From Eledone cirrhosa (Eukaryota), in the NCBI GenBank assembly GCA_964016885.1, contig OZ024744.1:108624001-108688000 (forward strand): a DNA stretch of 64,000 nt. The letters are read 5' to 3'. The notes under the pieces were generated by a model, which was given only the letters and a program-made list of their open reading frames with translations, was not told the DNA's origin and made no database searches. Of this stretch, positions 1 to 64,000 are shown piece by piece (position 1 is the first letter of the stretch; each line of letters starts with the position of its first letter). The translations under genes were made by a program, and so were the position numbers.

Positions 1-16
1 TCATCTTAATTGTAAC

Positions 17-230
17 TTATTTATTATTATTTATTATCTTTTTCTTTTTCTTTTTCTTTTTCTTTTTCTTTTTATTTTTATTTTTATTTTTATTTTTCTT
101 TTTATTTTTATTTTTCTTTTTCTTTTTCTTTTTCTTTTTCTTTTTCTTTTTCTTTTTCTTTTTCTTTTTCTTTTTCTTTTTCTTTTTCTTTTTCTCTTTT
201 TTCTTTTTTCTTTTTCTTTCTTTATTATTG
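17..230. repeat. Simple repeats (TTA)n/(TTTTTC)n/(TTTTTA)n
   Basis: Directly visible; explains the poly-Lys ORF 17..271. Confidence 0.95.
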
Positions 231-319
231 GTGTTGTTATTTGAATTCTCCTCGTATATTACAAATGCCATGTGTAATACTGTTTGTCAGTTATTCCAGT
301 GATTTGATTAGGCATACAT

Positions 320-384
320 GTATTTAAGATTGAGTGACAACTTCAATCTTTAGACACCCTAATCAATGAAACAATTGTTAATAC
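320..384 (+). ncRNA. Hammerhead-like motif with shortened 4-nt first core (UAAG)
   Basis: Stem I GTATT/AATAC, core TAAG, stem II ATTGA/TCAAT, GAAA, palindromic stem III ACAATTGT, triplet GUU, AATAAA at 389-394. Confidence 0.6.
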
Positions 385-526
385 TGTAAATAAAACCTTT
401 TTTGTACTGTTGACCATGTTATTCTTCACTCTTTCACTATATATGTATGTATATATATATATATATATATAAATATAAATTAGCGAGAATCGTACTTCAG
501 CTCAGGAATTAACGAAAATCAACGTC

Positions 527-619
<93 letters not shown>

Positions 620-620
<1 letters not shown>

Positions 621-3600
621 TAGCAGAAGTGCCGGCGTTGCTCGCAGTTTAATTGCTTTAAAGTACTTTTAATGATTCCACTCAATTATGAATATTGAGG
701 CATTGAAAGTAAATACGGGTAAGTTTGAAAATATACAACAATAGCATCTACTCACCATATGCCAGGCCGGCAAGACTGCAGTGGTGCTGAATAGAGGAGT
801 CACAACACCTCTCTGTAGACCACATTTTTTGTTCTGCCTTTGGGCGCAAGTATGAATAAGTTCTGCTTGCATCCCACTCTTGAGCATGCGACGTATAATT
901 GGCCGTGTGAGAAGCACGGCTGGGCTAAATGCAGGCCCGCCGTTGATAGCGTTTGGCCTTGGGACTTGTTGATTGACATCGCGAAGCAAAGTTTAACGGG
1001 GAATTGAGGTCGGCGCAGAGTACAGGGGCATTCCGTACCTGATGGAGTTAATGGTATTCTGGCTATGAAGACGTTTTCTCTAGCGCCGCAGCCCGTGAGA
1101 ATTGTGGCTTCAATTACATGCGGCAGGAGGTTCTTACCACTAACCGTGTTCCGTTGCAGAGACGTGGCGGTTCCAGGTTTCTCAACAGCATCACTGGAGT
1201 CCCAACTTTGACGCGCAATTCATGAGGTGGCAGTCCAGGGAGGTCCAAGGAATTGAGGAATTCTGTTGGAAAATTGTCACCCTCATCTTTGTCCACAACT
1301 TTGTCCACAGATTTGTAGGTACGGAGGTTTCCAGGAATGCGTTGCAGAAGGTCCTCATTGATTTTTGCAACTGAGACATTTTTGGGAGCCAATATGGCTC
1401 TATCGCATAGCCAACTCGTGTTTTTGTAGTTGGTCGCCGGCAGTTAGGATTTTGTCCTCGATGTCAATGAGAGCTTTGTTGAAGAATTCGTCGCTGAGTC
1501 GTACGTCGGAATGAGGGAGTAGCAGTTGTCCTTTGTGTATGAAGTCATCGGAAAGGTCCTCTTTGTATTTGTCCCATAAGGATGCAGGGTCACTTAACTC
1601 GCATGTCTGCAGTAGCACCACAAAGAGTTGCCGAAGAGTTCGCGCTAAGCGTATTGTAGCTGCCTCCGCCAATGTCCTATTCCACTGAGTGCCATCTTCC
1701 AGTAGACCCCGTCTAAGGCAGGCTGCGTGGAATGAAGTACAAAGCTTTCCGTTGATTGTTTTCAGATCGTCGAAAGATGTCGGTCCTACTACGTCATGCA
1801 GTAGAAGGCGGAGATAAAAGCATTCCTGTTGGTTAGGAAAAATGGTGTACACTCTCCCAAGGGTAGGGGACATTTTAATGTCTGGATGTCCCTCGACGGG
1901 TTGTCCTTTCACCCTTCTTAGCCAAATTCTGTTGTCTGTGTTCCATGTGTAGTATGATGGCACCTGAGAGTAGAAGATGGTCTTGGCGAAGGGATCGTTT
2001 CGGCATAACTTTAAAAAGTGTGGTGTCTTTGGGTTCCTCTGCTATCTCAGCAGCGGTGGAGGCGGTGAAGTAGACACTTTGACCGTTTTCAAGGTGCACC
2101 GCCAACTGTTTGATTGGGGGCTAGTTATGGTGTATTGCAAAGTGGAAGAATCGCCAGAACGCTTCATTCCTGCTGATGTATCGGCCGACCTGGTTTCGTG
2201 TTACTTCGTCTCGGTTGTTCTCCATTGTAAGACCAAAGGACGCAGCATCGGACCCCTTATTGATATACTTGCAGACGTACTTTATCGATTTGACGGAGTG
2301 GCAGTATTCAACGTTAATGTGGGCGTTAAACAATTTAAGCAGAAGTGGGCAGTAGGGTACAATCCACCGGTTGTCGACGTTGTGATGTGGTGTTTTCGCA
2401 ACAATTCCGCCGTCCGCTGGCTCCCTGCGGCGGTATAATGGATAACCGTCGCCACCTGTCCGAGTTTCTCGGAGGAATGGCCTTGGATACCTCTTGGTGC
2501 ACCTTCTTTCTTTAATGCATGAAGAATTCATGTTGAAACCGTTTCCGCATGGCCCATGAACCATGTGATCAGTGACGATGTTGTGGAGTTCTCTGTCCAA
2601 TTTTGGGTCGGGTATTTCTGCTGAAATGATGCTGCCAATGTTGCTTGCGTTGATTTTCGTTATCAGCCAAATGAGTAGGTGAGCGTGTGGCAGGTCTCTC
2701 TTTTGCCACTCAACGGGGTATACGTAGCACCTAACAGGTACAAAGGCCTTACCTGATTTTAGGAGTTCAATAAGTTTTGTCAACTTCAAGTGAAAGACTC
2801 GTCCCGTAAGATCGTGTCTGTCTGAGGCCATTTGTCCGGGGAATAATTCCGCGGTAATTTCACTCCACTTAGGGTTGTATGCTGAAGTGATGAAGAGATC
2901 CGGTCTGCCATAGAGACGCACGTACGTCATAACATCCTGTGTGCGTTCACTCATGTATGGGGGACTCCCTATGAAGGTCGACGGAAGGATACAATGTTTT
3001 CCTAGGTTCTCGGGATCGACGTCATTCCTTACTCCATCCCGTAAGTGAATGTAGCTGTCCGAACGAAGGATTGTTTGATTGTTCCTTATGTAGCACAGCC
3101 TTTCAGATTCCATCTTTGCGCACGCGTCTACAGCACGCGTCTTCTGGTTGAAGAGTACTCTTGCACGGTGGAGTTGGTTAAAGCAGCATTCGCGGACCAT
3201 GAATCGGTAGGTGTAGAATTGCATAGAGGAAACAGTTTTGTTGCTGTTACACAAAGGAATTCCAAAGTGGTATCCGTCGTCACCGAATGGGAAAAGTAGG
3301 GGATATTGGAATGCGTCGTAGGACCTATGCATCTCGCTGATCCGTTGCAGACTATTGTCTGAAGTATGATGTCCCGCTTGTTGTACTGTTCTCCATGAAG
3401 AAGCACAGCTATTTCATTGCACGTGGGAGTGTTAAAACGTCTGGCGTGGGTGCCTGGTGGTTTCCTGTCAGCGTCGATTATAACAGCAAAGTTTGGCAAC
3501 GGTGCAGCCTCTAATGCGCATTTAAAACTGCGAATGTAGTTGTTGTTTTCGCGCAGCATTCTATGGAGTTGCAACATAATGTTCATGTCTGTGCCAGGCG

Positions 3601-5542
3601 AAATTGAAGCGCGTCGTTCCGCTTGGTCCAAATAGTCAGTGACAAAGTGTAGCTGCAGGAACTGGGGCTGTCCGTCTGTCGTGGGCAGTAGCGAACCGAT
3701 TCTGTGGTAAATTTGTCCTTGTACTTTAAAGGTAGGCATGAAGCCGTCCTCGCGTGTGATGTTAGCTCCGAAAGAGGTCATTTGGAAGGCAGCGTTGTAT
3801 CTCCTGGAACATCGAAGGAAGTGTTCCGACTCTGCTGTGGCACCGGTCAGTAGAGACTTCAAAGATGGTTCCTGTAGAGGAGGCAGTTTCCCTTTGCCGT
3901 CAGAGCAGCACATCCCTGAAGTCTCCCCAGGCCATTTTTTTTGCCCGACAATATTGGCAAATAACAGACATGGATCCAATCTGAACTTCTGGCATCAGTG
4001 CATAGTTTACTGTTGTGTCATAGTGGAAAGCCTTATGAGACCACTGAGTGCAACTGATCCTCTGTGTACCTCGTTTCACACTCCTGTGGAGTGCGTTGGC
4101 GTTTAGCCTTTGTAATTGAATTTGCGCAGTCTCTGATGCGCGAACGGAAGCTGTTGAAGCGGCGTCCGTACGTTGACGTCTGGAACGCTGCCCTTCGTCC
4201 TCGGCAGCACGTGACGCAGCAGTTGAGGCGGCTACTCTTCGTCGTCGACTGTAACGGTGTTCTTCGTCCTCACCGTCACATGCCGCAGCGGTGGAGGCCG
4301 CATTTTTGCTTCGTCGTCGAGAATGTTGTTCATCAGTTTGCGCTGCACGTGCAACTGCAGTAACAAATGCATTTCCGGAAAGGCAGATGCTCCTCCTTTT
4401 TCTGTCTCAGTTGCCCGGGTAATTGCATTTCGAGTTGCATTTTGTGACAACCGAGTCAATTTTTCTACGGACAACTCTGTAGCTCTTCTTCGTTTGGCAG
4501 CAGAAGCAGCTTTAGTTTGGCGACTAAGTCGTGGTCTTTTTTGGGGTGGCATGACCGTAGATTCAAAGAATGTGTTTGGTAGTGAAAATTTTCAAATGAA
4601 TTTTGAATTAGTTTAAAGTGAGTACTATATTGTAGCAGGACCGAACACGTAAATATTTATGCAGGTAATGGAGCATGAAAGGGGGAGTAGCCAAAACTTT
4701 CAACTGAACGGTGAGTAAGTGGAAAGTAAGTACTAAGTAAGATCTATGAAGAATGCACGTCAAATAATAGGTCAAACCTGTAAGCCAAGCCTGTCTGAGT
4801 TATAGCACAAAAGAGCGTAAACAGGGGCGTTATTTTGGAGCACACTGGAAAATAAATCATCGAAATCGGACGTTCGTTAAAAAAGTTTTCTCATTAGTTC
4901 TTTGTCTCATATTAAGAAAAACAATGAAAGAAAAATTACAAAAAGAAGCGTCGTTATTGTTACGTTTGTTGTTTTATAAATTCATCTGTTGCTTTTGAAT
5001 ATTTGTTATTTGATGTAAAATGTAACGTTGAGAGAGCAGTATGTATTTAGTGTTATCGGCCTTTTAAATTTTGATATTTGATGTAAGACGAACGAAGAGG
5101 GTGAATGATCTATTATAGAGAGAGAAGATTTGTCGTTGTTCTAAACTGTAATGGAGGCGGAAGCAGTAACCTTTTAAAGAGAGTTGCAGAGGAGATTGGG
5201 GGTAGTGAGAGGAATGAAGCGTGTAAGAGAGAGGGTTATCAAAGTTTGTGTCGCGTTCCTTCAGAGACGGAGGCAGTAACCTTTTAAAGAGGGTTGCGGA
5301 GGAGATTGAGGGTAGTGAGAGGAATGAAGCGTGTAAGAGAGAGGGTTACAGCATGTATTTAGTTTTATCGATTTTTTTTCATAGAAGCAGGAAATATTTG
5401 GCAAAAGTAATTCCGCGTTAACCTGCTCTGGTAAATTTGGAGCACATTGGAAAAAAAATCCTCAAAATCGGTAGAGAAATATGGAAATGCATAAAAATCA
5501 TACACACACACAGACAGACATCTACCATTTTATATATATAGA
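620..5542 (-). mobile_element. Helitron (formerly autonomous, decayed)
   Basis: Minus-strand 5' TCTATATATATAAAA; 3' GC-rich subterminal segment then CTAG followed by T, inserted in (TA)n; RepHel remnants inside. Confidence 0.92.
860..4552 (-). pseudogene. Helitron RepHel (HUH Rep + PIF1 helicase), frameshifted, helicase core deleted
   Basis: KKWPGETSGMCCSDGK Zn region; Rep motifs RPDLFIT, VEWQKRDLPHAHLLIW, KYVCKYINKG; PIF1 C-terminal LLRNLEPPRLCNGTRL and AMSINKSQGQTL; no Walker A seen. Confidence 0.92.
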
Positions 5543-5544
5543 GA

Positions 5545-6141
5545 CTAGCAGAAAACCACCCACGGGGTGGTTTTCTGCTAGTGTATATATATATTACACA
5601 CACAGAAATGTATATATATTTCTGTGTGTATATATATATTACACACACAGAAATGTATATATATTTCTGTGTGTATATATATATATATATTACACACACA
5701 GAAATCTATATATATTTCTGTGTGTATATATATAAATATATATTACACACACAGAAATGTATATATATTTCTGTGTGTATATATATTTCTGTGTGTGTAT
5801 ATATATATATATATTACACACACACAGAAATGTATATATGTTTCTGTAGCACTCCTCAATTCCCCCTCTCCCACCCGCTATCCCCCTCTTGTAGTCTGTC
5901 TCTTTCTTTCACTCTCACTCTCTATCTACGCGTGCGCAAAAAACATTCGCACGCGCGCACGTGTTTTAGCGTCTATTCACTCTCTCTCTCTCTCCCTCCC
6001 GCTATCCCCCTCTCGTAGTCTGTCTCTTTCTTTCACTCTCACTCTCTCTCTCTACGCGTGCGCAAAAAACATTCGCACGCGCGCACGTGTTTCCACTGTC
6101 GGACAGACAGACAGAGAAATTGCTGGTTATATATTATAAGG
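5545..6141 (-). mobile_element. Non-autonomous Helitron with internal ~45-55 bp tandem repeats
   Basis: Minus-strand 5' CTTATAATATATAA..(CTGT)n, 3' TTCTGCTAG; repeat unit tattacacacacagaaatgtatatatatttctgtgtg at 5592-5850. Confidence 0.65.
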
Positions 6142-6143
6142 AG

Positions 6144-6523
6144 ATTTATTAAAATAACAGATTAAAGTTTAAGCAAAGAATCGCTGCTTACTTTATTCTT
6201 AACTCTGAAGCCGAGAATCATTCGGTTTCCTAATTAGAATTTTAGTCTACGACTACAGTTATACCATTTACGTGGTTTTGTCTTTGCGTGTAATTGTTTT
6301 TCACCGCTCCAAATAATGACGTATTATATTCGTTGTTTCCCATTCTTTGCCAGGGAAAGTTTCCACGAACCAAAGTATCGTCTTCCTGTCTTCCTCTGGT
6401 TGCAACGTTTTTTGAAATATTTACTTCTGCGTTCACAGATTGACTTTGTTAGTTTCTGAAGATCCTGTTAAGGGTGAAAGCAGCGATTCTTTGCTTAAAC
6501 TTTAATCTGTTATTTTAATAAAT
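6144..6523 (+). mobile_element. Short PLE-type insertion (family A) with 46-bp inverted termini
   Basis: 6144-6189 is the reverse complement of 6478-6523; contains an HHR; partial second copy at 23785-23890. Confidence 0.75.
6451..6501 (+). ncRNA. Type I hammerhead ribozyme (family A)
   Basis: AGTTT CTGAAGA TCCTGTTAAGGGT GAAA GCA..TGC TT AAACT; stems I and III pair; triplet CUU. Confidence 0.75.
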
Positions 6524-6629
6524 ATTTGCTCTACGGTTCTTATATATTTGATATATATTTATCCTTATCGAGCCCTCTTTGGATTTTAGTCTTCAAATTT
6601 ATTATTATTACTATATATATATATAGTAA

Positions 6630-6735
6630 TAATTGTTTCTACTTTAGGCACAAGGCCAGCAACTACCCAGTGCATTACTGGTACTTTATTTTATCGACCC
6701 GGTAGGATGAAAGGCAAAGTCAACCTCGGCGGGAT
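6630..6735 (-). mobile_element. tRNA-derived SINE, 3' fragment
   Basis: Reverse complement of the SINE body at 9730-9836. Confidence 0.85.
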
Positions 6736-6751
6736 TATATATAGTAATAAT

Positions 6752-7085
6752 GAAACGAAATTTCATTTCCCACTCTTAGTACGGCTGTTACTTAAATATA
6801 AGTATGTACACGTACATACATATATGTATACAGACATACAGTAGTATGTATATATATACATACATGAACACATATATATATATATATATGTACGTATGGA
6901 TTCACCGAACATTTATTATAATGCTCGGTCTGTTTGTAAGCAAACATCCCGTATTAAGCCGTAGTGTCTAGCAACCCTCGTTGCTCGTTTGTTCAACACT
7001 GACAAAGGAACGCTGTACTAGTTTCAAGCTTATTAGCTATCGTCAGCAACGTATACCTTCCTGCCAGATTGTTGAACGTTTGAAA
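6752..7085 (-). mobile_element. HHR-bearing repeat (family H)
   Basis: Homologous to 63300-63633 and 63720-63963. Confidence 0.75.
7011..7051 (-). ncRNA. Minimal type I hammerhead ribozyme (family H)
   Basis: Minus strand CGTTG CTGACGA tAGCTaataAGCTt GAAA CTAG TA CAGCG; palindromic stem III ACTAGT. Confidence 0.8.
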
Positions 7086-7293
7086 GACTAATTAGTTGGA
7101 GTGAAACTTATGTAACTAAGTTCATTATTATAATTTTCTTATTTTACGTCTTTCATATAATTGTTCTACATTTTTGTATTGAACCACAAAGTTTCTAAAA
7201 CAAAACCTATATCTTGCTAGCATAAGTATACTTCTGTATTATATGTTGGTAGATATACTAATTCTGTATTATATGTTGGTAGATATACTAATT

Positions 7294-7388
<95 letters not shown>

Positions 7389-7430
7389 CAAAGAGATATT
7401 TAATTTGTTGGTAATCCAACAAATTTAATT

Positions 7431-7640
7431 AGAGAAGACGTAGTTCAAATTTTATCAGAGAAGAACTTTTTGCACTTTGAAATAGTTCCATGAAGATAGA
7501 AAATATTTGCCGAAAATTATTAAGTTAACGAAATTATAGAGAATTTAGTATTTTTGTTGTTGAGAAGAGATGATGCTTATGCGTGCTAGATTATAAAGGA
7601 AAAGTTCTTCTCTAATAAAATTTTAACTACGTCTTTTTCT
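7431..7640. repeat. Degenerate ~40-bp inverted repeats flanking a possible decayed HHR
   Basis: agagaagacgtagtt..gaagaactttt vs aaagttcttc..aactacgtctttttct. Confidence 0.6.
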
Positions 7641-7713
7641 TAACTATATATTGAAAATGTAAACACAATATCTTTCGTAACCCTTAAATTATAAAATAAT
7701 ATTTGAATTACTT

Positions 7714-8331
7714 ATATATTTAAAATAACAACATATATAATCACCAATAATATTTATATTTTTATTTATTTATATAAATAATTATATAAATGACCAGCTG
7801 TAATATAATAAGCTTAAATGTACTTACAACCTTAATTCTTCATAAAATCTAATTATAAGGATTATCTATATAATATTATAACTCATGATTTGGTTATATA
7901 CTTTAAATTTTTGGATTAGTATTCTACCACTTCAACACATTTTTAATTTGTAAATTTACTTTCTTCTTTCTTCTTCTTATATAAAGTATCCTAATAATTA
8001 TTTAAATTTACCTAGGTAAGAATACTGCCGCTAGGTAAATTTAAGTAATTATTAGGATACTTTATATAAGAAGAAGAAAGAAGAAAGTAAATTTACAAAT
8101 TAAAAATGTGTTGAAGTGGTAGAATACTAATCCAAAAATTTAAAGTATATAACCAAATCATGAGTTATAATATTATATAGATAATCCTTATAATTAGATT
8201 TTATGAAGAATTAAGGTTGTAAGTACATTTAAGCTTATTATATTACAGCTGGTCATTTATATAATTATTTATATAAATAAATAAAAATATAAATATTATT
8301 GGTGATTATATATGTTGTTATTTTAAATATA
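7714..8331. repeat. Near-perfect AT-rich palindrome, ~300-bp arms, ~15-nt spacer
   Basis: 7714-8016 is the reverse complement of 8031-8331. Confidence 0.9.
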
Positions 8332-8489
8332 ACGACTCTTTTCAGTCTACGCTTCTACTTCATTTACATATCCATCCTAAGGATTTGAAATTTTTTTCTT
8401 TTATTCCTTTTCCTTTCACTACCCAAACGGAACCTGAACCGATAAGGTCTGGTTTACTGGGTATGTCACTATTTATAAAACAAATTTTG

Positions 8490-8550
8490 TATTTTATCTG
8501 ATGAGTGCGTACCAAAATTTTGGTAGCCTTGAAATAGATATAATAAAATA
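8490..8550 (+). ncRNA. Type I hammerhead ribozyme (family D, diverged copy)
   Basis: TATTTTAT CTGATGA ..tacc aaaatttt ggta.. GAAA TAGATA TA ATAAAATA; homologous to 52286-52350. Confidence 0.75.
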
Positions 8551-8597
8551 AATATGGTTTTATAAATATAGTTTCCATTTATTAATATCATTGATAT

Positions 8598-9410
8598 ATA
8601 TAACTGAACAAAAAAGAAAAACGAACACAGACATATACATATATGTTCACATTGTAAGGGACCAGATTCGCTAAGGTGAAAAGAATACTAATTATAGACA
8701 ATAGGGTTTGCCAGACTCAATTTAAGAATAAATCAAGAAAAATAAATACAAACCAGAATTGTGGTAACTACCGATCACCCGGACAGTTTTGATAATACTG
8801 TTTCGCAATATTAATTGTGAAGAGGAATACCAAAATTCTAGCTCATTCATCATTGAGTTTCTAACTCAATACATGCCTTTGATATATTCGGCTCCGTTAA
8901 TTCGTCGAGCTAATTCAAATGTCGAGTAAACCCGGCTGCTATTTTTAGTGGCGTGAGTTTGCGAGACACGCAAAGTTCTGACACCATGAGCGTTTTATAT
9001 ATACACACTATCTAGTTTTTTAATATACTTAGAAGTGACCAGGAGACTAATAATTCTTCACCCGCTGATGAGCTTAGAGTTTTGGTACTCCTCTTCACAA
9101 TTAATATTGCGAAACAGTATTATCAAAACTGTCCGGGTGATTGGTAGTTACCACAGTTCTGGTTTGTATTTATTTTTCTTGATTTATTCTTAAATGGAGT
9201 CTAACAAACCCTATTGTCTATAGTTAGTATTCTTTTCACCTTAGCGAATCTGGTCCCTTACGATTTGAACACATATCTGTATATGTCTATGTTCGTTTTT
9301 CTTTTTTTGTTCAGTTATATTATACGGCTCGGAAAAACCTCTTTCCTAGAGCTATTTTATTGTAAGAGACTATTTTGTGTTTCTAACTCAATATATGCCT
9401 TTGATATATA
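8598..9410 (+). mobile_element. Fold-back non-coding HHR element (family E)
   Basis: 8598-8846 is the reverse complement of 9068-9320; ~30-nt direct repeat at 8857 and 9379. Confidence 0.8.
9058..9140 (+). ncRNA. Type I hammerhead ribozyme (family E)
   Basis: TCACCCG CTGATGA GC..GC GAAA CAGT..ACTG TC CGGGTGA; 7-bp stem I, GUC triplet. Confidence 0.9.
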
Positions 9411-9510
9411 TATATAGTTGATATATATATATATATAGTTGTAGTGCACCTGAGCACTGTACACAATATTTCATTTTTTTTTTTTTTTTTTTTTAAATAT
9501 ATATATATAT

Positions 9511-10485
9511 GTATTTATCACTTCGCTAGCTACCACAACACATTTATTTTGTTATCCTCATTTTCCCCTACCATGCTGCCTCTCTATCTGTCTATGTTTC
9601 CATCAAAGGCTACATGCCATGACTAGCTATTATTATTATTGTAGCGGTGGATTGGCAGTATGGGTAGAGGATCGGACGCCATGCTTTCCAGCATAGTTAT
9701 GTCCCTTTACGATCTGAGTTCAAATCCCGCCGAGGTTGACTTTGCCTTTCATCCTTACGGGGTCGATAAAATAAAGTACCAGTAATGCACTGGGTAATTG
9801 CTGGCCTTGTGCCTAAAGTAGAAACAATTATTATTGTAGCTGTATTCATTTCTATCGGTTATCTTGCCATGCTGTCTTCTATCGGTTATTTTGATAGCCA
9901 TGATGGCGACCCTCTCTCTATGATGGCTACCCTCTCTCTATCTATCTCTAAGCCACCTATTACCTCCCTTTCCCTCTTCACCCATTCCTCCTCACCCATC
10001 TTGAAGTTATTGAAGAGATAAGACACACTCTACTCTGAAGGGCTAAAATGAATCACTAAGGGCTGTTTAGCTTCGTTCCATCTATCCATCCATACAAATC
10101 TTGTCAGGTATCCCTATTTTCCCCAATTGCAAATGTTCTGCTCGCATCTATTGCTGTATTTATCACTTCGCTAGCCACCACAACACATTTATTTTGTTAC
10201 CCTCATTTTCTTTACCATGCTGCCTCTCTATCTGTCTATTTTTCCATCAAAGGCTACAAGCCATAACTGGCTACGGCCCTTGCCGTTCTGAGTTTAAATT
10301 CCACCGAGGTTAACTTTGCCTTTCATCCTTACGGGGTCGATAAAATAAAGTACCAGTAATACACTGATATAATTGCTGGCCTTGTGCCAAAAAGTAGAAA
10401 CAATTATTATTGTAGCTGTATTCATTTCTATCGGTTATCTTGCCATGCTGTATTCACTTCTATCGGTTATTTTGATAGCCATGAC
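9511..10485. repeat. Diverged direct duplication of a SINE with its flanks (9511-9905 / 10156-10485)
   Basis: Shared gtatttatcacttcgctagc.. upstream and ..tctatcggttattttgatagccatga downstream. Confidence 0.85.
9645..9836 (+). mobile_element. tRNA-derived SINE (full length), central domain resembling MetaSINE
   Basis: A-box TGGCAGTATGG, B-box GAGTTCAAATCC, body gactttgcctttcatccttacggggtcgataaaataaagtacc, (ATT)n tail; about 10 copies in the window. Confidence 0.85.
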
Positions 10486-10489
10486 TGGC

Positions 10490-13400
10490 TGCCTACCTCA
10501 CAATTAGCCTATTCGACCAATCACACCTCAGCATGCCATTTCTTCTACTACTACTACTACCTAACTCTCTCCTCCCTCGTCCCAGCCCAACACACCCTGC
10601 CATTATTATCACCACCACTATTCTTCTAGCCCTGAAATTTTCCTACCGTTATGTATGGATGAGCTGAGAATAAATTGGAGCAACTCTGAATTAATAGATG
10701 AAATGAATATGAATCCGCGAGCTACCAAGCACCCATGTGAAGCCCCAATCCAGAGAGAGGAAGCACACACACACGCCTGCAAAAATCGACCCTCCCCTAC
10801 GAGTGTCGACAAATACCCAAAACTCCGAGTTGGTACCATCAATGTAAGCACAATGAAAGGAAGAGCAGGAGAAATCGTAGAGATGCTAGAGCGAAAGGAA
10901 ATTGATGTATGCTGTGTGCAAGAGACTAGATGGAGAGGAGAGTCTGCTAGAGTCCTTGTAGGAAAAAGTCAGTGCTACAAATTTTTCTGGGTGGGAAATG
11001 ACGATGGGATGTGTGGTGTAGGTATACAACTAGCTGACAAGTGGGTAGATAAAGTAATCTCAGTGTACAGGGTAACTCAGCCTAGTCCTAAATAAAACAA
11101 TTACGCACCCCAATCTGGGTTGCCAGACGAACTTAAGGATAGATTTTACGAGTCCCTAATGCACACTACTGCTCTAACAAACGACAATGACTTCCTAATC
11201 ATCGCAGGAGATTTTAACGGACACGTAGGTAAACACTGTGACGGCTTCAATAGAGTCCATGGAGGCCATGGGGTTGGCACAAGAAATGAAGAAGGATTCA
11301 GACTTCTAGAATTCTGCGACGCCAATGACATGTCGATATGTAACACAAACTTCAAAAAACCCGACAACCACCTGATCACCTATAGATCAGGGGAGCATTC
11401 TAGTCAGATAGATTTTATCCTCATCAGAAGACGTGACAGATGGACGGTCGTAAACACAAAAGCCTACCCTAGTGAGGAATGTTGTCAGCGACCTCACGGT
11501 CAGAACTAGACAAACCTGGAAATAGAGGCCAACCTGGAGAGGAAATATCTGGAAGCTGAAAGACCCCTCAGCCACTAACAGATTTAAAGATATTTTACTC
11601 AATGCCTACGACAGTAAAGAAGAACAGATAGAGACATTCAATGTAGAAGAGCACTGGGAGTTCCTAAAAAATAACTTACTAGAGGCGACGGATGAGGTCT
11701 ATGGCTTGAGTAAGACCACAAGCAGGAGGAGAGTGACTTGGTGGTGGAACAATAAGGTAGATGAGGCAGTTAAGGCCAAGAGACAGGCATGGAAAGAATG
11801 GAAGAACGAGGGGAGCAGGGTACATTACATAGAGACCAAGAGGGAAGCTAGGCGACAAGTATACTAGCTAGGAGGGAAGCAGAGGATAGAAAATTCAAGC
11901 ATGTTTTGCAACGTGAGGACCAGAAACAGGAGGTGTTCAAGATTGCGAGGCAGTGTGTCAGAGAGAATTGTGATGTCATTGGAGAGAAGTGTATCCGGAA
12001 TGATAAAGGTCAGTTTGCCCTCACAAGTTCTGAGAAGAAAGACGCAGGGAAGAGCCATGATGATAGATTACTAAATGAGGAGAATGCATGGGAAGAAGAG
12101 GCCCTACTCCAAGTAGACCCTATAGAGGGGCCAGCAGTACAAGTCAGCAGCAGCGTAATAAGTAAGGCAATCAAAGATATGAAGATGGGGAAGGCAACCG
12201 GTCCATCGGGTATAGCTGCCGAGATGCTGAAGGCATCTGGGTCTGTAGGTCACACTATAACCACACGTATTGTTAACCAGGTAATACTAGAAGGTGCCAT
12301 ACCAAAAGATTGGTGCAGTAGCATCATTGTCAACTGCTACAAAGGTAAAGGTGATGCACTAGATAGAGGAAACTATAGAGGTATAAAGCTGATGGACCAG
12401 GTCATGAAAGTAATAGAAAGAGTTATAGCACAGTTGATTAGGGATCGGGTGAAAATAGATGAGATGCAATTTGGGTTTGTACCAGGAAGAGGCACCACTG
12501 ATGCCCTCTTCCTTGTGAGGCAGTTACAGGAAAAGTACCTAGCTAAAAGTAAGCCACTCTACTTGGCATTTGTCGACCTTGAGAAAGCCTTTGACAGAGT
12601 TCCACGTGCTGTAATCTGGTGGGCTGTTAGAAAACTAGGAGTAGATGAATGGCTTGTGAAAGCTGTACAAGCCATGTATAGGGGAGAAGTCAGCAAAGTT
12701 AGGATTAGCAATGAGTATAGCGAGGAATTTAGCATACAGGTCGGTGTCCACCAGGGCTCTTTTCTTAGCCCTCTCTTGTTCATCATAGTCCTGCAGGCAA
12801 TAACGGAGGAGTTTAAGACCGGATGCCCATGGGAACTCCTGTATGCTGATGACCTCGCACTTATAGCTGAATCTATGGTAGAACTAGAGAAGAAATTCCA
12901 AACTTGGAAGCAGGGACTAGAAAGAAAGGGTCTCAAAGTCAACATGACAAAGACTAAGGTCCTTGTAAGTAGACGAGAAAACAGAACCTAGATCCCCTCA
13001 GGGAAATGGCCTTGCTCAGTATGTAGGAAAGGTGTAGGTAGGAACTCCATTATCTGCCCCAAATGCAAACAATGGGTACACAAGAGATGTAGCGGGATCT
13101 CAGGAAGCTTAATTAAGAATGTAGGCTTCACATGCAGCAGCTATGCTGGGACAGCAAGCAGCAAACAGCCACAGGAAACAAGTACCACCAATCTCTGGGA
13201 GGGCTCTGTAGAAACAGTAGACAGCTTCTGCTACCTAGGTGACCGAATTAGCAGCGGAGGTGGGTGTTCAGAAAGTACAATAACTAGGGTAAGAACGGGA
13301 TGAAAGAAGTTCAGGGAACTACTGCCACTGCTAGCTGCAAAAGGCTTCTCTCTGAAAATGAAAGGCAGACTGTATGATGCGTGTATCCGAACAGCAATGT

Positions 13401-14120
13401 TACATGGTAGTGAGACCTGGGCGCTGAAGGTGGAAGACTTACGTAGATTAGAAAGAAACGAAGCTTGCATGCTCCGATGGATGTGTAATAGTAATATACG
13501 TGAACGACAAAGCATAAATGAATTGAGAGAGAGACTGAGCATAAGAGGAATCAAATGCTGTGTGCAGGGGAGGCGGTTGCGTTGGTTTGGACATGTGATG
13601 CGTATGAAGGATGACAGCTGCATAAAAAAGTGCAGAGCACTAGAAGTCAATGGAAACCGCGGAGTGGGGAGACCCAAGAAGACCTGGGATGAGGTGATAA
13701 AAGCTGACCTTACCCAATTACACCTCTCAAAGGCGATGACACACGACCGTGACCTCTGGCGTCACGCAGTAATACAGAGTACCCGACCTCCCATGGGTAC
13801 AAGCTGAAGCATATAAACAATATGCCCCCCCCCCCCCCACTGCAAGGTGGTCGTGGAGGTGCCACGGCAAAAAATCACCCAGCCCATATTGTAAAGTGGA
13901 CGTGTAGGCGCCACGGAAAAAGCACCCAGCACTCACTGTAAATGAGGTTGGTGTTAGGAAGGGCATCCAGCTGTAGAAATCAAGCCAAAATCAGTTCCTG
14001 TATGAGCAAGGCATGGTCAGCCGACCGGACACTGCCCACAACAGGACAACCCGTCTAACACATGCTAGCATGGAAGAACGGACGTAAAACGGTGATGATG
14101 ATGATGATGATGATGATGAT
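10490..14120 (+). mobile_element. RTE-clade LINE, near full length, decayed
   Basis: APE and RT remnants; 3' end ..gcatggaagaacggacgtaaaacgg followed by a (GAT)n tail. Confidence 0.93.
10655..13807 (+). pseudogene. RTE APE-RT ORF with PHD-like finger; stops and frameshifts
   Basis: VGTINVSTM, CVQETRW, GDFNGHVG, QIDFIL; NYRGIKL, FVDLEKAFDRV, HQGSFLSPLLF, YADDL; RRLRWFGHVMR, GRPKKTW. Confidence 0.92.
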
Positions 14121-14124
14121 GTAT

Positions 14125-15001
14125 ATGTATATATATAACATTAAGTATGTGTGTGTGTATCTGCGTGTCTGTGTATTACCTATAGGGGCCTACATCTTAC
14201 GACCGATTTTCATGAAACTTTACAGGCTCATAGATTAGTCATCGGAGAGTGTTTTCTATATATCAGCGTATCGCTTTTTTCATTCCGGGGTCATTCTGCA
14301 GATAAAAATCGATGGGGGGGGGGGGGGGGGGGGGGGGTCACCTTTTTTTTTTAGGTATCGAAAAATAAGATTTTTGGTTCTAGCTCCCACATTTTGCCAC
14401 CGATTTGTTTCAAATTTTAAAACAAATAATGTAATGGCTTTATATTTTGCATTTGTTGTTCAGGGACGGCGTGGCAGCCGCTTAAATATTCAAAAATATC
14501 ACTTTCAAACTCAAATTTCCCCTTTTTCGGCTCTAGCTCCCACATTTATCAACCTACTTTGTTCAAATTGTGGCTTTACATTTTGGATTTTTTCGTTTAG
14601 GAACGGCGTGGCAGCCGCTTAAATATTCGAAAATACCATCTTTTCGGCTCTAGCTCCCACATTTTTCAACTGATTTCGTTCAAATTCGAAACTTCAGCTC
14701 CACTTCACACATAAATCAATTTATTTGGTTCAACTTGTATACTACAATAGAACCTATCATTGCTTATAGTAGCTTTACACTTTGCATTTTTTTTTATTCA
14801 GGGACGGCGTGGCAGCCGTTTAACTCTTCAAAATACGATTTTTTCCACCTTCCACATATTCCATACGATTTCACTCAACATTTCGCCATTTGCTACACTT
14901 TACTACCGAATTTCAAGAAACTCGCAGTCGCTAAGATCACCACCTTTTCATCAAAGCAGAAATTATTTTACCTACTCAGGCAACGCTGGGTACTGCTGCT
15001 A

Positions 15002-15002
<1 letters not shown>
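14125..15002 (+). mobile_element. Non-autonomous Helitron
   Basis: Internal ccgattttcatgaaactt motif shared with 57943-61446; internal repeats; 3' ggcaacgctgggtactgctgCTAG-T. Confidence 0.75.
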
Positions 15003-15056
<54 letters not shown>

Positions 15057-15319
15057 TACACATACATCTACATACATATGTTTCTTTCTTTCTCTCTCTT
15101 CGCTATCACCTCTTATTTGTCTTTCCTTTCCCTCCTAACTTGTTGATAATAGGTTGGTTATGGGCACGCTACGGATAGATGTATTGTCTATAATGTGCTG
15201 AAATATCCGTGACCCGTAGTAGACAAGTGATGAATAGGAAATGTCTATTGTTCTCCAATCTCCTCGAAGCGCCATGTGACAACTGGCAACAGGACGGCAG
15301 TATTCCCAGTTCTGCGAGC

Positions 15320-17450
15320 CGGTAGTGACGCTGATAAGGAAAGACGAGAACAAGAGGGATACGTTAGACAGGCCCATAACTCTGCTCAACACAGAGTTTA
15401 AGATTTTGACCAAGGTGTTAGCGAAGAGGTTGGCGCTTGTGTCGAGGATTTGGTAGGAGAGGCGCAAAATTGCACAATCCCGACCAGATCTATACATGAC
15501 AACCTCCACCTCATGCGATACACCATAGATAGGGTAGGGTATAAACCTAGCTTTGGTGGGGCTCTGATCAATTTATATTAATCGAAAGCTTTTGATACGG
15601 TCGACCATCAATACTTGGAGACTGTCCTCAAGGCAACCGGTCTCGGTCCCATCTTCAGAGGCTGGATCGCTGCAATGCGCAGCGGCATCTGCTCTGTGTT
15701 CAAAGTTAATGGCTATCTTTCATAACCTTTTCAAATCGGTCCGTCAAGGGTGCCCCCTCCTCTCTTCTGTAACGTTTTGACACTCGAGTCTTTACCGCGG
15801 AAGCTAAAGCTGTTGCCGGCCATCCCACTTGAACCGCGATGCGAAAAGGCTGTATCGGCTTATGAGGACGACATCACCATGATGGTGTCGGACACCTCGG
15901 AAATCGAGGTGGTCCGAAACTTATTGGAGGAATATGAAAGGTTGACGGGAGCGAAACTTAACCCGCAAAAGTCGGTGGGCTTGCAACTTGGCACCTGGAG
16001 AGGCAAGTCCATGCCATCCAACAGCGTGGTCAAGCGCTGGACGTACGGACTGGCAAAGTTGCTCGGGGTTTATTTCGGACCAGACATCCAGGTAGATAAG
16101 AATTGGGATGATGTGACGATCAGGGTAGCCAATCCCACCCACAAATGAGCCGAGAGGAAGCTATCCCTGAAAGGTCGGGCGAAGGTGGCTAAGGGCTGCA
16201 TCGCGTCTGTCATCTACTATCACCTGACCATCGTGCCTTGCCTCCGTTTGCGCTTTGCCAAATTGGAAGGACTCCTCTTCAGCTTCGTGTGGAGGGGACA
16301 GGTTCCGTTGGTGAGGTGGTCGATCTGCTGCCAGCAAGCTCTACATGGAGGGTTTTGCATGCCGTGGCTAATGATATTCTGCCTAAACGGTGAACAGGTG
16401 TGGCCACCGTTTGTCCGACCATTTTCGCAGCTTGTCTCTTTGATTGAGCTGCAGTCCTCGGTCAAGAAAAGACCAAGACTGGGTGACTGGCATCTGGAAT
16501 ATTGCCAGGCACTCACTGCCCTCTACCAGGTGGGAAATGCAGTCAGTGGAACTTCCACTCTCGAGTTCTATAGAGGATTAGTGGTGGGCAAGTACAATGA
16601 CGCACTTGGAGAGGCTCTGGGCATTGACGAAGTCGAACTGACCAGTCTGTTCCGGAGGACTTTCGAGCTGGGGATGATGGATAACTTCCAGAAATCCCTC
16701 GCTTGGCAGTGCTACCGGGGGGCACTGCTGGTTCGAGATAAACTCTACATCCACGGAAGTGCTGTCAGACGGACCTGCCCGAGATGCCCACAGAGCGACG
16801 AAACCGTTCTGCACGCACTCGTCCAGTGTCCGAGCAATACTGACTTGTGGAGTTAAGTCAAGCAGTTGTTGTTGCATGTAGAATGGATCCGGCTATCAAC
16901 CGAGTTCATAGTGACGATCGACCCGCCGCCTTCTTTTGGCCAGGAAGGGCAGGCAATTTTCCTCTGTCTGGTGGCAGTTGCGAAAGAGATTATATGGTGG
17001 ACCAGGTTTAAAGGACTGAAGACAGACACTTTTCTCTTCGGCCAATCCCTCATCAACCTTTTCAAATTTCACTTGGAGAGGAAGGTGAGGGTGGAGAGAG
17101 AAGTGCCCCCCCCCCCCCCAGTACATTTGCTCAAAGGTGGGTGAATGTGGCGAGAATGGCCCATGTGAGTGGGCCTACTCTGACTATTCACCTGTAGACT
17201 GGTGGATTTGAGGACGAGAGGGGTGCCCTTTCCGTGTGCCCTTGAAGCATTGTGTGGTTCAGGATTGGTGTTGCATCTGAGTTGCCCCTGGGTGGTTCAC
17301 CCCTATTAGAGAATTTATATTGTTATATATTCTATTTTTATATTTTTTTCATTGTTATTGGGTATTTTCACTCAATTTTATTGTAAACCCCCACTGTCCC
17401 AGTCTTTGAATTGTCCCCTATATGTCGACCCTTGTGACCAATAAATGAAA
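15320..17450 (+). mobile_element. 5'-truncated, decayed Tx1/L1-type element
   Basis: RPITLLNTE, RQGCPL, AYEDD, C-terminal CPRC..ETVLHALVQC; paralogous to 27611-29546; ends gtgaccaataaa. Confidence 0.9.
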
Positions 17451-17454
17451 TCAT

Positions 17455-20400
17455 TATTATTATTTTATTGTTATTTGATGTCACAGTCATTGATGTTATT
17501 CAACCGGAATAATTGCTCTAATGAATATCGAGCTGCTTCTCGCAGCCTCAGATATTCAGGACATATCGGAGGGTCCTTGCCGTTCCAAGTAGACATGCCT
17601 TTTGAAGTGTTCCAAAACAGGGGGGGGGGTCGGCTGATGATCTTTAGCCAGTCTTGGAAACTCTTCGAGATAGTACCCAGTGCTCCCATGACGATGGAGA
17701 CAACCTTAATCTTATGACAGTTCCGAATCCTTTTCAGTTCCCACTTTATCCTGGTGCTGGTTAATTTTTTCCTGTACTTTTGTGTCGAAGGGTCAAGCTA
17801 CATATATAATCAAGCACAAACTGTTTTCTTTGTCAAAGACCACCAAGTCAAGTCTATTGTGTTGTAATTCTTTATCAGTTTGTATCTTGAGATTCCATAA
17901 CACCTTCAAGCGGTCGTTTTCCATCACCGACTATGGCTTATGTCCATACCACCTCTCAGTGTGGGGTAAATCGGTCAAATTACAAAAATGCCAGTGGATC
18001 ATTTTTCCTATAATATCATGCCTCCACCCTTTATAGTGAGTCTGGGCTACGTGTTTACACTCGGTTACAATGTGAGCCACAGTCTCCTCTCTCTCTACAC
18101 ACACAGATCCTACATAGTGCGCCAGCCTCCTCCTTGTCAATATGGCGTTTCACCCACTGCGTTCTGAGGGCTTGCTCTTGTGCAGCCATTAGCATTCCTT
18201 CTGTAGCTTTTTTAAGGTCTCCTCTTTTTAACCAGTTCCATGTCTGTGGATCTCTGAATTCCGTTTTCTTAAAGGTGCTATGAAGGGATTTTTCATGAAG
18301 GCTGTTCTTTCTCTTTGTTGTTATTTCCTCCTTGGCCAAACCTGGTCTATTATCTTCTCCTTCAGTACAACTTTGAGCATTGGCTCCCTACTGTCAGACA
18401 CATTTGATGGAGACTGTTTTTCTCCATCTGAACACAGTCTTCTATGCTGATAAGACCTCTTCCACCTTCAGATCTCTTTAAGTAGAGTCTATCGACATCA
18501 CTTCTCTTGTGGAACATGTTGTAGATAGTCAATAGCTTCCTAGTCTTCCTATCCATTTCTTTTGTTCAGCAACATTCCATTTCAGAATTCCCGCACTGTA
18601 CCTAATAATAGACACAGCTCGGGAATTTACTGCACTTATGACATTCCAACTGTTCAGATGTGACTTTAATACGCTCCTTACTCTCCTTATGTATTCAGAT
18701 CTTATCAATTCTTTCATTCTTTTGTTCCTGATGTGATCTGCCTCCAGAACACCCAAATATTGGTATCCCTCTTCAGTGTCAATTTCCTTTATCATCTCAC
18801 CTGTTGGTACCTGGATTCCGTTGCTTCTGCTCAATTTACCCTTCTTCATCACTAGGACTCCACACTTATTAATACCAAATTCCATACATATATCATTGCT
18901 GAAAATAAGGACAGTGTTAGCAAGTACATCCAACTCCTTCTCACTTTTCCTAAAGAGTTTTAGATCGTCCATAAAGAGGAGGTGGTTGATGGTAAGCTCT
19001 TCTCTTCCCAGCTTGTATCACTTTTCACAGTATGAGGGACAAGGGTCTGACGGTAAGGACAAATAACAAAGGGGACAAACTATCTCCCTGGAAGATACCT
19101 CTCTTGATCTTCACGCCTCCCAAGGATTCTCCACCCAATGTTAGCTCTGTTTCCCAGGACTTCATATTTTTACTTAATAGCTGTCTGATGTTGTCTGCCA
19201 CCTTGAAGATCTCTAGGCTTTTGGTTATCCAAGAATGAGGTAGCATGTCAAATGCCTTCTTTTAATCTATCCATCCCATGGCAAGCCTAGTATGCCTCCT
19301 CTTGCAATTCCTTATTACCATCTTATCAATAAGTAACTGGTCTTTTGAACCATGGGACTTCTTTCGGCATCCTTTCTGTTCGTCCGGTAATAAGTTGTTT
19401 ATAGTAGATTTCCTCAGACACAATGCTTGTGAACAGTTTCCACATTACGGACAGACATAGCTCTATAGTTGGTAACATCATTACCCTTGATTCGGTCTCT
19501 CATTACCAGAACTGTGGTACTTTTTGTCAACCACTCTGGTACTTCATCCGACACCAAGCATGGTTGTCAGTTTTGGGTGGAGGGATATTATATTTTTTAA
19601 CCAATATCCTTGCACACCATCTGGGCCTGGTGATTTCCAGATGGTTAGTTTATTGGCCTGCTTTTTAAGAGTATCAACTGTGATACTCAAATCAGGTTGT
19701 TGATGTGCTTGTTCACTAATCTCCTTTTGAACTGTTTCAATCCACACTGCCTGACTATTATGTTCAACATCCTGCCCCCATATTCCTCTCAGGGATCACG
19801 TCATTACCCCTTTCTTTCCCTTCAAGCTGTTCAAACAGCATCTTCTGGTTGTTGTCAAACATGCGGTTCTGTCTATACTGACTAACTCTGTTCTCATACC
19901 GCCTAATCTTTGCACTTTTTGCTACAATGCGTTGCTTCAGTTCCTCTATGATAACATTTAGCCCTTTTCCCCTAGTGTTGTATTTTATTTTCAATCTATC
20001 TTTAGTGTCTATGTTTTGTAATGTCCCATTCAGTAAAGACTTAAGCTTTCCAATGTCTTTTCTCATTTCCTTGATTTGACCATTCAGTCGTTTCTTCCAC
20101 CAAGGTTCTGATCTTTCTTGTTTGTTATTTACTCTCGTTTTTGTACCAAGTCATTTTTTCACTACATTTTTGGTTGCTTTGATGAAGGTTCCTCGCCTCA
20201 AGGTATGGGATGACTTTGTTTACCTTAGCTGTCGTTTCTTTTAACTTTTTCCTGTCTACAAATTTTAGGTTCATAGGTTTTCCACTATCATTGTTCATTT
20301 CATCTACCACTAAGTTCAGGATATCAACCAAATCTTGTCCTAGCCCGTCAGCATTCATCTCCTCAATGGCCGTATCTTTTTTCCAGATGTTATTTATTTC

Positions 20401-20845
20401 AGCATTCAGATCATTGTTTGCTTCGGATGGTTCCTCAGGTCTCTCAACTTCTTCACCTTCATTTCCCACTGGCTCATTTGCCTGATATACTCCACTCTCC
20501 ATTTCCAACTTAATCTCTCTGCTCAGTTCCTCCAGTTCCAACTCGCTTATCCATCCATTAGTTCTTATTACCCGAGCCAGCCCGGCCAATTTTTGTTCAC
20601 CTAATTTAAATAGACCAATCTCGTTCCAGATGTTATGCATCCGTTTCTTATAGCCTTTTTCCATGGGGTTAATCTTCAGATAACATTTTATGACAGTTCT
20701 ATTCAATTCTTCCGTCCAGTTGGTTCTTGTCCCATTCCTTCTTCTTCCAGCAGTATTTGGATGACAGCCAGGTCCCTGCCGCTGGGCCAGGGAGCACTTG
20801 CTGTGTGATGAGTCTTTCAGGTGACGTTCCAGTCTCCTTTTCACC
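17455..20845 (-). mobile_element. R4/Dong-clade non-LTR retrotransposon, decayed
   Basis: N-terminal NWTEELN..GYKKRMHNIW, KSPGPDGVQGYWLK, RGIFQGDSLSPLLF, MDDLKL, GGRGL, CRIC/ETVAHIVTEC and RLE remnant; ends in (TAA)n. Confidence 0.88.
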
Positions 20846-21090
20846 GTTATTTGAACTATTTAGGTTCGACATTTAAACACTCATATAGAGTATTAGTGAA
20901 TTTAAGGTTGCACTAGTACCAGTATTTTTATCATGACACCATCACGTTAAAAATTTAAAAAAAGATTGTTTCGGGGCAATTTATGTGACATTTATCATCA
21001 TCTTTGTGCTGTCTTTAATGTTTTTTTTAATTTGAGTTTTGTGTATAAATCATTATTATCATCATTTCGGTGTCTGACGCTCTAGCGATT

Positions 21091-21260
21091 GAGCGTCAGA
21101 CACCATGTGCAGTATAGAGTTATGGCCCTTTACGTTCTGTATTCAAATCCCACCGAGTTTAACTTTGCTTTTCAATCTTACGGAGTCGATCAAATAAAGT
21201 ACCAGTAATGTACTGAGGTAATTACTGGCCTTGTGCCTAAAGTAGAAACAATTATTATCA
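21091..21260 (+). mobile_element. SINE copy (5' end forms a 14-bp hairpin, 21069-21103)
   Basis: Homology to 9645-9836. Confidence 0.8.
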
Positions 21261-21599
21261 ATAAATCATTATTAACATCATTTTCATTTTTCATTAGTAG
21301 TGGTGGTGGTGGTGATGGCGGTGGTGGGAGGTGGGGTGGGTGTCAATGTAACTGTTTGAATGCCTCTGGCTGTGTTTTTTTGTTGTTGTTATATTCTCTT
21401 TTTTTTTTCCAAGTCAGTAAGATCGCTCTATAAATAGATTGACGTCACCTTACTTAAGTCAGTGTTGTTGTTGTTGTTACTGATGCTGTTTTTTTTTTGT
21501 TTTGTTTTTAGCGTGACCCCATGATGTAAAAAAAAAAAAAGAAAAAAGAAGTTTGACATTTATCTGTGCTGTTTTTAATGTTTTCTTAATGTGTGTCCT

Positions 21600-21781
21600 G
21601 GTAGTATCTGTAGAGAGTTGGACGCCATATTTTGCAGCATAGAATCATGGCCCTTTACGGCCTCAGTTCAAATCCCACCGAGGTTTACTTTGCCTTTCCT
21701 CCTTACGGGATCGATAAAATAAAGTACCAGTAATGCACTGGAATAATTGCCGGCCTTGTGCCAAAAGTAGAAGCAATTATC
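21600..21781 (+). mobile_element. SINE copy
   Basis: Homology to 9645-9836. Confidence 0.85.
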
Positions 21782-21804
21782 ATCAGCATCTTTATTATTA
21801 ACAA

Positions 21805-22350
21805 ATAGATGAGGTACCCAGCTTTGCCCGGGTAAACAGATGATAAGTTAAGACAGGTAGAAGAGAAAATGACTGTATTGGATGTTTGTCTGATTTACAG
21901 TATGAGGCGAGACCGTGGTGTGTGTGTTACAAAAAAAAAAGAGTAAAAATATCTTCCAGATACACCAGATTCTTCGTTTTACTGTTCCTGCATAATATAT
22001 GAAGACTTCTAGGTGTTTCCACTTGTGAACAACCTACATATAACTGTCCATGGCTAAAAAGTGGTTCTCTTGTATTCAATTCTACAACTGTGAAACTCTG
22101 AGCCTGAACTTTATATACGAACTTAGCAAAACTGGTTCTAACAGGGAACTGAAGTCTTGAGAATTTGAATGGCAGCTCGGTAGGGGAAGGGGAAAGAGGA
22201 ATCTTGGGAATAAATGCATTTTCTCCTTGATGATTGCCTCCAAGAATAGTGACCTCTAGGAGATGGTTCATTATCCTCCTGGTTATAAAGTGTGTGTCAT
22301 TGCATAGAAGTAGCGGGTCCACGTTTCTCAAAAGGATGATGGAAGTTCCA
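21805..22350 (-). mobile_element. Helitron 3' fragment with PIF1 helicase C-terminus
   Basis: IPKIPLSP..RLQFPVR..SHGQLYVGCSQV; subterminal cccgggcaaagctggg hairpin. Confidence 0.85.
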
Positions 22351-22386
22351 ATATTTTATATATGTAGATATATATATATATAGATA

Positions 22387-22810
22387 TCTATATATATAAA
22401 ACAGAGGATGTCTGTCTGTGTGTCTGTTTCCCTAAAACTCGAGAAGTACCCAAACGTTTTTTTTAAACTTTACACATGTAACCCGTGTGGCCCTGGAAGT
22501 GTTTTGAACAAAAAAAAAATTTCAAATTATTCTGACCTACGGATCGAATTAGTGAAGTGGCCAATTTCTGTACATAATGAGGGAGTGAGAGGGGAGAGAA
22601 AGAAACGGAAAAGCGAGGTGAAGAAGTGGCTCTCTACTCCTCCTCCTCCTTCTCCCCATTCGTCTCCATTTCGATAGAGGGGAGAAATGTGAACGAGTTA
22701 CAGAGAGAAAGAGTGAGAGTGAAAGAAACAGACAGACTAAAAGAGGAGGATAGCGGGAGAGAGAGTGACAGACGCCGTCTTTTGAGAGTTGTATGCGTCA
22801 AAGATACATG
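22387..22810 (+). mobile_element. Non-autonomous Helitron, 5' portion
   Basis: TCTATATATATAAAA..tgtctgtctg..ccctaaaactcgaga start shared with 23438. Confidence 0.65.
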
Positions 22811-23437
22811 ACAGTTGAATAACTACTGCGTGTGTGTGTACGTGCGCGCGTGTGTGCGTGAGTTTGTGTGCGTTTGCATGCGTGAGTGTGTATGTGTGTG
22901 TGAGTGATTATAAACTCTCTCACATGGTCTGATGGAATTAACCCTTTAGCATTTACATTACTCTATATATACTATATTATTTTCATGGTAAAGGCTTTAT
23001 CTCACATAATATAAAAATCTCATAGATTTAATTGTTTCTTCTTTTGGCACAAGACCAGCAATTACCCAGTTCATTACTGGTACTTTATTTTGAGAACAAT
23101 ACCTTAACCCTTCAGTATTAATGTGAGTGAGTTATAAAGAGAAAGAGTGAGAGTGAAAGAAACAGACAGACTAAAAGAGGGGGATAGCGGGAGAGAGAGA
23201 GAGAGAGAGAGAGACGCTGGAAGAGGGGAAGGAAAGCTATAAGTAATTAACACGTGTGCGTGTGTGTGTGCGTGCGCGTGTGTGTGTGTGCGTCTGTGTT
23301 CGCGCAGGGTTCTATTATGAGTTAAATCTATTAACATGTGTGTGTGTGAGTTTGCGTGCGTTTCTGCCTTTGCGTGCTTCAGTGTGTGTGTACTTGCGTG
23401 TGGCGTTTCATTTACGCCATTTTTGTCACTGACAACA

Positions 23438-23884
23438 TCTCTATATATATAAAACAGAGAATGTCTGTCTGTCTGACTCCCTAAAACTCGAGAACCACCC
23501 AACCGACTGTTTTCAAACTTTACACATGTAATACTTATGGTCCTATGAGTGTTTTGAGCTAAATATATTTCAAATTTTCAATGCCCGAGAGACCGCATTA
23601 GGCGATTTAACGATCTCTCTCTATAATTCTTAGTCTTTCTCTTTTTAGATAGATATATAGATATAACGTTGCGCCCTTATAATATCTGTCTGTATGTCTG
23701 GCTGTCTGCATTACAACATTATGACGCTATATGTGTGTGTGTATATGTATATATAGTGTGTGTGTATATATATATATATAGTGTGTAACGTTTTTCGAAA
23801 TATTTACTTCTGCGTTCACAGATTGATTGTTTTAGTTTCAGAAGGGTGAAAGCAGCGATTCTTTGCTTAAACTTTAATCTGTTA

Positions 23885-23932
<48 letters not shown>

Positions 23933-24209
23933 TATATTCGTGTACAGATATGTTTGCATACACAATAATAAAATATAAACAAACGTATTTATTTCACGAG
24001 GCTCAACAGCAGCAAAAGCAACAACAAAAAAGAGATACTTTTGAAAAAACTTAATGGAAAATTATTTGCCTATTCACCCAAGGCGACTTCACTTTTTATT
24101 AGGACTTCTTCATCAATTGGTAAACATACGACGAAACTGTTTCAGAAAAGAGGGATAAACATGCCAATCTATGTTTAGAATCCCGAGCAACGCCGGGCCA
24201 TTCTGCTAG
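23438..24209 (+). mobile_element. Non-autonomous Helitron with a nested family-A fragment
   Basis: 5' TCTCTATATATATAAAA; 3' cccgagcaacgccggg hairpin then CTAG-T. Confidence 0.75.
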
Positions 24210-24250
24210 TATATATATATATATTAATAGATATACATAATTGTATATAA

Positions 24251-24328
<78 letters not shown>

Positions 24329-24647
24329 ATGCGCGCGCGAGCGCGTGTGCGTGTGTGGGTGTGCGTGTGTGCGTATGTGTGTGTGTAAACCAGCGTCAGA
24401 ATCGTGTATGTAATTCTCTATGTATCTGATTAAGTATTTACGTGAAGATGCGTGTGTATGTAAATGTAACTTACTAAGGTGTAACATACGTTACGAACGC
24501 TCAAACACACACACACACTCACAGACACATACACACTCATATACACAAGTTGACGTCATCGTTGTGTCATAAAATATGTTTACTTTTTTTTTTAAAACTT
24601 TAACTTTTATATATTTATTCTTTACACAAAATAAAGAATCATTATGA

Positions 24648-25360
24648 TAAGCTTGGCGTTTTCCTGGTCACGCAAACGCTTGGCGCTGGCCTCGGGGGTG
24701 GAAGATAGGGGATACCTGAGGGTGGGGTGTGTGGCGTCCCTGGGCACGCTTGGAATGGGCGCTCGCCCAAAGGACGAGACATTGGCCTTGACGAAGGCTG
24801 CTGTTGACCGGCCGCCCCGGTCAACGCCAGAGCTGGGGAGGCCGAGGGTGAGTGGGGAGAAATAGAACAGCCGCTCCCAGTCACTGGATCGATTGGAGTC
24901 CAGGGCGCTCTCAATCGAGGAAGCGAGGGCATCGGCTACCGGCACCCGTGCCGCTCTCGGGATCCTGAGTGGGATCTTCCGGAGCCGCATGAGCCGAGCG
25001 ATGTTGACCAGCGGGGCTCGGGTGTCAGGCAAGCTCGCTGTCCCATCCGGTGGTGTGCCAGACGGCCGTGGCTGGGAAGACGTGGGGGTAGAGGCAGCTC
25101 CTGGACCTCCACGCTGCGAGGGCATTGGAAGCTCGACGAGTCAAGCCAACGCAGGTGAGTTGGTGGAAGCAGCCGCACCCCAAACAGTTCCGGCCCCTCT
25201 TCCGTTTGTTAGTGGTGCTGCAAGTGCTGCAGGTATCGACTTGGAGGGGTGGGGGATGGGGCGTGGGGCCAGGGACTGGGGCACCGAGCGGCATTAGGGG
25301 TGGGTAGCTGGCGTGTGTAGGTGGAAGGGAAAGTGCTGGAAAGAGGGCCTCATAGCTCGC
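24648..25360 (-). mobile_element. GC-rich 5' fragment of a probable CRE-clade retrotransposon
   Basis: Degenerate PHD-like CSTC..CLGC..HQLTCVG and RIPRAAR..LASSI..DWERLFYF, recalled as the pre-RT region of CRE elements. Confidence 0.5.
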
Positions 25361-25877
25361 CTATATATATATAGAGAGAGGTGCCAGAAAACAAGAGAGA
25401 ACAGAAGGGGCGCTGGAGGTGAGTCACTGATGCTGGGGTTGGCTTCCTCTTGTTAATGGTAGAGTTGTTGTTGTTGTTAATGACACTGTTGTCGTCGTTG
25501 CCTTCCTCTTGTTAATGGTGAAGATATAGAGCGAAATACAAAATCCACCAGCAGACAGTTATATTAAAAAAAGTATATAGAAATAAAGTTAACATTTCTG
25601 TCTGGGATATAAGTATTTGTTTTACATTTTCACAAACATCATAACGATATTCTCAATGGACGCGCTTACAATATTTGAATTTAACTGAACCGCCGTGTCA
25701 TTTAACTTGAATAGAAGATTATTTCAGATAAAATGTTATATTGTTTTAATCTAAATAAAAATAAAAATGATGTTGCCTCTTCCGAGGTCTAATACTATTA
25801 CCTTGTAAAATTTGAATTGATTTAGTCGAGCAGTTTAGGATTACATAAGGAAAAGACAGACAGACAGAGAGACAAAG

Positions 25878-25944
<67 letters not shown>

Positions 25945-25951
<7 letters not shown>

Positions 25952-26555
25952 CTTTATTAGCCACAAGGGCGCACAAGAAAATGGGACAATACAAAGACAT
26001 GCCGGGGATTTTACATACAGTCGTGTAAAAAATATAAAAAACAAACAATTACAACAATCGAAATCCCCAATAGGGGGGAGGCGCCACAAATGGGTTGTTT
26101 AATACCCCGTCGATCGAACAACCCTCAACTCCAGGAGCGTGTTGTGCAAGTGCTCCTTTCTTCTTTTTGCTCTCTTCCTCAACCTACAGGCTTATATACA
26201 GAAAAGGCCCAATCACTCGGGCCATTTTCGCTTCATTCACCCACCTTTCAGTAAATTTACTGGGGTGCAGTGCCTCTCTCTCCACCCTGTTTCTCCTTCT
26301 AAAGTGATACTTAAAGAAGGGAATCAATTGTTATCCGGAGAGAAAGGCATCTGTCCTCAGTCCTCTCAACCTCGTCCACCATATAACCTCTTTCACCATA
26401 GCCACCGTACAGAGGAAAACCGCCTCTCTTTCGTTTTTGAAAGAGGCTGGTGGTTTGATCCTTACTATGGACTCGGCAGTCAACTGGATTTGTCCCATAC
26501 GCGACAGCAGTTGTTCCGCGTAGTTCCACAGGTCGGTTACGCCCGGGCAGTGTAC
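25945..26555 (-). mobile_element. Tx1-type 3' fragment
   Basis: KEVIWWTRLRGL; ends gtggctaataaagaaa followed by (TA)n. Confidence 0.85.
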
Positions 26556-26597
26556 ACTCTCTACCGATACTGCCAATCCACGATAGTAATAATAATG

Positions 26598-26980
26598 ATT
26601 CAAATACCACTTTGGAAGAAGAATCAGGATGGAGAGAGAGGTGCTGTACCCCAGCAAGTTTTATGAAAGGTGGGTGAAAGTGGCGAGAATGGCTCGAGTG
26701 AATGGGCCTTCTCTCTATATCAGCCTGTAGATTGAGGAAAAGGAGGAGGAGAGGAAAGGAGTACAAGCTCTTCGTACTCCTGGAGATGAGGGTTGCACAT
26801 TTTTTTCGGGGGTATGTGTTACCCATATAAACTGTCTCCCTCTATTGGGGAAAATCGACTAACTTTTAAATTCCATCTGTGATAACATTTTACACGTTTT
26901 TATTGTAGGTAAACTTCCCCCTTTGTATTTGTCCCCTTCTTTTGTGCCCCTGTGGCTAATAAAGAAATATATCTATCTAT
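26598..26980 (+). mobile_element. Tx1-type 3' fragment, inverted copy of 27365-27745
   Basis: Near-identical reverse complement; ends gtggctaataaagaaatatatctatctat. Confidence 0.88.
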
Positions 26981-27064
26981 AAAGTCCCACCCAACCCCTC
27001 ACTCAATAAAACAACACAACCACCGCAGCCACAAGAGAGAGAGATATGTTTCTATAGAGATAGA

Positions 27065-27345
27065 TAGATATGTCTTTTATTTGCCACCAGGGCATCAAAA
27101 GTGGGACAAGTACAAAGGGGGGAGTTTACACAAAAAGGCGTCCTCAATAAGGAGGAGGCAATAACAATGTATAAAAATAAAATAAAATATAACAAAAAAT
27201 AAAATTTATAACAAAATCCTCAATAGAGAGGAGGCGCCTTGGGGGGTCGCACACGCCCCCGAAAAAAGTGTGCAACCCTTTTCCTCAGGAGCACAGAGAG
27301 GAGGTGCTCCCTCGTTCCTTCCTCTTTTCCACCTACAGGCTTATG
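27065..27345 (-). mobile_element. Tx1-type 3'UTR fragment (second subfamily)
   Basis: Ends ggtggcaaataaaagacatatctatctat on the minus strand. Confidence 0.75.
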
Positions 27346-27610
27346 TAAAGAGAAATAGATAGATAGATAGATATGTTTCTTTATTAGCCACAGGGGCACA
27401 AAAGAAGGGGACAAATACAAAGGGGGAAGTTTACATACAATAAAAACGTGTAAAATGTTATCACAAATGCAATTTAAAAAATTAGTCGATTTTCCCCAAT
27501 AGAGAGACAGTTTATATGGGTAACACATACCCCCGAAAAAATGTGCAACCCTCATCTCCAGGAGTACGAAGAGTTTGTACTCCTTTCCTCTCTTCCTCCT
27601 TTTCCTCAAC

Positions 27611-30600
27611 CTACAGGCTGATATAGAGAGAAGGCCCATTCACTCGAGCCATTCTCGCCACTTTCACCCACCTTTCATAAAACTTGCTGGGGTACAGCAC
27701 CTCTCTCTCCATCCTGATTCTTCTTCCAAAGTGGTATTTGAAAAAAAGAATCAGTTGTTGGCCGGAGAGAAAGGTGTCTGACCTCAGCCCTTTCAACCTT
27801 GTCCACCATACAACCTCTTTCGCCATAGCTATCACACAAAGGAAAACCACCTCACCTTCGTTTTTGAAGGAGGGTGGCGGTTTGATCATGACGATGGACT
27901 CGGTGGTCAACCGGATTGGTCCCACCCGCGACAATAGTCGTTCTACATAGTAGGTCAGTGACGCCCGGGCAGTGTATGAATTCGTGCGCGACGGTTTCTT
28001 CGTCTCGCACGCACCTCGGACAGATCTTTTTTGCAGGGTCCCTGCCCGGGCGCCCATGTCTGTAGAGCTTGTCTCAAACTGGTAGAGTTCCTCGGTAGCA
28101 CTGCCAGGCCAGGGACTTTTGGAAGTTGTCCATCGGTCCCGGGCGGAAGGTCCTACCGAACAGACTGGCCAGTTCATCTTCCTCTACGCCTAGAGTTTCA
28201 CCGAGCGCGTCGTCGCACTTGCTACGGATCAACCCTCTATAGAATGACGAAGTGGAGTCTCCACTGTTCGCCGGGTCCGCATGCCAGAGGGCTGTGAGCG
28301 CCTGAGCACATTCGATGTGCCAGTCGCCCATTTTCCTCGGTCTTTGCTTGACCCAGGACTGCAGCTCGGTCAGCGAGACGAGTCGTGGGAAGGCTCGCCT
28401 CATGAACGGGGCCCACACCGGTTGTCCGGTGAGGAATACGTAGAGATGCCGCAGCCTGAGCGCGTGTTTGCGCATCGTCAATCACGGCATCCCCAGCCCT
28501 CCGTTAGAAGGGTGTTGGCAGCAGATGGATCTTCTCACCAAAGGAGCCCGCCTCTTCCAAAGGAATCGGAAGAGCGCGCGCTCCATTTTGGCGAGCGTTT
28601 TGGCTGGACAAGGCACGACGGTCAAGCGGTAGTAGATGGCGGACGCTATAAAAGTGTTCGCCACCTCCGCTCGACCTTTCAAGGATAGTTTGCACTCGGC
28701 CCACTTCTGGGTGAGTGCAAACACCTTGGCTGTCACTTCGTTCCAGTTCTTCTCCATCTGGAGGTCCGGACCAAACCAGACCCCAAGCAGCTTTACCGGT
28801 CCTTCCGTCCAGCGTCCGACGACGCCATCGGAAGGCATCAGTTTGCTTCTCCACGATCCGAGTTGCAAACCGATGGACTTGTCCCGGTTCAGCTTCGCTC
28901 CTGTGAAACTTTCGTATTCCTTCAGTAAGGTGCCGACTTCCTCGATTTGCGAGGCGCTCGACACCATTACTGTCACATCGTCGGCATAGGCCGACGCCGC
29001 TTTCCGCAGTCCCGGTTCCATAGGGATGCCCTGCAATAGCTCCAACTTCCGCAGTATTGGCTCGAGAGTCAGTACGTACAGAAGGGAGGAGAGAGGGCAT
29101 CCCTGTCGAATGGATCGCGTAATATGGAACGGCTCCGAGAAGTAGCCGTTCACGTTGACCCTTGAGCAGATGTTGCTGTTGTGCATTGCAGCAATCCAGC
29201 CCCTGAACACGGGTCCGAAGCCTGCCGCCTCGAGCACCGCATCCAGGTAACGATGGTCAACCCTATCGAAAGCCTTAGACTGATCCAAGTTGATCAGGGC
29301 CCCACCGAAGCCGGGTTTCCACCCTACCCTCTCTATGATGTATCGCATGAGGTGGAGGTTGTCGTGTATGGACCTGGTCGGGATTGCGCATGTCTGCGCT
29401 TCTCCCACCAGGTTCTCGACGACAAGCGCCAGCCTCTTTGCCAACACCTTTGCCAAAATCTGTAACTCTGTGTTTAGCAGAGTTATGGGCCGGAAGTTGC
29501 CTATGTCATCCCCCTTATTCTCGTCTTTCCTGATTAGTGTGACCACGCCCCCGGTTACAGAACTGGGAATTCACCCGTTTTGTTGCCAGTTGCAGTAGAC
29601 CGCTTCCAGGAGACCGGAGAATAAGTCCGGCATTGCTACGTAAAATTCGTAGGGTAGACCGTCGAGACCTGGAGATTTGCGTTTGCCGCATTGGCTCAGC
29701 GCGTCCCCTATCTCAGCGGCTGAAATCGGCTTTTCGCAGAACTTTGCCTCGCTGTCCGAGAGTCGCGGTAGGCCGTCGAGGTATGGACCGAAATCCATAG
29801 CCTCTCCCGGCGCGCCGCCCCTCCCGAACAGTTGAGCAAAGTGCCGCTGAAAAGCCGCACACATCTGCTTCGGCTCACGTATCACGCGTCCGTTTTGGTC
29901 CTTCAAAGACCGAATCGTGGACTTGTTGCCATTTTTTGCCTCCGTCACTCGGGCCCAACTAACAGCTTTGGCTCCCTCGTTTCCCAGAGCACGTATTTTG
30001 CTTCTGACAACGCAGCCCTCGTGCTTTGCGTCGAAGAACTGGTCCAAGGCCGTTATCGTTGCTAGCACGCTGGCTACGTTGCCACTTCTACTTTATCTAC
30101 CAGTTCCTTCTCGGTTCTATTTCTATCTAACGCTAATTCTTTACTAAAAACTATCGAGTCTAATCTAACTGCCCTCTTGAGAGAGTACCACCATCTGTTG
30201 TTGACAATGGCCCCTGTCAAGTGCTGTTTAACTAAAGTGCTAATCCGTCTACTGTAGGCTTTGCTTGTCGGTAACGACAAGTTCAGCTTCCAGTAGCCGG
30301 GTCCTTGTCTATGGGTTCTATCAAGGTTGGCCATGCAGGTCACTAGTTTGTGATCTGAATAGGCAACCATGAACATTTGTGGACAGCTTAACATGTCCCT
30401 ATCCTTATTTCTAACTAGAACCCTATCTAGGTAGGATCTAGATGTTCCGTTACGATTACTCCACGTCCACAGTGGCGCAGTCGGAAAATCTGGTCGATAT
30501 CTATCGGCCAGGTCAAATCGGTCGATTAACTGTTTGAGGCTGTTACACCCCCCTTTATCGGGACATGCTCCCACATAGTCCCAACGTGCATCTAGGATTC

Positions 30601-31030
30601 CATTCCAGTCCCCCACTAAAAGCAAGGAGCGAGACGTTCCCAGAAAAGTCTCTAGACGTTTGAAGAAGTCTGGCCGCGGTGTCCCGGATGGGGCATATGC
30701 GGCCACCAGCCTGAAGGCTCCACCTTCACTACCGTCAACGTCTAGGACCACCAGTCGACCCTCCGGGTCCAGATGTACCGTCTGTGTTACGAGGCCCAGG
30801 TGTTTCCGCAGCAAAACGGCAACTCCGCCCCCACCCCCCGGTTGACAGAGAGATGCGTAGATCTCAAAGTCATCGAAGATGGGGGCCAGCTGTCGCTCGC
30901 CGTGGATCCTGGACTCGCAAATGGCTACCACATCCATACTGTGCGACCTGAGGTCGTTTAAGAGTTTGCCCTGTTTCCAGGGCATCCCCAGGCCGCGTAC
31001 GTTCACACATCCAACTCTTATATTGGCCAT
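27611..31030 (-). pseudogene. Tx1 ORF2 (APE endonuclease, RT, CCHC), frameshifted
   Basis: VGCVNVRGL, VGDWNG, SYLDRVLV, YSDHKLV, GPGYWKLN; KSPGLDGLPYEFY, LDQSKAFDRVDH, RQGCPLS, AYADD. Confidence 0.93.
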
Positions 31031-31063
31031 GTTGGTGCTGAAAAGTTAAAAGAGGAAAAGAGA

Positions 31064-32845
31064 TCACTCACCCTTCGTCTCCTGGGGACCAGGCCGTACG
31101 ATTTCCATGGCGGTGTTGGAGGGGTTGTCTGGATGGGTGGTGGTTTCCGGCGGGGTGGGGACGGAGATGTTTGGTGGGGTGGGGTCTGGTGGGATGGAGG
31201 TGTCTGGGTTGGGGAGACATTTGAGAAGGATGCGGTTGAGTGGTTTCACGCAGGAATTCCCCACATCCTTCTCAAATGTTTCTTTTAGGGACCTATAAGT
31301 TTGTATAGGGACCCTAATCAGTTTTAGGTTCAGTTTTTTGCTATTTTTAATAGAGTGGGCGAAAGTTTTCCCTTCAGTTTTCACCGAAGAGTCGTTCGTG
31401 ATGGTCTCCATTAGTGTTTTGTTTTCAGTGTTTATGTAAGTGTAAGTGTAATTTTCTTGTGTTGTGTTTGTTTTTGTCTGTAGTTCTTGTGTGTGCTTTC
31501 GTTTTGTTGTAGGTATTTTGTTTTCAGGAGGTGGGGGTTTTGTTTGTGATGTTTTTGTTGTTTGTGTTGGTGGTTGTATGTTTGTGGTTTTGTGATGTCT
31601 TTTCTTTCTTTTCGAGCGATGGGGTTCTCCCTCGTCTTCACTGGGTGATGGCGAGATAGCCTCATCTGTTGTATCGTCTGTGTGATTGGGGAGGGGTATG
31701 TCTTGGGGAGCTGTTGTGTCTGTATGTGATTTTGCAGTGGTTTTAGGTGGAGTGGGGTTGGGTGGGACTGTGTTTGTTGTGGTTATTTTTGTGTGTTGGT
31801 GTTGTTGTTGTTGTGGTGGTGTTGGTGGTTGTGTTGTTTTGATGGGTGTCGGCAGAAGAGCCTTTTTTTTTTATTCATTAATTTAGGACAGGAAGCCTTC
31901 AGGTAACCCCTGCTAAAGCAATGGTAACATGAAGGCCGCCTACCCTCAACCGAAAAGTTTATTAGGTGAGTCCGTCCAGGAGTACACGTTGTGGGATCAT
32001 AGCTATTCGCTCTGGGCTCATTTGCACCAGAACTTCAATGCTAGTCCCATTGAATACATCTCTGGGGGACTTTCGTACTGACAGTATTCTGTCTTCATCA
32101 AAATTGATGAAGCCGCACAGTATCCACCATATGTTCACCTTTGGTGTGACACTCGTGATTCTAATCTTTTGTGTCCTTTTTCCCATGTATGTAGGGAAAA
32201 AGGTGTACAGGTTGGATACAATTGGCGACACAGAGTCATTTTGGGCCGTCAATTGATCCTTCATGAGTACCGAAATACTCCCAAAAAGTTTGCTTCCTTG
32301 AATGAATGCAATATCATTCATTGAATTTTTGAAAACCAGTTCAATTTCTTTCTGTGACAATTGGACTGGTTTTCGGGTAGAGTTAGAAACTGTCCTAAAA
32401 ACTATCGTTTTGAGAGCAGTTTACTTGCAAATTTCTACCGGAGAATTGATGCTGAAAGCACCATTTTTTTCGAAAGTGACATATCTCCTAGCGTCCTTTA
32501 AAAGTTGTTCAGCATTTATTATGTCGAGATATATCAATCCTTCCTTCTTTTGAACTTTCTCTGCGAATCCGTGTTGTTGGTGTTGTCATTATTGTTGTTA
32601 GTGTTGTTGTTATTCTTGTTGTCACCGATGTTGATATTATTTTCCTTGGTGTTGTTGTTGTCTTTGGTGCTGGTATTATTGGTGTTGTCTTTATTTTTTT
32701 CTTTGTTGTTATTATCATTGTTGCTTTTATCATCATTATTGGTTTTGCTGTTATTTTTGTTGTCACGTTTTTTTCTTACATAAATTAACGGAAACTTCTC
32801 CGCGAAGTTACACACGTCTGATAGAGAGATAGAGGCGATATCCAA
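31064..32845 (-). pseudogene. Tx1 ORF1 remnants (Asn-rich N-terminus, gag-like Zn knuckle)
   Basis: Lies upstream of ORF2; VEGRRPSCYHCFSRGYLKASCPK read at ~31883-31950. Confidence 0.75.
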
Positions 32846-33572
32846 TTTTAGTGGAGTAAATGCTGCTTACGTGCTGTAGTTGCTGCTTACTTCAATGTAT
32901 GAGGCTATTCCAACAAATTTACATTCCCTTTTTTTTAGCCGTTAAAAGAAATATAGATTTATTTATTGTTTTTTTTTGCGATTTATTTGCCACTGGGGCA
33001 TAGATTTCTTTATTTGCCACGTTTTTGTTTGTTTGTTTGTTTGTTTTTTGCCGATCTGTGGGGATATGTCGCCGGCCAACAGGATCAAGGTGGAGAGAAA
33101 GGCACTCAGTCCCAGCCAATTCCATGAAAGATGGGTGAAAGTAGCAATAATGGCCCGTGTAAGTGGGCCATCTCTCTATATCGGCTTGTACAGGTAAGAG
33201 AAGAAGGGAGCACCCCCCTCTCTCTGTGCTCCCTGGCAGAAAGGTCGCACACTTTCTACGGGGATGTGTGTGACCCCAAAAGGCTGCCTCTCTATTGAGG
33301 ACTTAATTTTTTATATTCCTTTTTAATCACTCGTTAAATGTTTGTACTTGATTTTTGTAAAAACTTCCCCCGTGGCAAAAACGTGGCAAATAAAGAAATC
33401 TATGCCCCAGTGGCAAATAAATCGCAAAAAAAAAAACAATAAATAAATCTATATTTCTTTTAACGGCTAAAAAAGGGGGAATGTAAATTTGTTGGAATAG
33501 CCTCATACATTGAAGTAAACAGCAACTACAGCAAGTAAGCAGCATTTAGTCCACTAAAATTGGATATCGCCG
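32833..33572. repeat. ~195-bp inverted repeat of the Tx1 5' end enclosing a + strand Tx1 3' fragment (33080-33372)
   Basis: 32833-33027 is the reverse complement of 33377-33572. Confidence 0.88.
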
Positions 33573-33589
33573 AGATAGATAGATAGATC

Positions 33590-33900
33590 ACCCGCCGAGG
33601 TTGACTTTGCCTTTCATCCTTACGGGGTCGATAAAATAAAGTACCAGTAATGCACTGGGTAATTGCTGGCCTTGTGCCTAAAGTAGAAACAATTATTATT
33701 ACTATCGTGGATTGGCAGTATCGGTAGAGATCGGACGCCATGCTTTGATGCATAGAGTTACGGCCCTTTCCAATCTGAGTTCAAATCCCGCCGAGGTTAA
33801 CTTTGCCTTTCATCCTTACGGGGTCGATAAAATAAAGTACCAGTAATGCACTGAGGTAATTGCTGGCCTTGTGCCTAAAGTAGAAACAATTATTATTACT
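33590..33900 (+). mobile_element. Two tandem SINE copies (first 5'-truncated)
   Basis: Homology to 9645-9836; downstream flank to ~34090 is duplicated at 21260-21480. Confidence 0.88.
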
Positions 33901-34569
33901 ATCGTTTTCATTTTGCAGTGGTAGTAATGGTGGTGGTGGTGGTGGTGGTGGGGTAGGTGCGATTGTAACTGTTTCAATGTCTCTGACTGTATTTTTAATT
34001 TTTTTTATTTCAAGGTCAGTAACATCAGTCTATAAATAGATTGATGTCAACTTATTTATGTCACTAGTGTTGTTGTTGTTGTTGTTGTTGCTGTTGCTAC
34101 TGTTCTTGATTTCGGCTAAGTTAAATTAAACTTGGTAGTCATAACAACGGGCGGCGTGAGGGTGTTGCGTTCATGCTACCTGCTTTCTGCTTGCTAACAG
34201 TTTTCATCTTTTTGTTAGAGAATTTTGAATTTTGTTTTCTATTTGTTTTGTTGTTGTTTTTTTTTTTTTGTTTTTGTTTTGTCTGGCCGGCAATGTCTGA
34301 TGTATTTGTAAATTTAAGTTAGATTGAATTTTCCAACGGCCCTTGTTTCATTTTCTGATTCACCTGGTTCCTTATGGAAGCCAATGGTACTATTTTGGAC
34401 TAGTCTCGGTTGGTGTAAATATGCAAAATTGAACAAAAACTTACCCCAATGGAGCGGCGTGTGTCTTTCTCTCTATTTCTCCCTTCTTCATTATTCATGT
34501 TATTATTATTGTGTTATTTCGTTTAACTCATTTCTGTTTCACTATTGCTTAGGGCAATAGATATTTTCA

Positions 34570-35790
34570 TTGCCTGAGAATGTGTGTTGTTCCTAGATCT
34601 TCTGTAGCTCATATTTACTGATCTTGCAGGGAAGGACGCTAAGGTGTAGGTCTGAGGATTTGGGTATTAATCCTAATGCTCCTATTACCCCAGGGATAGT
34701 GTTTGTGGTCATCCTCCATATGTGGTTGATCTCTATTTCCAGGTCTTTGTATTTTGACAGTTTCTCCATTGTTTTTATAGATGTATTCTTGTCAGCTGGT
34801 ATGGAAATATCTATAAGGCTACATGTCTGATCTGTTTTGTTTTTTATGATATCTGGTCTGTTGGCAGCGATTTCTTGGTCGGTTATCACAGGCATATCCT
34901 ACAAGATGGATATGTTGCCTTTTTCCATGACTGTTTTTGGTTGATGTTCATACCATTTGTTAGAAGTTTGGATGTCATGAGAGCGGCAGAGCATCCAGTG
35001 CACATATCTAGCAATGCAGTTGTGTCTTTCAATATAGTCAGTTTTTGCCAGCTCTGGACACCCGGAGATAACATGATCTACCATTTCTTCATCTTTGTAG
35101 CATATTCTGCATAGAGGGCTAGTTCCATCTTTCACTATTCTGTGTCTATAGGCCCGAGTGTTTAAAGATTGGTCTTGTGCAGCAACTAAGGGTCCTTCAG
35201 TCTCTGCTTTCAAACCAGCACTTCTGAGCCAGGATAGTGAGCCATGCTGATCAATATCATTATCAGAAAGTTGTTCTGGGAATCTACCATGTAGTGGTTT
35301 TGCCTTCCATTCACGGTTTAGTTCCTCTGTTTGGAGTTTCTTTGCTTTGATCTTCACAGTCATAACTAGTTGTGCAGCACTCTGTTGTTGATTTTCTATG
35401 GGTATGTCTTGCTCCTTGTTCAGTTTTTGCCTATATTTTCTTGCCTCTTTTGTTATTGAGTGTAGTTTCTTAATTCGTTCATGCTTGAGTACAGGCATCA
35501 GGGGTTCATCTCAATGGTATCTGTTTTGTATGCAGCTTCCAGTTGTCGGAGCCTCCTGACACCTTCTCTTTATGCAGCTTCCAGTTGTTGGAGCCTCCTG
35601 ACACCTTCACTTTATGCAGCTTCCAGTTGTCGGAGCCCCCTGCCACCTTCTCGCCAAGAGATATACAGTCTATGTACATCAGCTTTATGGTGATGTATTT
35701 TTATCGTTGTAACAACGTTTTAGTGTCCAACCTTTATAGTTCTTGCAAGTTCCAGCTTATGATATTAAAGCTGTGTGTTACAACTGTATG
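34570..35790 (-). mobile_element. R4/Dong-type 3' fragment (second family)
   Basis: ETEGPLVAAQDQ, CRIC..HVISGC, NRPDII..LIDISIP RLE motif. Confidence 0.85.
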
Positions 35791-35809
35791 AAATAATCAG
35801 TGAGAGTGA

Positions 35810-35859
<50 letters not shown>

Positions 35860-35862
<3 letters not shown>

Positions 35863-36163
35863 GTAATTCCGTCGGAAAAGTACAGGAAAAAGAGTGCTCT
35901 ATGTAGGTTACAGAGCTTAATAGTTATGTAATAAACAACATAAGGCAATTATTCCATTTACCAGTGGTTTCTTAAAAGCAAAAGATTTTGCTTTCAATCC
36001 TCAGAATGAAAAAATCCTGGTTTGTTTATTGAATTTGGATTTTAAAAACAAAAATGCAATCTATATGAAAGTGAGGCTGGAGAAGGAAGAAGGAAAGGAA
36101 AAAAATAAAATAAAACCACATGCAAACACGCACACAAACACGCACACACACAAAAGCATACAT

Positions 36164-36234
<71 letters not shown>

Positions 36235-36436
36235 CACTCATACATACACACACACACACATATATACACACATATATGTGTATATAAATACACACATACA
36301 CATACATATACACATACATACATACACACATAAATATCAACACATCCATACATACACATACATATATACAACCACACACACATATATACACACATACATA
36401 TAATATAGAAACATAAATATATATATATATACATAC

Positions 36437-36501
<65 letters not shown>

Positions 36502-37095
36502 TGCATACACATACACAAACATAGCCATACACACATACATAGATACATACATACATGTACACAATCATACATATATATACACACGTACATACATACACAT
36601 ACATAAACGCGTACATATACATGTACAAAGTTAGAAAAATATACACTCCTCTACATATTCACACGCAAATAAATCTAAGAAAAAATATATATAAAAAAAT
36701 AAAATAATAATAAAGATTATTATAGAGTTGACAGCGATACAGGTAGATGAACAGACACGCGTGGTAAGTAATACACACAAATGCACGTATACATACGTAC
36801 GAAATAGTAAATACATACACACACTCTCCCACATAAATATACATATACAAATACATAAACACATACATACACATACACAAATACATGCACAAACACGCAC
36901 ACACACACATATACAATTATACACACACATATACACATACATATATATATACATATATATATATAAATATAAAAATACACACACACACACACATACACAT
37001 ATATATGTATACATACACACACACATGCATACATAGCTATACAATTATACACATACAAATACGTACATATAAACACGCACAACCAAATACAAAAC

Positions 37096-37130
<35 letters not shown>

Positions 37131-37342
37131 CATACATACACACATACATGTGTGTGTGTAAAACTCAGTCTTATATAATTCATATGAACCTTACATATAC
37201 ATATATATAGTAGTAAAGTAATAAAGTAATAAGCAACATAAAGCAATTATTCCATTCACCAGTGGTTTCTTAAAAGCAAAAAAATTTTGCCTTCAATCCT
37301 CAGAATAAAAAAAACCTGGTCTATCTACATATACATATACAT

Positions 37343-37375
<33 letters not shown>
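35860..37375 (-). repeat. Microsatellite-rich repeat family K (left arm of a large inverted repeat)
   Basis: Collinear reverse complement of 52440-53140, 53570-53800 and 54740-54980; further copies at 55240-56500. Confidence 0.8.
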
Positions 37376-37377
<2 letters not shown>

Positions 37378-37469
37378 ACGAAGGAAATGTGGTAAGGAAC
37401 CAGGTGGACCATAACGCACCAAAGTACTCAATACTTGAGGTAGTAGAGTGGGTAATAGGAACCAGTAAG

Positions 37470-37563
37470 ACCCCGACAGCTGAGCTCAAGCCGTTTCGAC
37501 GGCTAATTCTGGACTAAATGAACATTTATCCTGGTATTTAAATAGCCGATCTTCTCAAGGGGT
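37470..37563 (-). ncRNA. Hammerhead ribozyme, U3-A8 core variant (inverted copy)
   Basis: Reverse complement of 43761-43854. Confidence 0.75.
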
Positions 37564-38671
37564 AATTCCATATATGGTCAAAGTGATTGTCAAAAATCAG
37601 TAGTAATTCTGTGGTTGCAAATTAGTAGGGGAGATGGTGGCTAAACCTGCCAGTAGGAGAAAAAGGGGAGGGGGTGGAGTAGACCCAATCAAGCGTTGGT
37701 AGTGCCAGCTACAGCTGGGCATGAGGTCAAAGAAGATACAGGGGAGGGGGAGGGGGAGGAAGCCGGAACGGAGGGTAGAACAATGGGGGGTAGAAATAGG
37801 AAAGAAAAAATACTGAGAGTGAAGAAAAGCAAATAAGTGTAAAGAAAAAAGTAAAGTAAATTAAATTCTACGACCTAGGTGTCAGGCTATTGTTAGGCGA
37901 GAATAAAATAAAGGAAGAAAGAAAGAAGTAAATAAATAAATAAATAAATAAATAAGGAAATAAGTAAAAGAACTAGGTGGGACGGATTAGGCAAGGACCC
38001 TTTTAAGAGGTATAAGTACGTAAATGATACGGTGACTGGTCAACAAAAGGGGCCAAAATACTAAAGAGACTACCACGAAATAAACAATAAAGGTTTCCAT
38101 CCCGGGCCAGCAACGACCCAGTGCAGCAAAGTGAACTTGTACGACATAATAATTCTGAGTCCCGAGAAAAATATATACTAATGCTAACTCTAAAAGATCT
38201 AAAACAAGCTACATGAAAGTTCGTACGAAATAAAGGTAGAATACGGAGAAATAAATTCAGAATCCACCCCGCCCAGAAGAAAAGCGAAGCAAGAAATACT
38301 GAAACGAAAAAATAAGGCATAAGTGCCACTAAGAAATATAGAGGGCACAGAGAATAGTGGGAGCGGTCGGAAAAAGGGGGCAAGTATCCGGGGTCTAAGC
38401 CAACTGCTATAAAGGGCGGAGTCCGCCAAATCTATCAAAGACTAGGGGAGGGGGGAGTGGGGGTACTAAGGCTACATGGGGCCAAAGGGCAGCCTCGGGT
38501 GGGCGAGAAAAGACGCCGACAAAGGAGAAGAGCTGGGGTAGAAGGACAAAGGAGAGAGGGGGGAAGGAAATAAAGGAAGCGATAAAAGAATACAAAGAAG
38601 ATCTTACGTCTTCCTTGGCAAGCAGGGGTTACCCATTGCAAAATCGGCAACTGGGGTGTTATAGCCCTAGT

Positions 38672-40329
38672 CTACCCCCCCGGGTCATTATGGGGTTTGA
38701 GGGCGAGGTAAGTCCTACGCAATCTATGTTTACATGCAGTAACCAGTTCATCTTTCTTGTTTAGGAGTTGGTCCGTCGAAAACAGCATTTGTAAAGTTTC
38801 CTCCGAGCATAAATTGCACGGACGGCGTCCTCCCGTGTAAGAATTTGGCTCTGGACAGTAATCTCCAAGTGAGATCATAGGTGATGTTGTTGTCCTTGAG
38901 GTCCCATATGTGGCCCGAAAGTGTAGTGGCGTGACGCCGGGCCGGGTTTCGGAAGGTATGTCTATGTTGGTATAGCCGGGTCTTGAAGTCACATGCGGTA
39001 AGTCCTATATAGGCTTTGTTGGAGGTATCCGTCCTCACGTTGCACTGGTAGATCACATTACGGTCTCTGCATCTATTGTCGAGTGGGCAAATAGATCTAT
39101 CCGGGCAGTTACACCTCCTGGTCGGTTCTCCACTGCTATTTAGGTTATTTCTGCCATCGGGGTTGAGTTTTTTGTTGTTAGAGGAGACGATGTTTTGTGC
39201 GAAGTTTGGTGTAGTGCTGTAAGAGAGTTTGATGGTATTTTTGTTAATTATGTTGTGGTAGCGGTGTTGTAATGGGAAGTGTTTTTCAATGAGCCTAAAG
39301 AATAGTTTCCCGATGGGAGTAGTCACCTCTGCGTTGTGGGGAGGATTGAACCATGTTACATTGCGTGAGCGGCGGTGTCTCCTGCTGGTTCCGCTAATGG
39401 GATCTGGACAGTAGGATATTTCCTCCCGGAAACCACTCCGCTTGAGGGCCTGGTTGTAATAAGGCGCATGTTCATCGAATATCCGCTCATTAGCTGACAA
39501 ACGGGATATGCGGAGGGAGATGTTTTTGACCAGGTTGTTTGTGATGTTCCTAGGATGGTTTGATCGGCGGTGGATGTAGTGCAGATTGTCATTAGGTTTC
39601 CTGTATGGGTAGTACAGGTCGTTTTCGAGGTCGAGGGTTACGTCCAGGAAGTTTACTCGGGTCAGGGACGTTTGTAGGGTTATTTTAAATCCCCAGTCGC
39701 GGAAGAATCTGATTAATTGTTTCCGGACCCGATCTGTACTACTGGGGTTGTACCCTTTAAGGGTAAGGAGCCCATCATCACGGTACAATCCACCACCGAA
39801 TGCAGGAAACATATCAGTGAGTTTGGCTATTAGGAATAATCCTATAAGATCAGTGACCTCCGCCGAATCCGTGGCGCCCATGCTGACGTCGAAGGGTGAG
39901 TCGGGAGCTCTTTTTATCCATTTAGAGTCGTCAAAGAGTAAGACTGTCTTCCTGGCGTGGAGGATGATTTTTCTTTCCTGGTCGGTGATGGGCACGAGTG
40001 TTTCGGCGAAGTCCAAGGCGGCAGTAAGTAGCGGTAAGGTGATTGAAGCATAGTAGCTCTCTATGTCGAACTGTATGAATTTAGTTTCTCGTTTATCCTC
40101 CATATTGCTGAACCAGGAGATTACTTCCTGGGTGTTGATCCATAGGCTAAGTCGGGTGTGTTGCTTGACTTTTGGTATCACGCGGTCTAGGATTTTTTTG
40201 CTGATTCTCCCTATGTCGGACTTCGTTGGGTTAATAAGCCTGATGGAGGGTTTACGGTCAAAATCGGATTTATGGTCCTTCAGTGTGAAGTATGGTGTCC
40301 GTGGGTCTAGAGGTTCCGTGCGGTCGGCG
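38672..40329 (-). pseudogene. Truncated PLE RT-GIY-YIG ORF with a 1-nt insertion near 38845
   Basis: Matches the + copy protein from ADRTEPL onward, then frameshifts at RAKFLHG. Confidence 0.9.
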
Positions 40330-40498
40330 ACCCACTCTACTACCTCAAGTATTGAGTACTTTGGTGCGTTATGGTCCACCTGGTTCCTTACCACATTTCC
40401 TTCGTTATCTAGCTCCTACTCCCGTAGTAGAGCACTTTCCGACCCTACCACGCCGTATCCAGACTTTTCCGCTAAGCTCAATTCATTTCACCCGCACC

Positions 40499-42652
40499 AT
40501 GCGAAAACACAACATTGACTTCTCTACCAAGAACATCCCAATCCCACCGAAAAAACTTTACCTTCGGATGCTCACGCAAAAAATTGATCTATTTGCGAAA
40601 AGACTTAGATGGAGAACTTTTTTCTATGACAGATATTGCGACAACCAAGACTTCGGCACCAAGGAGAGATTCGGATTTATTACCTACAAATCTCCGCCCC
40701 TGAACCCCTTGCTCGCACCCTTCGAGAATGACCTCTTCCAACTGGTCAAGAACATTAAATTTAAACCCAGACACAACCGATTCCTACAAAAACTCCGTAG
40801 CAACTTAACAGAGTATGATAACACAAATGACATCATGGTGCATTCGGATAAAACTGGGAACCTATACTTTGTCAACCCTGACAGATACCACACACTGATC
40901 AGGAGCAGCCTAAACTCCACCTATAAAAAGGCCAACCACTCTTGCATCGAGGACATAAATCGAGATGGACAACAAATCACCTCCAGCCTCGGGTTCGCCG
41001 ACCGCACGGAACCTCTAGACCCACGGACACCATACTTCACACTGAAGGACCATAAATCCGATTTTGACCGTAAACCCTCCATCAGGCTTATTAACCCAAC
41101 GAAGTCCGACATAGGGAGAATCAGCAAAAAAATCCTAGACCGCGTGATACCAAAAGTCAAGCAACACACCCGACTTAGCCTATGGATCAACACCCAGGAA
41201 GTAATCTCCTGGTTCAGCAATATGGAGGATAAACGAGAAACTAAATTCATACAGTTCGACATAGAGAGCTACTATGCTTCAATCACCTTACCGCTACTTA
41301 CTGCCGCCTTGGACTTCGCCGAAACACTCGTGCCCATCACCGACCAGGAAAGAAAAATCATCCTCCACGCCAGGAAGACAGTCTTACTCTTTGACGACTC
41401 TAAATGGATAAAAAGAGCTCCCGACTCACCCTTCGACGTCAGCATGGGCGCCACGGATTCGGCGGAGGTCACTGATCTTATAGGATTATTCCTAATAGCC
41501 AAACTCACTGATATGTTTCCTGCATTCGGTGGTGGATTGTACCGTGATGATGGGCTCCTTACCCTTAAAGGGTACAACCCCAGTAGTACAGATCGGGTCC
41601 GGAAACAATTAATCAGATTCTTCCGCGACTGGGGATTTAAAATAACCCTACAAACGTCCCTGACCCGAGTAAACTTCCTGGACGTAACCCTCGACCTCGA
41701 AAACGACCTGTACTACCCATACAGGAAACCTAATGACAATCTGCACTACATCCACCGCCGATCAAACCATCCTAGGAACATCACAAACAACCTGGTCAAA
41801 AACATCTCCCTCCGCATATCCCGTTTGTCAGCTAATGAGCGGATATTCGATGAACATGCGCCTTATTACAACCAGGCCCTCAAGCGGAGTGGTTTCCGGG
41901 AGGAAATATCCTACTGTCCAGATCCCATTAGCGGAACCAGCAGGAGACACCGCCGCTCACGCAATGTAACATGGTTCAATCCTCCCCACAACGCAGAGGT
42001 GACTACTCCCATCGGGAAACTATTCTTTAGGCTCATTGAAAAACACTTCCCATTACAACACCGCTACCACAACATAATTAACAAAAATACCATCAAACTC
42101 TCTTACAGCACTACACCAAACTTCGCACAAAACATCGTCTCCTCTAACAACAAAAAACTCAACCCCGATGGCAGAAATAACCTAAATAGCAGTGGAGAAC
42201 CGACCAGGAGGTGTAACTGCCCGGATAGATCTATTTGCCCACTCGACAATAGATGCAGAGACCGTAATGTGATCTACCAGTGCAACGTGAGGACGGATAC
42301 CTCCAACAAAGCCTATATAGGACTTACCGCATGTGACTTCAAGACCCGGCTATACCAACATAGACATACCTTCCGAAACCCGGCCCGGCGTCACGCCACT
42401 ACACTTTCGGGCCACATATGGGACCTCAAGGACAACAACATCACCTATGATCTCACTTGGAGATTACTGTCCAGAGCCAATTCTTACACGGGAGGACGCC
42501 GTCCGTGCAATTTATGCTCGGAGGAAACTTTACAAATGCTGTTTTCGACGGACCAACTCCTAAACAAGAAAGATGAACTGGTTACTGCATGTAAACATAG
42601 ATTGCGTAGGACTTACCTCGCCCTCAAACCCCATAATGACCCGGGGGGGTAG
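40499..42652 (+). CDS. PLE reverse transcriptase + C-terminal GIY-YIG endonuclease (717 aa from the first ATG)
   Basis: FSTKNIPIP N-terminus; FIQFDIESYYASI, VSMGA, LYRDDGL, VNFLDVTL; linker CNCx5CPL; VIYQC..YIGLT..FKTR; CNLC; LNKKDELVTACKH. The CxCx5C linker without CCHH is recalled as Hydra-clade. Confidence 0.93.
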   Translation: MRKHNIDFSTKNIPIPPKKLYLRMLTQKIDLFAKRLRWRTFFYDRYCDNQDFGTKERFGFITYKSPPLNPLLAPFENDLFQLVKNIKFKPRHNRFLQKLRSNLTEYDNTNDIMVHSDKTGNLYFVNPDRYHTLIRSSLNSTYKKANHSCIEDINRDGQQITSSLGFADRTEPLDPRTPYFTLKDHKSDFDRKPSIRLINPTKSDIGRISKKILDRVIPKVKQHTRLSLWINTQEVISWFSNMEDKRETKFIQFDIESYYASITLPLLTAALDFAETLVPITDQERKIILHARKTVLLFDDSKWIKRAPDSPFDVSMGATDSAEVTDLIGLFLIAKLTDMFPAFGGGLYRDDGLLTLKGYNPSSTDRVRKQLIRFFRDWGFKITLQTSLTRVNFLDVTLDLENDLYYPYRKPNDNLHYIHRRSNHPRNITNNLVKNISLRISRLSANERIFDEHAPYYNQALKRSGFREEISYCPDPISGTSRRHRRSRNVTWFNPPHNAEVTTPIGKLFFRLIEKHFPLQHRYHNIINKNTIKLSYSTTPNFAQNIVSSNNKKLNPDGRNNLNSSGEPTRRCNCPDRSICPLDNRCRDRNVIYQCNVRTDTSNKAYIGLTACDFKTRLYQHRHTFRNPARRHATTLSGHIWDLKDNNITYDLTWRLLSRANSYTGGRRPCNLCSEETLQMLFSTDQLLNKKDELVTACKHRLRRTYLALKPHNDPGG

Positions 42653-43760
42653 ACTAGGGCTATAACACCCCAGTTGCCGATTTTGCAATGGGTAACCCCT
42701 GCTTGCCAAGGAAGACGTAAGATCTTCTTTGTATTCTTTTATCGCTTCCTTTATTTCCTTCCCCCCTCTCTCCTTTGTCCTTCTACCCCAGCTCTTCTCC
42801 TTTGTCGGCGTCTTTTCTCGCCCACCCGAGGCTGCCCTTTGGCCCCATGTAGTCTTAGTACCCCCACTCCCCCCTCCCCTAGTCTTTGATAGATTTGGCG
42901 GACTCCGCCCTTTATAGCAGTTGGCTTAGATCCCGGATACTTGCCCCCTTTTTCCGACCGCTCCCACTATTCTCTGTGCCCTCTATATTTCTTAGTGGCA
43001 CTTATGCCTTATTTTTTCGTTTCAGTATTTCTTGCTTCGCTTTTCTTCTGGGCGGGGTGGATTCTGAATTTATTTCTCCGTATTCTACCTTTATTTCGTA
43101 CGAACTTTCATGTAGCTTGTTTTAGATCTTTTAGAGTTAGCATTAGTATATATTTTTCTCGGGACTCAGAATTATTATGTCGTACAAGTTCACTTTGCTG
43201 CACTGGGTCGTTGCTGGCCCGGGATGGAAACCTTTATTGTTTATTTCGTGGTAGTCTCTTTAGTATTTTGGCCCCTTTTGTTGACCAGTCACCGTATCAT
43301 TTACGTACTTATACCTCTTAAAAGGGTCCTTGCCTAATCCGTCCCACCTAGTTCTTTTACTTATTTCCTTATTTATTTATTTATTTATTTATTTACTTCT
43401 TTCTTTCTTTCTTTATTTTATTCTCGCCTAACAATAGCCTGACACCTAGGTCGTAGAATTTAATTTACTTTACTTTTTTCTTTACACTTATTTGCTTTTC
43501 TTCACTCTCAGTATTTTTTCTTTCCTATTTCTACCCCCCATTGTTCTACCTACCGTTCCGACTTCCTCCCCCTCCCCCTCCCCTGTATCTTCTTTGACCT
43601 CATGCCCAGCTGTAGCTGGCACTACCAACGCTTGATTGGGTCTACTCCACCCCCTCCCCTCTTTCTCCTACTGGCAGGTTTAGCCACCATCTCCCCTACT
43701 AATTTGCAACCACAGAATTACTACTGATTTTTGACAATCACTTTGACCATATATGGAATT

Positions 43761-43854
43761 ACCCCTTGAGAAGATCGGCTATTTAAATACCAGGATAAAT
43801 GTTCATTTAGTCCAGAATTAGCCGTCGAAACGGCTTGAGCTCAGCTGTCGGGGT
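43761..43854 (+). ncRNA. Type I hammerhead ribozyme with U3-A8 core (UUGAGAA)
   Basis: Stem I ACCCC/GGGGT, core TTGAGAA, stem II GA(T)CGGCTA/TAGCCGTC, GAAA, stem III CGGCT/AGCTG, GUC with C at 43849; lies at the PLE 3' end. Confidence 0.78.
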
Positions 43855-43864
43855 CTTACTGGTT

Positions 43865-43933
<69 letters not shown>

Positions 43934-43977
43934 TATGAGAGTAAAACAAAGAAGCCTTCAATACATCAAAAGTCTTT

Positions 43978-44022
43978 ATTAGCCAACAATGTTTCGTCCT
44001 ATTAAGGACTCATCAGGGCAAT
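43978..44022 (-). ncRNA. Minimal type I hammerhead ribozyme
   Basis: Minus strand ATTGCC CTGATGA GTCCT TAAT AGGAC GAAA CATTG TT GGCTAAT, overlapping AATAAA. Confidence 0.9.
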
Positions 44023-44636
44023 TAAAACAACAAGAAGTATTATCGGCTAATACAAGCCGGAAACTCCGAAGAATATGGAGTGTACATACACTAAAGTATT
44101 GCAAGATTATGGGTAAAAATATATAATAAAAATATATAATAAAAATCACTAAGGAGGTGTATAACATTTAGAACCATATTACAAATATAGTCCAAAGCAA
44201 AAAAAACCCTAGAGCTAAACAAAGGTGGTTATATAGAGCAGGAATTATATATAATACAATATAATATAATATAATATACCTTTACCAATATTAAAATTAC
44301 AATAAAAATCAAAAGGTACAATATACATATGTATGTACGCACACGTACGCACACATACACATAAATCAATACACATATCCATCTTCAACAGCACAAATTA
44401 AACCTTATTAAGAGTTTAAATATAAATAAGCATGATAGGAATAAAAATAATAATAATAATAATAATAATACATATACCCAATATACATGAGGTAATAATA
44501 TGATATTATTATAAGTAGCACATATAATATATAATAAACTATACAATTATATACTATATAATATAATATAATAGAATAGATAATCTCCGGTTAATTTACA
44601 CAAACAATATAGATGTCACAATAATACTATAATAAT

Positions 44637-44822
44637 TGTTTCTACTTTAGGCACAAGGCCAGCAATTACCCAGTGCATTACTGGTACTTTATTTTATCGA
44701 CCCCGCAAGGATGAAAGGCAAAGTCAACCTCGGCGGGATTTGAACTCAGATCGTAAAGGGACGTAACTATGCTGGAAAGCATGGCGTCCGACCCTCTACC
44801 GATACTGCCAATTCACCGCCTT
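44637..44822 (-). mobile_element. Full-length SINE inside the PLE 3'UTR, with TSD
   Basis: AATAATACTATAATAAT at 44620-44636 and 44823-44839. Confidence 0.9.
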
Positions 44823-46610
44823 AATAATACTATAATAATACTATAATAATAATATAATAACATATATAATATTCAATATATAATGGCATTCAAGTTAACA
44901 AATCAATTCATATAGAGTTACAGAGTAGGTGAGGAAAAATAAATTGTACAATACCGAAAATTATGATGGTACAAAAATATAAACATCTTACATGATATAT
45001 AAAGTTTAACATATCATAATGTTACATATAATCAACGGTAAGTAATAAGGATCGATAGTACAATAACAAATACAATATAAAATAATTAACATAATATAAT
45101 ATATAATTACTTATAATTACAAGGTTGGTAAACAGACATATATGTGGATGAGTGAGTAAGGGCCAGACAGTAAATATAATGCACAGTAGTATTACAAATA
45201 AAATATAAAATAAAATAAATAAATAGAATCAACCGGAAATTAAAAAACAAAAACAAAAGTATACATTTAGGTCTCACATGCAGTTAAGTGAAAACTTAGG
45301 AAATAACCCCGGTAAATGACTCGAAAACCCTATTTGATAAATTAATATTAAAAATATTTAAAATATCCAATAAGGCAATATAATATTAGCTATGGTTTAA
45401 GTAATCAAAGTTTATAAACGTTAATATTTCCTTACAAATATTTACAAAAAGGAATGAAATTTTCTACTAACATATACATAACGATATCTAAAAAACTGAC
45501 TTAGGCAGAATTATGGTAGGCTAATAGGGACAGAAATAAAGAAATATATGAAGGATACAAAGGGGCATAAAATCATAGTCAATATACTATATTAAATAAT
45601 AGAAAGGAGCGTAAAAGAGGGGGGGATTAAATATAATCATAATCTATTTGGAGGGGTTGACAATAAGTTTATGTGCGCATGGGGGGGGGGGGGTATCCAA
45701 AGAAGAATCCAAATAAAAATAAAAATAAAATAAAATAAAATAAAATAAAATGAAATAAAATAAATAATGTAAAATATATAATCAGATATATACTCATAAG
45801 GTGTTAATAGTGAAAATTTAATGCGTAAGAAGATAGATATGGCATAGTAGCCAAAAGATTATGAGAGCTAGAATAAAGAGTTGTCAAAAACCAATGATAA
45901 TAATGATGATAATAATGGTGGTAAACAAAAATAACCTAAACTAAAAAATAAATAATGGAATATATCAGCTAATGGATACAATTTGTACTACTAGAACCTT
46001 TAGGTTTATAATAAAAGTAAGAATTAGAAATAGCGTGGGGGCAAGAAGAGAATATCTCAGACTTTCTATTAAGTAAGGATTCACTAGAGAAAATTATAGA
46101 GTGTGTCTCGAGGATACAGAGATTACAAAATTTAGTATGTGTAGAAAGGTTATTAGAGCGTGCTACTAAACGCCAGTTAAGGCTATATGGTATATTAGCC
46201 CCCTTAAGATCCCAGATATAATGTGCTAAAGAAGTAGAATTCTTAAACTTAACATGTTTGAAATTAGAGATATGAGAATTAAACCTAGTCTTAAAAGTGT
46301 TAGATGTAGAGCCTATATAAGTTCTATTAGAGGAATTAGTTATAACTACGCAAGCATAGACAATGTTCTTAGAGAGGCAGTTACCGTTTAAAGGGCAGTT
46401 AGCACTCACTCTACAGTTACACTTCCGGGTGTTATTGGTTGGCTCAAGTGGTGATGCATTACACGTAGGATTGCTATTAGATAAGGTCTGTTCTGATGGT
46501 AATGCATTTCCAGATCTGTTCAGACTAGTAGTCTGTAGAGAGGAGAATCCATCCCTAATTTTCCTATTGTTAGTGCTAGCTAAATGAGAACTAATATTAG
46601 GGGTGGTAGA

Positions 46611-47293
<683 letters not shown>

Positions 47294-47331
<38 letters not shown>

Positions 47332-47338
47332 TATACAC

Positions 47339-47376
<38 letters not shown>

Positions 47377-47457
47377 GCACACACATACATACATACATAC
47401 ACACACATACATACATATACATATATACAAATGCACACACATATACACATATACATA

Positions 47458-47523
<66 letters not shown>

Positions 47524-47602
47524 TACACATACACACATACATACATATACATGCATACACATATACACACATATATATATATATATATATACATATATAT
47601 AT

Positions 47603-47641
<39 letters not shown>

Positions 47642-47766
47642 TACATATACACATATATATACACACATATACACACACATACATACATACACACATACAC
47701 ATACATATACATAAACATACACACACACATACACACGTATACATACATACATACATACACATACAT

Positions 47767-47811
<45 letters not shown>

Positions 47812-47989
47812 TACATATATATATATATACACACATACATACATATATACAAACACATACATACATATACATACATAAATATACACACATAAAACACATA
47901 TACACACAAACATATATATATACACACATACATATACATACACATAAATATACATATACATACACATACATATATACATATACATATAT

Positions 47990-48027
<38 letters not shown>

Positions 48028-48186
48028 ACATATATACACATACATATACATATACATACACATATACATAGATACATACATATACACAAACACATACATA
48101 CATATACCTACATAAATATACACACATAAAACACATATACACACAAACATATATATATATATATACACATATATATACACACACAT

Positions 48187-48235
<49 letters not shown>

Positions 48236-48963
48236 TATATACACACACACACATACACATATACACATATACAAACAAATATATACACAAACAAGTAAAT
48301 AGGTACTCAATAAATATACGCATATACACAGGCACATAAAGACACCTCTACAGGCAGAAAATGTAGATACGAAAGAGGTACTCACATGACCATAGTGGCC
48401 GTATTTCAGGTTGAGGAGGGGGGGGTCGTTTTTAGCCATCGGGCTTTAACACTGGCTTAAAGTGTTTGAATGTTGCAAAGTTCTTGTGCATGCAGTTCGG
48501 GCAGTGTTCAGAGAGTTTGTTCAGTAGCGGGCCCTTGGCGAATAAAATTTCGTAGCTCTCTGAAATACAAAGGTCGCAGCCCTTGTGTCCTCCGTTGTAA
48601 GAGCGCGCTTTCTGGAGTATTTTCCAATTAAGCGTGAAGGGGGTGGAGTTCCTTTTGAGGTCCCAAACGTAGGAGGCGAGTGTTGTTTGATTTGATTTAT
48701 CCGGTCTTCTGAAGGAGTGGGTATGAGCATACCAGCGGGTCTTAAAGGTGTTGGAGGTCATGCCGATGTAAGTTTTTTTGCAATCCTCGGTGCCCGAGAT
48801 GACATCGCATTTGTATACGATGTCATTTGTGAGGCATTTGTTTTCTAGTGGGCATGCTTCCTTATTAAGGCAATTACATAGAGCCCCAGTCCGGGGATTG
48901 GTTTCGGAGGTGGTTGGCTTGTGTATATATATGTGTATGTGTGTGTATTTGTATGTATATATG

Positions 48964-49060
<97 letters not shown>

Positions 49061-49063
49061 ATA

Positions 49064-49155
<92 letters not shown>

Positions 49156-49345
49156 CGTATGTGTGTATATGTGTGTGTGTATATATATATATGTGTATAT
49201 GTATGTGTTTGTGTGTATGTATATGTATATATGTGTGTATGTGTGTGTATTTGTGAGTGTATATGTACATATATGTGTGTATGTGTATGTATGTATATAT
49301 ATTTGTATATGTATATGTATGTGCATATGTGTATATATATGTGTA

Positions 49346-49384
<39 letters not shown>

Positions 49385-49411
49385 ATGCGTATGTATATAT
49401 GTGTGTATATA

Positions 49412-49465
<54 letters not shown>

Positions 49466-49578
49466 CATGAGATAGAGAGTGTGTGTGTATATATATTTTG
49501 TGTGTCGGTGTGTGTATGTGTGTATGCGCGCGTGTGTGTGTATATGTGTATATATATGTATGTGTATGTGTATATGTA

Positions 49579-49653
<75 letters not shown>

Positions 49654-49806
49654 ATATATATGTATATATATATGTATGTATATGTATGTATGTATATATA
49701 TATGTATATGTATATGTGTGTGTATATGTGCGTTATATGTCTGTATATATATGTGTATATTTATGTATAGGTCTGTGTATGTATGTGTATGTTTGTGTAT
49801 GTATGG

Positions 49807-49846
<40 letters not shown>

Positions 49847-49925
49847 TTGTATGTGTGTGTATGGATATATATATATATATATGTATATGTATGTATGTAT
49901 ATATATATGTATGTATATATGTGTG

Positions 49926-49957
<32 letters not shown>

Positions 49958-50135
49958 TGTGTATATATGTGTATATATGTGTATATATGTGTATATATAT
50001 ATGTGTGTATGTGTGTGTGTATAGATATTTATACATATGTATACTCGTGTTTGCTTGTATGCGTGTGAGTGTATTTATTTATTTGTGTATATATATGTGT
50101 GTGTGTGTGTATGTATGTGTATGTGTGTGTGTATC

Positions 50136-50198
<63 letters not shown>

Positions 50199-50301
50199 GT
50201 ATATATGTGTGTGTGTGTGTGTATGTGTGTATATGTATATTTGTATATATGTATATGTATATATGTTTGTATATGTATATATATATATATATATGTGTAT
50301 A

Positions 50302-50345
<44 letters not shown>

Positions 50346-50600
50346 CGTATGTATATGTGTATATGTATTATATTTGTATGTATGTATGTATGTGTGTATG
50401 TATGTGTGTGTACATGAATATATATTTATATATTTTTTATATATGTGTGTGTGTTTTTATGTGTGTATATGTGTTTGTGTGTGTGTTTATGGTTGCGCGT
50501 AAGTGTGTGAGTGAGTATGTGTGTTTTTTTGTTTTTTATGTGTGTTTTTTTGTTTTTCTGTTTTTTTGTTTTTTTGTTTTTTTGTTTTTTTGTGAATGTG
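47294..50600. repeat. Compound (TA)/(CA)/(TACA) microsatellite fields, interrupted by a PLE fragment
   Basis: Directly visible; source of the spurious YI/VC/HT ORFs. Confidence 0.95.
48300..48918 (-). mobile_element. PLE GIY-YIG fragment (third family)
   Basis: [40 protein letters not shown]. Confidence 0.88.
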
Positions 50601-51057
50601 TCTGTTGATTTTGGCATATTGTTGATTAGTTTAAGAGAAGTACGAAGATAATAGTAAGATATGCACTCAGTATTTTGAATCTGTCTGCAGAATTCTCTAG
50701 ACCTTTGTCACTTAGTAGAACCTTAATGACTTTAGCTTTTAAAGAATCTCCCTTTTCTTTAATTCTATCGAGCATGACTGACCCCCCACTGATTTTATAG
50801 ACATCTGTTAGCTTAAGAGAAACTTAATGACAAGGAATGGTATACCATCCGGAACCTGTTTATAGAATTCTGTCTGCCTTTGTTACTCTAAAAACATAAA
50901 TAAATATAAATAAAAATAAAAATTAACTATAGCTTTGTAGAATTAGCTTTTAATGAATTCCCTTTTCTATCAACCAATGACCTGCACCCATCCCACTCCC
51001 CACCCTCTCCTACCACTTGTAGAGACCTATAAATACCATATTTATTTTTTGATACCC

Positions 51058-51108
51058 AGATTCCTGATGATTTCTAATGAATGAAACAGTTCTAGTCCTG
51101 TAGAATCT
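51058..51108 (+). ncRNA. Type I hammerhead ribozyme at the end of a PLE-like 3'UTR (~50610-51190)
   Basis: AGATTC CTGATGA tTTCtaatGAAt GAAA CAG..CTG TA GAATCT. Confidence 0.82.
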
Positions 51109-51190
51109 CTTCTATATTAAAACTGTTATACTCTGCTATGTATTGAGTACCTTACTTACTGTGGTTACCTCCGATTCAACCCGGAATAAC

Positions 51191-51231
<41 letters not shown>

Positions 51232-51249
51232 AATATACATACACATACA

Positions 51250-52015
51250 CATAGGTATGTGAAGGGCAAGGCAAAAAGAATATATGGGGAGGGGGGACAG
51301 GAAAAGGTGAAATATAAGGGGAGATAAGGGAGAAAAAAATATATACAAGAGTACAGAACGTAGATTCAGCAAAATAAAAAAAACCGTAGCAGAAGTAAAG
51401 AGCAGAAAAGGAGTTCAAGGCGGTTGATTTATCATAGGAGTGTCAATCCAGTTACAGATCAGATGCGATTTCAGATGAGGACAGCATCTGAAGATCTCAG
51501 TCTTTGAGTTAAGACAAGCGGAAGTGGCTCTCAAGTTTAGCAAAATCCTATATTTTTCTGTGGTACACAAAGAACAATTCTTTGTGCCCCTTTGGTACTC
51601 CCTCGAATGGTCTAATATAGACCAATCGATAGAGTACGGGATGTTACTATCCTTGAATTCCCACACCTTACTTGCGAGGGCCGTTGATGTTCGTTTATCG
51701 GAGTGCTTAAAAGAAGTGACATGTGAGTAAAATCTGGTTTTAAACTTGTCCTGGGTCATACCGACATATCGCTCACTCCTGGCTGGCTGGTTGTTGATTA
51801 CCGGTGTTATTTTAGCCTCATAAACAACAGATTTGGTGTTACATTTACCCTGGAATGGGCATTCATCCGGCTTCCTGCAACTGCATCCTGGATTTGTTCT
51901 CGTATGGTTTGAACTGATGATTTTGGACTTCATAGATGGGCAACAAGAGTAGCTGGTCTTAACTGCGTTCCTATTAAATATCTTATAATATCTATGATTA
52001 GGAGGAAACCAGCTT
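51250..52015 (-). mobile_element. PLE GIY-YIG fragment (fourth family)
   Basis: VKTSYSC, CSCRKPDECPFQGKC, VVY..YVGMT..FKTR, CSLC, LNSKTEIFRCCPH. Confidence 0.88.
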
Positions 52016-52056
52016 CCTACATAATGGTCGCTCATATTTATGGTACGTCAAAATTA

Positions 52057-52366
52057 TTTATAAAACCATATTTATTTCATTATACATATTTCAGGGATAC
52101 CAAATTAAATTATGGTATGCCTTCATCAGACAAAATACAATATATAACAGTTTTACAAATAAGCTTTGACGTACCCTTTTAAAATGCAACCATTATTTTT
52201 GGAAGCCATCCGGATGGCTTCCCAAAATAATGGTTGCATTTTAAAAGGGTACGTCAAAGCTTATTTGTAAAACTGTTATATATTGTATTTTGTCTGATGA
52301 AGGCATACCATAATTTAATTTGGTATCCCTGAAATATGTATAATGAAATAAATATGGTTTTATAAA
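52057..52366. mobile_element. Spacerless fold-back palindrome (family D), HHR on each arm (52073-52137 -, 52286-52350 +)
   Basis: Centre atcc|ggat at 52211/52212; TATTTTGT CTGATGA AGGCATACCA..TGGTATCCCT GAAA TATGTA TA ATGAAATA. Confidence 0.88.
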
Positions 52367-52686
52367 TTTATTAATATCATACACACATATATATATATAT
52401 ACATATATACACATAAATATACATACACATATATATATATATATGTATGTGTGTGTATGTATATGTATATGTAGATATACCAGGTTTTTTTTATTCTGAG
52501 GATTGAAGGCAAAATTTTTTTGCTTTTAAGAAACCACTGGTGAATGGAATAATTGCCTTATGTTGCTTATTACTTTATTACTTTACTACTTACTATATAT
52601 ATGTATATGTAAGGTTCATATGAATTATCTAAGACTGAGTTTTACACACACACACATGTATGTGTGTATGTATGTATATATCTATA

Positions 52687-52765
<79 letters not shown>

Positions 52766-53149
52766 ATGTGTGTGTGTGTGTTTTTTATTTGGTTGTGCGT
52801 GTTTATGATATGTACGTATTTGTATGTGTATAATTGTATAGCTATGTATGCATGTGTGTGTGTATGTATACATATATATGTGTGTGTATGTATTTTTATA
52901 TTTATATATATATATGTATGTGTATATATGTGTGTATAATTGTATACGTGTGTGTGTGTGCGTGTTTGTGCATGTATTTGTGTATGTGTATGTATGTGTT
53001 TATGTATTTGTATATGTATATTTATGTGTGAGAGTGTGTGTATGTATGTACGTGTGTATATATGTATGATTGTGTGCATGTATGTATGTATATGTATGTG
53101 TGTATGGCTATGTTTGTGTATGTGTATGCATGTATATATATATATGTAG

Positions 53150-53570
53150 AATATAAGATCAAAAGATTGTTAAAGGAGTTCCATGTATTTTATTATGCGC
53201 ATTTCAAAAACAAACATCATCATGCAATAATAGTTGTGTTTTCATCAGATAAAACAGGAGAACATGATATGAAGGCTAAAAAACACTTGTGGATAGTGCA
53301 GTTTTAAATCAACATGTTGATTTAAAACTGCACTATCCACAAGTGTTTTTTAGCCTTCATATCATGTTCTCCTGTTTTATCTGATGAAAACACAAATATT
53401 ATTGCATGATGATGTTTGTTTTTGAAATGCGCATAATAAAATACATGGAACTCCTTTAACCATCTTTTGATCTTATATTATGTATACTCCAGTCCTACAA
53501 ACTGTAGAGTGCTTCTTATCCGATATCTGCATTGCTTTATTGTACTACAATAAAACTCACCTCCTACATA
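53150..53570. mobile_element. Spacerless fold-back palindrome (family F, 53150-53479) plus tail; HHRs at 53188-53254 - and 53375-53441 +
   Basis: Centre aaca|tgtt at 53314/53315; TTTTAT CTGATGA AAACACAAA..TTTGTTTTT GAAA TGCGCA TA ATAAAA. Confidence 0.88.
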
Positions 53571-53809
53571 TATATTTGTATATATATGTATGTATGTATA
53601 TATATTTATGTTTCTATATGTATGTATGTGTGTATATATGTGTGTGTGGTTGTATATATGTATGTGTATGTATGGAAGTGTTGATATTTATGTGCGTATG
53701 TATGTATGTGTATATGTATGTGTATGTGTGTATTTATATACACATATGTGTGTATATATGTGTGTGTGTATGTATGAGTGTATGTATATAAATATATATA
53801 TATATATAT

Positions 53810-54279
53810 GCAAAAGTTTTATTTAAAATTGTTGGGTTACAACGAGTAAATATTTTATAACTGATATAAAGCACTCAACAAATTTTGGAGTAGATATACG
53901 ATATTAAACAAATGGAAACTATATTTATAAAACCATATTTATTTCATTATACATATTTCAGGGATACCATATTAAAAATATGGCATGCCTTCTTCAGATA
54001 AAATACAATATATAAGCAGTTTTATAAATAAATTTGACGTACCATAAAATATTGATCAACTTCCATTTAAAAAAGTTGGTTTGATGGAAGTTGATCAATA
54101 TTTTTTAAATGGAAGTTGATCAATATTTTATGGTACGTCAAATTTATTTATAAAACTGCTTATATATTGTATTTTATCTGAAGAAGGCATGCCATATTTT
54201 TAATATGGTATCCCTGAAATATGTATAATGAAATAAATATGGTTTTATAAATATAGTTTCCATTTGTTTAATATCGTAT
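53810..54279. mobile_element. Fold-back element (family D); HHRs at 53940-54005 - and 54170-54235 +
   Basis: Arms 53897-54075 and 54101-54279; CTGAAGA core. Confidence 0.87.
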
Positions 54280-54295
54280 ATATATAATATATATA

Positions 54296-54737
<442 letters not shown>

Positions 54738-55292
54738 CTTTTGTGTGTGTGTGTGCGTGTGTGTGTGCGTGTTTGCATGTGTGGTTTTATTTTATTTTTT
54801 TCCTTTCCTCCTTCTTTCTCCAGCCTCGCTTTCATATAGATTGCATTTTTGTTTTTAAAATCCAAATTCAATAAACAGACCAGGATTTTTTCATTCTGAG
54901 GATTGAAAGCAAAATCTTTTGCTTTTAAGAAACCACTGGTAAATGGAATAATTGCCTTATGTTGTTTATTACATAACTATATATATATATATAGAGAGAG
55001 AGGCTGTATATATAACAATACACACATGTGTGTATATGTGTGTGCGTGTTTTCAGTTTGTCTGCCACAGAGCCTTTATCAATACACACATGCGTGTGTGG
55101 AGGGTATGGGGCTTGTTGTGTGTGTTTGCGTGTGTGTTTTTTTCAGCCTGTCTGTCACAGATGCCTTTGTGGTGGGAAATTAAGAACATTTTTTTCTTAA
55201 AAATTCAGAAAATTGTCATGCGTATGTATCCGTGTATAGATGTGTGTATGTATGTGTGTGTATGTACGTGTGTATATATGTATGATTGTGTG

Positions 55293-55378
<86 letters not shown>

Positions 55379-55552
55379 CATGTGTGTGTGTGTGCGTGTT
55401 TGTGTATTTGTGTGTATGTGTATGTATGGATATGTTGATATATATGTGTGTATGTATGTATATGTATGTGTATGTATATATATATATATATATGTGTGTA
55501 TGTATATGTATGTGTATATATATATGTGTATGTATATATGTGTGTGTATGTA

Positions 55553-55665
<113 letters not shown>

Positions 55666-55915
55666 GTGTTTATTTTTCCTTTCCTTCTTCCTTTTCCAGC
55701 CTCACTTTCATATAGATTATATTTTTGTTTTTAAAATCCAATGTCAATAAATACACCACGATTTTTTCATTCTGATGATTGAAAGCAAAATTTGTTTGCT
55801 TTCAAGAAACCACTGGTAAATGAAATAATTGCCTTATGTTGTTTATTACATAACTATTAAGCTCTGTAACCTACATAGAGCACTCTTTTTTCCTGGACCT
55901 TTCCGACGGAATTAC

Positions 55916-55963
<48 letters not shown>

Positions 55964-56056
55964 TATACACGTACAAATACACATACATACACATATATAT
56001 ACATACACACATATATATCGACATATCCATACATACACATACACACAAATACACAA

Positions 56057-56091
<35 letters not shown>

Positions 56092-56481
56092 CACTCATAA
56101 TCATCATATATACACACGTTCATACACATACATACACACATATATACACGCGCATACATACGCACACACAAATATAGATTTATGTACACACACCTACATA
56201 CGAACACACACAATTAATTATAAGAAAAAATATCATAATAAAAAAATATCATAATAAAATAAAAAAAACAATAGACGACCATATAAGGCGTCACATAAGA
56301 ATAAAAATAAATGTCAAAATTATTGTAAAGTTGACAGCGATACAGGAAAGGATACAAATAAATGAACAAACACACGTGGTAAGCAATACACACAATTACA
56401 CATACACATACACATACATACATATAAATAAATAAATACATACACACACACACATGCACATACATATACACATACATATAC

Positions 56482-56547
<66 letters not shown>

Positions 56548-56550
<3 letters not shown>

Positions 56551-56802
56551 AAAGTTTTATTTAAGATTGTTGGGTTACAACGAGTAAATATTTTATAACT
56601 GATATAAAAGCACTCAACTGATTTTGGAGTATTTTACGATATTAAACAAATGGAAATTATATTTATAAAACCATATTTATTTCATTATATATATTTCAGG
56701 GATATCATATTAAAATATGGTATGCTTTCTTCAGACAAAATACAATATATAGACAGTTTTATAAATAAATTTGACATACCTTAGAGTTTACAACTTCCAT
56801 TT
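56548..56802 (-). mobile_element. Family D copy with HHR at 56678-56742
   Basis: Homologous to 53810-54070. Confidence 0.82.
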
Positions 56803-57500
56803 ATATATCATAAAACATGTCTATAGAATCACCAGATAAAATATATACCATTTCCTCTCCCAATTAGCATAATTAACTATATAAAAAATCGAATAGACCA
56901 AGCTATAAGAATAAGGCTTCTATGAAGAAATCTCCAACAAATAACCGAAACTAGCCCTTCGCGTCGGCTACGACGGAATATTTATCGAATATTTCGACAG
57001 CGTAATTAGGTTGAGATACAAATTTGGCTGTATTGTGCTGTGCTTTCTAGCAAAAAGCCACCAGCCATAAGTAACTACCACACTCCTTCCAACCTGACCG
57101 CTGCTACGTCACGATTCTTAGCCATTTTTGAATGTATTCTTGGCGCGATCACTTTGGAAAATTTATTGTCTAGATTAGAGCAAACTCCTGAAGAGTCCGA
57201 TGGTCGAATTTCCGAAGATATTGGAAATCTCAAAATGCGGACGAAACCATGGTAGAGGTAAATAAATGTATTCTCTTTTCTCCTAGTTTATTTTACACCT
57301 AATTCTGTTTAATTGACTGTATCTAGGCGATTACGCTGTCGAAATATACGATAAATATTCCGTCGTAGCCGACGCGAAGGGCTAGTTTCGGTTATTTGTT
57401 GGAGATTTCTTCATAGAAGCCTTATTCTTATAGCCTGGCCTATTCGATTTTTTATATAGTTAATTATGCTAATTGGGAGAGGCATGTTTTATGATATATA
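56803..57500 (+). mobile_element. Fold-back element (family G) with ~155-bp inverted arms
   Basis: 56853-57007 is the reverse complement of 57330-57483. Confidence 0.85.
57185..57257 (+). ncRNA. Type I hammerhead ribozyme (family G)
   Basis: CTC CTGAAGA GTCCG..CGGAC GAAA CCATGG TA GAG; palindromic ACCATGGT; AATAAA at 57261. Confidence 0.88.
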
Positions 57501-57566
57501 GCTCTGATTATTTAATTTATTAACTTTTCATTGAGCCACAAAGTGACCCGTTGCAAAACACGTATA

Positions 57567-57748
<182 letters not shown>

Positions 57749-59951
57749 CGTATACACTCACATATACATATATATATATACACACACATGTAAGTGTGTA
57801 AAACTCATTCTTTGATGTATTGTTTATCACAGATCCCTCTGTGGTGGCAAATAAAAAAATTGTCCCAAACTAAAAATTATTTTGTGGTGTGTGTGTGTGT
57901 GTGGGGGGGGGGGTCTAATGATCTAATATATATATATTTATATCTAATATATAAAGTGAAGTTGGGCGTTGTTTGTTTGTTTGGTGTCCCGAACTTGCAG
58001 GCTACACCGTTCATCCGATTTTCATGAAACTTGACACATATATAAAACTCGACCCGTAGATTGGAATAGGCTTCTTGAAATTTTCGAAAAATCGATAATC
58101 GGGCCCCTATAAGCCAAAAATCAATATTTTCAAAAATCGTCCGATTTCGATGAAACTCGACGCAAGGGTGTATTTTGATCGGGGGATGAACGTGGGCTTA
58201 CATTAAATTTTCACCAGAGGCAAAAATCGATATTTACGAAATTTGCCTGATTCCAATGAAATTTGACGTAGATATGTATTTTGATGCGGGGATCAACGTG
58301 GGGTAATCAGACCCCAGAGGCAAAAATCGATATTTTCAGAATTCGTCCGATTTCAATGAAATTTGATATTACCACAATAATAGATCCATTAGTAGTTACT
58401 CCAAGGCTGCAAACATTCAGAAAGATTTTTTAAACTCATAAATTATGCGTTAAATGAGACCTTTAAGAGTTAGGGCAGACAATTATTCATAGTTTAATTA
58501 TCAATGGCGCAATATTGTTGAAATATGCAAATCTACGTCTTTCTTTATGGGAAAATGGAAGGCTTTACAAACAGATAATCAGGGTTTTTTGAGTAGAATT
58601 CTTAATTCTTAAATAATTGTACAGTCAACAAAATATATGACAGAATGTTTTTCATATTTTTTCAAAAATCTTTCGATTTCAATGAAATTGAATGTGTATG
58701 TATTCGAACCCAAGCACTTTTAGTTTACACCTGGCGCAATCAAAATCAATTTCATATGCCCATATAAGCACGCACACACTGTGATTCACGCGCGTTATTG
58801 ATTGGGCGGCCTGTCTATACCACGAGCAGTATGTTTTCTCAACGATAGATACACAAACAGGTATGCACGCACGTGCGAACCGCCTTTTTCTCTTTGTGTG
58901 TATCCGCTTTTTGTGAACAACAATAAATCCGGCCGTCTCACTAAACAGACCTTTACAGAATTTGCCCATTTACTTATCGGTTAGTTAGTGCTTACTTATT
59001 TAGACTACTTGCATGCCATTTCAGTTAAATTTAATTCATTTTTCGCCTTCCTTAAATTTAAAAATCCCCATTGGGACTAGGGGATTGTCGACATCTTAGC
59101 GTTAAACTTTTCATATTCCCCCTTATTCAAGTGCAAATACAGTATTATCCCTATCTGAAAGGAAACCAAATTTAATGGTGTCTTTTGTGATGCCAAAAGC
59201 TAAATTTTCAAACAGTCTTAAATAATCATGCTTTTTGAAAAAGATTTACTAAGTTGTATTGGACACATACAAAAATTTACCAAGTTGTATTGGACACATA
59301 CAAAGTTGTAAAAAATGTTACGTCCGTTCCAATGTTTTCCTTTTTTAAACAAAAGGTTCTAAAAAATTACTTAATTCATAACACTACTGTCACAGCCTTT
59401 TGCACAGGAATTGAGTAAGTTTTCGGGTTTTTAAATGGAAGTTCACCAGAGTTTGTGTCTTTCCCATTATTAGCCCACCTCTAATGGCATTTTTTGTTCT
59501 GTTTACGACTAAATGTTATGAGCGTATATGCGTATTTGCAAATTGCTATTGTTCTTTAACTTTTTACTTAGTTGTCATAGACCATCTGCATGCAGTGCAA
59601 TTGATTGCGCACACGTACACACCTGCATGCAGATTAAACACTGACAGCTAATAAAAAATCGATAATTTGCTTATTAAGACATCGGTCAAAAAGAGAGATT
59701 GAATGTACTTTAGAACATTTTTTTAATGTACTTTAGAAAATTTTTTGAATATATTGTTCTTTTGGGCATGATATGTCAGAAATATAGCTACTATTCACTT
59801 TGGTTATTTTTTGTAACTAAGAAACGGTTCCTTTTGGGTGGATACTTAACGAGAAAGATCCCAGGGTTTTGGACAAGTTTGTTTCGGGCACTGTATAGAC
59901 GCCAATTTTGTCACACCTTGGTCATGAATTCATATTCTTTTCCAATAGATA

Positions 59952-60193
59952 CCGTATTTTCCGCTCTATAAGGCTCACCGGGATATAAGGCGTATCATTT
60001 AAAATCAGTGTAAGGCCAACCAGGAAAATGCTATCTTCTTTACTTTTAGTCTAGATCTATTACTTCTGTTAGAGCCGTGATAGATTACGATTGTATTATT
60101 TATACATTAGGCTCACCGGAGTATGAAGCGCAGAGCTGTTTTTTTAATGAAATTCAGGTATTTTAAGTGCACTTTATAGGCCGGAAAATTCGG
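59952..60193. mobile_element. Tc1/mariner (Tc2/pogo-like) MITE nested in the Helitron
   Basis: TIRs CCGTATTTTCCG / CGGAAAATTCGG with TA on both sides. Confidence 0.75.
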
Positions 60194-60689
60194 TAAGTTA
60201 TAATCATATTTCCAAACCCTCCCATTCACCAGTAACCATACTAGCGAATCTGGTGTCACCTCTCTCTGTACTTAATCACCCCTCTCTAACCTAACAGCTT
60301 CGTTACACGTCGTTATGCCCACACGGAAATGTTCAAGACTTACTTCCAAACAAGATACAGCTACTGCTTTGAGACGACGAATTAGGCGTTCTCAGGTATG
60401 CGTTCATTCACAATTGGTTAATCCTTTATGCAATATTCTCCCTTAATGTTAGCAAGCACTGCGTTTAACTTAACTGTCACCACTTTTAAGCAACTACAAC
60501 ATTCTAATCGTAGTTATATTAAATTTATTGTCTTACCTTGATTCCCTTTTGTTCATATTACACTTTTCTCATTTACTAATGGCACAGTGCCTTTGGCTTA
60601 GCTAACCAGTAGCATTAATTAACTTTCTCTATGAAACACCTGCTGAGCGCGAATCTCGACTCGCTGATAGACGTCTTTCTCGGCTGGTT

Positions 60690-60970
60690 GAGTCACCAAC
60701 ATCCCGACGACAAGGCTTGCTGATATTCGCCTTCGTCGCCAACAAGCACTTGCGGAGGAGTCATCAACATCCCCTACGACGAGGCTTGCTGGTGTTCGCC
60801 TTCGTCGCCAACAAACGCTGGCGGAGGAGTCACCAACATCCCGTACGACGCGGCTTGCTGGCGTTCGCCTTCGTCACCAACAAGCGCTTGCAGAGGAGTC
60901 ACCAACATCCCATCAGACGAGGCTTGCTGGGGTTCGCCTTCGGCGTCAACAAGCGCTTGTAGAGGAGTCC
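60690..60970 (+). repeat. ~4 x 69-bp tandem repeat in the Helitron N-terminal coding region
   Basis: gagtc-anchored units start at 60690, 60758, 60827, 60896 and 60965. Confidence 0.9.
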
Positions 60971-61520
60971 ACGGCAGACAGAGACAACAGGCCTGCTGCT
61001 AAGAGTTCCCGGCATACATTAGCTACTGCTGCCAAGAGCTCAGGCTGGGTAAAAGCAGCCTTCAGATATAACCCCTCTGAGGATTACGGACTTCTGCCTA
61101 CAGTTTCCATTGGCAAAATGGATAATGTCTGTACATCCTGCAAGGCAATGAAGTGGCCAGGCGAGGCGCCTTCTATGTGGTGTGCAGGAGGTAAGGTGCA
61201 GCTAGAGGCATTGGCTGACCCGCCAGACGTTCTTCTGAATCTACTTACAGGTGACGACACTACGGCTACAACGTCCCGCCGTAACATGTGGAAACACAAC
61301 TCCTGTTTCATGATGACCTCCTTTGGTGTAGACAATAACAACACCAACAACAACGTGAACCCCAACAACAACGTTGTACCTGTGATGCGCGGGAAGTAAC
61401 TTTCACACATCTTAACAACAGAGGCAACGCTGGGTACTTCTGCTAGTATATATATATATATATAAAATAATTGAGTCAAATATGTAAACAGTGGCTTCGT
61501 TTATTATAAATTATAGATAT

Positions 61521-61575
61521 ACTGCTATATATATTTCGGTGACGGCCATCATTGGCTGTGACCTCTTCAGGCAGT
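61521..61575 (-). ncRNA. Type I hammerhead ribozyme
   Basis: Minus strand ACTGC CTGAAGA GGTCACAGCCA..TGGCCGTCACC GAAA TATATA TA GCAGT. Confidence 0.87.
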
Positions 61576-62650
61576 CCGAATTGGTGTTGGAAAGACAGGT
61601 ACACATGTTGTTGATGTGTGTTTTACTCCGTCAATACATCGATATGTCCAGCTCCTGGTTGTGTTGTTATTTCCTTGAGGAACTGGAATCATATGATTCC
61701 AGTTCCCCAAGGAATATGTATATATATATATGTGTGTGTGCATGTGTGTATATATATATGTGTGTTTGTGAGTGTGTATATGTGAGTATATGTGTATGAG
61801 TGTTTATATATGAGTGTGTGTACATGTATGAGGTGTGTACATACACACACATATATATGTATATCTGTGTGTATATATATATGTATATATGTATATATAT
61901 ATATGTATATATGTGGGTATAGGTGTGTACGTGTTGATATAGATATTTATAGATATGTGTGTATATGATTATGTGCACATGTGTAAATGTGTATTTAGGT
62001 TTGCATCTATTTGTGCGTATATATATTTTTGGTTGGATATCAATATAACTTACCTCTCTATATATAGTGTGGATATATGCACTTTGTAATCTATGAAATG
62101 TATGTGTTTTAACTATGCCAACATGTATTTATCTGAGTTTGATTATTTATACATAAACATACTTGATAGTATTTTAGAACATATCATACGCTGTATTATA
62201 CTAAGTGAAATTTACCACACAGTACTATAATGTGTTGGTTAAGTTGTATATTATCGCATTACTGTATTTCATTTTCTTACTATAATTTTCATCTTTTAAT
62301 ATACTATCTTTCCTAGCCATAACCTTAATTTATATTCACCTAAAAACTCAATACAACACTAATCAACATTTATTTTTACATTCCTTTTTAACTTCACTAT
62401 ACCAGATACATTCAACTATCAGTTTGACAATCCCTTTCCTCCTAATAGATTTTTATGCCAATTCTACTATTAACACCCTTCAACCATTCCTTTCAAAGGG
62501 TCATGACCTCAACTAAAGTGTATTACTTTTCATCTTAACACCATATGAAAAAAACAATTTGATTGGTTAGTTCTTCAACTTCCTCCGAACAAGAACATGA
62601 TACTAACATACTACTAATTCTGAATAAAATTATTATTGAATAAAATTATT

Positions 62651-62790
62651 ATTGCTTTTGAAAACAGCTGGTGATATGCATGTAAGTAAATATTCTCTTT
62701 ATCTGATATTTTGTAACTAAACTTACATAGATCAATAACGGAGTATAGCTACAATGTATTATCATCACCTAGAAACGATCGTAAAACAGT
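62651..62790 (+). ncRNA. Hammerhead ribozyme, U3-A8 core variant (UUGAAAA), decayed
   Basis: ATTGCTT TTGAAAA cag..GGTGAT..ATCACCta GAAA CGATCG TA AAACAGT; palindromic ACGATCGT. Confidence 0.62.
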
Positions 62791-62836
62791 GAAGTTTATC
62801 TCTAATGACTTGATTTTTTATTTCATTGTTTTAACT

Positions 62837-62872
<36 letters not shown>

Positions 62873-62914
62873 CGTGTGTGTGTGTGCGTGCGTGTGTATG
62901 TATATATATGTAAA

Positions 62915-62993
<79 letters not shown>

Positions 62994-63035
62994 AAAGAAA
63001 CGGAGAATCAGTGTTGCGACGAATAAAATGTATTA

Positions 63036-63120
63036 GACATATTACAATCGTTTCTCTGGGGCGACCAGCTCGAGGCACGATCGAAGCTGACTCTGAAATC
63101 GCAAGGTCGTCAGATACGTC
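63036..63120 (-). ncRNA. Type I hammerhead ribozyme
   Basis: Minus strand GACGTAT CTGACGA ..GCGA..CAGCT..AGCTG.TCGC.. GAAA CGATTG TA ATATGTC. Confidence 0.8.
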
Positions 63121-63168
63121 TCGATTCTACGAAGCAGAGTTTCCAAATGTCCAGTTACACCCGGGGCC

Positions 63169-63289
<121 letters not shown>

Positions 63290-63291
63290 TT

Positions 63292-64000
63292 ATAAATGGA
63301 AAAAATGAAATTTCATTTCTCCCTCTTAGTACGGCTGATACCTAAATATTAGTATGTATGTACATATACATACATATATGTATACAGACGTACAGTAGTA
63401 TGTATATATATACATACATGCACACATATATATATGTACGTATAGATTTACCGAACATTTATTATAATATTCGGTTTGTTTGAAAACAAACAGTCCGAAT
63501 TAAACCGTACAGTGTTCGGCCACCATCGTTGCCCTTTTGTTCAACACTAACAAAGGAACGATGAACTAGTTTCTAGCTTATTAGCTGTCACCAGCACCGT
63601 ATACCTTGCTGTCAGTCTATTGAACGTTTGAAATATATACTTTCCTTATGCATATTAACGACTGAGCAGCCTAATTTGCATATCGAGTGAGTTAGTCGGC
63701 CGGGCGTACCGAAAACGATAAATGGAAAAAATGAAATTTCATTTCTCACTCTTAGTACGGCTGATACTTAAATGTAAGTATGTACACGTACATACATATA
63801 TGTATACAGACGTACAGTAGTATGTATATACATACATACATGCACACATATATATATATATATGTACGTATGGGTTTACCGAACATTTATTATAATGTTC
63901 GGTTTGTTTGTAAACAAACAGCCCGAATTAAGCCGTACAGTGTTCGGCAACCATCGTTGCCCTTTTTTCCATTTATCGTTTTCGGTACGCCCTGCCGACT
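63292..64000 (-). mobile_element. Two family-H copies; mutated HHR (CUGGUGA) at 63559-63599; fold-back at the window end
   Basis: 63292-63540 matches 63718-63963; 63965-64000 is the reverse complement of 63694-63730. Confidence 0.8.

What the first reader, a model, noticed from the sequence alone, without database searches (positions are those of the whole stretch)
43761..43854. Young intact PLE ends in a hammerhead with a compensatory C3U/G8A core
Seen: three stems close around UUGAGAA instead of CUGANGA, with GAAA and GUC intact; the inverted copy (37470-37563) is identical. An unrelated family shows UUGAAAA (62651-62790). Established: C3 and G8 form a Watson-Crick pair in the active hammerhead, so U3-A8 preserves it, but canonical-core searches would miss it. 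Positional support: the ORF-bearing copy starts about 21 nt downstream of the predicted cut site. An alternative hairpin AGCCGT-CGAA-ACGGCT sequesters GAAA and could act as an off state (inference).
Basis: partly seen in the sequence, partly recalled or inferred. Interest (0 to 1): 0.75.

Follow-up and report, generated by a model that had tools for sequence, protein, structure and literature searches.

The report
Retrotransposon hammerhead with U3-A8 core
A young, very abundant Penelope-like retrotransposon carries near its 3' end a hammerhead-ribozyme fold whose core reads UUGAGAA instead of CUGANGA; it is predicted to cut its own RNA, but this core variant is already described in such elements, so it is a new example, not a new kind.

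Summary
Window 43761-43854 (+) and 37470-37563 (-) are identical. They fold into three helices around UUGAGAA...GAAA...GUC. A strict descriptor finds only these two sites in the window and none in 100 shuffles.

The host element is an intact 786-aa RT plus GIY-YIG element with Hydra-clade hallmarks. It sits in (TA)n as a head-to-head pair and has over 2,200 near-identical copies.

The hammerhead reading is supported by comparison:
- With the core letters left free, 100 listed copies keep U4, G5, A6, A8 and A9 (99-100 of 100), while N7 takes all four bases.
- A second PLE family in the window (62651-62790; proteins 37-51% identical) has the same U3-A8 core and the same pattern.

The "compensatory C3U/G8A" reading is only partly supported:
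- In the core census of this family, U3-A8 has 5,526 hits, C3.A8 1,848, U3.G8 61 and C3-G8 12.
- Positions 3 and 8 do not covary on the tree.
- Mismatch-bearing subfamilies still amplified.

The "+21 nt" offset coincides with the insertion's own 3' end and fits an RT start site better than a ribozyme cut. Natural U3-A8 hammerheads were published in 2011, and in PLEs in 2014. Cleavage is untested. Interest is modest.

The parts
43761..43854 (+). Hammerhead-type motif (type I). Stem I is 43761-43765 with 43850-43854. The core UUGAGAA is 43766-43772. Stem II is 43773-43780 with 43820-43826, with U43775 bulged. Loop II is 43781-43819. GAAA is 43827-43830. Stem III is 43830-43835 with 43843-43848. 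Loop III (UGAGCUC) is 43836-43842. The predicted cut lies after C43849.
37470..37563 (-). Identical copy of the motif in the inverted, 5'-truncated partner element (U3 at 37558, C17 at 37475)
43755..43866 (+). Extended fold: a distal part of stem I (GGAAUU with GGUUCC) beyond a 6-nt bulge, CUUACU
   Evidence: the distal part varies between subfamilies
40330..43869 (+). Full unit of the PLE. It ends at GGTTCCTAT followed by (TA)n. The unit spacing in tandem arrays elsewhere in the genome is 3531 nt.
40292..42652 (+). Open frame of 786 aa (RT plus C-terminal GIY-YIG nuclease). Its first 13 codons lie in the inverted partner, so the likely start is the Met at residue 70, near 40499.
37455..40333 (-). 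Inverted, 5'-truncated copy joined head to head with the full unit
   Evidence: arms 100% over 1489 nt and 99% over 1391 nt
37372..37453 (-). 82-nt "tail": the first bases of the next unit, present only on this arm and followed by (TA)n. It marks the second of the two alternative 3' ends.
43870..43935 (.). (TA)n/(TG)n microsatellite, the insertion target
62651..62790 (+). Second hammerhead-type motif, from another PLE family. Its core is UUGAAAA, its stem III is the palindrome CGAUCG, and the predicted cut is UA^A. Stem I is 8 bp in most genomic copies.

Best explanation
The 94-nt stretch is a hammerhead-type three-helix junction with a U3-A8 core pair, sitting 20 nt before the 3' end of a young Hydra-clade Penelope-like retrotransposon. 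It is predicted to cleave its own transcript after C43849. Cleavage is likely slow or protein-assisted, and it is likely not required for insertion.

Shown:
- The fold and the core letters.
- The place of the motif in the element.
- The conservation pattern among thousands of copies and in a second family.

Inferred:
- That the RNA cleaves.
- That cleavage trims read-through or multimeric transcripts.
- That the near-isoenergetic AGCCGU/ACGGCU hairpin competes with the active fold.

U3-A8 is an inherited, maintained state of this PLE lineage, not a recent double mutation. Position 3 can drift to C, and position 8 to G, in masters that still amplify.
For: Motif:
- 2 sites in the window against 0 in 100 shuffles.
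- All non-3/8 core letters are present: U4, G5, A6, A9, G10.1-C11.1, G12, A13, A14, A15.1-U16.1 and C17.

Place:
- The cut lies 20 nt before the insertion end and about 190 nt before the next ORF in tandem arrays.
- In the published Hydra-clade list, hammerheads also lie at the 3' end of the consensus (PMC8557442 File S2).

Host element:
- The ORF shows RWR, DKT, CxCX5C, GIY...YIG and CxxC..E..N..CxH, which match the clade description (PMC8557442 section 11).
- It inserts in (TA)n.

Selection signature, family 1. With 10 core letters left free there are 5,510 hits. The first 100, tallied by eye, give:
- U4 100, G5 99, A6 100, A8 100, A9 99, G10.1 97.
- N7: G 68, U 15, A 10, C 7.

Selection signature, family 2. 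There are 830 hits. The first 100 give U3 100 and A8 97, and N7 is the only subfamily-level variable position (A 61 against C 25).

The 3' half, which the pattern did not force, has a per-column diversity of 0.06-0.13, apart from the stem III 3' strand (0.23, two variable columns). The upstream pLTR has 0.35-0.40, and the bulge and distal stem have 0.36.

U3-A8 cores are reported as natural and active variants (PMC3088659 section 8, passages). They are also reported in PLEs of a flatworm (PMC4209133 section 5).
Against: - No cleavage data exist. The runs found are assembled contigs of unknown kind and cannot show RNA ends.
- No Rfam hammerhead model reaches E <= 10 on the window's copy or on 7 loci holding C3-G8 copies.
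- The fold energy is no better than shuffles.
- C3.A8 subfamilies, which lack the 3-8 Watson-Crick pair, have 1,848 of 7,447 core hits, so the pair is not needed for amplification.
- The 24-nt 3' half has 52,348 hits. In a sample taken blind to the 5' half, 32 of 39 copies lack the 5' half altogether, so a whole hammerhead is not needed in cis for a copy to be made.
- Loop III and part of loop II are conserved too, which a hammerhead does not require.
- For another PLE, core mutants did not affect insertion in vitro, and no RNA-seq reads ended at the site (PMC11167929).
Confidence: 0.6

Rival explanations
1. Relic hammerhead kept for another reason. The conserved 3' half (AGCCGUC-GAAA-CGGCU-UGAGCUC-AGCCG-UC-GGGG) plus the following ~100 nt would be the cis element that the element's protein binds to start reverse transcription at two nearby sites. 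The RNA would not need to cleave, and may not cleave.
For: - The 3' half is 7 times more abundant than the 5' core (52,348 against 7,447 hits).
- 32 of 39 sampled copies start in loop II (window-equivalent 43803-43819). They end at +20 (17 copies) or about +101 nt (15 copies), often as abutting inverted pairs.
- The short stretch therefore carries all that is needed to be copied.
- Loop III and the 3' part of loop II are conserved.
- In RNAs that lack the 5' half, the AGCCGU/ACGGCU hairpin would form unopposed.
- C3.A8 lineages amplified.
- In vitro, PLE reverse transcription starts at two internal sites, and hammerhead mutants insert normally (PMC11167929).
Against: - It does not explain why the 5' core box keeps U4, G5, A6, A8 and A9 while N7 and 10.2 run free, in two families whose stems and loops are otherwise unalike.
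- It does not explain why the three helices are kept in both families.
- The two explanations are not exclusive.
Confidence: 0.3
2. A recent compensatory double mutation (C3U plus G8A) arose in this young family from a canonical CUGANGA ancestor, as the title of the finding implies.
For: - Published Hydra-clade hammerheads are all CUGANGA (File S2 of PMC8557442).
- 17 canonical min-hammerhead-like motifs lie in the same window, against 0.12 expected.
- 12 copies of this family read C3-G8.
Against: - A8 is found in 7,374 of 7,447 core hits across all subfamilies.
- The 12 C3-G8 copies are scattered among C3.A8 relatives and form no clade. I judge (my estimate; no call computed it) that this few fits single post-insertion A>G changes.
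- The nearest relatives of the young subfamily are already U3-A8 (L067, L068, L070).
- A second family, 37-51% identical in protein, also has U3-A8.
- Positions 3 and 8 show no co-variation: of 7 independent pairs, on average 0.6 go the same way, 1.2 the other way and 5.2 show no difference.
Confidence: 0.05
3. Chance resemblance in AT-rich repeat DNA.
For: - The fold energy is not better than shuffles.
- With a relaxed descriptor, U3-A8-type hits occur by chance at 0.53 per shuffled window.
Against: - The strict descriptor gives 0 hits in 100 shuffles.
- The position in the element is the one expected for this clade.
- The core conservation pattern appears in two families.
Confidence: 0.02

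Closest known systems
U3-A8 hammerhead variants in Penelope-like elements of Schistosoma mansoni (Cervera & De la Pena 2014, PMC4209133; section 5 read)
   Same: - A hammerhead in the pLTR of a PLE.
- A core with U3-A8 instead of C3-G8.
- A long stem II with an unpaired base near its 5' end.
- G10.1-C11.1.
- Many dispersed copies, often as close pairs on opposite strands.
   Different: Those are minimal motifs with a 1-2 bp or palindromic helix III, thought to act as dimers. Here stem III is 6 bp with a 7-nt loop (monomer-type) and loop II is 39 nt. The host clade is Hydra, not Cercyon. The window's second family (62651-62790) does have the palindromic, dimer-type helix III.
Natural U3-A8 covariation in hammerheads (Perreault et al. 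2011, PMC3088659; passages of section 8 read)
   Same: The same two core positions are changed to a Watson-Crick U-A pair. The paper states that such cores had been shown active in vitro.
   Different: Those examples are from other genomic contexts. The activity of the present sequence is untested.
Canonical hammerheads of Hydra-clade PLEs (Craig et al. 2021, PMC8557442; section 11 and supplementary Files S1-S2, part 2, read)
   Same: - The same clade hallmarks in the protein.
- (TA)n targets.
- A type I hammerhead at the very 3' end.
- A stable 3-4 bp (here 6 bp) stem III.
   Different: - Every Hydra-clade row in File S2 that I read has CUGANGA. This family has UUGAGAA.
- Loop II is 3-10 nt there and 39 nt here.
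- The elements there are mostly under 3 kb. This unit is about 3.53 kb, with a 1.1-kb stretch between the stop codon and the hammerhead.
Poseidon PLE of the green anole, PAc (Frangieh et al. 2024, PMC11167929; abstract and main text read)
   Same: - A hammerhead just upstream of two internal RT start sites.
- A "tail" between those sites that is present in only some copies.
- AT-rich targets.
- Both DNA strands are used, which fits the head-to-head pairs seen here.
   Different: - PAc has a C3-G8 core that overlaps the start codon, and a 30-40 bp tail. Here the tail is about 80 nt.
- PAc's ribozyme needed protein to cleave and was dispensable for insertion in vitro. Nothing of this is tested here.

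Membership tests
Hammerhead ribozyme (type I) | Three helices meeting at one junction, with helix I open | tested here: met
   The MFE fold gives all three helices. The strict descriptor finds 2 hits, with stems I/II/III of 5/8/5 bp. Pair probabilities are 0.76-0.98.
Hammerhead ribozyme (type I) | Invariant core letters U4 G5 A6 A9, G12 A13 A14, A15.1-U16.1, H17 | tested here: met
   All are read directly. Across copies with the core left free they are kept in 99-100 of 100 (tallied by eye).
Hammerhead ribozyme (type I) | C3 and G8 identities (CUGANGA box) | tested here: not met
   The core reads U3 and A8. The pair is Watson-Crick, a variant described in print (PMC3088659, PMC4209133).
Hammerhead ribozyme (type I) | Positions 3 and 8 kept complementary among relatives | tested here: inconclusive
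   The census gives U-A 5,526, C.A 1,848, U.G 61 and C-G 12. There is no co-variation on the tree. In family 2, U3 is 100 of 100 and A8 is 97 of 100.
Hammerhead ribozyme (type I) | Match to a curated covariance model (Rfam hammerhead families) | tested here: not met
   There are 0 matches at gathering score in the window. No hammerhead family reaches E <= 10 in 43700-43900 or in 7 loci with C3-G8 copies. The 17 canonical min-hammerhead-like motifs of the window are also missed, so the models seem not to cover PLE-type motifs.
Hammerhead ribozyme (type I) | Site-specific self-cleavage 3' of position 17 | not testable with these tools
   Only assembled contigs were available, with no read ends.
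Hammerhead ribozyme (type I) | Tertiary contact between loop II and stem I loop or bulge | not tested
   A 6-nt bulge in stem I and a 39-nt loop II exist. No contact was modelled.
Penelope-like element, Hydra clade | Single ORF with RT and C-terminal GIY-YIG nuclease | tested here: inconclusive
   The ORF is 786 aa with YRDD, VIY...YIG and the E and N motifs, by eye. Pfam gives 0 families at E <= 0.1 and PDB gives 0 hits. The Atlas's nearest clusters carry GIY-YIG, RVT_1 and HTH_animal on a minority of members, so they are leads only.
Penelope-like element, Hydra clade | Clade motifs: RWK-like, DKT, CxCX5C linker, CxxC and CxH around E and N, no CCHH | tested here: met
   RWR, SDKTG, CNCPDRSIC, CNLCSEE and CKH were read and compared with the description in PMC8557442 section 11. 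This was by inspection only, without an alignment to reference proteins.
Penelope-like element, Hydra clade | Insertion into (TA)n; tandem or partial-tandem copies (pLTR), an inverted 5'-truncated partner, and a tail | tested here: met
   (tandem spacing 3531)
Dimeric minimal PLE hammerhead (min-HHR) | Helix III of 1-2 bp or fully palindromic, so that two copies must pair | tested here: not met
   Here stem III is 6 bp with a 7-nt loop. The loop holds the palindrome GAGCUC. The window's second family (CGAUCG) does meet this feature.

The most novel reading that the evidence does not exclude
This genome holds a natural mutational series at hammerhead positions 3 and 8 (U-A, C.A, U.G, C-G) inside one very active PLE lineage, each state with its own copy-number record. 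The module's 3' half alone is copied more than 50,000 times. The hammerhead fold and the competing AGCCGU/ACGGCU hairpin would then be two states of one RNA switch. One state cleaves read-through transcripts. The other presents the adjacent sites where reverse transcription starts. Ribozyme activity would tune retrotransposition rather than permit it.
Probability: 0.2. Interest if true: 0.6.

Novelty: new member of a known kind. Interest (0 to 1): 0.35.

Why it matters
What hammerheads do for Penelope-like elements is an open question. They are almost always present, yet they were dispensable for insertion in the one in vitro system studied (PMC11167929).

This family offers a large, young and internally varied data set in one genome:
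- Thousands of copies with U3-A8, C3.A8 or U3.G8 cores.
- A second family with the same variant core.
- A clear separation between what is conserved for the fold and what is copied most often.

It also shows that searches built on CUGANGA, and the Rfam models, under-count hammerheads in a clade reported to carry canonical ones throughout. The core variant itself is not new.

Tried and rejected
- Rfam at gathering score on the whole window, at E <= 10 on 43700-43900, and at E <= 10 on 7 loci with C3-G8 copies. No hammerhead family matched. The hits were microsatellite-driven miRNA models.
- Fold energy against shuffles. It was not significant, so it is not used as support.
- Public runs. There were 5 rows: one RNA run holding 0.11 of the sampled words, and four of unknown kind. 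All are kept as assembled contigs. Laying four of them gave no places where molecules begin or end, so neither expression nor cleavage can be told. The sharp rise of depth from about L007 1566 onwards was first read as a short abundant relative. Searches then showed it is partly that (5'-truncated copies) and partly the higher conservation of the 3' half.
- Earlier notes of this scan: none for this genome.
- Pfam and PDB sequences gave nothing for the ORF.
- Lunse et al. 2017 (PMC5785218) is not held. What it says on core variants of PLE hammerheads was not seen and may bear on novelty.
- I first took the C3.A8 subfamily B for the direct ancestor of the young subfamily, with C3U as the compensating step. 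I rejected this after searches showed that the nearest relatives are U3-A8 with C at 10.2.
- The canonical C3-G8 copies as an ancestral subfamily: rejected as unproven. There are 12 hits and no clade.

Full report
**1. What is there**

Window 43761-43854 reads ACCCC UUGAGAA GA(U)CGGCU [39 nt] AGCCGUC GAAA CGGCU UGAGCUC AGCUG UC^GGGGU. The reverse complement of 37470-37563 is the same over all 94 nt.

In hammerhead numbering:
- U3 is 43766 and A8 is 43771.
- G10.1-C11.1 is 43773-43826.
- G12 to A15.1 is 43827-43830.
- U16.1 is 43848 and C17 is 43849.

An unconstrained fold of 43755-43870 returns all three helices plus a distal extension of helix I beyond a 6-nt bulge, at -27.7 kcal/mol. This energy is ordinary for the composition (z = -0.40; 70 of 200 shuffles fold as well).

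A strict descriptor required a core with C3-G8 or U3-A8, helices of at least 4, 4 and 3 bp, GAAA and U-H. It finds only these two sites on both strands of the window, and none in 100 dinucleotide-preserving shuffles.

**2. The element**

The motif lies at the end of a 3.54-kb unit (40330-43869). This unit is joined head to head with a 5'-truncated inverted copy (37455-40333). The arms are 100% identical over 1489 nt and 99% over 1391 nt.

The minus arm carries 82 further bases (37372-37453) that repeat the first bases of the unit. Both arms are followed by (TA)n.

The unit holds an open frame of 786 aa. By eye it shows RWR, DKT, YRDD, a CxCX5C linker, GIY...YIG, and CxxC / CxH around the conserved E and N. 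This is the set that Craig et al. 2021 give for their Hydra clade, together with (TA)n targets, inverted 5'-truncated partners and a "tail" (PMC8557442; section 11 and passages).

Other checks on the ORF:
- Pfam gives nothing, and PDB sequences give nothing.
- The protein atlas puts it next to unnamed eukaryotic clusters and to clusters with GIY-YIG and RVT_1 on a minority of members. These are leads only.

The family is young and large:
- All 40 scored full-length matches of a 130-nt query are 100% identical, out of 413 candidates.
- Tandem arrays with 3531-nt spacing exist.
- The exact 19-nt core-plus-stem pattern has 2,214 hits, with 0 in the reversed control.

**3. Is it a hammerhead?**

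Rfam does not say so:
- There are no matches at gathering score in the window.
- No hammerhead family reaches E <= 10 around the motif.
- No hammerhead family reaches E <= 10 in seven loci whose copies carry the canonical CUGAGGA.

A relaxed descriptor finds 17 canonical min-hammerhead-like motifs in the same window, against 0.12 per shuffle. Rfam misses these as well. That Rfam holds several hammerhead families is my recollection. The calls show only that none was listed.

The positive evidence is comparative.

- Family 1, core left free. I searched the genome with the ten core letters left free, anchored on CCCC, CGGCUA and the 3' strand of helix II. This gave 5,510 hits. In the first 100 listed, tallied by eye: U4 100, G5 99, A6 100, A8 100, A9 99 and G10.1 97. 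N7 is G 68, U 15, A 10, C 7. Position 10.2 also varies, and position 3 is U 82, C 17, G 1.
- 3' half. The 3' half of the motif was not part of the 5' core pattern used to pick those rows. Its per-column diversity is 0.06-0.13 (two columns of the stem III 3' strand vary more; that segment averages 0.23). The upstream pLTR has 0.35-0.40 and the bulge and distal helix I have 0.36 (95 rows, chosen by core type, so the sample is not random).
- Family 2. There are 1,872 candidates, and its loci hold ORF pieces 37-51% identical to this ORF. Its helices have different sequences, its helix III is the palindrome CGAUCG (the dimer type typical of PLEs), and its core is UUGAAAA.
- Family 2, core left free. 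This gives 830 hits. The first 100 are 61 UUGAAAA, 25 UUGACAA, 2 UUGAUAA and 12 singletons. U3 is 100 of 100 and A8 is 97 of 100 (by eye).

In both families N7, the one hammerhead core position known to be free, is the core position that varies most freely between subfamilies; in family 2 it is the only one, while in family 1 positions 3 and 10.2 vary too. This is the signature expected of master copies kept under selection for a hammerhead core.

**4. The 3-8 pair**

A census of CC[3]TGA[7][8]AG[10.2]TCGGCT in the genome gives (controls 0; total 7,447):

| State | Hits |
|---|---|
| U3/A8 | 5,526 |
| C3/A8 | 1,848 |
| U3/G8 | 61 |
| C3/G8 | 12 |

These are not only scattered mutations:
- A subfamily marked by ATTCAT in loop II has 1,011 hits. 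In the first 100, 95 are C3/A8, 4 are U3/A8 and 1 is C3/U8.
- A clade of 13 sampled copies is uniformly U3.G8, with 99% support.

The 12 C3-G8 copies lie scattered among C3.A8 relatives and form no clade.

The tree has 105 rows of 342 nt, with positions 3 and 8 masked. It is a quick search with a midpoint root, and the rows were chosen to include rare states. On it, the young subfamily nests among U3-A8 copies that differ at 10.2 and in helix III.

Seven independent pairs differ at position 3. Averaged over 200 random pairings of these, position 8 goes the same way in 0.6, the other way in 1.2 and shows no difference in 5.2 (median p = 1).

So within this family positions 3 and 8 vary independently. 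Lineages without a 3-8 Watson-Crick pair still amplified to well over a thousand copies.

All observed states are pyrimidine-3 with purine-8. The sharing of U3-A8 with a family about 45% identical in protein indicates that U3-A8 is old and maintained.

**5. The positional argument**

That boundary is also the insertion's own 3' end.

Copies end either at GGTTCCTAT (+20) or about 80 nt further on, at ...CCTTCGTTAT. Each end is followed by (TA)n (table 7, 33, 53, 68).

Frangieh et al. 2024 showed for an anole PLE (PMC11167929, main text) that:
- Reverse transcription starts at two adjacent internal sites.
- The "tail" is the stretch between them.
- Both target strands are cut and extended.
- Hammerhead core mutants insert normally in vitro.
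- The ribozyme needs the protein to cleave.
- No RNA-seq reads end at the ribozyme site.

The layout here fits that picture: one arm with the tail, one without, joined head to head.

The 24-nt 3' half of the motif has 52,348 exact hits. In the first 30 loci (39 distinct copies, sampled blind to the 5' half):
- 32 copies begin at positions equivalent to window 43803-43819, inside loop II.
- Only 7 copies hold the 5' half.
- None begins at the predicted cut.

The common 5' end of templates or cDNAs is therefore not the ribozyme site. A whole hammerhead is not needed for a copy to be made.

**6. The alternative hairpin**

AGCCGU-CGAA-ACGGCU is real. It exists because the 5' strands of helices II and III share CGGCU and their 3' strands share AGCYG. 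A fold that enforces it reaches -27.3 kcal/mol, against -27.7 for the hammerhead fold. Its pairs hold 0.24 of the ensemble. Whether it acts as an off state is inference. In the many copies that lack the 5' half, it would be the only option.

**7. What is known**

- Perreault et al. 2011 state that C3 and G8 covary to U3 and A8 in several natural hammerheads, and that such cores had been shown active (PMC3088659, section 8 passages).
- Cervera and De la Pena 2014 report the U3-A8 covariation in PLE hammerheads of Schistosoma mansoni, with about 1,300 hits (PMC4209133, section 5).
- Searches for "hammerhead" with "U3-A8" and with "C3-G8" found 1 and 2 papers.
- Craig et al. 2021 state that canonical hammerheads are universal in the Hydra clade. 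Every Hydra-clade row I read in their File S2 has CUGANGA, a loop II of 3-10 nt and a 3-4 bp helix III.

The present family is thus a Hydra-clade member with the known variant core and an unusually large loop II. It is a new member of a known kind.

**8. Verdict**

- The hammerhead reading is supported by comparison, and cleavage is untested.
- "Compensatory" holds only in the sense of a known, inherited U3-A8 variant.
- The positional support is better explained by the RT start sites.
- Interest is modest. Its main value is the natural series of core states and the very abundant 3' fragments.

Noticed in passing
own genome; L121-L150 (e.g. L128 1406-1602); equivalent to window 43803-43869 plus the tail: The last ~65-150 nt of the element runs from the 3' part of loop II to one of the two ends. 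It is by far the commonest form: the 24-nt 3' half of the hammerhead has 52,348 exact hits, and 32 of 39 sampled copies start at window-equivalent 43803-43819. Many are abutting head-to-head pairs, with one arm ending at +20 and the other at about +101 nt.
   Followed up: partly
window 52081-52342, 53194-53435, 53948-54395, 54896-54941, 55772-55818, 35959-36004, 57188-57254, 61526-61570, 63043-63113, 43985-44016, 7016-7046, 6456-6496, 51064-51102: 17 canonical (CUGANGA) min-hammerhead-like motifs, several as inverted pairs and several with a palindromic helix III, against 0.12 expected per shuffled window. Rfam lists none of them at gathering score. Their host elements were not worked out.
   Followed up: partly
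window 46002-46691 (-), 48435-48878 (-), 51475-52008 (-): Pieces of other GIY-YIG nuclease ORFs, 32-41% identical to the C-terminal part of this element's protein. The region is a nest of PLE insertions in microsatellites.
   Followed up: no
window 62630-62835; L151-L170: A second PLE family with a U3-A8 hammerhead. Most genomic copies have G where the window copy has A at 62774 (helix I position 1.3), which gives a perfect 8-bp helix I. Copies end at ...TTTTAACTTATAT, followed by (TA)n or by the next unit.
   Followed up: yes
window 35921-36028 and 37219-37327: A ~108-nt direct repeat, 86-88% identical, lies on either side of a long (CA)n/(TA)n tract just left of the insertion. The left copy holds one of the canonical hammerhead-like motifs (35959-36004, minus strand).
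   Followed up: no
L007 1607 (window-equivalent 43846) and relatives: The young subfamily differs from its nearest relatives within the motif by C>A at 10.2 (which creates an A-U pair) and C>U at 16.3 (G-C becomes G.U). One step further out on the tree, among the C3.A8 subfamily B and relatives, the copies also have C where the young subfamily has G at the first base of the distal helix I 3' strand (which adds a U.G pair). All these changes keep or improve pairing, but this is a single lineage.
   Followed up: partly
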